Positions 1 through 32,000 of a DNA stretch of 32,000 nt are shown here, piece after piece. The translations under genes and the position numbers were made by a program. Positions within the stretch are counted from its first letter, which is position 1. Each line of letters starts with the position of its first letter. The stretch spans positions 660,001 to 692,000 of the forward strand of contig NC_013202.1 of assembly GCF_000023965.1 (NCBI RefSeq), in the 5' to 3' direction. This stretch comes from Halomicrobium mukohataei DSM 12286. Its GTDB lineage: Archaea; Halobacteriota; Halobacteria; Halobacteriales; Haloarculaceae. The notes under the pieces are model-generated. The model had not been told where the DNA came from, did not search any database, and saw only the letters and a program-made list of their open reading frames with translations.

Positions 1-1310
1 TCGAGGTAGTCGCGGGCGTTGTCCGGAAGCGCGTCGTAGCCCTCGCTGGCGACGGCGTCCCAGTCGACCTCGGGCCAGCCGTCGAACGTGCGGTAGTTCA
101 CCGAGCAGCGACCCCACTCCTCGGTCGTCGGCGGGACGGTGTCGATCTCGGTGCCGTCGAGATCGTAGCTGACGCCGACCTGAACCTCGTCGAGGCCGGC
201 CAGCACGTCGATGTGGCCGACGACGACGCCGGTGAACCCGCTGGCCCGCGTCGCGTGGCGAAGCACCGGGAGGTCGAGCCAGCCGACACGGCGCGGCCGG
301 CCGGTGACGGTGCCGTACTCACCGCCCTCGTCGCGGATGTAGGTCGCGAGTTCCTCCTCGCGCTCTCCGGCATCACTCAGCGGCTGCGCCGCTTCGTGGT
401 CCGAGGCGCGCTGCGCCTCGCTGCCCTCGTAGCCCGGCGTGTCGCCCTCGACGCCGGCAAGCTCGGTCGGCAGCGGGCCGCTCCCGACGCGCGTGGTGTA
501 GCCTTTGACGATCCCGACGATCTCGCCCTGTCCGATCTCGGTCGGGCCGAGGCCGGTGCCGGTACAGGCCCCGCCAGCGGTCGGGTTCGACGAGGTGACG
601 AAGGGATAGTTTCCGTGGTCGATGTCGATGAGCGTCCCCTGTGCGCCCTCCAGCAGCACCTCGTCGCCGTCGTCGATGCGAGACTGGAGGTAGTCGCCGC
701 AGTTGACGGTCATCTCTTCGTCGGCGAGTCGCTCGCCGTAGCCGCTGTAGGTCTCGAAGAGCGCCGTCAGATCGAGTTCCTCGCCGGCCTGCTTGTCGTA
801 GACCTCCTCGACGACGGCACGCTTCTGGGGGACGACGTACTCCAGTCGCGTCCGCAACACCTCGTCGTCGAGCAGGTCGCCGACCCTGATTCCTCGCCGA
901 CCGGCCTTGTCCTCGTAGGTCGGGCCGATGCCCCGGCCCGTCGTCCCGACCTCCTCGTCTTTGTCCTCCTCTTCGATCCCGTCCAGTCGCCGGTGGTACG
1001 GGAAGATGACGTGGGCGCGCTCTGCGACGCGCACGTCCGGATCGAGGCCGCGCTCGCGGAGAGCGTCGAGTTCGTCGAACAGCGTCTCGGGGTTGACGAC
1101 ACAGCCGTTGCCGATGACGCAGGTCTTCCCCCGAACGACGCCGGAGGGCAGCAAGGAGAGTTCGTAGGTCTCGTCGCCGACGACGACGGTGTGGCCGGCG
1201 TTGTCGCCGCCCTGATAGCGAACGACGACGTCGGCACCCTCGCCGTAGAGATCGACGGTGCCGCCCTTCCCCTCGTCGCCCAGCTGCGAACCGATGATCG
1301 TGACGGTCAT
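1..1310 (-). CDS. purA: adenylosuccinate synthetase (N-terminus complete; C-terminus runs off the left window edge)
   Basis: Hand translation of the reverse strand from the ATG at 1310 gives MTVTIIGSQLGDEGKGGTVDLYGEGADVVVRYQGGDNAGHTVVV...EVGTTGRGIGPTYEDK...LLEGAQGTLIDIDHGNYPFVTSSNP...GTVTGRPRRVGWLD. The GDEGKG P-loop, GGxNAGHT and TTGRGIGP motifs are diagnostic. The frame stays open to base 1, so it is missing from the closed-ORF track. Confidence 0.9.
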   Translation of the reverse strand, partial: MTVTIIGSQLGDEGKGGTVDLYGEGADVVVRYQGGDNAGHTVVVGDETYELSLLPSGVVRGKTCVIGNGCVVNPETLFDELDALRERGLDPDVRVAERAHVIFPYHRRLDGIEEEDKDEEVGTTGRGIGPTYEDKAGRRGIRVGDLLDDEVLRTRLEYVVPQKRAVVEEVYDKQAGEELDLTALFETYSGYGERLADEEMTVNCGDYLQSRIDDGDEVLLEGAQGTLIDIDHGNYPFVTSSNPTAGGACTGTGLGPTEIGQGEIVGIVKGYTTRVGSGPLPTELAGVEGDTPGYEGSEAQRASDHEAAQPLSDAGEREEELATYIRDEGGEYGTVTGRPRRVGWLDLPVLRHATRASGFTGVVVGHIDVLAGLDEVQVGVSYDLDGTEIDTVPPTTEEWGRCSVNYRTFDGWPEVDWDAVASEGYDALPDNARDYL

Positions 1311-1378
1311 ACCGCCCCGGTATTTTTACCCTCGCTACAAATCGGTGCCGGTTTGACCGGGCGGTCGGGGCCGACCCG

Positions 1379-1921
1379 TCAGTACTCCCGCTCGCCGGCT
1401 TCGATCGTGGTGTCGAGCCAGTTGGCTTCGGGTGGGAGCGGACAGGAGAACGTCTCGCTGTAGGCACAGAACGGCGAGTACGCGAGGTTGAAATCGAGCA
1501 CGACCTCGTCGCCGTCGGCGAGGGTCTCGTCGGGCTCCAGTTCCATGTAGCGCCCGCCGGAGTAGGTCTGCTGGCCGGTCGTCTTGTCGCGGAAGGGGAC
1601 GAAGATCGCGTCGTCGGCGTCCTGACGGTAGCCCGCGAGTTCGTACGCCGCACCGTCGATCTCGAAGTCGAACGTGACGACGCGCCGGTAGCGGACCGTC
1701 CGGCCGTCGCTGGTCTCCATCTCGACCGGCTCGGGCGCGTCGGCGACGGTGACCGTCGCAGTCACCCGGTAGGTCGGATCGGGATCGAAGTAGTCCAGCC
1801 CCTCGAAGTCGTCCCGTTCCTCGGGCGGGATCGGCGACTGACGGTGTTCGTCGAAGAAGGCGTCTTTCTCCTCGCGACTCGCTCGCAGTTCGTCGGCCCA
1901 TCCGTCGGGTACGTCGCTCAT
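1379..1921 (-). CDS. DUF1684 domain-containing protein
   Basis: 180-aa acidic ORF. The segment ..FRDKTTGQQTYSGGRYMELEP....VLDFNLAYSPFCAYSETFSCPLPP matches the conserved DUF1684 C-terminal signature as I remember it. GC3-rich codons. Confidence 0.75.
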   Translation of the reverse strand: MSDVPDGWADELRASREEKDAFFDEHRQSPIPPEERDDFEGLDYFDPDPTYRVTATVTVADAPEPVEMETSDGRTVRYRRVVTFDFEIDGAAYELAGYRQDADDAIFVPFRDKTTGQQTYSGGRYMELEPDETLADGDEVVLDFNLAYSPFCAYSETFSCPLPPEANWLDTTIEAGEREY

Positions 1922-2011
1922 GGGACGGGCTACGCCGCGGGGATGTTTATACTGCCGGCTGTCGGGCGCGAGCGAGACACGACAGGCTCGGCGACGAGAG
2001 TCACGAGAGAA

Positions 2012-2082
2012 TGCGCCGTCCGGGAATTGAACCCGGGCTATTAGCTTGGGAAGCTAATGTCCTACCACTGGACCAACGGCGC
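2012..2082 (-). tRNA. tRNA-Gly (anticodon CCC)
   Basis: Reverse strand folds as GCGCCGT-TG-GTCC-AGTGGTA-GGAC-A-TTAGC-TTCCCAA-GCTAA-TAGC-CCGGG-TTCAATT-CCCGG-ACGGCGC-A. This gives a 7-bp acceptor, 4-bp D stem, 5-bp anticodon stem, a 7-nt loop with CCC at positions 34-36, a 5-bp T stem and discriminator A. No CCA is encoded. Confidence 0.85.
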
Positions 2083-2250
2083 TCGCTTCGCTCGCCCCGA
2101 GGATCGCAGTTCCTGCAGAACTGCTCACCAACGGCGCTCGCTTCGCTCGCCCCGAGGATCGCAGTTCCTGCAGAACTGCTCACCAACGGCGCTCGCTTCG
2201 CTCGCCCCGTGGCTCGCGAACAGGCACGTTCGCTCACCAACGGCGCGCTC
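2072..2250. repeat. tandem direct repeat, period 55/55/54 bp (two identical copies, a third half-diverged, a fourth only as the 10-nt core)
   Basis: ccaacggcgctcgcttcgctcgccccg starts at 2073, 2128 and 2183, and the core ccaacggcgc recurs at 2237. Copies 1 and 2 are identical over 55 bp. Each contains a hairpin gcagttc-ctgca-gaactgc (2106-2124, 2161-2179). The first copy overlaps the 5' end of tRNA-Gly. Confidence 0.9.
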
Positions 2251-2335
2251 GTTCCAACGTAGTACGTCGGGTCCACTTGAACGTAGCGCTTCGCCGGGCG
2301 ACATCGCTTTGTCCGTCGCGTCCCCAGCAGCGGTC

Positions 2336-2779
2336 GTGTCCGATCGGCTGCCACCCTCGCTCCTGCTGTACTTCGACGCGAGCGTCCGCTACGGCGAGGA
2401 CAACGCGACGCCGACATCCGCGGCGGTGGGGTTCGTCGTCGAAGACGGGACGGAGACGATCATAGAGGGATCGCTCCCCGTCCGAACGTTCGTCTCCAGC
2501 GCACACTTGGAGTACCGCGCGCTGTTAGAGAGCGTACAGGCGGTCGCGGGCCTGAACGGTCGGATCGCCTCGTTACACGTCCACGGCGACGCCGACGCGG
2601 TGATCGACGCGGTGGATCCGACCACCGACGCGACGCCGGGCGACCGGATCATGCGCCAGCGCGTCGCGGCCATCCGGGCGGCCGTCGAGGAGATCCCGAC
2701 GGTCACCTACCGCGCCGTCGGGCGGGGGCGAAACGAGCGCGCCCACGCGCTCGCGCAGTCGGGCCACGCGACGGAGTAG
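2336..2779 (+). CDS. RNase H-like (RNase HI / RVT_3-type) domain protein; start uncertain
   Basis: The track ORF 2057..2779 overlaps the tRNA and the tandem repeat, so I trimmed it to the in-frame GTG at 2336. Sequence LLLYFDAS..(D), HLEYRALLESV (E), HVHGDADAVIDAV (D) and GRNERAHALAQ (compare the N-E-R-C-D-E-L-A tail of E. coli RNase HI) follow the RNase H order of catalytic motifs. Confidence 0.6.
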   Translation: MSDRLPPSLLLYFDASVRYGEDNATPTSAAVGFVVEDGTETIIEGSLPVRTFVSSAHLEYRALLESVQAVAGLNGRIASLHVHGDADAVIDAVDPTTDATPGDRIMRQRVAAIRAAVEEIPTVTYRAVGRGRNERAHALAQSGHATE

Positions 2780-2794
2780 GCCGCACCGCTGGGA

Positions 2795-3463
2795 TTAGCA
2801 GCGGCGTCCCAGCAGGGCGGCGATCGCGAGTGCGAGCGCCGCAGCCAGACCGCCGAAGCCGGGACCGGTGCCCGTCGTCGTCACTGCACCGCCGCCCGAG
2901 GCGTCGGTCTCGGGTGGCTCGCCGCCGGACGCGGCGTCGGTCGTCGGCCGCCGGTCCGTCTCCGTCGGGGTCGCCGTCGGCGCGTCGACCGCGATGGTGC
3001 CCGCCGCCGTCCCCAGGTCGACGCGACCGCCGTCGTCGTCGTCGATCTGGGCAGCCTCGACGGCGAGGAGCGCGGTGCCCGTTCCGTTGGCCTCGACGGT
3101 GACCGTCGCGAGGGTCACGTTCGTGGTACCCGGGCCGACTGCGGACTCTAAGTCTGCGGCCTCGATCGTGATTTCCCGGCCGTCGGGACCGACGTCGGGG
3201 TCGGTCGTCGGTCGGAACCGGTCGGGGTACTCGGCACCGCCGACGGTCGCGACGCCAGAGCGGAGCGCGAGCCGGACCTCGAATCCGGCGAGTCCGTTCG
3301 GAGCCGAGTCGAGTGCCACGCGAACCGTCGTCGAGCCGTCCGGTTCCAGCGTCGCGTCGGCGATCGTGAGCGTCGGCTCGCTCTGGACGCCCCCAGCGGG
3401 CGCGACCGCCAGACAGGCCGCCAGGACGACGACGCAAGCGAGGACGAGCGGTCGAGTGGTCAT
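2795..3463 (-). CDS. secreted cohesin-like domain protein with PGF-CTERM archaeosortase anchor
   Basis: N-terminal signal peptide MTTRPLVLACVVVLAACLAVAPAGG. It is followed by a beta-rich module of about 130 aa that is paralogous to the module in the upstream gene (APNGLAGFEVRLAL / TNVTLATVTVEANGTGTALLAVEAAQIDDDDG). Then a Thr/Pro/Asp linker, then the C-terminal GTGPGFGGLAAALALAIAALLGRRC (PGF motif, TM helix, basic tail). Start is 10 nt after the stop of the upstream gene. Confidence 0.8.
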   Translation of the reverse strand: MTTRPLVLACVVVLAACLAVAPAGGVQSEPTLTIADATLEPDGSTTVRVALDSAPNGLAGFEVRLALRSGVATVGGAEYPDRFRPTTDPDVGPDGREITIEAADLESAVGPGTTNVTLATVTVEANGTGTALLAVEAAQIDDDDGGRVDLGTAAGTIAVDAPTATPTETDRRPTTDAASGGEPPETDASGGGAVTTTGTGPGFGGLAAALALAIAALLGRRC

Positions 3464-3473
3464 CGGTCGACGA

Positions 3474-6164
3474 TCAGATCTCCTCGTAGAGCTCGACGAC
3501 GTCGTCGAAGTCGATCTGGCCGTTGTCGTTGAAGTCGTAGGCCTCCGGATTCAGGCGGACAGCGTCGGAGTCGATCGTCTCGAACAGCAAGACCACGTCG
3601 TCGTAGTCGACCCGGCCGTTGCCGTTGACGTCCTCGTAGCGCCCGTCGCTGTCGGGGTCTTCCGGGACAGCGCCGCCGCCGGCCGCGGGAGGTCCGGTGA
3701 TGACGAGACCGCGGCGAGTTTCGACGCCGATCTCGACGCCCGCCTCGTCGTCGATCGTTTCGACGGACACCGCGAGGTCCGTCGTGCCGGGAGCACTGCC
3801 GGTGACTTCGACGCCGGCCAGCGTCACGTCGAGTGAGCCGGGCTGGATCGAGCGCTCGATGTCGCCGACTCGAATCGTCGCGCTCGAACCGTCGTCGGCG
3901 ACGCTGACCTTCTGCAGGCCGATCGCGTCGGGGAAGGTCACGTCGGAGATCGCCGCGACCTCGGGATCGGTGAGCGAGACGGTGAACTCCCCACCGGCGA
4001 ATCCACCCGGCGCGGCGTTCATCGTGAGATCGACGGTGCCGGTCGACTCCGGGGAGACGGCGACGGCCGAGGCGTCGAGGATCGCGTCGGGCTGGTAGAC
4101 GTACAGCCCGTCGTTGGGGTACGAACGGGCGGGGCCGCCGAAGCCGTCCTCACAGCAGAGCACGCGCCCGTCGTCCATCACGTAGACGTTGTCGATGTTG
4201 CGCAAGGCGTCGTCGGCGTCGGCGGCCGGATCGGTGAAGTCGGGGCCAACGATCACCGGCTCAAGCGTCGAGACGTTGTAGTCTCGTTCGAGCTGGCCAC
4301 GGTAGACGACGCCGCCGTCGACGCGGTCCATCTGGACGTCGCCCTCGTCGTCCGCGAGAGCGTCGTTGAACTCCGCGATGCCGAAGTAGACGAAGTCACC
4401 GGGGCTAACACCTTCCCGGCTACTGACGCCTTCGGCCTTGTTGAACTCGATGGAAGCACCGATCTCCTTCGCCGCGGCGCGCGTTTCGAGGAAGGGCACC
4501 CGCCGGAGTTCTTCGTCGACGTTCTCCGGGCCGTTCTGTTCGTACTGGTCGGCCCACTCGACGATCTCGTCGTTCGTGATGTAGTTCTGGTTGCCGTCCT
4601 CGACGACGGCTTTGTCGGCCTCTTCGAGCGCGGTCGCCAGGTCGTCGGTCCAGTCGGTCTCGGCGTGGGCTTCGAGGTACTCTTCCTGGGTCACGTCGTC
4701 GTACTCGGCGATCCAGGACTCGATTTCGGCGTTGCTGGCGTGACCGAGCTCCAGCCACTCGATCTCCAGAGAGACGGCCGCCGGAGAGTCGCGCTCGCCG
4801 CCGTCGGCGACCGATGCCGCGTCGTTGGTGATCTTCGGCGCGTACAGGGTCCCCTCGACGTCCATCGGGTTCTCGTAGCTCGGGATCGGCTCGTCGGCGA
4901 CGAACTTGTAGATGCCCTTGCTGTCGCCGTCCGAGCAGCCGTAAACGGTTCGCTCGTCGGGTAACACGTCCGGTGCCTCCCAAGCGGTCCGTCCCATCAC
5001 GTAGTACTTGATCGGCTCTGGGGTCTCCGCGGCCGGCTCCCGGAAGTCGACGTGGTAGCCGTAGCGGTAGGGGTTGGGGTACACGTCGCCGATCGGATTC
5101 GTCGTGTTGTTCTCGTTGTCGCCGGTCTGGTCGACCTGTTCCGCACCGAGGTAGTACGCGAGGAACTCGACGCCGTCCAGCGCCCAGTACCCCTGGACGA
5201 ACCACGAGTCGTCGCCGTAGTAATCGTCGATCGCGCTCTGGATGCCCACCGGGTTCGGCCGGTTCCAGAATGCCGCGCCGCCGACGAGACCCTTGCCGGT
5301 GCCGGCCGCCTCGATGTCGCCAACCGTGCCGGTCAGGGACACTCGCGTATGGGCGTAGTTCTCCTCGGAGGAGAGCATCGTGTTCCACGGGCTGCGGTCG
5401 CCGTAGCAGTTGATCCGCGTCCCGCCGAGTTCGCGGAGCGGTTCCGTGTTCGCCAGGTTCGTGGCGTTCTCCAGGTCCGCCTCCCACTCGCCTTCCTCGG
5501 TCCGGCTGACGGGCAGGCGAGTGACGTTCCCCGGACTGTTCTCCCAGTTCGTGTAGAGATACCCCTCCGTCCCGTCGTCGTTCGTCGGGATGAACTGGTT
5601 GCAGTCGGGGTTGGTCGCGGCCGCGCCGTACTGGGTCCCCGCGAAGTTGTCCTGCGTGATCTCGGTGCCGTCGGGGGTCTGGACGACGCCGAACCGCTCG
5701 TCGCCGCCCTGAATCTCTTCCCGAGCGTGCGCGAGGAAGACGTACTCGCCCTCGGAAGAACGGATCCGTCCCTGTTCGTCGACCGTCGAGGGAACCGACA
5801 GCTCGGAGAAGTCGTCGTTGTCGCCGTCCAGTTCGAACGTGAAGCCACTGAAGTAACCCACCCCGGCCCGGTCGAAGGGCGCTTCGTTGGCCTTCACGTC
5901 CGAGTTTTCGAAGTCGCCGCCACGGTCACCCGTCGCGGGGTGTTGGTTGCTGTAGAGGAGACTGCCGTCCTGAAAGACGAACGGTCCAGTCACTTCCGCG
6001 CCGAAGGAGGTCGTCGAGAACCGCTTCAACGACCCGTTCACGCCGGGCGCACCCGGCGTGTCCGATTCACCCACTTCGTCACCACTCGCGACACCCGCGA
6101 CGCTCGCACCGAGCGCCGCTGCCACCGAACTCGCCATTAGATTCCGTCGATTGAGATCTACCAT
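3474..6164 (-). CDS. Tat-secreted PhoX-family (DUF839) phosphatase-like protein with C-terminal cohesin-like and dockerin modules
   Basis: Twin-arginine leader MVDLNRRNLMASSVAAALGASVAGVASG. Core segments GTRINCYGDRSPWNTMLSSEENY, GRTAWEAPDV..IYKFVAD and NIDNVYVMDDGRVLCCEDG resemble the PhoX/DUF839 blocks (NCAGGxTPWGTxLxxEEN etc.). A cohesin-like module lies at about nt 3666-4076. The C-terminal 63 aa (nt 3477-3665) carry two dockerin Ca-binding repeats, DVNGNGRVDYDDVV and DFNDNGQIDFDDVV. Confidence 0.8.
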   Translation of the reverse strand: MVDLNRRNLMASSVAAALGASVAGVASGDEVGESDTPGAPGVNGSLKRFSTTSFGAEVTGPFVFQDGSLLYSNQHPATGDRGGDFENSDVKANEAPFDRAGVGYFSGFTFELDGDNDDFSELSVPSTVDEQGRIRSSEGEYVFLAHAREEIQGGDERFGVVQTPDGTEITQDNFAGTQYGAAATNPDCNQFIPTNDDGTEGYLYTNWENSPGNVTRLPVSRTEEGEWEADLENATNLANTEPLRELGGTRINCYGDRSPWNTMLSSEENYAHTRVSLTGTVGDIEAAGTGKGLVGGAAFWNRPNPVGIQSAIDDYYGDDSWFVQGYWALDGVEFLAYYLGAEQVDQTGDNENNTTNPIGDVYPNPYRYGYHVDFREPAAETPEPIKYYVMGRTAWEAPDVLPDERTVYGCSDGDSKGIYKFVADEPIPSYENPMDVEGTLYAPKITNDAASVADGGERDSPAAVSLEIEWLELGHASNAEIESWIAEYDDVTQEEYLEAHAETDWTDDLATALEEADKAVVEDGNQNYITNDEIVEWADQYEQNGPENVDEELRRVPFLETRAAAKEIGASIEFNKAEGVSSREGVSPGDFVYFGIAEFNDALADDEGDVQMDRVDGGVVYRGQLERDYNVSTLEPVIVGPDFTDPAADADDALRNIDNVYVMDDGRVLCCEDGFGGPARSYPNDGLYVYQPDAILDASAVAVSPESTGTVDLTMNAAPGGFAGGEFTVSLTDPEVAAISDVTFPDAIGLQKVSVADDGSSATIRVGDIERSIQPGSLDVTLAGVEVTGSAPGTTDLAVSVETIDDEAGVEIGVETRRGLVITGPPAAGGGAVPEDPDSDGRYEDVNGNGRVDYDDVVLLFETIDSDAVRLNPEAYDFNDNGQIDFDDVVELYEEI

Positions 6165-6402
6165 CTGCGGGTGGATCCGGGGAACCGCTGGTAAAGCTCG
6201 TTTATATGAGGGGTCCGTGCGTCGACGTACCGCTGTGACCGAAATTACTAGATGGCCCTAATCAAAACTATCTCGATTGCTATTGAGAAATACGTTCACA
6301 CAGCGTCGGGAGAACCCCGGACTTTCGACAGAGTCCGAGGGCGGACCGCCTCGTCGCGGCTGTGAGACGGGCGGTGTTCGGGTGCCGGACCGGTTCAGAG
6401 AG

Positions 6403-6816
6403 TCACCGACGGTCGGCGATGCCCTCGCGGATCTCACTGGCGCGCTTGCGGACCCGCGAGACGTAGCGTTCGGCCCGTTCGGGCTTGTGGCCGTAGAAGG
6501 AAGCGACCCACTGGGCGTCGACGCCCGGAATCGTCACGAAGTACGCCGCCAGCGTGTCCCGGCCGGCCTGGACGATCTCCGGCGGGATACCCCGACCGCC
6601 GGTCCCGGCCTCCGCGAAGCCGTTGACGTCGAAGTACACGTCGGCGTACAGCAGCGCGCTCTCCTCGTCGTCGAAGGTCTTCCCACAGTGGTCCGGCGCT
6701 TCGAACAGATACCGTGGCTCGCCGCAATCCTCCGAAGAGAGTTCGACGACCGAAACGTCCAGCGGATACGAGGCACAGACTCGTTCGCTCTCCTGTCGTT
6801 CCCGTGACTGGGACAT
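6403..6816 (-). CDS. hypothetical acidic protein (137 aa)
   Basis: The track ORF 6403..7416 was trimmed to the internal ATG (MSQSRERQESERV...), because its upstream part overlaps the cupin gene and is Arg/Pro-rich. The trimmed product is acidic with halophile-like composition. No family recognised. Confidence 0.55.
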   Translation of the reverse strand: MSQSRERQESERVCASYPLDVSVVELSSEDCGEPRYLFEAPDHCGKTFDDEESALLYADVYFDVNGFAEAGTGGRGIPPEIVQAGRDTLAAYFVTIPGVDAQWVASFYGHKPERAERYVSRVRKRASEIREGIADRR

Positions 6817-6978
6817 GCCTGATCGCTCGGACGGGGACCACATCAACGTGTGTAAGAGTAGTACGGAGCGGTCCCACGGCCTCCTGTGTAAACAGTTCTC
6901 ACAGATATCGACGGGTCGGAGACCGGCGACAGCACCGCGGGTCAAATCCTTTGAGGGTGGCAGCCGACGTATCGAGTG

Positions 6979-7299
6979 ATGTCCCACACGCTGGTCAACT
7001 ACGAGGACGTGGAACCGCGCGCCGAGAGCATGCACTTCCTGCGGGACGCGCTGGAGACCGATCAGCTCGGTCTGACGGTACTGGACTGCGAGCCCGGCTG
7101 GAGCGGCATGGAACACGACCACGCCGACGAGGACCACGAGGAGGTGTACTTCCTCGCTGAGGGCACGGCGACGGTCACCGTCGACGGCGAGGCCGTCGAG
7201 ATGGAGTCCGGCGACGCGCTCCGAGTGTCGCCCGACGCCACACGCAGTATCGAGAACGGCGACACCGAGAGCACGTTCGTGCTCGTGGGTGCGCCGTAG
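6979..7299 (+). CDS. cupin domain-containing protein
   Basis: MSHTLVNYEDVEP...GMEHDHADEDHEEVYFLAEGTATVTVDGE..ESGDALRVSP has the cupin motif 1/2 layout (H-x-H...E then G-D...). The ATG at 6979 lies just inside the track start 6976 (GTG). Confidence 0.8.
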   Translation: MSHTLVNYEDVEPRAESMHFLRDALETDQLGLTVLDCEPGWSGMEHDHADEDHEEVYFLAEGTATVTVDGEAVEMESGDALRVSPDATRSIENGDTESTFVLVGAP

Positions 7300-7730
7300 C
7301 GCGGTCGCTGGCGGGTTGTAGCGAAAGAAGCGCGGTCGAACTGCGGTGCGGGCGAAAGCGGATGAAGTATGTGGAGTGAATGAGCAACGACTGCAACCGC
7401 CACCCTCGCGGGTCACCAGGTTTCCTGTTCGTTGGTCCAGAGGTCACTCTCCGGTTGCTCTCCCATATCGTGGCGCACGGACTACCGTGGAGCTCCTTCC
7501 TAAGCGAAAATGGAGAATAGTTTGGGATCTGGATAATAAAGCGAACCGCGATCCAATCATAAACTCTGAGCCTCGTCTTTGCCAACTGCAAAAATAATAT
7601 ACTCATAGAATCCCAGATAATAAAATTAAATCTGCTACAAAACCATAAACAACTAAGTGTCTATGAAAATGTAGGTTAGAATGGTTTAGTATAAATACAA
7701 TAGTGGCAGTTGTCCGAATGGTGTTGGAGA

Positions 7731-7740
7731 TTATAAAATA
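7731..7740 (+). promoter_or_regulatory. TATA box for the 7764 membrane-protein gene (leaderless spacing)
   Basis: ttataaaata is centred about 28 nt upstream of the ATG at 7764. Confidence 0.5.
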
Positions 7741-7763
7741 GATCCAACAGGTAATAACAACAA

Positions 7764-8273
7764 ATGAAGATAAACAGAAATTGGAAGACTATCGCGATAG
7801 ATCCGAGAAGATCGCTCGTCCCAGCAACCATCGTCCTCATTACCGGCGGTTTTCTATCGTTCGCCACGCACACGAATACCATCTCTATTCCTAGCTCATT
7901 ACGAATACTAAATATAACCTCTATTGTTGCGTTCCCGGTCATCGTTGGAACTCTCTCCTACACGTATTTCCGAACTGAGGTGTCGCTGTGGGAGATCCCA
8001 GTAGTATTCTTGTGGGGGTACATTAGTAACAACATTGTTTTGTTTATTTTGTTCTTCGCGACACTCGATTCAGCGGTATCATCAACCGCATCGCCTGGCA
8101 GTGTCGGTGTCTCCCGAGGGCTTTGGTATCTCAAATTTTTCGCACTTAGTTCCGCTACGTACTCGCTGTTATATGGATTCGCGGCAGCGCGTCACCGCAT
8201 CCTCCGCATTCTATTCTTTATTTTCACACCTATTTTGTACTGTATTATTATGATCGCTCTCTTAGTTATATAA
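7764..8273 (+). CDS. hypothetical polytopic membrane protein (169 aa, about 5 TM)
   Basis: Hydrophobic stretches SLVPATIVLITGGFLSFA, ILNITSIVAFPVIVGTLSY, IPVVFLWGYISNNIVLFILFFATL, LWYLKFFALSSATYSLLYGFAAA and ILFFIFTPILYCIIMIALLVI. A canonical TATA sits at the correct distance. AT-rich codons unlike the neighbours. Confidence 0.5.
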   Translation: MKINRNWKTIAIDPRRSLVPATIVLITGGFLSFATHTNTISIPSSLRILNITSIVAFPVIVGTLSYTYFRTEVSLWEIPVVFLWGYISNNIVLFILFFATLDSAVSSTASPGSVGVSRGLWYLKFFALSSATYSLLYGFAAARHRILRILFFIFTPILYCIIMIALLVI

Positions 8274-8510
8274 ATACTCTTTCTACCGGGATCGATCGTC
8301 CGACAGTACTTGCAGTAACAAGCATCCCATAGCGCGGCAGGTGTCTGTGTTCTCGTCGGCGCTGTCTGCACGCTGTCGGCTGGACGGACGTTCGAGTCGA
8401 AACGATGGGGCAACCGCTATTCGATCGAAAACGGAGAGAAACCGCGTTTTGCGGACGATCCGGGGGTCAGAGTACGGCCCTTGGGGTGATGTGTTGTTCT
8501 AGACCGAACT

Positions 8511-10202
8511 TCACATCATGCCGCCCATGCCGCCGCCCATGCCGCCCATGCCGCCGCCCATTCCGCCGGGCGCGCCGCCGGGGCCGCCGGGTGCGTCGTC
8601 CTCGTCGTCGTCGCTGCCGCCACCCTTGAGGTCGCCGGCAGCGATCACGTCGTCGATGCGCAGGATCATCACGGCCGCCTCGGTGGCGGACTCGATGGCC
8701 TGGGTCTTGACGCGGAGCGGCTCGACGACGCCGTCCTCGGTCATGTCGACGACTTCGCCGGTGTAGGCGTCGAGACCGGCGGTGTTGTCGCCGCCGTCGT
8801 GCTTGCTGCGCAGGTCGACCAGCGAGTCGATCGGGTCGAGACCCGCGTTCTCGGCGAGGGTGCGCGGGACGACATCGATGGCGTCGGCGAAGGCCTCGAC
8901 GGCCAGCTGCTCGCGGCCACCGACGGAGTCGGCGTGGTCGCGCAGACCGAGTGCGAGCTGTGTCTCGGGGGCACCGCCGCCGGGCAGGACCTTGCCGTCC
9001 TCGAGCGTGGCGGCGACGACGCCGAGCGAGTCCTCGATGGCGCGCTCGACCTCGTCGGCGACGTGTTCGGTGCCACCGCGGAGGATCATCGTGACGGACT
9101 TGGCCTCGTCGACGTCCTCGACGAAGATGCGCTCGTCGCCGGCAACGTCCTTCTGGGCGACCGAGCCGGCGAAGCCGAGGTCGTCCTCGGTCACGTCGGC
9201 GATGTTCGAGACGATGCGAGCGCCGGTCGAGCGCGAGAGGGCCTTGATGGTGGACTTCTTCGCACGGCGGACGGCGAGGATGCCCTCCTGTGCGAGGTAG
9301 TGCTGGGCCATGTCGTCGATGCCCTTCTGGGTCACGACGACATCGGCACCGGCCGCTTTGAGGTCATCGACCATCTCCTTGAGCTGCTCCTCTTCCTGGT
9401 CGAGGAACTGCTGGAGCTGGTCCGGGTCAGTGACGTTGACTTCGGTGTCGAGTTCGGTCTCGGGGACCTCGATCGCGGTGTCGAGCAGCGCGATGTTGGC
9501 GTCCTCGACGGCGTAGGGCATGTTGTCGTGGACGCGCTCCTTGTCGATGATGACGCCCTCGACGAGCTCTGACTCGTCGGTGGAGCCACCGACGACGACC
9601 TCGAGCTGGATGTTGTCGGTGTCGACCTCGCCGTCGTCGGCGACGGACTGTGCGGCGCGAACGACGAGTTCGGCGAGGACGTCCTTGGAGGATTCCGCGC
9701 CCTTGCCGGTCATCGCCGTCGCGGCGACCTTCTTGAGCATCTCGGTGTCCTCGGGGCCGACCTCGATGGCCTGCTCTTCGAGGATCTCCTTTGCCTTCTC
9801 GGCGGCCTGGCGGTACCCCTGTGCCAGGATGGAGGCGTGGATGTCCTGGTCGATGAGGTCCTCGGCTTCCGAGAGGAGTTCGCCGGAGATGACGACCGCG
9901 GTCGTCGTGCCGTCGCCGACCTCGTCTTCCTGGGTCTGGGCGACTTCGACGATCATGTTGGCCGCGGGGTGCTCGATGTCCATCTCGTCGAGGATGGTGA
10001 CACCGTCGTTGGTGACGACGACGCCGCCGGAGTCGTCGACGAGCATCTTGTCCATGCCCTTCGGGCCGAGTGTCGTCCGTACGGCCTCCGCGACGGCCTG
10101 TGCGGCCGTGATGTTCATCGACTGTGCGTCCTTTCCGGAGGTTCGCTGGGAGTCCTCTCCCAGCACGATCATGGGCTGACCCTGCATCTGGCGCTGACTC
10201 AT
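8511..10202 (-). CDS. thsA: thermosome subunit (group II chaperonin, CCT1/alpha-like)
   Basis: [23 protein letters not shown]...[15 protein letters not shown]...[37 protein letters not shown], plus a C-terminal [18 protein letters not shown] tail. Confidence 0.95.
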
Positions 10203-10226
10203 ACGTCCGATTGATTGAATGTGCTT

Positions 10227-10236
10227 CTATATAAAG
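10227..10236 (-). promoter_or_regulatory. TATA box of the thermosome gene
   Basis: The reverse strand reads CTTTATATAG, 25-34 nt upstream of the ATG at 10202. Confidence 0.5.
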
Positions 10237-10397
10237 ATTGTGGACCCGGAAGCCAGACCGCCGGAAAGACAGCCCAGCCCGCATTTGACAAGGGTTGTCA
10301 CAGTGGTTTTAAATACGATATCGCGAGCGGCCACGAGCGCGCCTCGTGACGGCGCTGTGGCTGGGCTCAGTCGAGACCGACGGAAGCGGCGCGGGGG

Positions 10398-10946
10398 TCA
10401 CCCGTGGAACTGGTGGTAGTTCAGTCCCTTCTGTTTCATCTCGTTGTGCTTGCGTTCGAGGAAGGAGTAGACCGAGCCGTGGGGTGCGCCTTCGAGCAGC
10501 ATCTCGGCGGCCTCACGGACGGCATCGACCTGTTCCGGACCACCGATGATCCCCAGCGTCGAGCCGTAGATCACGACAGACGCACCCGTGAGTTCCTCCA
10601 TGAGCTCCCGGGTCCGACCGCCCTCGCCGATGAGGCGTCCCTTCTGTCGAGTGAAGTCGTTCTGGTTGCGAGAGGCGGCGTCGATGTCGACCACGTCGAA
10701 CATCATCATCTCGTCGTCCAGCAACGCGAGCGCGTCCTCCGGGTTGAAGCCGCGACCGATCGCCTTCACGATGTCGGGGCCTTTCAGTCCCGTGATCGGG
10801 TCGCCGACGGACTCGACACCCACCGAGCCGGATTCGGAGTCGATATCGAGGCGAACTTCGGCTCGGTCCTCGATCTCGCGCATGGTCTCACCCCCTTCGC
10901 CGATGAGTACGCCGATGCGGTCCTGCGGAATCTTCACGTGTTGCAT
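10398..10946 (-). CDS. KH domain RNA-binding protein (archaeal Dim2/Pno1-like)
   Basis: Two KH-like GxxG loops (IGVLIGEGGETMREIE and KGRLIGEGGRTRELMEE). Located immediately downstream of rio1 and aIF-1A, the conserved archaeal arrangement. Confidence 0.85.
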   Translation of the reverse strand: MQHVKIPQDRIGVLIGEGGETMREIEDRAEVRLDIDSESGSVGVESVGDPITGLKGPDIVKAIGRGFNPEDALALLDDEMMMFDVVDIDAASRNQNDFTRQKGRLIGEGGRTRELMEELTGASVVIYGSTLGIIGGPEQVDAVREAAEMLLEGAPHGSVYSFLERKHNEMKQKGLNYHQFHG

Positions 10947-11001
10947 AATATGTTGCGAGCTACTGTATCCGGACAGTTAAGCGTTCGTCTGTGGCCGTCA
11001 G

Positions 11002-11922
11002 CTACCCGTCGGCTGCCTCGTCGGCCCGCGTGACCGTTGCGAGCAGGTCCTCGGCGGTCACGTCCACGCCCTGTCGTGCGAAGAAGTTCGCGACGTTCTC
11101 ACAGTCCCGTTCGAGGTAGTCTCGCGCATTGCCGTGGTGGACCGTCACGGCCTGGCCCAGGTCGATGACGACGAGCTGGCCCTCGTGGAACACGATGTTG
11201 TACTCCGAGAGGTCGCCGTGGACGAGTCCCGCGTCGTAGAGGCGGCGCATGTACTCCCTGACGACCTCGAAGGCCGTCTCGGGGTTCTCGATGTGGACTT
11301 CGTTGAGCCGCTTGGCACGGCCGTCCTCGGTCGCGATGTACTCCATGACGAGAACGTTGCGCTGGACGGCGATCGGATTCGGCACGCGGACGCCCGCTTT
11401 CTGGGCCCGCTGGAGGTTGGCGAACTCCTTGCGAACCCACGCGGTGACGACCTTCTTCTTGTCCGAGCCGATTCCCTCGAAGCGCGGGTCACCGTCGAGA
11501 TACCCCCGCATGTCGCGGAAGTCCGAGGCGTTGATCCGGTAGACCTTGACCGCGACCTCCTCGTCCCGTGGCTCTCCGTCGCCGCCCGACTGTCCCGAGG
11601 CGCTGCGCGCCTCGCTGTCGCCGGCCAGTGCGGTGTAGACGTTCGCCTCCTTGCCCGTCGAGATGGGACCGCCGAAGGCGTCGATGTGTCCGTCCTGAAC
11701 CAGTTTGTACAGCGCGCCGTACGTGGCGTCGTCGAACACCGACGCCGTCACTTTGAACTGCTCGGTGTTCTTGATCCGCTTGCGAAACTCGCTGAACTCG
11801 CGGTCGCGCGTCCGCGCGATCTCGTCTGCCTCGGTGTCAGAAACGTCGATCGACTCCCACTCGTCACCGACGCCGTCGGCCTCCTCGGTGTCGACGAGCC
11901 CGAAGTCGCCGTCGTCGCTCAT
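11002..11922 (-). CDS. rio1: RIO1-type serine protein kinase
   Basis: GPISTGKEANVYTA (P-loop-like), VAVKVYR, LVMEYI, LVHGDLSEYNIV (catalytic loop) and VIDLGQAV (metal-binding loop). Confidence 0.9.
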   Translation of the reverse strand: MSDDGDFGLVDTEEADGVGDEWESIDVSDTEADEIARTRDREFSEFRKRIKNTEQFKVTASVFDDATYGALYKLVQDGHIDAFGGPISTGKEANVYTALAGDSEARSASGQSGGDGEPRDEEVAVKVYRINASDFRDMRGYLDGDPRFEGIGSDKKKVVTAWVRKEFANLQRAQKAGVRVPNPIAVQRNVLVMEYIATEDGRAKRLNEVHIENPETAFEVVREYMRRLYDAGLVHGDLSEYNIVFHEGQLVVIDLGQAVTVHHGNARDYLERDCENVANFFARQGVDVTAEDLLATVTRADEAADG

Positions 11923-11967
11923 CGGTCGCCCCCGAACGGTGGCGGCGTCATGTGTGCGTGGCCATCG

Positions 11968-12255
11968 TTACTCCTGGATGTGGCCCTCTTCTTTGAGCTG
12001 GTCGGCCTCCTGCTTGTCGTAGCGCCAGGTGATGTCGGCCTTCTCGTCTTGCCAGTCCCACGGTTCGACGAGGACAACGTCGTCTTCGCGGATCCAGATG
12101 CGCTTTTGCATCTTCCCGGGGATGCGAGCGGTGCGTTCGACGCCGTCCATACAGCGTACTTTGACGCGGTTGGCTCCGAGCATGTTCGTGACGATGGCGA
12201 ACACCTCGTCGTCTTCGGGCATCCGGAGGTTCTTGCGGCCTTCGTTGTCGCTCAT
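11968..12255 (-). CDS. eif1a: translation initiation factor aIF-1A
   Basis: Trimmed to the internal ATG at 12255: [79 protein letters not shown] (S1-like OB fold of IF1A). Confidence 0.9.
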
Positions 12256-12362
12256 ACGCCACCTTTTGATGGCGAACGGTTTAAGGCTTGTACGGTTTTG
12301 ACCGAATCGACTCGTCCAGCGAGTGGCAACGCCCAAGTTCCCCTTGGGCCTACGACCGGGCG

Positions 12363-12773
12363 ATGAGTACGACGCTGCCCGAGGAAGCCGACGAGTGGGT
12401 CGCCGAGTGGCACGGTGCGCTGGCCGACCGGCCGGCCTTCGCCGAGGCGGCCGCCGACTTCGCCGCGACCTTCCGCTTCGAGATCACGCCGGACGACGCG
12501 TACGACGGCGATCCGATCGTCGTCCGACTGGTCGTCGACGACGGGGCGTGTCCCGTCGCCGAACTCGCAACGGAGTTCGACTACGACTTCGCGCTCCGTG
12601 GTCCCTACGAGGCCTGGAAGGCGATGTTGCGGGGCGAACTCGACGCGGCCGAGGCCGTCATGGACGGCCCCTTCAGAGTCGAGGGGAACACGATCGAGTT
12701 GCTCCAGCATCAAGAGGCCGTCGCGGAGCTCGTGCGGGCAGCCCGAGACGTGGACACGACGTTCGCGCACTGA
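12363..12773 (+). CDS. SCP2 sterol-binding domain-containing protein
   Basis: Trimmed to the ATG at 12363 ([12 protein letters not shown]...). The C-terminal ..[33 protein letters not shown] resembles the SCP2 fold signature. Confidence 0.7.
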
Positions 12774-12947
12774 GAGTCGTCGTTTCGCTCGCTCGATCGG
12801 CTATGTTCAAATAAGTGGCCACAGGACAGGCGTACAGGCAGGGGAACACTCGCTTTGCTCATCTCTCGACACTGCTTCGCTGACCGCAGTATCTTGTTGG
12901 ACCACCGCAACGACGACGACAGCACTACGAACGCATCCTGGCTGTTA

Positions 12948-13130
12948 TCACAGATACTGATATATCCCCCAGAATAATAGAGCGACTCCCAAGAAAAAGA
13001 ACGCTGCCGTTGGAATATCGTACGTGATTATATCTAGCAACCGCAAAACACCGTACGCGAGTAAGAGTACACCAAAAACAAAGACAGAGATCGTCACCAG
13101 GCTAGTCTTTTTATCTGAATTTTGAGTCAT
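12948..13130 (-). CDS. hypothetical small two-TM membrane protein (60 aa)
   Basis: MTQNSDKKTSLVTISVFVFGVLLLAYGVLRLLDIITYDIPTAAFFFLGVALLFWGIYQYL has two clear hydrophobic helices. It has its own TATA at the right distance. Short, so coding status is unproven. Confidence 0.45.
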   Translation of the reverse strand: MTQNSDKKTSLVTISVFVFGVLLLAYGVLRLLDIITYDIPTAAFFFLGVALLFWGIYQYL

Positions 13131-13152
13131 TAATTAGTGAATTTCAGTAGAT

Positions 13153-13163
13153 CTACATAAAGG
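13153..13163 (-). promoter_or_regulatory. TATA box for the 60-aa membrane ORF
   Basis: The reverse strand reads CCTTTATGTAG, centred about 28 nt upstream of the ATG at 13130. Confidence 0.4.
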
Positions 13164-13346
13164 TCCCGCTTTATTTTTCATCCCGTGCACAGAAAGCCCG
13201 GTTCTATTCGAAGGTGGATGCTGTAAGTTGGGCGGCGATGCCCTCTGTAGCGTTGCTGGAACAGTTCGGAATGAAACAGTCCGTCTGTCTACTTCACGAA
13301 CGACAGGGTGAATACGACCCACTCTCTGCGCCTTCGCGTCTAAAGG

Positions 13347-14120
13347 TTACTCTGACTGTGAGTGGACCGTCGGCGTTGCTGTAATAGGTGCAGCAATGAC
13401 AGCAGGGGTGATCCGCGACTTCACAACGACTCCGCAACCGTTATTCTGCAAATTAATAGTTCCAATATATATTGCGACTATCCCGCCAAGAGCGACGGTA
13501 AGCGGGTTGGACATCGAGCCAATCACACCTGCACTTTTCAGGGTTGCAGCAACGACTGCTGCCGAACCACTCCCGATCGACCCGAGAGCATTGAGATCGT
13601 CGATAGTGGAATCACTCATGTACAGTTCGACATCCTTTCGAGTTCCGCCCCACTTCGTGTCGACGTTCGAGTCGTCTCTATTACATCCCAGAGCGGTGAT
13701 CTCCGATGTCTCACCCAGATCTGCCGACTCAAGAGAGGTTGTAGAGGGGCTCTCGACGGAGTCTACCGCTTTAGCTATTTCCGACGGCTCAGAATGGACC
13801 TCAAAATCACCTCCTTGGTCTGCCGAGTCGGCCGTGAGAGTTTCCTGTTCGCTTGTCGTGAAGGTTATGTGTCCTGCTTCGATCGCCAAATTAAAGCTCT
13901 TGACAACGTGTGTGAACTGTTTGTGTAGTTCACGCCCGATATCTTCAGGCTCGGCGTCGAGTACAACTTTCCCATCTTCGATCACGATCCAGTCGATTGC
14001 GGGATCTTCTGTGGTAGTCGATGTGGACTCTGCTCCCCCAAGACCACTGCTAACTATTCCGCCAAGCGTTGAACCGGTGAGAGCCATCATAGCCCGCCGA
14101 TTGAGATGTCTTTTTGACAT
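13347..14120 (-). CDS. Tat-signal precursor protein with acidic pro-region and Gly-rich hydrophobic C-terminus (function unknown)
   Basis: MSKRHLNRRAMMALTGSTLGGIVSSGLGGA has a twin-arginine motif and an h-region. The middle is acidic and Ser/Thr-rich. The C-terminal part is ..ALGCNRDD..LNALGSIGSGSAAVVAATLKSAGVIGSMSNPLTVALGGIVAIYIGTINLQNNGCGVVV... The track start is 14129 (MEVM..). The ATG at 14120 fits the TATA spacing better. Confidence 0.65.
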   Translation of the reverse strand: MSKRHLNRRAMMALTGSTLGGIVSSGLGGAESTSTTTEDPAIDWIVIEDGKVVLDAEPEDIGRELHKQFTHVVKSFNLAIEAGHITFTTSEQETLTADSADQGGDFEVHSEPSEIAKAVDSVESPSTTSLESADLGETSEITALGCNRDDSNVDTKWGGTRKDVELYMSDSTIDDLNALGSIGSGSAAVVAATLKSAGVIGSMSNPLTVALGGIVAIYIGTINLQNNGCGVVVKSRITPAVIAAPITATPTVHSQSE

Positions 14121-14140
14121 CACTTCCATTCAAAATCAAT

Positions 14141-14152
14141 AGATTAAAATAG
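14141..14152 (-). promoter_or_regulatory. TATA box for the Tat-precursor gene
   Basis: The reverse strand reads CTATTTTAATCT, centred about 26 nt upstream of the ATG at 14120. Confidence 0.45.
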
Positions 14153-14364
14153 TTTTTGGTTTTTACTTTTTGAGATATGATTATAGAACAGATATAGGAG
14201 TGAAGTAGCCTCTCAGTGGTCCGCCAGTATCTTGCTCTGGTCAATTGCAGACACAGAAAGAAATCGGAGACTGCTCTTCGAAAACGGGTTCGAATCAGAT
14301 CGAAGAGACGCAGCTGTCGCCGCGGACCACAGCCCTTACCTCCCTCCCTCGCACCAGTCGGAGT

Positions 14365-14565
14365 ATGTTCGACAAACTCGGGATCGCCGGTCTCCTCGGC
14401 GTGGTCGTCATGCTTGGCGGCATCGCGCTGGTCGCGTGGCAGGCACCTATCGTCGCCGCCGGCATCGCCTTCGTCGTCGCCGGCCTCGGACTGATCGTCT
14501 ACGGGATGGTCACGAACCTGATGAGCGCCTTCGGCCTCGGCGGCGGCATGGGCGGGATGCCCTAG
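14365..14565 (+). CDS. hypothetical small membrane protein (66 aa, 2 TM, Gly/Met tail)
   Basis: Trimmed to the ATG at 14365: MFDKLGIAGLLGVVVMLGGIALVAWQAPIVAAGIAFVVAGLGLIVYGMVTNLMSAFGLGGGMGGMP. GC3-rich codons. Confidence 0.55.
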   Translation: MFDKLGIAGLLGVVVMLGGIALVAWQAPIVAAGIAFVVAGLGLIVYGMVTNLMSAFGLGGGMGGMP

Positions 14566-16538
14566 CTCTCGGGCCGGTCGGCGCGGTGCTCGCTGATGAT
14601 CTGGTCGACCATCTCCGCGTTTTGCTCCCGTTTCCGTTCCTCGGCGCGCTCCTCCCAGTCCTCGATGGCAGCCTCGACCTCGTGGTCGCGAGCCACCGCG
14701 AGTTCGTCGACCTCCTGGACGGTCACCATCTCCGCGGGCGCGACGGGAATCCCGTGGTCGAAGAGAATCTCGTCGGCCACATCTGAAAGGCCGCCGTTTC
14801 GCAGGACGATCCGCGGGTTCACGTCCGCGAGGCGCTGGGCAGTCGAGCGGCCCGCGCCCGAGGCGTCCCGCAGCAGGATCACGTCGTCCTCGACGAGACC
14901 GACCGCCTCGTCGGCGCTCTCGATGGCACCGGAGGTGAACTGTTCGATCACTTTCACCGACACCAGTCCCTCCTGTTTCTCCGACACGTCCGCGAAGTTC
15001 GAGTGATCGAGCTTCCACAGCCCCTTGAGCCGTTCGAGCTTCGCTTCGAGGGCCTCGCGGTCCTCGCGTTCGGCTTCGAGTTCGCGTTCGAGACGCTCGT
15101 TTTCCCGCTGGAGGCGCGTGACCTCGCGGTCCTTGCGCACTTCGCGGCGTTCCTCGCTGCGGGCCTGTGAGAGTTCCCGCTCTTTCTCCGCGAGCCGGTC
15201 GTCTTTCTGCTGGATCGTCGCCTCCAGATCGTCGACGTGGCCCTCCAGGCGCTCGACGCGGGCTCGCAGCCGTTTGATCTCCTTCTCCTCTTCGGTGAGT
15301 TCGCGGGGCGTGTGTTCGGTCTGTTCGTCGCCGTCGTCACCGTCGTCTGAGAGATCGTCGAGGACGCTCTCGACGGACTCCTCGCCAGCGACGACACGGG
15401 CGGTCACCTCGCCCACGTCCTCGCGGGGCGGGACCTTCTCGGCGATGCGCTCGAACTGGTCGGCGTGGTCGTCGTAGGCCCCCAGCGCTGCCGCCATCGC
15501 GTCGCGCTCGTGGTCGTTGTCGTACCCCTCCTCGCGAGTGCGGTGTTGTTTCACGTCGATCGCGAGGTCGCTGTCTGGCGTCCACCCCGCAGCGCTGAAC
15601 GAGCGGCGCAGCTTCTCGACGGTCTCCGGCATCGGCGTCACGTCCGCCGCGACGACGATGGGCCGGCCCCGCTCGACGATCCACTCGGTGACGCCCGCGG
15701 CGTCGACGGTCCGCGAGGAGTACACGTCCAGGACCTCGCCGTCGAGCCCCACGATCGCGACGGCCGTCGTCGTCCCGGGATCGACGCCGACGACGACGTG
15801 GTCGCGCCGCTTGGCCAGCGGTCGGAACTCGATCCCGTCGCGGCGCTCGCGCTCGATCTCGACGCGCACGTCGCCCGAGCGCATCCGCGAGACGGGGATG
15901 TCCTGGGGCCGGGCAGAGACCGTAAAGAGCGCCTGCGAGAAGCCGCCGTACTTCTCGGTGACCTCGCGCTCGTAGTCGAGGCCGGCGTCGTCCAGTTCCG
16001 ACTCGACCGAGCGAGCGCGCTGCTTGACCGAGCCGTGGATCCGGCGAGTGTAGCGGTCCTCGGACCAGCCGCCACCGCCGCCCGTCGAGCGACCGCGAGC
16101 GACCTTCACCTCGGTCGTGTCGGTGAAGGCCGACACCTCCTGCCCGACGTTGGCCGCGGCGAGCCGTGCGGCCGCTTCCGCCTCTTTCATCGGCTCCTTG
16201 CCGTAGGGGACTCCGTGACGAGAGGCCACCCGAGAGAGGGGTTCGGGCTGCTCGGCACCGGTCACCTGGACGAGCTTGGTCTCGTCGGGGAGGCTGCCCA
16301 GGAAGTGGACGAGCGCGTCCTTGTCCGCCGCGAGTTCGTACATGTTGTCCGTCGCGACGATCGACGGCTCCACGTCGTCGATCAGCCGCCGGAGCTTGCG
16401 CAGGCTCACCACGTCGCGCTCGATCTCCTCGCCGTCGAACACGACCAGCGCGTAGGAGGGTGCGTCCCCGCGCACGTCGCCACTCTGGATGTCGACACCG
16501 AAGACAACCGCGTCGAGCGCCCCGGTACGCGTGTTCAC
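14562..16538 (-). CDS. DUF460 / COG2433 protein (predicted RNase H-fold nuclease with coiled coil)
   Basis: 658 aa. HVVVGVDPGTTTAVAIVGLDGEVL and ..DHERDAMAAALGAY resemble RuvC/YqgF-type motifs. A long E/R-rich coiled coil (EEEKEIKRLRARVERLEGHVDDLEATIQQKDDRLAEKERELSQ...) is followed by a C-terminal globular part. This matches the archaeal DUF460 architecture as I recall it. Confidence 0.8.
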   Translation of the reverse strand: MNTRTGALDAVVFGVDIQSGDVRGDAPSYALVVFDGEEIERDVVSLRKLRRLIDDVEPSIVATDNMYELAADKDALVHFLGSLPDETKLVQVTGAEQPEPLSRVASRHGVPYGKEPMKEAEAAARLAAANVGQEVSAFTDTTEVKVARGRSTGGGGGWSEDRYTRRIHGSVKQRARSVESELDDAGLDYEREVTEKYGGFSQALFTVSARPQDIPVSRMRSGDVRVEIERERRDGIEFRPLAKRRDHVVVGVDPGTTTAVAIVGLDGEVLDVYSSRTVDAAGVTEWIVERGRPIVVAADVTPMPETVEKLRRSFSAAGWTPDSDLAIDVKQHRTREEGYDNDHERDAMAAALGAYDDHADQFERIAEKVPPREDVGEVTARVVAGEESVESVLDDLSDDGDDGDEQTEHTPRELTEEEKEIKRLRARVERLEGHVDDLEATIQQKDDRLAEKERELSQARSEERREVRKDREVTRLQRENERLERELEAEREDREALEAKLERLKGLWKLDHSNFADVSEKQEGLVSVKVIEQFTSGAIESADEAVGLVEDDVILLRDASGAGRSTAQRLADVNPRIVLRNGGLSDVADEILFDHGIPVAPAEMVTVQEVDELAVARDHEVEAAIEDWEERAEERKREQNAEMVDQIISEHRADRPES

Positions 16539-16705
16539 GGCCGTGCGTTAGTGACCTGTGACTATAATCCCCACGCCGGCTAGGAAGAGTGATTTGGAAG
16601 ACCGACTCGACTACGGACCACACCGCGAAAGACCCCGGCCGAGGGCTTTCGAGGAGGTGACCACGGTCGCCGCAGTAGCGGTCACAGAACCGAGAGCAGC
16701 CGTCC

Positions 16706-18262
16706 CTAGTCGTCGGCCACGGCGGCGGTGGGCTCGTCGGTGAGGTCGGCCTCGCGCCAGGTGCCCCGCGAGAACCACGCCCACGCGAGGACGGCGGCCA
16801 GCACGTTCGAGACGGCGAAGCCGAGCCAGATCCCGCGAGAGCCGAGCGAGTACGCGAAGGCGTCGGCCACCGGCGTCCCCGCGAGGATGTCGGTCGCGAG
16901 CGTGCCGACTCCGGGCACCGAAAGCGAAACGGTCGAAACGTCGACGACGCGGGACGCGACCCACGACACCGGCAGGCGGATGAACCCGAGCATCAGGATC
17001 GCCAGCGCGGCGGCGGTGAGCGTCTTGCCCGAACCACGGAAGCCGCCGGAGTAGGCCCGGACGACGCCGATGAATCCGAAGGTCGGGGCGACCCAGCGGA
17101 GGAACTCCGCCCCGATGCGGACGACCTCCTGGTCGGGGCTGAACACGTTGACGATCGTCGGCGCGGTGAAGAAGACGACGACGCCGACCGCGGCGAGGAT
17201 GAGGAAGGAGGCTTTCGCGGCGAAGTGGTTGGCGGTGTTGGCCCGGTCGGGCTTGTCCGCGCCGATGTTCTGGCCGGTCATCGTTTCGACGCCGCGGTCG
17301 ACGGCGATGGCGGGCATGAAGATCAGCGAGAAGATCCGGGTGCCGACGCCGAAGGCGGCGACGACCGGCGTCGAGAACGTCCCGACGACGATCAGCATGA
17401 GGTTGACCGAGATCGAGCGGCCGGTCCCCTCGATGGAGGCGGGGACGCCGATGCGCAACAGCTTGCGGACGTAGGCGGGGTCGGGGACCATCTCGCCGGG
17501 GGAGATCTTGACGCCGCGGGCCCCCGAGAGCATGATGGCGAGGCCGACGGCCATCGCGACCCCACGCGAGAAGATCGTCGCGATCGCCGCGCCCTGCACG
17601 CCCAGTTCCGGGAAGGCGATCGTCCCGACCACCGGTGCCGACTCGACCAGCGTCCAGCCGAAGATGAGGAAGGGGTCGAGGACGACGTTCAGGACGACCG
17701 TCCCGAACATCACGAGCATCGGCGTCACGGTGTCGCCAGCGCCCCGCATCAGCGAGATGAACACGAGGAAGCCAAAGAGGAAAGCCAGTCCCAGCGCCAT
17801 CACCTGCAGGTACGCCGTCGCGCCGGGCAGCACCGACTCCGAGGCCCCGACGAACCGCAGGAAGTCCTCGACGAAGAAGTAGCCGGTGACGCCGAAGAAG
17901 ACCGACGCCAGCACGGCGAAGGTCACGGTCTGGGAAGCGGCGTACTGGGCCTTCTCGGGCTCGCCAGCGCCGGTGTACTGGGCCACGAGGACGCTGCCGG
18001 CCACGGAGATCCCCATGGCCAGCGAGATGAGGAAAAAGACCATCGGGAAGGCGAAGGAGATCGCCGCCAGCGCCTCGGTGCTGTACTGGCCGAGCCAGAA
18101 GGTATCGGCGAGGTTGTACGCGACCTGCAGGAGGTTCGTGATGATGATCGGCAAGGAGAGGAAAAAGAGCGGCGTCCCGATCGAGCCGCTGGTCAGCTCC
18201 AGCTCTTCCGGGCCCCGAAAGACCACGGAGAAGGCGCGTCGCAGTTCGTCGAGTAGCGTCAC
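16706..18262 (-). CDS. MATE family efflux transporter
   Basis: 518 aa with about 12 TM. The N-terminal LSLPIIITNLLQVAYNLADTFWLGQYSTEALAAISFAFP is typical of MATE/NorM/DinF proteins. Internal duplication is visible (..IGVPASIEGTGRSISVNLMLIVVG..). Confidence 0.9.
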   Translation of the reverse strand: MTLLDELRRAFSVVFRGPEELELTSGSIGTPLFFLSLPIIITNLLQVAYNLADTFWLGQYSTEALAAISFAFPMVFFLISLAMGISVAGSVLVAQYTGAGEPEKAQYAASQTVTFAVLASVFFGVTGYFFVEDFLRFVGASESVLPGATAYLQVMALGLAFLFGFLVFISLMRGAGDTVTPMLVMFGTVVLNVVLDPFLIFGWTLVESAPVVGTIAFPELGVQGAAIATIFSRGVAMAVGLAIMLSGARGVKISPGEMVPDPAYVRKLLRIGVPASIEGTGRSISVNLMLIVVGTFSTPVVAAFGVGTRIFSLIFMPAIAVDRGVETMTGQNIGADKPDRANTANHFAAKASFLILAAVGVVVFFTAPTIVNVFSPDQEVVRIGAEFLRWVAPTFGFIGVVRAYSGGFRGSGKTLTAAALAILMLGFIRLPVSWVASRVVDVSTVSLSVPGVGTLATDILAGTPVADAFAYSLGSRGIWLGFAVSNVLAAVLAWAWFSRGTWREADLTDEPTAAVADD

Positions 18263-18416
18263 TCCCCGATCACCTCTCGTCTGGGTCGCGTCGCGGACCG
18301 CGATGGAGGGGCCGGTGGCTGGGCGGAAGCGCTCATTACCAGTGTTAACTGACTATTCAGTCAAGAATGTTTGGATATCGATTTCCCGGAGGCCGGGCCA
18401 CGACGGCGACGGTCGA

Positions 18417-18875
18417 TTACTCTTCGAGTTCGAGGTCGAACTGCTCGTGTTCGCTGGCGGCGTTGAGCACGACGCTGGTGTTGGACTCCTTGATCTCGGG
18501 GTCGGTCAGCAGCTCCTTGATCTGGGCGTTCATGCCGTCGGTGTCGGAGAACTTCCCGACGGCGATGATGTCGTAGTCGCCGGTAACCTCGTAGACCGAG
18601 ATCATCTGTTTGTGCTCGCGCAGCGACTCCGTGACCTCCGGCAGCGAGGAGCCCTCGACCTTGAGCTGGACGATGGCGGTCACGTCGTAGCCCAGTTCGT
18701 CGTAGTCGACTTTCGGCGTGTACCCCTGGATGATCCCCTGTTCTTCCAGATCGGAGAGGTGGTTGGAGACGGTGGTGACCGAGACGTCGAGGTCCTCGGC
18801 GAGGCTCCGCAGGCTGGCTCGTCCGTCGCCCAGAAGTTCATTCACTAGCTTCCGGTCCAAATTTTCGTACGTCAT
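18417..18875 (-). CDS. lrp: Lrp/AsnC family transcriptional regulator
   Basis: N-terminal HTH ([47 protein letters not shown]) and a C-terminal RAM/AsnC_trans_reg domain. Divergent from glnA, as in other haloarchaea. Confidence 0.9.
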
Positions 18876-18943
18876 TACATCGTGGAACGATCCCCAGGGA
18901 TTAGAATTTTACGAATATACAATTCCATCCCGTAGGCCCGGAA

Positions 18944-18957
18944 GCTTTGCGCAAAGC
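18944..18957. promoter_or_regulatory. perfect 14-bp palindrome in the lrp-glnA divergent promoter region (candidate operator)
   Basis: gctttgcgcaaagc equals its own reverse complement. It lies 45-58 nt upstream of the glnA ATG and just upstream of a TATA-like gattttagtg (18963-18972). Confidence 0.35.
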
Positions 18958-19001
18958 AGCAGGATTTTAGTGATAGCAGTGTTCCTCTCGGGTGTCCAAA
19001 A

Positions 19002-20351
19002 ATGACAAGCGAACTCTCGGCGGACGCACAAGACGTACTGGAAGAGATCGAAGAGAAGAACGTCGACTTCCTTCGTCTGCAGTTTACAGACATTCTGGGG
19101 ACGATCAAGAACGTCTCCGTGCCGGCCGACCAGGCAGAGAAGGCCTTCACCGAGGGGATCTACTTCGACGGTTCCTCGATCAACGGCTTCGTCCGCATTC
19201 AGGAGTCGGACATGCGCCTGGACCCGGACCCGGAGACGTTCTCCGTGCTCCCGTGGCGCAACGACGGCGAGAGCGCCGCCGCGCGCCTCATCTGTGACGT
19301 CATCGACACCTCGACGGGCGAGCCCTTCGCCGGTGACCCGCGTGGCGTCCTCAAGCGCGCCATCCAGCGCGCCGAGGAGATGGGCTACACGGTCAACGCG
19401 GCTCCCGAGCCGGAGTTCTTCCTGTTCGAGGAAGACGAGGAGGGTCGCGCGACGACCAAGACCAACGACGCCGGTGGCTACTTCGACCTCGCGCCGAAGG
19501 ACCTCGCCTCCGACGTGCGCCGTGACATCATCTTCGGCCTCGAAGAGATGGGCTTCGACATCGAGGCCTCCCACCACGAGGTCGCCCAGGGCCAGCACGA
19601 GATCAACTTCACTTACGACGACGCGCTGAGCACGGCCGACAACGTCGCCACCTTCCGCGCGGTCGTCCGCGCCATCGCGGCCGAACACGACCTGCACGCG
19701 ACGTTCATGCCCAAGCCGATCCCGAAGATCAACGGCTCGGGGATGCACACGCACTTCTCGCTGTTCGAGGACGGCGAGAACGCGTTCCACGACGAGGACG
19801 ACGAGTTCGACCTCTCGGAGACGGCAAAGCAGTTCACCGCCGGGATCCTCGAACACGCAGAGGCCATCGCCGCGGTGTCGAACCCGACCGTCAACTCCTA
19901 CAAGCGACTGGTGCCGGGCTACGAGGCACCCGTCTACGTCGCCTGGTCCGACCGCAACCGCTCGGCACTGATCCGCAAGCCCGCGGCCCGCACGCCCGCA
20001 GCCAGCCGGATCGAGGCCCGCTTCCCCGACCCGTCCTGTAACCCGTATCTCGCCTTCGCGGCGCTCATCCACGCCGGACTGGACGGCATCGAGAAGGAAC
20101 TGGACTGCGACGACCCCGTCCGCGAGAACATCTACGAGTTCGACGAGGCAAAGCGCGAGGAGTACGGCATCACCACGCTGCCGTCGAACCTCGGCGAGGC
20201 CGTCGACGCCCTCGAAGCGGACGAGGTCATTCAGGACGCGCTGGGCCAGCACGTCTACGAGAACTTCGTCGACGCCAAGACCCAGGAGTACGACGAGTTC
20301 CGCGTCGACGTCTCCGACTGGGAGCTCGACCGCTACCTCGAGAAGTTCTGA
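19002..20351 (+). CDS. glnA: glutamine synthetase, type I
   Basis: [73 protein letters not shown] and [13 protein letters not shown] are classical GS-I blocks. Confidence 0.95.
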
Positions 20352-20405
20352 GGCCACGGAACCCAGTCGTCTCGCCGTCAGGAATAGGCCAGCGACGACC
20401 GCCGA

Positions 20406-21305
20406 CTACGCGCTCTTTTTTGTGAGGCCGTGACCTGAAAGCGGTGCCGCCACGATGACGACGCCACCGACCAGTCCGCCCGCCAGCGCGAGCGGGACCG
20501 ACGAGGCCAGCAGGCCGGTCACCGCGAGCGCCGGCCCCGCGACCGCCAGTCCGAGGAGCGTGGCGAGGACACCGCTGCGGCGGGTGTCCGAAAGCGCCAG
20601 GAGGCGATCGCCAGCGACCAGCCAGGCCGCCGTCCCGCCGACACACAGCCCGACGGTGGCGACCAGTTCCGGGTGGGGACCCACGATCGGGAGACCGACC
20701 ACCGCCACTGCCGTCGCGAGGCCGAAGGCCCGCCGTGGCGTCCCCAGGACGCCAACTACGACGAGGAGATACGCGAGGCCCAGCCCCGCCCCGGCGAGCA
20801 CGTCGACGAGGTAGTGGACACCGAGTGCGAGCCGAGAGAGGGAGACGAGCGCGACGAGACCGGCGGCGAGCGCGACGCGTCGCCGGAGGGGGCCGGCGCG
20901 GACGGCCCACGCGAGCCCGCCGAAGACGACAGTCGTCCCCAGCGCGTGGCCGCTGGGGAAGCCGAAGCCGTCGCCGGTCGCGAGCCACGCGTACACCCCC
21001 TCCAGAGCCGCCGGAACGAGAGCGGCCTGCGGAGCCACGCCCGCGTCCGGCGGCCGGGCCAGGCCGAACAGCGGCTTGAGCGTCGTGAGCAACGCGACAG
21101 TCCCGAACAGGAGCGCCACGACCGTCGCCGTCCGCTCGCGGTCGACGCCCGCGCCGATCCGGGGCGTGGACCGACCGAGCCAGTAGAGCAGCCCTACGAC
21201 GACTGTGAGAAACCAGAGGTCACCGAGCTGGGTCACCAGGGCGAAGGGAACGGCCGCAGAACTGAGAGTCTCCCCGAGCCACTCGGTGACGCCGATCGCG
21301 CGCAC
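20406..21305 (-). CDS. PAP2-superfamily phosphatase (membrane)
   Basis: Trimmed to the GTG at 21305. PAP2 motifs are in order: KPLFGLARPP (KxxxxxxRP), FPSGHA (PSGH) and SRLALGVHYLVDV (SRxxxxxHxxxD). Multiple TM helices. Confidence 0.75.
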   Translation of the reverse strand: MRAIGVTEWLGETLSSAAVPFALVTQLGDLWFLTVVVGLLYWLGRSTPRIGAGVDRERTATVVALLFGTVALLTTLKPLFGLARPPDAGVAPQAALVPAALEGVYAWLATGDGFGFPSGHALGTTVVFGGLAWAVRAGPLRRRVALAAGLVALVSLSRLALGVHYLVDVLAGAGLGLAYLLVVVGVLGTPRRAFGLATAVAVVGLPIVGPHPELVATVGLCVGGTAAWLVAGDRLLALSDTRRSGVLATLLGLAVAGPALAVTGLLASSVPLALAGGLVGGVVIVAAPLSGHGLTKKSA

Positions 21306-21307
21306 GG

Positions 21308-21802
21308 TCAGCCCCGCAGCCGATCGAGCAGGCGTCGCGGGATACCCGCGGCACCGATCCCCAGACCGGCGACGATCATCACGACGTAGAGCCCGAGCGT
21401 CGAGAGCCAGACGACGACCATCGCCAGCACGGCCCACAGCCCCTGGTCCTGGAGGTAGTAGAACGCACCGAGCGTCATGGCGGTGCCGTACAGCAAGACG
21501 AGATACGGCCCCCAGCCGCGGGCGTGGCCCCGCCGGAGTTCGCGGCGAACGTACCGGCGGAGGTCGTCTTTGACCTCGTCGCGATGGAGCGTCCGGTCCT
21601 CGACGTCCTCTCGGAACGACTCCAGTTCGGCGCGCAGTTCGTCGAGTTCTTCCTGTGTCGGATTGTCCCGCCGTGCGGGTTCGTCGGGCGGGGGCGTCTC
21701 GCCGCCGCTACCAGCCGCCTGGCGCTCGCTCGACGGCGTGCTGTCGGCGTCGTCCCCGTCACCCGCGTCCGGTGGGGGCGTCTCCCCGTCCTCGGCTGTC
21801 AT
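21308..21802 (-). CDS. hypothetical membrane protein with acidic Pro-rich N-terminus and amphipathic helix (164 aa)
   Basis: Trimmed from track ORF 21308..22960 to MTAEDGETPPPD... (an alternative ATG lies at 21883). GETPPPD occurs twice. Then ELDELRAELESFREDVEDR, followed by two TM helices. The stop is 2 nt before the PAP2 GTG. Confidence 0.55.
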   Translation of the reverse strand: MTAEDGETPPPDAGDGDDADSTPSSERQAAGSGGETPPPDEPARRDNPTQEELDELRAELESFREDVEDRTLHRDEVKDDLRRYVRRELRRGHARGWGPYLVLLYGTAMTLGAFYYLQDQGLWAVLAMVVVWLSTLGLYVVMIVAGLGIGAAGIPRRLLDRLRG

Positions 21803-21910
21803 CGTTGGACCGATGTGAGCGGCGGCCTGTTGTAGCTGCCGGTCCAGATCCTCGCGGCCGCCGGTCCGGGAGGCGGAACCCATATTGTGGGGGCCCTCCT
21901 TCGGCCGGAC

Positions 21911-22306
21911 ATGCAACGCGTGTTCGACGAGCGAGCGATGGAGGCGACTGCGCTCTTGCTCGTCGCCAGCGTGCTCCTGATCGGAGCCAGCCTCGCCGGA
22001 ATCGGCGGTGGCGTCCCGCTCGTGGCGGTGCTGGCGCTGATCGCCGTCACGCTCGCCGCGGGCAGAGAGCGCCTCCCCCGTCCCGGTCGGCGACTCGGGC
22101 AGGACCTCGACCGCTACGTTCGGGACCTCTGGGTCGCGCCGGCACTGGCAGCGGCCGCGAGCGCGTTCGTCTTCGGGGCGACGCCCGCGGAGATCCAGAC
22201 GGTCGGCGGCCTGCTCGGGTTCGTCGGCATGGTCAACTACTTCCTCCGGCCGGTGTACCACGCCGGCTACTCCCTCGCCGGTCGGCTCGTCGAGACGCTC
22301 GCCTAG
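21911..22306 (+). CDS. hypothetical membrane protein (131 aa)
   Basis: [51 protein letters not shown]... has 3-4 TM helices. Start ambiguous (the track gives 21887). Confidence 0.5.
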
Positions 22307-23412
22307 GACGAGTCGACCGTCGCGTCCCTGATCTCGGTCACGTCGGCGGCGGTCTTGAACGTCGTGCCGCCGTAGTGGGTCCGAGAGGACTCGTGTCCGG
22401 CCGCCCGCAACGCGTCGAGAAAGTCGTCCATCGCGGGCGCGCCGACGCCCCAGCGCTTGCACAGGCGGTGCTGGTCGTAGTGGGTCGGCGTCGGGAGTTC
22501 CGCGCCCAGCGTCGCCAGCAGCTCGGCCGCCCGGTCGGCCGTCCCCATGTCCTCGGTGAGGTGCTCCGTCACGGCCGCGGCGAAGTCGGGCTCGCAGGTC
22601 CCGCCCAGCCAGAGCGGGCCGGCAGTCTGGAGGTGCTGGCCGCAGTTCGGGCAGGCGTCGGGCGCGTCGGCGTGGAGCCCCGCCTCGTGGCTCCGGTAGA
22701 GACACTGTTGGCAGTGGTAGACGTGGCCGAGTTCGTCGACGGCGGCGTTGGCCACGGTCGCGCCGTGGTCCAGTTCGAGGTACGTCCGGGCGTAGTGCTT
22801 GGTCGCGTGGCTGAGGATCGGACGAGCGGCCACGTCGTAGCGGGCGGCGGTCCGGACCATCGCACCGAGCAGGATCCGCATCCCCATCTCGGCGTGGTAC
22901 TCGGTGTTGCGCGGGATCGCGCTGTAGCTCCTGACGCCGCTCTCGAAGTGTGCGCCACACAGCGGCGCGGTGTCGGTCGCAGTCACGCAGACGAGGTCGC
23001 GGGTCCCCTGAAAGGCCGCGTCGGCGAAGGGGATCGGCGTCCCGAAGGGGTCGATGTCGACCACGTCCCAGGGGTCGCTGTGCATCGCCACGTTGGCGTC
23101 CTCGTGGCGGACGGTCCCCGAGAGACCGTTGCGTTCGAGGTTCCGTTCACAGAGGGCGACCGCGTCGGGATCGACATCGCACAGCGTCGCCTCCCAGCCG
23201 TCGGCGGCGGCCCGGACGCCGCGGACGCCACTGGCCGCCGTCGCGTCGAGGTAGCGCTCGGCGCGGGGCTCGCGCTCGCGGACGGCCCGCAGCGTGGCGA
23301 TCGTCAGGTCGCGGTTCAGCTCCTGAACGGGGTTGAAAAAGACGTTCTCGCCCTTGCCGGCGTCGGCCTGCTCCGGTACCTCGACGGTGACCTGCCCCTC
23401 TGTGACGCGCAT
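22303..23412 (-). CDS. trm1: tRNA (guanine(26)-N2)-dimethyltransferase
   Basis: Trimmed to the ATG at 23412 (369 aa): [39 protein letters not shown] and the Cys cluster CQQC...CPNCG are typical of Trm1. Confidence 0.9.
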
Positions 23413-23499
23413 ACCGCTACTGGAGGGCGGGGAGCGAAAAGCGCCACGCATCGCGCGCTCACCGACGGTGTTTTCACCCGTCTCACGCAAGTGGGGCCA

Positions 23500-23847
23500 A
23501 TGAGCGCGGTCGAGGAGTGGGTGTCGATGCTCGAAGCCGCGGGAGCGTTGACCCCCGACGCCGTCGACCGCATCGTCTCGGTCCACGGCGACCGCGGCCA
23601 GCAGGCCATCGAAGCCGTCGGCGAGCAGCGTGTCAAGGAGTACCGAGACTTCACGGTCGTGGTGGGCCACGACGACGAGTACGTCGTCGAAGACGGCGGC
23701 TGTACCTGCGCGGACAGCGAGTACAACCTCGACGCCACGGATCCCGACGAACTGTGCTGGCACGCCATCGCGGTCCGGATCGCCCGGGCCATCGACGCCA
23801 CCGACGAACACGACATGTGGTACTCCGACGTGCGCGATTTCCTCTGA
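23500..23847 (+). CDS. SWIM zinc-finger domain protein (115 aa)
   Basis: This is the C-terminal part of the artefactual 730-aa track ORF. From the ATG at 23500: ...[31 protein letters not shown], which is a CxC-x(n)-CxH SWIM signature. Confidence 0.75.
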
Positions 23848-23906
23848 TACGGGCGGGTGTCGGACGACCAGCACCGGTAAGTGGCTCGCTACCCACCAGT
23901 CAGTAG

Positions 23907-25763
23907 ATGATCGCCGGCAGCTGGATCGTCGTCGCGTCGCTGGCCTCGGGTGCCGGAACGCTGTTGCTGATCTGGCGGCTCTGGCGCTACCGCGAGAAGC
24001 CGGGCGCGACGTGGTTCCTGCTGTCACTGGTCTGCCAGGCGCTGTGGAGCGTGAGCTACGCCGTCTCGCTGCTGGTGTTCGACGAGACGATCCGGCTGGC
24101 CCTGGAGGTGCTCGGCTGGGCGTTGCTGGCCGGAATCGCGGTGTACTTTCTCGCGTTCGCGCTGGCCTACACCGGGCGCGACCACGTCGTCGAGACGCCG
24201 TGGTATCGGGCGCTGCTGACGCTGCCGGCCGTCGCCGTCGTCCTGCTGGGCACGAACCCGTGGCACGGGCTCGTCTGGGACGACTTCTCCGTCGTGGCGG
24301 TGGCGGGACTGGCGGGAACGGCCTACGAGCTGGAGCTGTGGGCAGTGGCGGTGGCCACCGGCGGCGTGCTGATCGCGCTACTGGGCAGTCTGGTGCTGTT
24401 CGACACCGTCGTCAGCTACGGGCGACTGTACCGCCGAGAGGCGATCGCCGTCGGCGTGAGCACGGTCCCGCCGCTGTCGGCGGTCGTCCTCTGGCTCTAC
24501 GGCGTCGGCCCGGTCCCCGAGCTGAACTTCGCGACAGTGCTTTTCCTGCCCCACATCGCGCTCGACGCCTACGCGTTCGTCCGCAGCGACATGTTCGAGT
24601 TCCACCCGGCGACCCGACGGGAGGGCGAGCGTGCCGCCATCGAGGACCTCGGGAACCCCGTCGTCGTCGTCGACGAGCACGACCGGATCGTGACGCTCAA
24701 CGCCGCTGCCGAGGCGGTCCTGAGCGTCGAGAAGGCGCGGGCACTGACCGAGCCACTGGCCGCGTTCCTGACCGACGAGACGTTTGCGGGCCCCGACACG
24801 ACCGATCGCGTGACGATCGAGACGGGGAACCGCCGACGGACCTACAGCCTCGCGACGACCCCGCTGACCGGCAGCGGTGATCGGCTCGGCTCGACGATCG
24901 TCCTGCAGGACATCACCGAAGAGATCGAGCGCGAGCAGCGCCTGCAGGTGCTCAACCGCGTCGTCCGGCACAATCTCCGCAACGACATGACGGTCGTCCG
25001 CGGGTTCGCCGAGGCCGCGAACGAGGCGACCGACGACGCGGAGGTCTCGGAGCTGCTCGACACCGTCGAGGGGAAGGCCGACGACCTCGTCGATCTGGGC
25101 GAGAAGGCGCGCGCCATCGAAGGCATTCTCGGCGCGGATCGACGGGCGACCACCGTCGAGCTATCGGCGCTGCTGGCCGACGCCGTCGACGAGGTCGACG
25201 CCGACGTACCCATCGCGGTCGACGCCCCCGACACGGCCGTGACGATCGACGCCGACACGCTCCGGGTGCTGTGTGTCGCGCTCGTGGAGAACGCCGTGGA
25301 GCATGGCTCCACGAGCCCCGAGTCCGAAACTCCTCGGGACGCCGTGGAACACGGTCCCACGAGCCCTGACTCGCCTACTCCTCGGGACGCCGTGGAACAC
25401 GGTCCCACGAGCCCTGACTCGCCTACTCGTCAGGACGCCGTGGAGCATGGCTCCACGAGCCAAGACGGTCGGTACCCCGATGGGACCGACGCGACCGCGC
25501 CCGTCCGGGTCACCGCAACGGCGCACGACGGCGGCATCGAGATCGCCGTCGCCGACGACGGGCCGGGAATCCCCGACCACGAACTCGACGTGCTGGCAGC
25601 CGGCGAGGAGACCGATCTGGAACACTCCACCGGACTGGGGCTGTGGCTCGCCTCGTGGGCGACCCGGCGGCTGGGCGGAGATCTCGACTTCGCGGTCGAC
25701 GACGGCACGACCGCGCGGCTGTGGCTCCCGGTCGAAGAAGCCCGCGAGCAGTCGGCCGCCTAA
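23907..25763 (+). CDS. sensor histidine kinase (N-terminal 7TM-type membrane domain, PAS, HisKA, HATPase)
   Basis: About 7 N-terminal TM helices. PAS-like ..[24 protein letters not shown]... H-box [17 protein letters not shown]-box ENAVEHG. G-boxes DDGPGIP and STGLGLWL. Confidence 0.85.
25293..25461 (+). repeat. 48-bp in-frame tandem repeat (about 3.5 copies) inside the kinase ATPase domain
   Basis: Units start at 25293, 25341, 25389 and 25437. Copies 2 and 3 differ only in cctcgggac versus cgtcaggac. The encoded sequence is [16 protein letters not shown] / [16 protein letters not shown] / [16 protein letters not shown] / [11 protein letters not shown]. Confidence 0.9.
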
Positions 25764-25772
25764 CGGCCCACC

Positions 25773-26474
25773 TCACTCCGCGCAGATGTCGACGAAGTTC
25801 CGCAGAATCCGGAGGCCCGTCTCCCCCGACTTTTCGGGGTGGAACTGGGTGCCAAAGACGTTGCCGGCCTCGTTGGCGACGATGCTGGCGAAGTCGGTGC
25901 CGTAGTCGGTCGTCGCGACGACGGCGGCATCGTCGTCCGGCGCGGCGTAGTACGAGTGTACGAAGTAAGCGTACTCGCCGTCGACGGACCCGCCCTTCGC
26001 GGGTCCGTCTGCTCGTGGCAGCTCCGATCCCACACTGTCGACGCCCTCGACGAGCGGGTGGTCGCGCTGGACGTCCAGCTCGTTCCAGCCCATGTGCGGG
26101 ACGGTCTGGTCGCTCCGAAAGCGGACGTTCTTCCCGGGGATCAGGTCGAGCCCCTCGGCGTCGCCCTGGCCCTCGTGGTCCGCCTCCTCGCTCGTCGTCA
26201 GGAGCATCTGCATCCCGAGACAGATGCCAAAGAGCGGCGTCCCGGCCTCGGCTTCCTCGACCAGTGCCTCGCGGAACGGACCGGCGTTGTCCATCCCTTC
26301 GCTGAACGCGCCGACGCCCGGCAGAACGATGCCGTCGGCCGCGGCGAACTCGGCGGGGTCCTCCGAGAGGAGCACGTCCGCACCGGCCCGTTCGAGCCCG
26401 CGGGTGACACTCCGGAGGTTCCCCAGCCCGTAGTCGACGACGACCACCTCGGCGGCGGTCTGTTTCGTGGCCAT
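25773..26474 (-). CDS. hisH: imidazole glycerol phosphate synthase, glutamine amidotransferase subunit
   Basis: Trimmed to the ATG at 26474 (233 aa): VVVVDYGLGNLRSV, LPGVGAF, LFGICLGMQML (catalytic Cys), VPHMGWN, YFVHSY and GTQFHPEKS. Confidence 0.9.
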   Translation of the reverse strand: MATKQTAAEVVVVDYGLGNLRSVTRGLERAGADVLLSEDPAEFAAADGIVLPGVGAFSEGMDNAGPFREALVEEAEAGTPLFGICLGMQMLLTTSEEADHEGQGDAEGLDLIPGKNVRFRSDQTVPHMGWNELDVQRDHPLVEGVDSVGSELPRADGPAKGGSVDGEYAYFVHSYYAAPDDDAAVVATTDYGTDFASIVANEAGNVFGTQFHPEKSGETGLRILRNFVDICAE

Positions 26475-26636
26475 ACGTAGCCTTCGCGAGACGCTCCTAA
26501 GTCGCTTCCTGTTCCACCGAACGTTGCCCGCGATCACGAGACCCACCCTCCTTCGTTCTCCGCCGCCGCTCGCGGTTCCGTCCCTCACCGCTCGCGTTTC
26601 GAGGGCCACCCCTCACTTCGTTCGGGCTGCCCCTCG

Positions 26637-27224
26637 CTAGAAATCACCGAGCCGCCGTTGTCCACTGTCCTCGTCCGTGTAGTCGGCGGCCGTCGCGATG
26701 GCGTCGTCGAAGGTGTCTGCCTGACTCCGGTCGTACAGCGTCGCCGCCGGATGGACCGAGACCAGCAGTTCGCGGCGCTGGCCGCCGATCTCGGGGTCGA
26801 ACACGTCGCCGGCCTCGCTCGTGACGGCCACGTCTCGTTCCAGCAGATGCTCGGCCGGCACCTTCCCCAGGGTCACGATCAGCTCCGGGTCGACCAGTTC
26901 GATCTCGCGTTCGAGATAGGGGCGGCAGTTGGCCAGCTCCGCCTGCCGGGGGTCGCGGTTGTCGGGCGGGCGACAGCGCACGCAGTTGGTGATGCGTACG
27001 TCGCCCCGATCGAGCCCCGCCTCGCGCAGGGCGTCGTCCAGTACGTCGCCGCTGCGACCGACGAACGGCTCGCCGTCGGCGTCTTCCTGCGCGCCGGGGG
27101 CCTCGCCGACGAACAGGAGGTCTGCCTCCGGCGGTCCGGTGCCGTCGACGATCCGAGATCGGGAGTCGACGAGGTCGCCACAGCGCTCACAGTCGGTCAC
27201 CTGAAGCCCGTCCATCTGCTCCAT
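26637..27224 (-). CDS. udg: uracil-DNA glycosylase, family 4
   Basis: CERCGDL.., LLFVGEAPGAQEDADGEPFVGRSG, ITNCVRCRPP.NR.P...E...C and SVHPAA are family-4 UDG motifs, including the Fe-S cysteines. Confidence 0.85.
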   Translation of the reverse strand: MEQMDGLQVTDCERCGDLVDSRSRIVDGTGPPEADLLFVGEAPGAQEDADGEPFVGRSGDVLDDALREAGLDRGDVRITNCVRCRPPDNRDPRQAELANCRPYLEREIELVDPELIVTLGKVPAEHLLERDVAVTSEAGDVFDPEIGGQRRELLVSVHPAATLYDRSQADTFDDAIATAADYTDEDSGQRRLGDF

Positions 27225-27263
27225 ACTCGACTCTGTGGCGGGACGGACAAAAGCGCTCGTCGT

Positions 27264-27707
27264 TCAGACGCCCGCCACACCGAGAGCGGCGGCGACGATG
27301 GCCACGAGAGAGCCGGCCACGGCTAGCACGAGCCAGGACCCGCCGCCCTCGGGCGGGACGAGGACCGCCCGCTCGGGGTCGGCGGCGTCGTAGTGGACCG
27401 TCACCTCGGCGTCCTCGTGGAACTCGCCGAGCAACACGGTGCCGCCGCGGCGCGAGAGCGGATCGGTGTTGGCTCGCACGCGGTCGTGTCGGTAAGTCAC
27501 CCCGTCGACCACGTACTCGTAGCTGACCGCGGGCGTGTAGTCCCCGCGCCGGGCACTCGTCTCGGCGTCGAGGTCCGACTCGACGACCGTGCCGATCGCC
27601 GTCGCGTCGTAGGGGTCGCGTAGCGCACGTCGAGAGTACCGGACCAGTCCGTACCCGGCGACGGCGACTCCCGCGGTAAAGAGTAGCAACAACGGAACCG
27701 GTGTCAT
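27264..27707 (-). CDS. DUF3592-like membrane protein
   Basis: N-terminal TM, then a beta-rich middle with GTVVES....YTPAVSYEYVVDGVTY, then a C-terminal TM. This architecture is typical of DUF3592. Confidence 0.6.
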   Translation of the reverse strand: MTPVPLLLLFTAGVAVAGYGLVRYSRRALRDPYDATAIGTVVESDLDAETSARRGDYTPAVSYEYVVDGVTYRHDRVRANTDPLSRRGGTVLLGEFHEDAEVTVHYDAADPERAVLVPPEGGGSWLVLAVAGSLVAIVAAALGVAGV

Positions 27708-27770
27708 ACGAGACTGTCGGTCGGGACGGCGGTATGACTACCGATCGGCAAAAACGGAGTGAAGAGCCGA

Positions 27771-27920
27771 TCAGGCCGAGCGGGGTTCGCTGGCCTTCGG
27801 TCGGAGCTTCTTGTAGCCACACTTGCGGCACTTCTCTGTGCGGGCTGGGTTGCGAGCGTTACACCGCATGCAGATCTGCTTGTTGAGGAGTCGCTCGGAC
27901 GCTTCTTCGAACTTAGCCAT
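27771..27920 (-). CDS. rpl40e: 50S ribosomal protein L40e
   Basis: Not in the ORF track (49 aa). Hand translation: [49 protein letters not shown]. The CxxC...CxxC zinc ribbon and the NKxICMRCxARN motif belong to L40e. A TATA-like CGCTTAACC lies about 27 nt upstream (27943-27951). Confidence 0.85.
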
Positions 27921-27994
27921 ACGCGTCCATTCCCGTCGGCGCGGTTAAGCGTTTCCGAATCGGCTCGCGTGCGTCCCGACGACGGCCGCGCGTA

Positions 27995-28366
27995 TCAGAC
28001 CAGCCCGAAGATGTTGTTGAACGCGAACCCGAGCACTCCGGCGAAGGCAAAGTGGAGAGCAACGAGGGGCATCGCGGAGCGCCACTTGAGCCGGTAGACG
28101 TAGCTGATCGAGAACAGATCGGTCGCGAGCGTGGCGGCGATGGTCACCAGGACGAGCAGGCCAGTGCCGGTGTACTGCTGGAGGAGCAGGGAGACGACCG
28201 CCGGTGCGATCGCCGCGTAGGCAGCCCGCTGGCTCGGGACCTCGCCGATGAAGAACACGGCCGCCAGGTGGAGGGTCACGCCGTAGAACAGCCAGGTCAC
28301 GAGCAGCGTCACGGCGATCGCTACCAGCCCGCCGCCAGCGATACCCGTCTGCAGGAGGCCGAACAT
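27995..28366 (-). CDS. hypothetical membrane protein (123 aa, about 4 TM)
   Basis: Continuous hydrophobic helices. GC3-rich. No family recognised. Confidence 0.55.
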   Translation of the reverse strand: MFGLLQTGIAGGGLVAIAVTLLVTWLFYGVTLHLAAVFFIGEVPSQRAAYAAIAPAVVSLLLQQYTGTGLLVLVTIAATLATDLFSISYVYRLKWRSAMPLVALHFAFAGVLGFAFNNIFGLV

Positions 28367-28444
28367 AGCAGACGGTACGGCTGGCCCGCTAAAGGATGCA
28401 TCGAAGGCGCGCCGGCCAGAGAGAAGACGAGAGGCGTCGTCGCG

Positions 28445-29005
28445 CTATTCCAGCAGGCCGAGGTCTTCGAGTCGGGAGACGATCTTGTCGACGGCCTCCT
28501 TGGCGTCGTCGGGCTCTTTCCCGCCCGTGATGACGAGTTTCCCCGAACCGAACAGCAGGGCGACCACGTCGGGGTCGTCGAGGCGGTAGACCAGCCCCGG
28601 GAACTGCTCGGGCTCGTACTCGATGTTCTCCAGCCCCAGCCCGATCGCGATCGCGTTGAGGTTCAGCGTCCGACCGAGGTCGGCCGACGTGACGATGTTC
28701 TGGACGACGATCTCCGGGTCGTCGTCGACCTGGATGTTCAGATCGCGGAGCTTGTCGAAGACGATGCGTAGACTCTGGTGGACGTCGTCGGTGCTTTTCG
28801 CACCGGTACAGACGATCTTACCCGATCGGAAGATCAGCGCTGCCGACTTGGGGTCCTGCGTCCGATAGACCAGCCCCGGGAACTGCTCGGGATCGTAGTC
28901 CGCCCCTTCCAGGTCCATCGCCACGCTCTGGAGGTCGAGTTCTTGCCCAATGCCAGTCGAGGCGACGACGTTTTCGATATTGATGGTTTCCTTGGGGTCA
29001 ACCAT
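28445..29005 (-). CDS. tbp: TATA-box-binding protein
   Basis: Two direct repeats: IENVVASTGIGQELDLQSVA..EQFPGLVYR..SAALIFRSGKIVCTGAKS and VQNIVTSADLGRTLNLNAIA..EQFPGLVYRL..VVALLFGSGKLVITGGK. Confidence 0.95.
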   Translation of the reverse strand: MVDPKETINIENVVASTGIGQELDLQSVAMDLEGADYDPEQFPGLVYRTQDPKSAALIFRSGKIVCTGAKSTDDVHQSLRIVFDKLRDLNIQVDDDPEIVVQNIVTSADLGRTLNLNAIAIGLGLENIEYEPEQFPGLVYRLDDPDVVALLFGSGKLVITGGKEPDDAKEAVDKIVSRLEDLGLLE

Positions 29006-29032
29006 GTCTCGACTTAAAACACGTATTTAAGA

Positions 29033-29042
29033 CTTATAAAGG
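29033..29042 (-). promoter_or_regulatory. TATA box of tbp
   Basis: The reverse strand reads CCTTTATAAG, about 28-37 nt upstream of the ATG at 29005. A second A/T box, CTTAAATAC, lies at 29023-29031. Confidence 0.5.
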
Positions 29043-29093
29043 TTGATGGCATGGACTGACAGATCCCACACTGATACGGAACGTTGTCGTTGC

Positions 29094-29133
29094 GTACCGG
29101 TGAGCGTCTACCCGTCCTAACGCTCACCGGTAC
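29094..29133. other. perfect 14-bp inverted repeat (hairpin, 12-nt loop) in the tbp/trm11 intergenic region
   Basis: gtaccggtgagcgt - ctacccgtccta - acgctcaccggtac. Confidence 0.7.
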
Positions 29134-29237
29134 ATCGCTACAACCGTCCGTATGGAGCGGTCACACGGCCGTCTCGTCGTCGCTTCGAAGGCGAACGGAT
29201 CGGCACCCTGAAACCCCACTGGCCCCCACCGTCGGGC

Positions 29238-30242
29238 GTGTACGTCCTCGAACTCGCCGGCCAGGACGATCGCTTCGCAGCCAGGGAAGCGGCCAGCGCG
29301 GCGACCGACGTGAGCCTGCTCGCGCCCGGACTGGCGACCGCACGCGGGATCACCGACCGGGTGCGCACCCTCGCGTTCACGCGGCGGGCCAGCGAGCTGC
29401 TCGCCACCTGCGAGCCGACCGTCGACAGCGCCAGCGCGACCCTCGACGCCGCAAACGTCGACCGCGCCGGCAGCGTCGCCGTCCGCGCGGTCGACGTTCG
29501 GTCGACGACCGGGATCGACACCGAGCGCGCCGAGCGCGAACTCGGACAGCGACTGGTCGATCGGGGCTTCACGGTCGACCTCGACGATCCGGACCACGAA
29601 CTCCGGGCGCTGTTCTCGGCGGGCCACCAGCAGGCCACCGACGCCAGCGAAGTCGCCGACGACGCCGACGGCGTCTGTGCGCTTGGCTGGCTGGCGGCCA
29701 CCTCCCGCCGAGACTACGGCGAGCGCGCGCCGATGGACCGACCCTTCACCCAGCCCGGCAGCATGGACCCGATGGAGGCCCGCGCGATCGTCAACATCGC
29801 GGGCGCACGTCCCGGTCGCCGCGTCGTCGACCCGATGTGTGGCACCGGCGGCGTCCTCATCGAGGCCGGCCTGGCGGGGGCCGACGTGGTCGGGACCGAC
29901 GCACAGGAAAAGATGGTCCGCGGCGCGCGCGAGAACCTCGACACGTTCCTCGACGACTTCGCCGTCGCCCGTGCCGACGCCACCGCTCTCCCGCTCCGGG
30001 ACGACGCCGCCGACGCCGTCGTCTTCGACGCCCCCTACGGCCGCCAGTCGAAGATCGAAGGCGAACTGGACGCCGTCGTTTCGGGTGCGCTGGCGGAGGC
30101 CCGCCGGATCGCTCCGCGGGCGGTGGTCGTCGCCGACCGGTCGTGGGAAGCAGCCGCCGAGGAAGCCGGCTGGACGGTCGAGGACCGCTTCGAACGGCGG
30201 GTGCATCGCTCGCTCGTGCGCCACGTCCACGTGCTTGAGTAA
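29238..30242 (+). CDS. trm11: THUMP-domain tRNA (guanine(10)-N2)-methyltransferase (archaeal Trm11/Trm-G10 type)
   Basis: GTG start. VYVLELAGQDDRFAAREA.. resembles an N-terminal ferredoxin-like/THUMP region. SAM motif I is VVDPMCGTGGVLIEAG and motif IV is VVFDAPYG. Confidence 0.8.
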   Translation: MYVLELAGQDDRFAAREAASAATDVSLLAPGLATARGITDRVRTLAFTRRASELLATCEPTVDSASATLDAANVDRAGSVAVRAVDVRSTTGIDTERAERELGQRLVDRGFTVDLDDPDHELRALFSAGHQQATDASEVADDADGVCALGWLAATSRRDYGERAPMDRPFTQPGSMDPMEARAIVNIAGARPGRRVVDPMCGTGGVLIEAGLAGADVVGTDAQEKMVRGARENLDTFLDDFAVARADATALPLRDDAADAVVFDAPYGRQSKIEGELDAVVSGALAEARRIAPRAVVVADRSWEAAAEEAGWTVEDRFERRVHRSLVRHVHVLE

Positions 30243-30248
30243 GCGAGC

Positions 30249-30275
30249 AGCCCGACGATACGATCGGGCTGTTTG
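30249..30275 (+). terminator. stem-loop followed by a T run, directly after the trm11 stop
   Basis: agcccga-cgatacga-tcgggct followed by gtttg, starting 7 nt after the TAA. Confidence 0.35.
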
Positions 30276-30350
30276 GGCCAACCGTCAACAGCGAGTCCCG
30301 CTTTCGGAACGTCCCCGCCAGCGCGAGCACCAATTTGTGGAACCGTCCGC

Positions 30351-30692
30351 TCAGTCACCTTGGAAGAGATTTACTAGAGTGGTCCCAGCCCACCACAGAG
30401 AAACGAGAGCGACCAGACCGCCAAACCAAGCAGGGATGTCGGTGCTGATGAACATAACGGCTCCTCCGGCGATCCCGATGGCGAAGATCCCCAGCTGAAC
30501 GTACCGTATGTCGTTATTCGTGGTATCGACCGTCGCGAAGGCCAGGAAAACGAGCGTGACGACTACAGGGCCGATAACTGACGTGAAAACATCTCCCGTT
30601 GTCAGATACAGAACGATCGCGACTGCCGGGATAATCATCACTTCCTTCAGTTCTACTCGCTGAACGAGTCTTCCGATAGCAGATTTTACCAT
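30351..30692 (-). CDS. hypothetical 4-TM membrane protein (113 aa from the ATG; the track start 30707 is a GTG)
   Basis: MVKSAIGRLVQRVELKEVMIIPAVAIVLYLTTGDVFTSVIGPVVVTLVFLAFATV...YVQLGIFAIGIAGGAVMFI..IPAWFGGLVALVSLWWAG. Same strand as, and downstream of, the halocin-like gene. Confidence 0.5.
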   Translation of the reverse strand: MVKSAIGRLVQRVELKEVMIIPAVAIVLYLTTGDVFTSVIGPVVVTLVFLAFATVDTTNNDIRYVQLGIFAIGIAGGAVMFISTDIPAWFGGLVALVSLWWAGTTLVNLFQGD

Positions 30693-30710
30693 ATCGATCG
30701 TTCTCACCCA

Positions 30711-30721
30711 ACATAAATATC
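30711..30721 (-). promoter_or_regulatory. TATA box for the 4-TM gene
   Basis: The reverse strand reads GATATTTATGT, centred about 24 nt upstream of the ATG at 30692. Confidence 0.4.
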
Positions 30722-30817
30722 ATTTTCGGGATAAATGCTATCTGTCATTTATTACTGATTCTCTTTTTTGTCCGGGGTATGAAAAATAATCCGGTCAGTG
30801 GTCGATAATGCTACCTG

Positions 30818-31822
30818 TCAGCAGCCGAACGCAGCTTCGCAAATAATTACTGGCGCCGCTGCACAGAGGGCCGCTCCTTGGACAGTGGTCACGTAGCGAC
30901 AGAATACGCCACAGGCTGCTGCCAGTACTGGATAGGTCGACGTGAGCGGTAGACACCGAGTCGCACAACCGTAGAACCCAAGCTGGCCAACGCCAGCGCA
31001 GATCGCGGGAATGACCGCCTTGCAAGTTGTACAGCCAATTTCTCCGTGGATGCTCTGTGGGCTGACATGGTTGTGATCTCGGTAGCTCTCAACCACCTCG
31101 GGCGTGACGCTGGCTGGGAGGTCCGTACTCTGAGCACTTATTGTATCGACTGACGGAGCCTCGGGCAGTTGTCCGGTTCGTTGACTCTGGACGATTCCGT
31201 TACCCTCTTGATGGCTGAAAAACTCATATGCAACTCGGCTCTCCGAGTCGTCGTCGGGTCGCCCACTTTTGGATGAACGGCTGACACTCGTTGGATCATC
31301 GTGAAGGGTGACCGCACTGGCAGAGACTGGGACTCGACCGGTTCCGTCGCTGGACTGGACTGAGAGGCCCGAGTCGATCTCGGTGTCCGGTTCGTCAACC
31401 ACCCCAGCGAAGAGAACACCGAGATCCTTCGGAGTGGTATTCTCCCATGAGGCGTCGGGTTCCTTCAGGAGTGAGACAGCTAGTGACGGATTAAGTGAGT
31501 TCATCCTTTTGTGCTGGCTCTCAATTTCGATCGACAGGGGGAGCACGTCTTCCACTGTCCGTCCCGTCTTTTCACTCACCGTCTGGCGGAGTTCGCTAAG
31601 CGCGTCAGAGTTCTTGATGACGGAGAGATCGTCGTGAGCCGCCGAACGAAGCTTAAATTTGGAGCCTGCGAATTCCTCACTAGCCTTGCCGGGCCCAGAT
31701 GAGCCTCGGTCCGCTGTGGCGATACCGACACCACCGAACAGACTAGCACCGGCTGCAACTCCCCGAAGCATTTTCCGCCGATTCATGTCACTGCTAGCAC
31801 CGATTTCATTGTCAAACGGCAT
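30818..31822 (-). CDS. halocin C8-like bacteriocin precursor (Tat signal, pro-region, 10-Cys C-terminal peptide)
   Basis: SSDMNRRKMLRGVAAGASLFGGVGIATA is a twin-arginine leader. The C-terminal 72 aa are GCTTCKAVIPAICAGVGQLGFYGCATRCLPLTSTYPVLAAACGVFCRYVTTVQGAALCAAAPVIICEAAFGC. They are hydrophobic, contain 10 Cys, and the last residue is Cys. The opening G-C-x2-C-K-x6-C, a central C-x13-C and the closing C-x5-C-end match the halocin C8 pattern as I recall it. Confidence 0.75.
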   Translation of the reverse strand: MPFDNEIGASSDMNRRKMLRGVAAGASLFGGVGIATADRGSSGPGKASEEFAGSKFKLRSAAHDDLSVIKNSDALSELRQTVSEKTGRTVEDVLPLSIEIESQHKRMNSLNPSLAVSLLKEPDASWENTTPKDLGVLFAGVVDEPDTEIDSGLSVQSSDGTGRVPVSASAVTLHDDPTSVSRSSKSGRPDDDSESRVAYEFFSHQEGNGIVQSQRTGQLPEAPSVDTISAQSTDLPASVTPEVVESYRDHNHVSPQSIHGEIGCTTCKAVIPAICAGVGQLGFYGCATRCLPLTSTYPVLAAACGVFCRYVTTVQGAALCAAAPVIICEAAFGC

Positions 31823-31844
31823 GCGTTCATATGTTATACACCCG

Positions 31845-31856
31845 CTATTTAAAAAT
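31845..31856 (-). promoter_or_regulatory. TATA box of the halocin-like gene
   Basis: The reverse strand reads CATTTTTAAATAG, centred about 28 nt upstream of the ATG at 31822 (leaderless spacing). Confidence 0.5.
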
Positions 31857-32000
31857 GTTGGTTCAAAATATTAAGTATAATTAATAATCTCTATCTGCTA
31901 TTTATCATTATCTTATTCTGTACAGAATATATTTATACAAGTGCGTACGTGTTGGCCAAAAATTTCGTTGCAATGTCTGTTACTTGTCGTTCCTCTCCTG

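What the first reader, a model, noticed from the sequence alone, without database searches (positions are those of the whole stretch)
12948..14152. Non-C8 Tat precursor with acidic pro-region, Gly-rich two-Cys hydrophobic C-terminus and a 60-aa two-TM partner: candidate undescribed halocin/immunity-like pair
The ORF 13347-14120(-) has three parts. First, a twin-arginine leader (MSKRHLNRRAMMALTGS...GGA). Second, an Asp/Glu/Ser/Thr-rich region of about 120 aa. Third, a switch to a hydrophobic Gly/Ala/Ile/Val-rich segment with small-xxx-small spacing (GSIGSGSAAVVAATLKSAGVIGSMSNPLTVALGGIVAIYIGTINL). That segment is bracketed by the protein's only two cysteines (ALGCNRDD ... NNGCGVV), which suggests one loop-closing disulfide. 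A separately promoted 60-aa two-helix membrane ORF follows on the same strand, and the whole unit sits in an AT-rich islet. The layout is the same as at the halocin C8-like locus at 30351-31822: Tat signal, long pro-part, hydrophobic C-terminal peptide, small membrane partner, foreign composition. I see no sequence resemblance to that protein, nor to halocins C8, S8/R1 or H4 as I remember them. Membrane-active bacteriocins commonly have GxxxG-rich amphiphilic peptides and small TM immunity proteins. Alternative reading: the C-terminus is simply a two-helix membrane anchor of a surface protein.
Basis: partly seen in the sequence, partly recalled or inferred. Interest (0 to 1): 0.75.

Follow-up and report, generated by a model that had tools for sequence, protein, structure and literature searches.

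The report
Unannotated haloarchaeal secreted-protein/membrane-partner cassette
A 1.5-kb piece of foreign DNA in a Halomicrobium chromosome carries a rare, never-annotated gene cassette: a Tat-exported acidic carrier domain, a hydrophobic two-cysteine domain and a small membrane protein, which looks like a new kind of archaeal toxin/immunity (halocin-like) system, although no killing activity has been shown.

Summary
ORF 13350-14120(-) encodes a 257-aa protein with a twin-arginine leader, an acidic part and a hydrophobic C-terminal part bracketed by its only two cysteines. A 60-aa two-TM ORF follows. Both lie in a ~1.55-kb low-GC insertion (GC3 ~50% vs ~89% in neighbours) that fills a 39-82-bp gap seen in other Haloarculaceae.

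An exhaustive HMMER search finds a rare family (35 cluster representatives), almost all from hypersaline metagenomes. The cultured hits are Halomicrobium and one Halorussus.

The usual form is a three-gene operon:
- A: Tat-signal acidic domain.
- B: signal-less ~110-aa protein starting M-x-Cys-Asn, with an invariant Gly-Cys-Gly-Val motif and a near-terminal Gln. Its start overlaps A's stop.
- C: a four-TM protein.

The window carries the fused A-B form, with a two-TM ORF where C normally sits.

No Pfam, NCBIfam, PHROG, PADLOC, PDB or Foldseek relative exists. AlphaFold with the family alignment gives a confident globular A+B model (pTM 0.71).

Best reading (about 0.45): a new halocin-like precursor/immunity cassette. 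Function is inferred, not shown. The 60-aa ORF matches the partner family in position and topology only, not in detectable sequence.

The parts
12778..14324 (.). Lineage-specific low-GC insertion (~1.55 kb) between the SCP2-family gene (12360-12773, +) and the DUF7470 gene (14362-14565, +)
   Evidence: In other Haloarculaceae the two flanking genes are 39-82 bp apart, with one outlier at 297 bp. Here and in H. katesii the gap is 1675 bp. Homology to the empty site of L011 stops at about 14325 and resumes at about 12777. GC is 49.5% against 65.1% for the window.
13347..14120 (-). Fused A-B gene: 257-aa precursor plus stop codon
   Evidence: 97% identical to P0001 of H. katesii. Matches both the N-domain HMM (E 3e-35) and the C-domain HMM (E 6e-37) of the family. 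dN/dS 0.25.
14031..14120 (-). Twin-arginine (Tat) signal peptide, aa 1-30 (MSKRHLNRRAMMALTGSTLGGIVSSGLGGA)
   Evidence: RR followed by 21 uncharged residues. Homologues give sub-threshold hits to TAT_signal / TIGR01409 / TIGR02811. The cleavage site after GGA is inferred.
13749..14030 (-). A (N) domain, aa 31-124: acidic and hydrophilic, with a conserved V-E-N/D-G-+-F-x-L hairpin and an F-N-x-A-I-E-x-G helix
   Evidence: Alignments. AF2 pLDDT 77-92 over residues 42-124, with elements E42-48, E51-54, H63-81, E85-88, E93-95, E105-108, H112-119. Family mean 16.7% D+E, GRAVY -0.68.
13692..13748 (-). Disordered Ser/Thr/acidic linker, aa 125-143; candidate proteolytic processing region
   Evidence: pLDDT below 50. 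Length and sequence vary across the family. In split loci the A gene ends and the B gene starts here. Cleavage is inferred, not shown.
13350..13691 (-). B (C) domain, aa 144-257: Cys146-Asn147, LY(L/M)SD strand, amphipathic helix, hydrophobic helix 205-225, N-x-G-Cys229-G-V, Pro-rich tail ending PTVHSQ(SE)
   Evidence: Invariant columns in the C-domain alignment are C2, N3, L50, G84, C85, G86, V87 and Q111. AF2 pLDDT 73-92. Family mean 8.7% D+E, GRAVY +0.34. Max KD19 is 1.71 here; family median 1.88.
12948..13130 (-). 60-aa two-TM ORF in the position of the cassette's membrane partner (C); candidate immunity or docking protein
   Evidence: Intact and 97% identical in H. katesii and in one Logan contig. 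A positional equivalent exists at 10 of 13 loci against a 1.3% background. No detectable sequence homology to the four-TM partner family.
14143..14149 (-). TATA-like box (TTTTAAT) about 26 nt upstream of ATG 14120; implies a leaderless transcript
   Evidence: Read. By eye only, with no statistical support. The sigma-70 scan does not apply to archaea.
13156..13161 (-). TATA-like box (TTTATG) about 28 nt upstream of ATG 13130 of the 60-aa ORF
   Evidence: Read. By eye only.
12887..12896 (+). Left copy of a perfect 10-nt direct repeat, CAGTATCTTG, bracketing both ORFs
   Evidence: family D10, spacing 1338 nt. About 1.7 such repeats are expected by chance in 1.9 kb, so this is only suggestive of an insertion scar.
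14225..14234 (+). Right copy of the 10-nt direct repeat CAGTATCTTG

Best explanation
The locus is a horizontally acquired, self-contained cassette of a rare haloarchaeal family with three functional parts.
- A: a twin-arginine signal plus an acidic folded domain.
- B: a hydrophobic ~110-aa domain with two conserved cysteines.
- C: a small two- or four-TM membrane protein.

In Halomicrobium, A and B are fused through a disordered linker. Elsewhere they are translationally coupled separate genes.

Proposed mechanism:
1. A and B fold together in the cytoplasm, with A masking B's hydrophobic helix.
2. The Tat system exports the complex using A's signal. B travels covalently attached here, and as a signal-less 'hitch-hiker' in split loci.
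3. Outside the cell, Cys146 and Cys229 form a disulfide.
4. B is freed by cleavage in the linker (for example by extracellular halolysins) or by dissociation, and it inserts its hydrophobic helix into the membranes of competing haloarchaea.
5. The small membrane protein C (here the 60-aa ORF) protects the producer by intercepting B in its own membrane.

This makes it a halocin-like toxin/immunity system of a new family.

Shown here: the cassette, its conservation, the fused and split forms, the Tat motif, foreign origin, purifying selection, and a confident globular A+B model.
Inferred: export by hitch-hiking, the disulfide, processing, membrane attack and immunity.
For: - Family and anatomy. 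There are 35 representatives with conserved Cys-Asn, GCGV and terminal Gln.
- Natural split at the linker. Six loci are split exactly there, with the A stop overlapping the B start (TAATG).
- Tat motif. It is present in A and fused proteins and in none of 17 stand-alone B proteins.
- Structure. AF2 with the MSA gives pTM 0.71, with both domains ordered and only the linker disordered.
- Composition. B is acid-poor and hydrophobic, unlike soluble halophilic proteins, while A is typically acidic.
- Membrane partner. One is adjacent on the same strand at 10 of 13 loci against a 1.3% background (binomial tail 4.5e-16 for 9 of 11, a smaller count than observed). Partners at seven loci (six split, one B-only) form one homologous four-TM family.
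- Mobility. The cassette sits in a different genomic context at every locus, and here it is a low-GC insertion into a conserved 39-82-bp gap.
- Distribution. It is very patchy: of the 30 clusters whose members were listed, only two hold proteins from NCBI isolate genomes.
- Decay pattern. One lineage carries a nonsense allele of B in at least three samples with C left intact, as expected when a toxin is lost and immunity is kept.
- Precedents. ProC8 is a Tat-exported precursor cleaved into an N-terminal immunity protein and a C-terminal hydrophobic peptide, and a TM-like region is essential in halocin H4. Secreted haloarchaeal precursors are activated by halolysins.
Against: - No activity, processing or immunity data exist for any family member.
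- There is no sequence or fold similarity to any known toxin or immunity protein.
- The window's 60-aa ORF is not detectably homologous to the four-TM partner family.
- Two loci have B and C but no A, so B would lack an export route there.
- No transporter, regulator or dedicated protease is consistently linked. An S8 peptidase lies nearby at only 2 loci.
- The layout 'Tat subunit + signal-less subunit + membrane subunit' is also that of ordinary membrane-bound extracytoplasmic complexes.
Confidence: 0.45

Rival explanations
1. A non-antagonistic, membrane-bound extracytoplasmic complex. A-B is exported folded by Tat and docks on the small membrane protein C. This would resemble the 'Tat-signal subunit + hitch-hiker subunit + membrane-anchor subunit' layout of many Tat-dependent complexes, with an accessory envelope, stress or sensing role.
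For: - The three-gene operon has translational coupling of A and B, and a conserved four-TM third gene.
- AF2 predicts a stable globular A+B unit.
- The ORFs are under purifying selection.
- There is no toxin-like homology.
Against: - No cofactor-binding motifs: only two Cys are conserved.
- Distribution is extremely patchy, and each cassette sits in a different context as a foreign islet.
- The partner varies between two and four TM, with no detectable homology here.
- A nonsense allele of B occurs with C retained.
- B's composition is unlike that of soluble halophilic proteins.
Confidence: 0.3
2. One reading: an ordinary Tat-exported surface protein whose C-terminal hydrophobic helix or helices simply anchor it in the producer's membrane. 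The small ORF would be an unrelated or accessory membrane protein.
For: The hydrophobic helix is TM-competent in most members: max KD19 is >=1.6 in 27 of 31, with a median of 1.88. Tat-dependent C-tail-anchored proteins are an established class (general knowledge).
Against: - The first helix carries conserved charged residues and is not TM-like.
- About 30 conserved residues follow the helix, including the invariant GCGV and terminal Gln, and are predicted as beta-strands with high pLDDT.
- With a single TM, the two conserved Cys would lie on opposite sides of the membrane.
- The stand-alone B proteins have no signal peptide, which would give the opposite topology to the fused forms unless B hitch-hikes.
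- The helix is less hydrophobic than the partners' TM segments (median 1.88 vs 2.34).
Confidence: 0.12
3. A remnant or cargo of a virus, plasmid or other mobile element, for example a viral membrane, fusion or superinfection-exclusion pair, with no role in competition between cells.
For: The insert is a low-GC islet with a flanking 10-nt direct repeat. One homologue (L085) lies among many small hypothetical genes together with ParE and MarR genes.
Against: - No relatives in IMG/VR, INPHARED phages or PLSDB plasmids, PHROGs or BFVD structures.
- No integrase or tRNA at the islet.
- Most loci are in ordinary chromosomal contexts.
- The direct repeat is at the level expected by chance.
Confidence: 0.08

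Closest known systems
Halocin C8 precursor ProC8 (HalI + HalC8; Natrinema sp. AS7092)
   Same: Both are Tat-exported single precursors. In both, an N-terminal protein part and a C-terminal hydrophobic, Cys-containing part are separable modules. In C8 the N-part (HalI) is the immunity protein that binds the peptide. Both have a patchy distribution.
   Different: - No sequence similarity. The Pfam scan (which, includes a HalI-domain model, PF22862) and the NCBIfam scan returned no halocin family. There is no similarity to the window's own C8-like ORF.
- 2 Cys instead of 10, and a ~110-aa C-part instead of 76 aa.
- This family has an adjacent small membrane protein and no ABC-transporter or regulator genes.
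- It also occurs as two separate genes.
Halocin H4 (Haloferax mediterranei)
   Same: Tat signal. A TM-like hydrophobic segment is essential for activity, and the suspected mode of action is on the membrane.
   Different: H4 is a ~35-kDa protein with no known release of a C-terminal domain. tblastn against PLSDB plasmids gave no match; whether PLSDB holds the H4-bearing megaplasmid was not checked. H4 has no conserved two-Cys/GCGV/terminal-Gln signature and no adjacent small TM partner.
Pore-forming colicins and class II microcins (e.g. colicin V/MccV) with their small integral-membrane immunity proteins (from general knowledge)
   Same: Both have a hydrophobic Gly/Ala-rich helix or hairpin hidden in a soluble form. 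Microcin V has one disulfide. Immunity is given by an adjacent small 2-4-TM membrane protein. Both are mobile, patchy cassettes.
   Different: These are bacterial. They are exported by ABC transporters or lysis proteins, not Tat. There is no sequence or fold match. Colicins also have receptor and translocation domains, which are absent here.
Tat 'hitch-hiker' complexes (e.g. E. coli hydrogenase-2 HybO/HybC, DmsA/DmsB with membrane anchor DmsC; general knowledge)
   Same: One subunit carries the RR signal and a signal-less partner is co-exported after folding together. A third gene encodes a membrane subunit. The coupled gene order matches.
   Different: Those are cofactor-containing redox enzymes of core metabolism. 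Here the proteins are small, lack cofactor motifs, are rare and are horizontally transferred. Co-export has not been demonstrated.
HmHapP (HFX_0892)/halolysin protease-precursor system of Haloferax mediterranei
   Same: A secreted haloarchaeal precursor is activated outside the cell by extracellular serine proteases, and helical segments carry the activity.
   Different: In HmHapP the active part is N-terminal. No Haloferax-sourced protein turned up among the family hits whose sources were shown, and HmHapP itself was not compared directly. No dedicated membrane partner is reported for it.

Membership tests
Halocin C8 / S8 superfamily | Sequence match to the C8 halocin domain or to the HalI N-terminal domain (Pfam Hac8_like_N PF22862 and related models) | tested here: not met
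   Pfam-A and NCBIfam scans at E<=1 return only noise (TetR_C_41 at E 0.18; serine palmitoyltransferase at E 0.043). Family members were also scanned, with no hit.
Halocin C8 / S8 superfamily | Cys-rich mature peptide (10 Cys in 76 aa for C8) | tested here: not met
   Only two Cys (146 and 229), and 2-5 Cys in homologues.
Halocin C8 / S8 superfamily | Tat-exported precursor cleaved into an N-terminal protein and a C-terminal active peptide | tested here: inconclusive
   A Tat motif is present. A disordered linker and natural gene fission occur at the boundary. Cleavage itself cannot be tested with these tools.
Halocin H4 | Sequence homology to HalH4 | tested here: inconclusive
   tblastn of the 257-aa protein against all PLSDB plasmids gave no match. 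No halocin family appeared in the Pfam or NCBIfam scans. Whether PLSDB holds the H4-bearing replicon, or whether either library has an H4 model, was not verified, and no H4 sequence was on hand for a direct comparison.
Bacteriocin/immunity gene pair (functional class) | Adjacent, co-oriented small membrane (immunity-type) gene conserved with the toxin gene | tested here: met
   Found at 10 of 13 independent loci against a 1.3% background. Partners at seven loci are mutually homologous. The window's own 60-aa ORF matches only by position and topology.
Bacteriocin/immunity gene pair (functional class) | Growth inhibition of sensitive strains, and protection by the immunity gene | not testable with these tools
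   Requires overlay assays and heterologous expression.
Bacteriocin/immunity gene pair (functional class) | Patchy, horizontally mobile distribution | tested here: met
   Low-GC insertion into a conserved gap. Only two of the 30 listed clusters hold proteins from NCBI isolate genomes. The flanking genes differ at every locus.
Tat hitch-hiker complex | Signal-bearing subunit plus signal-less partner encoded together and forming a folded complex | tested here: met
   A has the RR motif and B does not. The genes overlap (TAATG). The fused chain is modelled with pTM 0.71 and both domains ordered, which implies a packed unit, though contacts were not inspected.
Tat hitch-hiker complex | Demonstrated Tat-dependent co-export of the signal-less subunit | not testable with these tools
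   Needs export assays in tat mutants or RR-to-KK variants.
Circular bacteriocins (considered because of the conserved first Cys and terminal Gln) | 58-70-aa core, with DUF95/SpoIIM-type membrane protein and ATPase genes in the cluster | tested here: not met
   The B domain is ~110 aa. No such genes were found at any locus.
Known phage or anti-phage defence proteins | Match to PHROGs or PADLOC models | tested here: not met
   No significant hit. Also nothing in IMG/VR, INPHARED or BFVD.

The most novel reading that the evidence does not exclude
This is the founding example of a fourth, structurally new family of archaeocins. Its toxic, membrane-inserting subunit has no signal peptide and leaves the cell by Tat 'hitch-hiking' on a signal-bearing acidic carrier or masking subunit. 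The two subunits are fused in Halomicrobium and separate elsewhere. A dedicated two- or four-TM protein provides immunity.
Probability: 0.3. Interest if true: 0.8.

Novelty: new variant of a known kind. Interest (0 to 1): 0.65.

Why it matters
Only three halocin families (H4, C8 and S8; the last two are related) are known at the sequence level. Antagonism among haloarchaea is widespread, and several biochemically described halocins have no known gene.

This cassette is compact and easy to test: two or three genes, natural fused and split versions, and a cultured host (Halomicrobium katesii DSM 19301, and probably H. mukohataei).

If it is a halocin system, it would add:
- a new antimicrobial fold;
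- a new immunity family;
- the first toxin exported by Tat hitch-hiking.

If it is not, it still defines three uncharacterised protein families (A, B and C) and a clear case of gene fusion/fission in a Tat substrate.

Tried and rejected
- Single-sequence AlphaFold was useless (pLDDT 32).
- The word-indexed protein search found only the 97% orthologue. With the family profile it added just two new sequences. The exhaustive HMMER search was what revealed the family.
With a six-sequence subset it found nothing in IMG/VR and one short JGI contig.
- No hits in Pfam, NCBIfam, PHROGs or PADLOC for A, B, C or the fused protein.
- No PDB hit by sequence or profile. Foldseek against PDB and BFVD gave a best E of 0.34-0.56 and TM <=0.2. 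The weak proteasome-beta and Usb1 matches are noise, so an Ntn-hydrolase-like self-cleavage idea (Cys at the boundary) is not supported. In most stand-alone B proteins one to three residues also lie between the initiator Met and the Cys.
- The N and C domains are not detectable paralogues (hhalign probability 0.15%).
- tblastn against plasmids and phages was negative, and L085 matches no known plasmid or virus.
- The 10-nt direct repeat flanking the ORFs is at the level expected by chance.
- Linkage to an S8 protease holds at only two loci, and there is none in the window.
- Sigma-70 promoter and terminator scans do not apply to archaea.
- The Makarova et al. 2019 survey of archaeal toxins could not be read because it is not held. 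Absence of this family from that paper is therefore unverified.
Full report
1. WHAT IS IN THE SEQUENCE

The minus strand carries an ORF at 13347-14129. Homologues start MSK…, which fits the ATG at 14120 and a 257-aa product.

The protein has these features:
- An RR motif (LNRRAMMAL) followed by 21 uncharged residues.
- A stretch (residues 31-145) that is 46% D/E/S/T.
- Exactly two cysteines, at positions 146 and 229.
- A hydrophobic Gly/Ala/Ile/Val-rich segment between the two cysteines.

A 60-aa ORF (12948-13130, minus strand) follows 217 nt downstream and has two hydrophobic segments. TATA-like boxes lie about 26-28 nt before both ATGs. I read these by eye, so they are an inference.

GC is 52% for the large ORF and 42% for the small one, against 65% for the window. 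GC3 is 0.52 and 0.48, against 0.88-0.90 in the neighbouring genes.

- The small-xxx-small spacing is not more frequent than the composition predicts (P=0.14), and there is no strict GxxxG.
- The 'acidic pro-region' contains a conserved folded domain (see section 4).

2. ORIGIN OF THE ISLET

The window is 97-100% identical at the protein level to Halomicrobium katesii DSM 19301.

I used the flanking DUF460 gene to fetch 80 syntenic loci. In other Haloarculaceae (Haloarcula and related genomes and MAGs), the DUF7470 and SCP2 genes are 39-82 bp apart, with one outlier at 297 bp. In this lineage the gap is 1675 bp and holds both ORFs.

Homology to an empty site (L011) ends at about 14325 and resumes at about 12777. 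So roughly 1.55 kb of low-GC DNA replaces about 37 bp.

A perfect 10-nt direct repeat brackets the ORFs, but about 1.7 such repeats are expected by chance. There is no integrase or tRNA at the islet.

Against H. katesii, the large ORF shows dN/dS 0.25 (9 synonymous, 7 non-synonymous changes). The small ORF has only 4 differences. The 219-nt spacer between them has 12.

3. A HIDDEN FAMILY

Word-indexed searches found only the 97% orthologue. The exhaustive HMMER scan of 1.84 billion cluster representatives found 35 proteins at E<=1e-3. They fall into three groups:
- Full-length proteins of 245-266 aa.
- N-terminal-only proteins with RR signals.

The invariant columns of the C-domain alignment are Cys2, Asn3, Leu50, Gly-Cys-Gly-Val (84-87) and Gln111, which is at or within a few residues of the C-terminus in most members.

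Of the 30 clusters whose members were listed, only the Halomicrobium cluster and one Halorussus sp. MSC15.2 protein (WP_163520706.1, 'hypothetical protein') come from NCBI isolate genomes. The rest come from metagenome assemblies. Flanking genes carrying haloarchaeal DUF families identify the hosts as haloarchaea.

4. GENE ORGANISATION AND STRUCTURE

I read thirteen independent loci and scored them with N- and C-domain HMMs.

| Form | Loci |
|---|---|
| Split, three-gene operon (A, B, C) | L084, L088, L092, L098, L099/100, L101 |
| Fused A-B | window, L085, L091, L093, L097 |
| B and C only, no A | L083, L094-96 |

In the split operon:
- A is a 117-145-aa protein with an RR signal (the 117-aa L092 call looks mis-started and lacks the motif).
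- B is a ~110-aa signal-less protein whose ATG overlaps A's stop (TAATG in four loci; 4- and 11-nt overlaps in L092 and L088).
- C is a protein of about 105-141 aa with three to four predicted TM segments.

A small multi-TM ORF on the same strand starts within 250 nt downstream at 10 of the 13 loci. L085 has one upstream, L097 has a weaker one, and L091 is too short to tell. In about 2 Mb of haloarchaeal strand positions, such an ORF starts within 250 nt downstream of only 1.3% of positions. The binomial tail is already 4.5e-16 for 9 of 11, a smaller count than observed.

The partners at seven loci (six split, one B-only) form one homologous family (E 1e-8 to 1e-23). The L094 partner matches that family's profile weakly, and the L093 and L097 two-TM partners match its second half weakly. 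The window's 60-aa ORF does not match: it scores 1.7 bits, and 59 of 200 shuffles score as well.

The two domains differ sharply in composition:

| Domain | D+E | GRAVY |
|---|---|---|
| A | 16.7% | -0.68 |
| B | 8.7% | +0.34 (core +0.6 to +1.0) |

With the family alignment, AlphaFold gives pTM 0.71. pLDDT is 73-92 over residues 42-124 and 144-257, apart from a short dip at 241-245; the signal peptide and the 125-143 linker are disordered. That implies the two domains pack into a single unit. I could not inspect the coordinates.

5. WHAT IT IS NOT

None of the following gave a significant match:
- Pfam, NCBIfam, PHROGs and PADLOC.
- PDB, by sequence or profile.
- Foldseek against PDB and BFVD.
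- The window's own Cys-rich 334-aa ORF.
- IMG/VR, INPHARED phages and PLSDB plasmids.

The N and C domains are also not detectable paralogues of each other.

6. INTERPRETATION

Shown:
- A conserved, mobile cassette of three modules.
- Natural fission exactly at the disordered linker.
- A Tat motif restricted to A.
- B's atypical hydrophobic, acid-poor character.
- A tight association with a small membrane protein.
- Foreign origin and purifying selection.

Inferred:
- A and B fold together and leave the cell by Tat, with B as a hitch-hiker in the split loci.
- The two conserved cysteines form a disulfide outside the cell.
- B is released and attacks membranes.
- C confers immunity.

Several observations favour a conflict system:
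- The cassette sits in a different genomic context at every locus.
- Its distribution is extremely patchy.
- One lineage (L094-96) carries a nonsense allele of B in at least three samples while the overlapping C gene stays intact.
- There are precedents: ProC8/HalI and halocin H4, and protease-activated secreted precursors in Haloferax.

Several observations count against it:
- There are no functional data for any member.
- There is no homology to any toxin.
- Two loci lack A.
- The same three-part layout fits an ordinary membrane-bound Tat complex.

The membrane-anchor reading cannot be excluded on hydrophobicity (KD19 >=1.6 in 27 of 31 members). It fits poorly with three things: the conserved structured tail after the helix, the charged first helix, and the signal-less B proteins.

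My probabilities are:

| Reading | Probability |
|---|---|
| Halocin-like toxin/immunity cassette | 0.45 |
| Non-antagonistic extracytoplasmic complex | 0.30 |
| Simple membrane anchor | 0.12 |
| Mobile-element cargo with another role | 0.08 |

7. NOVELTY

A July 2026 survey states that only H4, C8 and S8 are known at the molecular level. My literature searches found no description of this family. The Makarova 2019 survey could not be consulted.

I therefore rate this as a new variant of a known kind: a secreted precursor plus a membrane immunity-type partner, built from three unannotated families with a fold that has no detectable relatives.

Interest is 0.65. The functional claim is unproven. 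But the cassette is small, occurs in a cultured strain, and comes in natural fused and split versions that make the export and processing hypotheses directly testable.

Noticed in passing
It gets no Pfam or NCBIfam hit at E<=0.01, and neither does the adjacent 118-aa membrane ORF. Its kinship to C8 is therefore not confirmed by curated models. The only link to my family's N-HMM is the Tat-signal region (E 1.5e-4).
   Followed up: partly
window 7500-8400; ORF 7764-8273 (+): A second AT-rich islet (GC 0.40-0.49) lies next to the thermosome gene. It holds a 169-aa multi-TM ORF with no Pfam or NCBIfam match. A 169-aa gene sits at the same place in H. katesii (L001 13847-14356).
   Followed up: partly
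L094 6911-7237, L095 889-1215 (also L096): The B-type gene carries an in-frame TGA (…AVNYN*FYYK…; GGA to TGA) in at least three independent ENA samples. The overlapping four-TM gene stays intact, and intact alleles (P0035, P0047) occur in other samples. This locus has no A gene and lies next to a rhomboid protease gene on the other strand.
   Followed up: yes
L092 8055-9668 (-); L093 11755-13098 and 13423-14801 (+): Subtilisin-like (Peptidase_S8, halolysin-type) genes lie about 0.3 kb (L092) and 4-5.6 kb (L093) from the cassette. None is in the window or at five other loci, so the association is weak. It is still interesting given halolysin-activated precursors.
   Followed up: partly
window ~14213 vs L003 (H. 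katesii) 8328-8407: There is an ~80-bp indel between the window and H. katesii just upstream of the large ORF's TATA-like box. Flank identity is lower there (91%) than in the rest of the islet (96.9%).
   Followed up: no
window 14245-14565 (+), DUF7470 gene: The insertion lies immediately upstream of the DUF7470 gene (Pfam match from residue 41 of the 106-aa ORF; likely start near 14362). Its original promoter region has therefore been displaced or replaced by islet DNA.
   Followed up: no
L083, L098, L099 (whole contigs): The closest relatives of the window's C-domain (P0006, P0007; 45-49% identity) sit on contigs of only 46-48% GC, similar to the islet's 49.5%. This hints at a low-GC haloarchaeal donor lineage.
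   Followed up: no
L085 1-13666: The fused homologue P0004 lies among many small hypothetical genes together with a MarR-type regulator and a ParE toxin. The region looks like a plasmid or provirus but matches no known plasmid or phage record.
   Followed up: partly
P0032 (153 aa), P0018 (87 aa), P0010 (260 aa): Three variant family members stand out. P0032 looks like a frameshifted fused gene. P0018 lacks the first Cys region and has Phe in place of the second Cys, a correlated loss. P0010 has Asp in place of the second Cys but gains a Cys-rich C-terminal extension (…QQGCCSAACRP).
   Followed up: no

Follow-up and report, generated by a model that had tools for sequence, protein, structure and literature searches.

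A probable two-gene archaeocin cassette in Halomicrobium mukohataei pairs a divergent halocin C8-like precursor with a four-TM membrane partner

We analyzed a 32,000-nt stretch of the Halomicrobium mukohataei DSM 12286 genome (contig NC_013202.1, positions 660,001 to 692,000; hereafter the window). Our findings suggest that a low-GC islet at the end of the window probably holds a two-gene archaeocin cassette acquired horizontally, consisting of a precursor that carries a peptide of the halocin C8 (HalC8) superfamily and a 4-TM partner that is a candidate for self-protection of the producer. The two genes are under purifying selection and move together, and a small membrane protein accompanied the precursor at every family locus that we inspected. 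The case for a halocin C8-like peptide rests on a chain of profile comparisons that runs through the wider family of the precursor.

The locus and its precursor gene

The features of the locus are summarized in Table 1. The GC content of the islet ranged from 0.33 to 0.61, as compared to 0.70-0.75 in the flanking DNA, in agreement with the initial annotation, which had placed the locus in an AT-rich islet after a tRNA-modification gene. This neighbor is a TIGR01177/UPF0020 THUMP-type methyltransferase gene, and it bounds the islet together with a DUF7129/DUF359/spt4/rpoE' block. It had also been proposed to look for halU, halR or ABC transporter genes beyond base 32000; these were absent, and housekeeping genes were found instead. 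The genes within 10 kb on each side (DUF7129, DUF359, spt4, rpoE', eIF2-gamma, methyltransferase and TBP) are all housekeeping genes, and none of halR, halU or the halT1-3 ABC transporter genes was present over this distance. We found no convincing att sites, target duplications or flanking direct repeats around the islet.

Table 1. Features of the cassette and its surroundings (window coordinates; residues are those of the precursor)
Feature	Position	Strand	Remarks
THUMP-type methyltransferase gene (TIGR01177/UPF0020)	29238-30242	+	Neighbor of islet
Low-GC islet	30300..32000	.	Holds both genes; extends ~80 nt beyond window end
Partner gene	30351..30692	-	113 aa + stop codon; four-TM protein, candidate immunity/accessory
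Intergenic region, 125 nt	30693..30817	-	Contains T5 run and TATA-like box
TATA-like box TATTTAT	30713-30719	-	~24 nt upstream of partner ATG; sequence reading
T5 run	30782-30786	-	3' of precursor stop codon; resembles archaeal terminator signal
Precursor gene	30818..31822	-	334 aa + stop codon; divergent clade of halocin C8 superfamily
Predicted mature peptide region, residues 258-334	30821..31051	-	Core G263-C334, 10 Cys
Ser/Asp-rich linker, residues about 221-257	31052..31162	-	Less conserved, lower AF2 pLDDT
Alpha/beta pro-domain, residues about 50-220	31163..31675	-	Predicted folded; not HalI/PF22862 type
Tat signal peptide, residues 1-37	31712..31822	-	RR at residues 15-16; A-T-A before D38
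TATA-like box TTTTTAAATA	31846..31855	-	Centre ~28 nt upstream of precursor ATG; sequence reading

The precursor reads as first described, namely as a 334-aa product with a Tat leader and a hydrophobic 72-aa C-terminus containing 10 Cys. Its N-terminus bears the twin-arginine motif MNRRKMLRGVAAGASLFGGVGIATA, and the leader, which consists of MNRRKMLRG, a hydrophobic region and A-T-A, is a predicted export signal. The TIGR02811 Tat model matched the window precursor weakly; Tat models matched several of its relatives, and an NRRxxLK motif aligned across 33 family members. Values of dN/dS were <1 in every part of the gene, and several independent assemblies contained an identical copy of the window protein.

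The last 72 residues (G263-C334) display the spacing C-x2-C-x7-C-x10-C-x3-C-x13-C-x3-C-x11-C-x7-C-x5-C(end), exactly as reported in the initial annotation, and all 10 Cys were kept in six full-length close relatives. This peptide, with a mass of about 7.2-7.9 kDa, a GRAVY of about +1.1 and four predicted helices, is under stronger constraint than any other part of the precursor gene (dN/dS 0.06-0.15). Its amino-acid identity was 81-83% to the L005 and L008 loci and 62-74% to more distant relatives, while that of the pro-region was 53-58%. The linker ahead of it terminates in a conserved EVVESY...VSPQ motif that represents a candidate processing region, and 19 of 37 sequences have a [VI][STN]x[QK] motif 5-10 residues ahead of their first Cys.

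The TTTTTAAATA box of the precursor gene, if functional, would give rise to a transcript with a very short leader or none. A separate promoter for the partner had likewise been proposed and is plausible based on the TATTTAT box, and the intergenic regions of L005, L006 and L008 contain A/T-rich boxes at a matching distance from the partner start. The DNA upstream of the precursor genes in relatives is also AT-rich, and an alignment of upstream and intergenic regions among these relatives revealed AT-rich DNA with little sequence conserved.

The close clade is rare, comprising 7 proteins among 5.8 billion, and GTDB representative genomes contained one species with a relative. No relatives were found in viral contigs or in JGI metagenome contigs, and a plasmid scan returned no match for either the window protein or the winged-helix (wHTH)-bearing partner of locus L015. 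Since the genes that flank the pair vary from genome to genome, the pair moves as a cassette. The distribution of the family is patchy, with members in a low-GC islet, on plasmids and beside transposases.

Relation of the C-terminal peptide to halocin C8

The initial annotation proposed a halocin C8-type C-terminus, citing features of HalC8. These (...DIDITGCIACKYAAGK...NRVGLC and 10 Cys) were confirmed on an N. gari (Natrinema gari) protein, and the Cys features said to be common to HalC8 and the window peptide (a G-C-x2-C opening, C-x7-C, C-x13-C and a terminal C-x5-C) are indeed present in both. Word-indexed protein searches using a HalC8 sequence and the N. gari HalC8-like protein P0008 returned one match, a 114-aa N. 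gari protein, the locus of which holds an N-terminally truncated HalC8 copy. Haloferax and Halobacterium plasmid proteins therefore stand here as canonical full-length references in place of ProC8 itself.

When scanned with the NCBIfam halocin C8-like domain model TIGR04449, the window protein scored 12.6 bits (E 0.21), with residues 264-334 aligned end-to-end to model positions 1-69 of 69. This score falls short of the curated cut-off of 24 bits; the positive control, P0008, reached 51.9 bits. BLASTP of the window protein against true HalC8 was not significant (E 0.61). Although pairwise alignments to the canonical peptides matched 7-9 Cys, compared to a shuffle mean of 4.3, overall z was only 0.2-2.0 against composition-preserving shuffles (p about 0.04-0.4, not significant). 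Pairwise comparison was dropped as stand-alone evidence for HalC8 homology, since neither BLASTP nor the shuffles reached significance. Direct alignment of the window clade to canonical HalC8 using hhalign (z 0.6) was indistinguishable from chance.

At the level of the family, we used a profile of the window clade to search 1.84 billion proteins (E<=1e-3) and retrieved 34 representatives, all of which are about 240-340 aa in length and combine a Tat signal with the same pro-region and a C-terminus rich in Cys. The TIGR04449 cut-off was passed by 12 of the 31 representatives scanned (25.5-39.5 bits), including P0027, in which the spacing of the Cys closely matches that of the window protein. 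Comparison of the window clade with the rest of the family by hhalign gave a probability of 99% (E 4.9e-18). In local mode, the rest of the family aligned end-to-end with the canonical HalC8 C-termini with a score of 18.4, a value reached by 0 of 100 column-permuted canonical HalC8 alignments (mean 10.4 +/- 1.9). As read by eye, 9 of 10 Cys columns match in this alignment, which contains two indels, and the seventh Cys is four residues off.

Because 12 profile-retrieved representatives pass TIGR04449, some of them with the same Cys spacing, we place the C-terminus of the window protein in the halocin C8-like superfamily. Since the window clade could not be separated from chance when compared with canonical HalC8, this homology is transitive only. 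Taken together, the proposed halocin C8-type assignment stood by way of the family profile and the permutation control, while a direct match to the curated model (12.6 versus 24 bits) was not obtained. On these profile comparisons, the C-terminus counts as a divergent superfamily member from a clade that the curated model misses.

The pro-region and the downstream membrane partner

The pro-region had been described as not obviously HalI-like, and our comparisons bear this out. PF22862 (Hac8_like_N) detected nothing in the window protein at E<=1 and none of 33 aligned relatives at E<=0.01; three of these were rechecked at E<=1, again with none detected. As a positive control, canonical proteins scored 150-173 bits, with those of Haloferax volcanii, Halobacterium salinarum and Haloferax larsenii at 152-173 bits. 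Alignment of the pro-region to canonical pro-regions without the signal peptide was likewise null (hhalign E 0.48; HMM scores about 0 bits). The pro-domain contains conserved motifs common to 33 relatives and was modeled with AF2 pLDDT values of 85-96 throughout, and a fold search of the AF2 model against PDB and BFVD found no match at E<=0.001. Judged by these sequence comparisons, the pro-domain and HalI (PF22862) fall into separate domain families.

The partner ORF spans 118 aa if read from GTG 30707, or 113 aa from ATG 30692, and the latter start is backed by homologue alignment and by Logan gene calls. Kyte-Doolittle analysis identified four hydrophobic segments, so that the 4-TM protein noted initially is real. 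Partner identity was 45-59% among five loci with differing flanks (window, L005, L006, L008 and L007), and its dN/dS was 0.2-0.3. In 13 of 13 family loci inspected, the precursor is followed downstream by a small membrane ORF in the same orientation; other loci with homologous or analogous TM partners are L009, L015, L016, L019, L021, L017, L022 and L023. Homology of the TM part was detectable only within the close clade, and the partners outside it count as analogous small membrane proteins and not as established orthologues.

In more distant relatives the partner bears a C-terminal winged-helix domain, whereas that of the window is without a DNA-binding domain, this domain having been lost in its clade. 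This cytoplasmic winged-helix domain suggests that the distant partners may combine a protective with a regulatory role. Small membrane ORFs are common, so that a position next to the precursor says little by itself about immunity. The partner is the best candidate for membrane self-protection of the producer.

Alternative readings and comparison with known systems

Based on these findings we infer the following pathway. The precursor, in which a signal peptide is followed by a folded alpha/beta pro-domain, then by a Ser/Asp-rich linker and finally by the C-terminal peptide, would be exported by Tat and cleaved after export near the conserved VSPQ-SIHGEIGC junction. Cleavage would release a hydrophobic, helical and disulfide-locked peptide of about 72-79 aa with 10 Cys (about 7.2-7.9 kDa), and the freed peptide may attack the envelope of competing haloarchaea, like HalC8, while the four-TM partner would shield the membrane of the producer. 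A less certain possibility is that this cassette represents a second precursor architecture within the halocin C8 superfamily, in which HalI is replaced by an unrelated chaperone/carrier pro-domain, and self-protection, together with an ancestral wHTH transcriptional control, is provided by a separate, fast-evolving downstream membrane protein.

We also considered whether an unchanged toxin is combined with ProC8-like immunity, such that a released, very divergent HalI-like pro-domain sequesters the peptide and the membrane protein has an accessory role in processing, export or regulation. As this reading would expect, AF2 predicts a well-folded pro-domain, which is conserved throughout the family, and when the signal peptide was included the hhalign alignment continued past the Tat motif to take in the first strand and two helices of PF22862, pairing ...NSDALSELRQ... 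with ...KSDEFDRLEA.... Bacterial C8 homologues without a PF22862 match keep a HalI-like predicted fold (bioRxiv 10.64898/2026.07.27.741052), the wHTH of distant partners points to regulation, and small membrane ORFs adjoin the precursor in canonical loci too. However, the PF22862 signal was absent even at the permissive threshold, the resemblance was lost once the signal peptide was removed (see above), and the partner in the window is without a DNA-binding domain, yet is kept under purifying selection. We regard ProC8-like immunity as rather unlikely.

It is improbable, in our view, that the product is not antimicrobial and is instead a Tat-exported surface or signaling protein, with the C-terminus acting as a membrane anchor or secreted signal peptide and the partner as a receptor or assembly factor. 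The C-terminus is hydrophobic enough for membrane insertion given its GRAVY and four predicted helices, a wHTH-bearing partner resembles a one-component membrane sensor, the direct link of the window protein to HalC8 is weak, and antimicrobial activity is itself deduced. Such a role fits poorly with a profile-level family in which 12 of the 31 members scanned score above the cut-off of the halocin C8 domain model, with the patchy, cassette-like distribution typical of conflict genes, and with a conserved motif just ahead of the Cys domain that fits cleavage. Finally, the foreign base composition, the rarity of the close clade and the decay of such genes evident from the truncated HalC8 copy in the N. 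gari assembly might indicate that the cassette is a leftover of horizontal transfer, silent or decaying and now functionless in this genome. We consider this highly improbable given that both ORFs are intact with TATA-like boxes at the proper distance, that the identical protein recurs in independent assemblies, and that dN/dS among homologues is 0.06-0.5.

Halocin C8 is the textbook example of a toxin and its immunity function arising from a single gene. Its biology includes Tat export, a 76-aa peptide and an immunity role for HalI (bioRxiv 10.64898/2026.07.27.741052). Current censuses of C8 homologues admit TIGR04449-passing proteins only, as did the one in the same preprint (bioRxiv 10.64898/2026.07.27.741052). 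Like the window protein, ProC8 (halC8, Natrinema sp. AS7092, UniProt P83716) and its Natrinema, Haloferax and Halobacterium homologues have a Tat leader and are single precursors (about 280-340 aa) that combine a large pro-region with a hydrophobic C-terminal peptide of about 72-76 aa containing 10 Cys and a C-x5-C end. HalC8 and the window peptide also have a conserved Pro within the shared C-x13-C, and a VSTQ-like motif precedes the Cys domain in the Halobacterium and Haloferax larsenii canonical proteins as well. In contrast, the pro-region of the ProC8 group is PF22862/HalI while that of the window is not, and the middle Cys differ in spacing (x10/x3 in the window versus x3/x7 in HalC8, and x3/x11 versus x7/x8). 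For the predicted window-type peptide the pI is about 7.6-8.1, in the near-neutral to basic range, whereas that of the HalC8-like peptide is 4.2. Unlike the ProC8 system, the window locus is without halR/halU/halT1-3 neighbors and has a dedicated 4-TM partner.

Relatives in the window clade are annotated 'hypothetical protein' because the clade scores just 12.6 bits on TIGR04449; a whole branch with a different pro-domain, and a small membrane neighbor at every locus examined, is thereby left below the threshold. This raises the question of whether immunity to C8-type archaeocins always comes from the pro-region, or may come from a separate membrane partner, a question that can be addressed with just two genes on a cassette of about 1.5 kb. 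If true, immunity from a separate partner would represent a different answer to producer protection than the one-gene model of halC8. The locus also widens the pool of archaeal antimicrobial peptide candidates.

In the class II bacteriocin/immunity pairs of bacteria, which make unmodified bacteriocins, a gene for a small multi-TM protein comes immediately after the toxin gene and in the same orientation, and the two are mobile together. The likeness of the window pair to these systems is by analogy alone, without sequence relationship: the window precursor is large and predicted to be Tat-exported, its peptide is C-terminal rather than of the N-terminal-leader type, and the locus is without a dedicated ABC exporter or peptidase. 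Closest to the window is the TIGR04449 subgroup outside PF22862 (WP_197427780.1 of Halorubrum trapanicum pCBA1232-01; P0019-P0036), which has a window-like Tat signal, pro-domain family and Cys-rich C-terminus, with members such as P0027 sharing the 10-Cys spacing, and which likewise carries a small membrane ORF directly downstream. The pro-region of the window is longer than that of this subgroup and contains an extra Ser/Asp-rich insert, and its partner is a 4-TM protein, whereas the partner in the subgroup is a 2-TM peptide or a TM+wHTH protein.

Architecture of the cassette and its low-GC islet

The precursor and its membrane partner are encoded in an islet of ~1.75 kb with a GC content of 0.33-0.61, compared to 0.70-0.75 in the flanks. 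As the initial annotation had described, this islet lies beside an RNA-modification-type gene (the methyltransferase listed in the table), and the precursor combines a Tat leader with a hydrophobic C-terminal peptide of 72 residues (G263-C334; GRAVY ~ +1.1), whose ten cysteines are spaced C-x2-C-x7-C-x10-C-x3-C-x13-C-x3-C-x11-C-x7-C-x5-C, the last residue being cysteine. The TATA-like boxes and the T5 run would fit two leaderless haloarchaeal transcripts. The TATA box claimed for the partner is indeed present, and on sequence reading it is a putative promoter. We prefer ATG 30692 as the partner start because all homologues align from this codon and because of the position of TATTTAT.

Elsewhere in the window, a 55-nt repeat overlaps the 5' end of a tRNA gene and so triplicates its upstream sequence. 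A 48-nt repeat sits inside the gene for a 618-aa HisKA_7TM/HATPase sensor kinase (coordinates converted to L001, the window locus) and would thus encode a 16-aa protein repeat.

Coordinates of features in the window and, where a handle (L006-L023) is given, in loci of relatives
Feature	Position	Strand	Remarks
Precursor ORF	30818..31822	-	334 aa
Tat signal motif MNRRKMLRGVAAGASLFGGVGIATA	precursor residues 13-37		twin-arginine, then hydrophobic stretch, A-T-A
TATA-like box TTTTTAAATA	31846-31855		~28 nt upstream of precursor ATG
T5 run	30782-30786		after precursor stop codon
Partner ORF	ATG 30692 (113 aa) or GTG 30707 (118 aa)	-	125 nt downstream of precursor
TATA-like box TATTTAT	30713-30719		~24 nt upstream of partner ATG
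THUMP-type methyltransferase TIGR01177/UPF0020	29238-30242	+	low-coordinate flank; TBP gene next
tRNA-Gly(CCC) gene	2012-2082	-	
55-nt tandem repeat	2072-2217		2.7 copies, 97% matches
48-nt tandem repeat	25291-25461		3.6 copies, 86% matches
wHTH-bearing partners	L007:1639-2277, L015:1282-1911, L009:7037-7708, L016:1159-1821, L019:3878-4492		
Two-TM ORF, 61 aa	L022:4816-5001, L023:4816-5001		plasmids: Halorubrum trapanicum pCBA1232-01 (L022), halophilic archaeon DL31 phalar01 (L023)
cobA, ABC ATPase, large permease block	L006:11552-14608, L009:8211-11278		Natrinema sp. 1APR25-10V2 (L006), Haloterrigena salina (L009)
DUF8054 protein	L019:1830-2681, L021:260-1228		divergent, just upstream of precursor
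P0008 gene	L010:5800-6934		Logan ERR481239 contig; Natrinema gari per NCBI
230-aa protein	L012:6329-7021		Haloferax volcanii pHV4

The C-terminal peptide and the pro-region

The C-terminus had been proposed to be of halocin C8 type, an assignment that held through a chain of family profiles and was weak by direct comparison. Against TIGR04449, the curated NCBIfam halocin C8-like model (cut-off 24 bits), the window precursor aligned end-to-end (residues 264-334 to model positions 1-69 of 69) at 12.6 bits (E 0.21), below the cut-off. Our reference HalC8-like sequence, P0008 from Natrinema gari, scored 51.9 bits, and is 91% identical to what we take to be the mature HalC8 sequence. BLASTP of the window C-terminus with P0008 returned E 0.61, with GC..CK, C-x7-C, the TYPV/TIPV motif and C-x13-C all matched. 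Relative to composition-preserving shuffles, global alignment scores with canonical (ProC8-type) peptides were not unusual (z 0.2-2.0), and 7-9 cysteines aligned compared to 4.3 expected, a marginal excess (p ~0.001-0.05).

A word-indexed search retrieved only seven close relatives, from Natrinema spp. and Logan assemblies, at 46-60% identity and with the ten cysteines all intact. Their profile, searched exhaustively against 1.84 billion representatives, yielded 34 proteins at E<=1e-3, all ~240-340 aa long; they have in common a Tat motif, an N-terminal region that can be aligned and a Cys-rich C-terminal domain. Twelve of the 31 members scanned exceeded the TIGR04449 cut-off at 25.5-39.5 bits (P0019, P0021, P0022, P0024, P0026, P0027, P0029, P0031, P0032, P0034, P0035 and P0036), and the ten-Cys spacing of several members, such as P0027, is almost exactly that of the window protein. 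In hhalign, C-termini of the window clade matched the rest of the family with 99% probability (E 4.9e-18), and the rest of the family aligned end-to-end with four canonical HalC8-type C-termini at a score of 18.4, which 0 of 100 column-permuted controls reached (mean 10.4, sd 1.9). Compared directly with the canonical set, the window clade did no better than such controls. Read by eye, the family-to-canonical alignment, which contains two indels, superimposes nine Cys columns out of ten and leaves the seventh Cys offset by four residues, about one helical turn. Taken together, we conclude from these alignments that the window C-terminus is, transitively, a divergent member of the halocin C8-like superfamily under the curated threshold, which is why its closest relatives are annotated 'hypothetical protein'. 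The halocin C8 census required TIGR04449 at its gathering threshold (bioRxiv 10.64898/2026.07.27.741052), and a census of this design would therefore miss the window protein.

PF22862 (Hac8_like_N) is the Pfam model of the HalI part of ProC8 (bioRxiv 10.64898/2026.07.27.741052). It scored 152-173 bits on full-length canonical positive controls (Haloferax volcanii pHV4, and plasmids of Halobacterium salinarum and Haloferax larsenii), and matched neither the window protein at E<=1 nor any of 33 relatives at E<=0.01. With signal peptides removed, family and canonical pro-regions aligned at hhalign E 0.48 and reciprocal HMM searches gave ~0 bits, in agreement with the initial impression that the pro-region was not obviously HalI-like. 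With the signal peptide kept, E was 1.9e-5, driven by the Tat motif; since this match extends into the first strand and two helices (NSDALSELRQ opposite KSDEFDRLEA), the pro-region may be a remote fold relative of the HalI domain. AlphaFold2, given a 33-sequence alignment, predicted a confident alpha/beta domain at residues ~50-220 (pLDDT 85-96) and four helices of lower confidence at 261-332; Foldseek with this model found nothing at E<=0.001 in PDB or BFVD. All available sequence tests place the pro-region in a domain family of its own, common to all 34 representatives. In 19 of 37 sequences a candidate processing signal, [VI][STN]x[QK] (typically VSTQ, in the window VSPQ), precedes the first Cys by 5-10 residues; the canonical proteins of Halobacterium and Haloferax larsenii have this motif too.

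The protein index yielded a single HalC8-proper gene, that of P0008, and this gene is truncated at its N-terminal end. Upstream of the 114-aa call, the open frame lacks a Tat signal and retains just the final portion of the HalI domain; this halC8 copy has probably decayed or been rearranged.

The membrane partner and genomic neighbourhood

The four-TM protein noted initially downstream of the precursor was borne out: its 113 residues contain four hydrophobic segments (Kyte-Doolittle), and a small membrane protein lies directly downstream in 13 of 13 family loci inspected. Within the close clade the partner is 113-120 aa, follows the precursor on the same strand after 100-140 nt, is 45-59% identical to that of the window (window, L005, L006, L008), and has invariant motifs including TGD, GIAGG and IPxWFG. 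At L007 and L015 the homologous four-TM module bears a ~100-residue extension with weak TrmB/MarR-type winged-helix matches. At the more distant loci L009, L016 and L019, the partner has an N-terminal multi-TM region without detectable similarity to that of the close clade, together with a winged-helix domain and a tail of the conserved form xxRPxRxL. The downstream protein is a 136-aa TM protein at L021, two TM peptides (43 and 64 aa) at L017, and, at L022 and L023, a conserved unannotated ORF 33 nt past the halocin C8-like gene. In canonical Halobacterium and Haloferax larsenii loci, two-TM ORFs flank the precursor on both sides.

Partners combining multi-TM, cytoplasmic winged-helix and xxRPxRxL parts form an uncharacterised membrane-anchored wHTH class tied to halocin-like genes. 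On Haloferax volcanii pHV4, a canonical PF22862-type halocin C8-like gene has a divergent MarR-family regulator upstream, and is followed by a protein that begins with two TM helices and carries a Cys4 zinc-ribbon-like motif in its C-terminal part.

The cassette is mobile: its flanking genes are entirely different in the window, Natrinema sp. DC36, Natrinema sp. 1APR25-10V2, Haloterrigena salina and metagenomic contigs, and in Natrinema sp. DC36 it adjoins an IS240-type transposase. No flanking repeats bounding the islet were found. Beyond base 32000, where a check for halU, halR or ABC-transporter-like genes had been advised, none of these is present; the genes there are all of housekeeping type (DUF7129, DUF359, spt4, rpoE', a PIN-domain gene and eIF2-gamma).

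Beside the cassettes of L006 and L009 lies the same cobA/ABC block, in opposite orientations; no such genes are near the window cassette. Either a common chromosomal setting or a functional tie to an ABC transporter could account for this proximity. The DUF8054 protein, found at two unrelated metagenomic loci, is a possible additional accessory gene absent from the window.

Proposed function and relation to halC8

Nei-Gojobori dN/dS, a qualitative guide only since dS was saturated, was 0.06-0.15 in the C-terminal peptide, compared to 0.25-0.5 in the pro-region and 0.2-0.3 in the partner. Accordingly, purifying selection maintains both genes and constrains the peptide most. By precedent of HalC8 (bioRxiv 10.64898/2026.07.27.741052) and of bacteriocin operons in general, the precursor would be exported via the Tat pathway and cut near VSPQ-SIHGEIGC, and the freed disulfide-locked peptide, with a predicted 7.2-7.9 kDa and near-neutral charge, would harm the envelope of competitors. 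For protection of the producer, the four-TM partner is the strongest candidate; its ancestral fusion to a winged-helix domain suggests a former role in transcriptional control as well.

In the main rival reading, immunity comes from the pro-domain, as a cryptic HalI analogue, and the partner is a regulatory or processing accessory. The putative remote fold relationship and the winged-helix extensions speak for this reading, and the blank PF22862 searches against it. It is less likely that the precursor is a non-toxic surface or signalling protein, which has the hydrophobicity of the C-terminus on its side and the profile-level membership of the halocin C8-like family against it, or that the cassette is a silent leftover of gene transfer, which has the foreign base composition on its side and the low dN/dS against it.

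On the preferred reading, of a released toxic peptide, the locus would work like halC8. Judged by PF22862 and by the neighbouring hal genes, it lies outside the ProC8/HalI family, and its precursor falls under the cut-off that defines TIGR04449 halocin C8-like proteins. In the wider family, approximately 40% of members already carry the label 'halocin C8-like domain-containing protein', and the kind is therefore known. Within the literature covered, the sub-threshold clade, its distinct pro-domain and the obligatory membrane partner, whether wHTH-bearing or not, appear to be undescribed.
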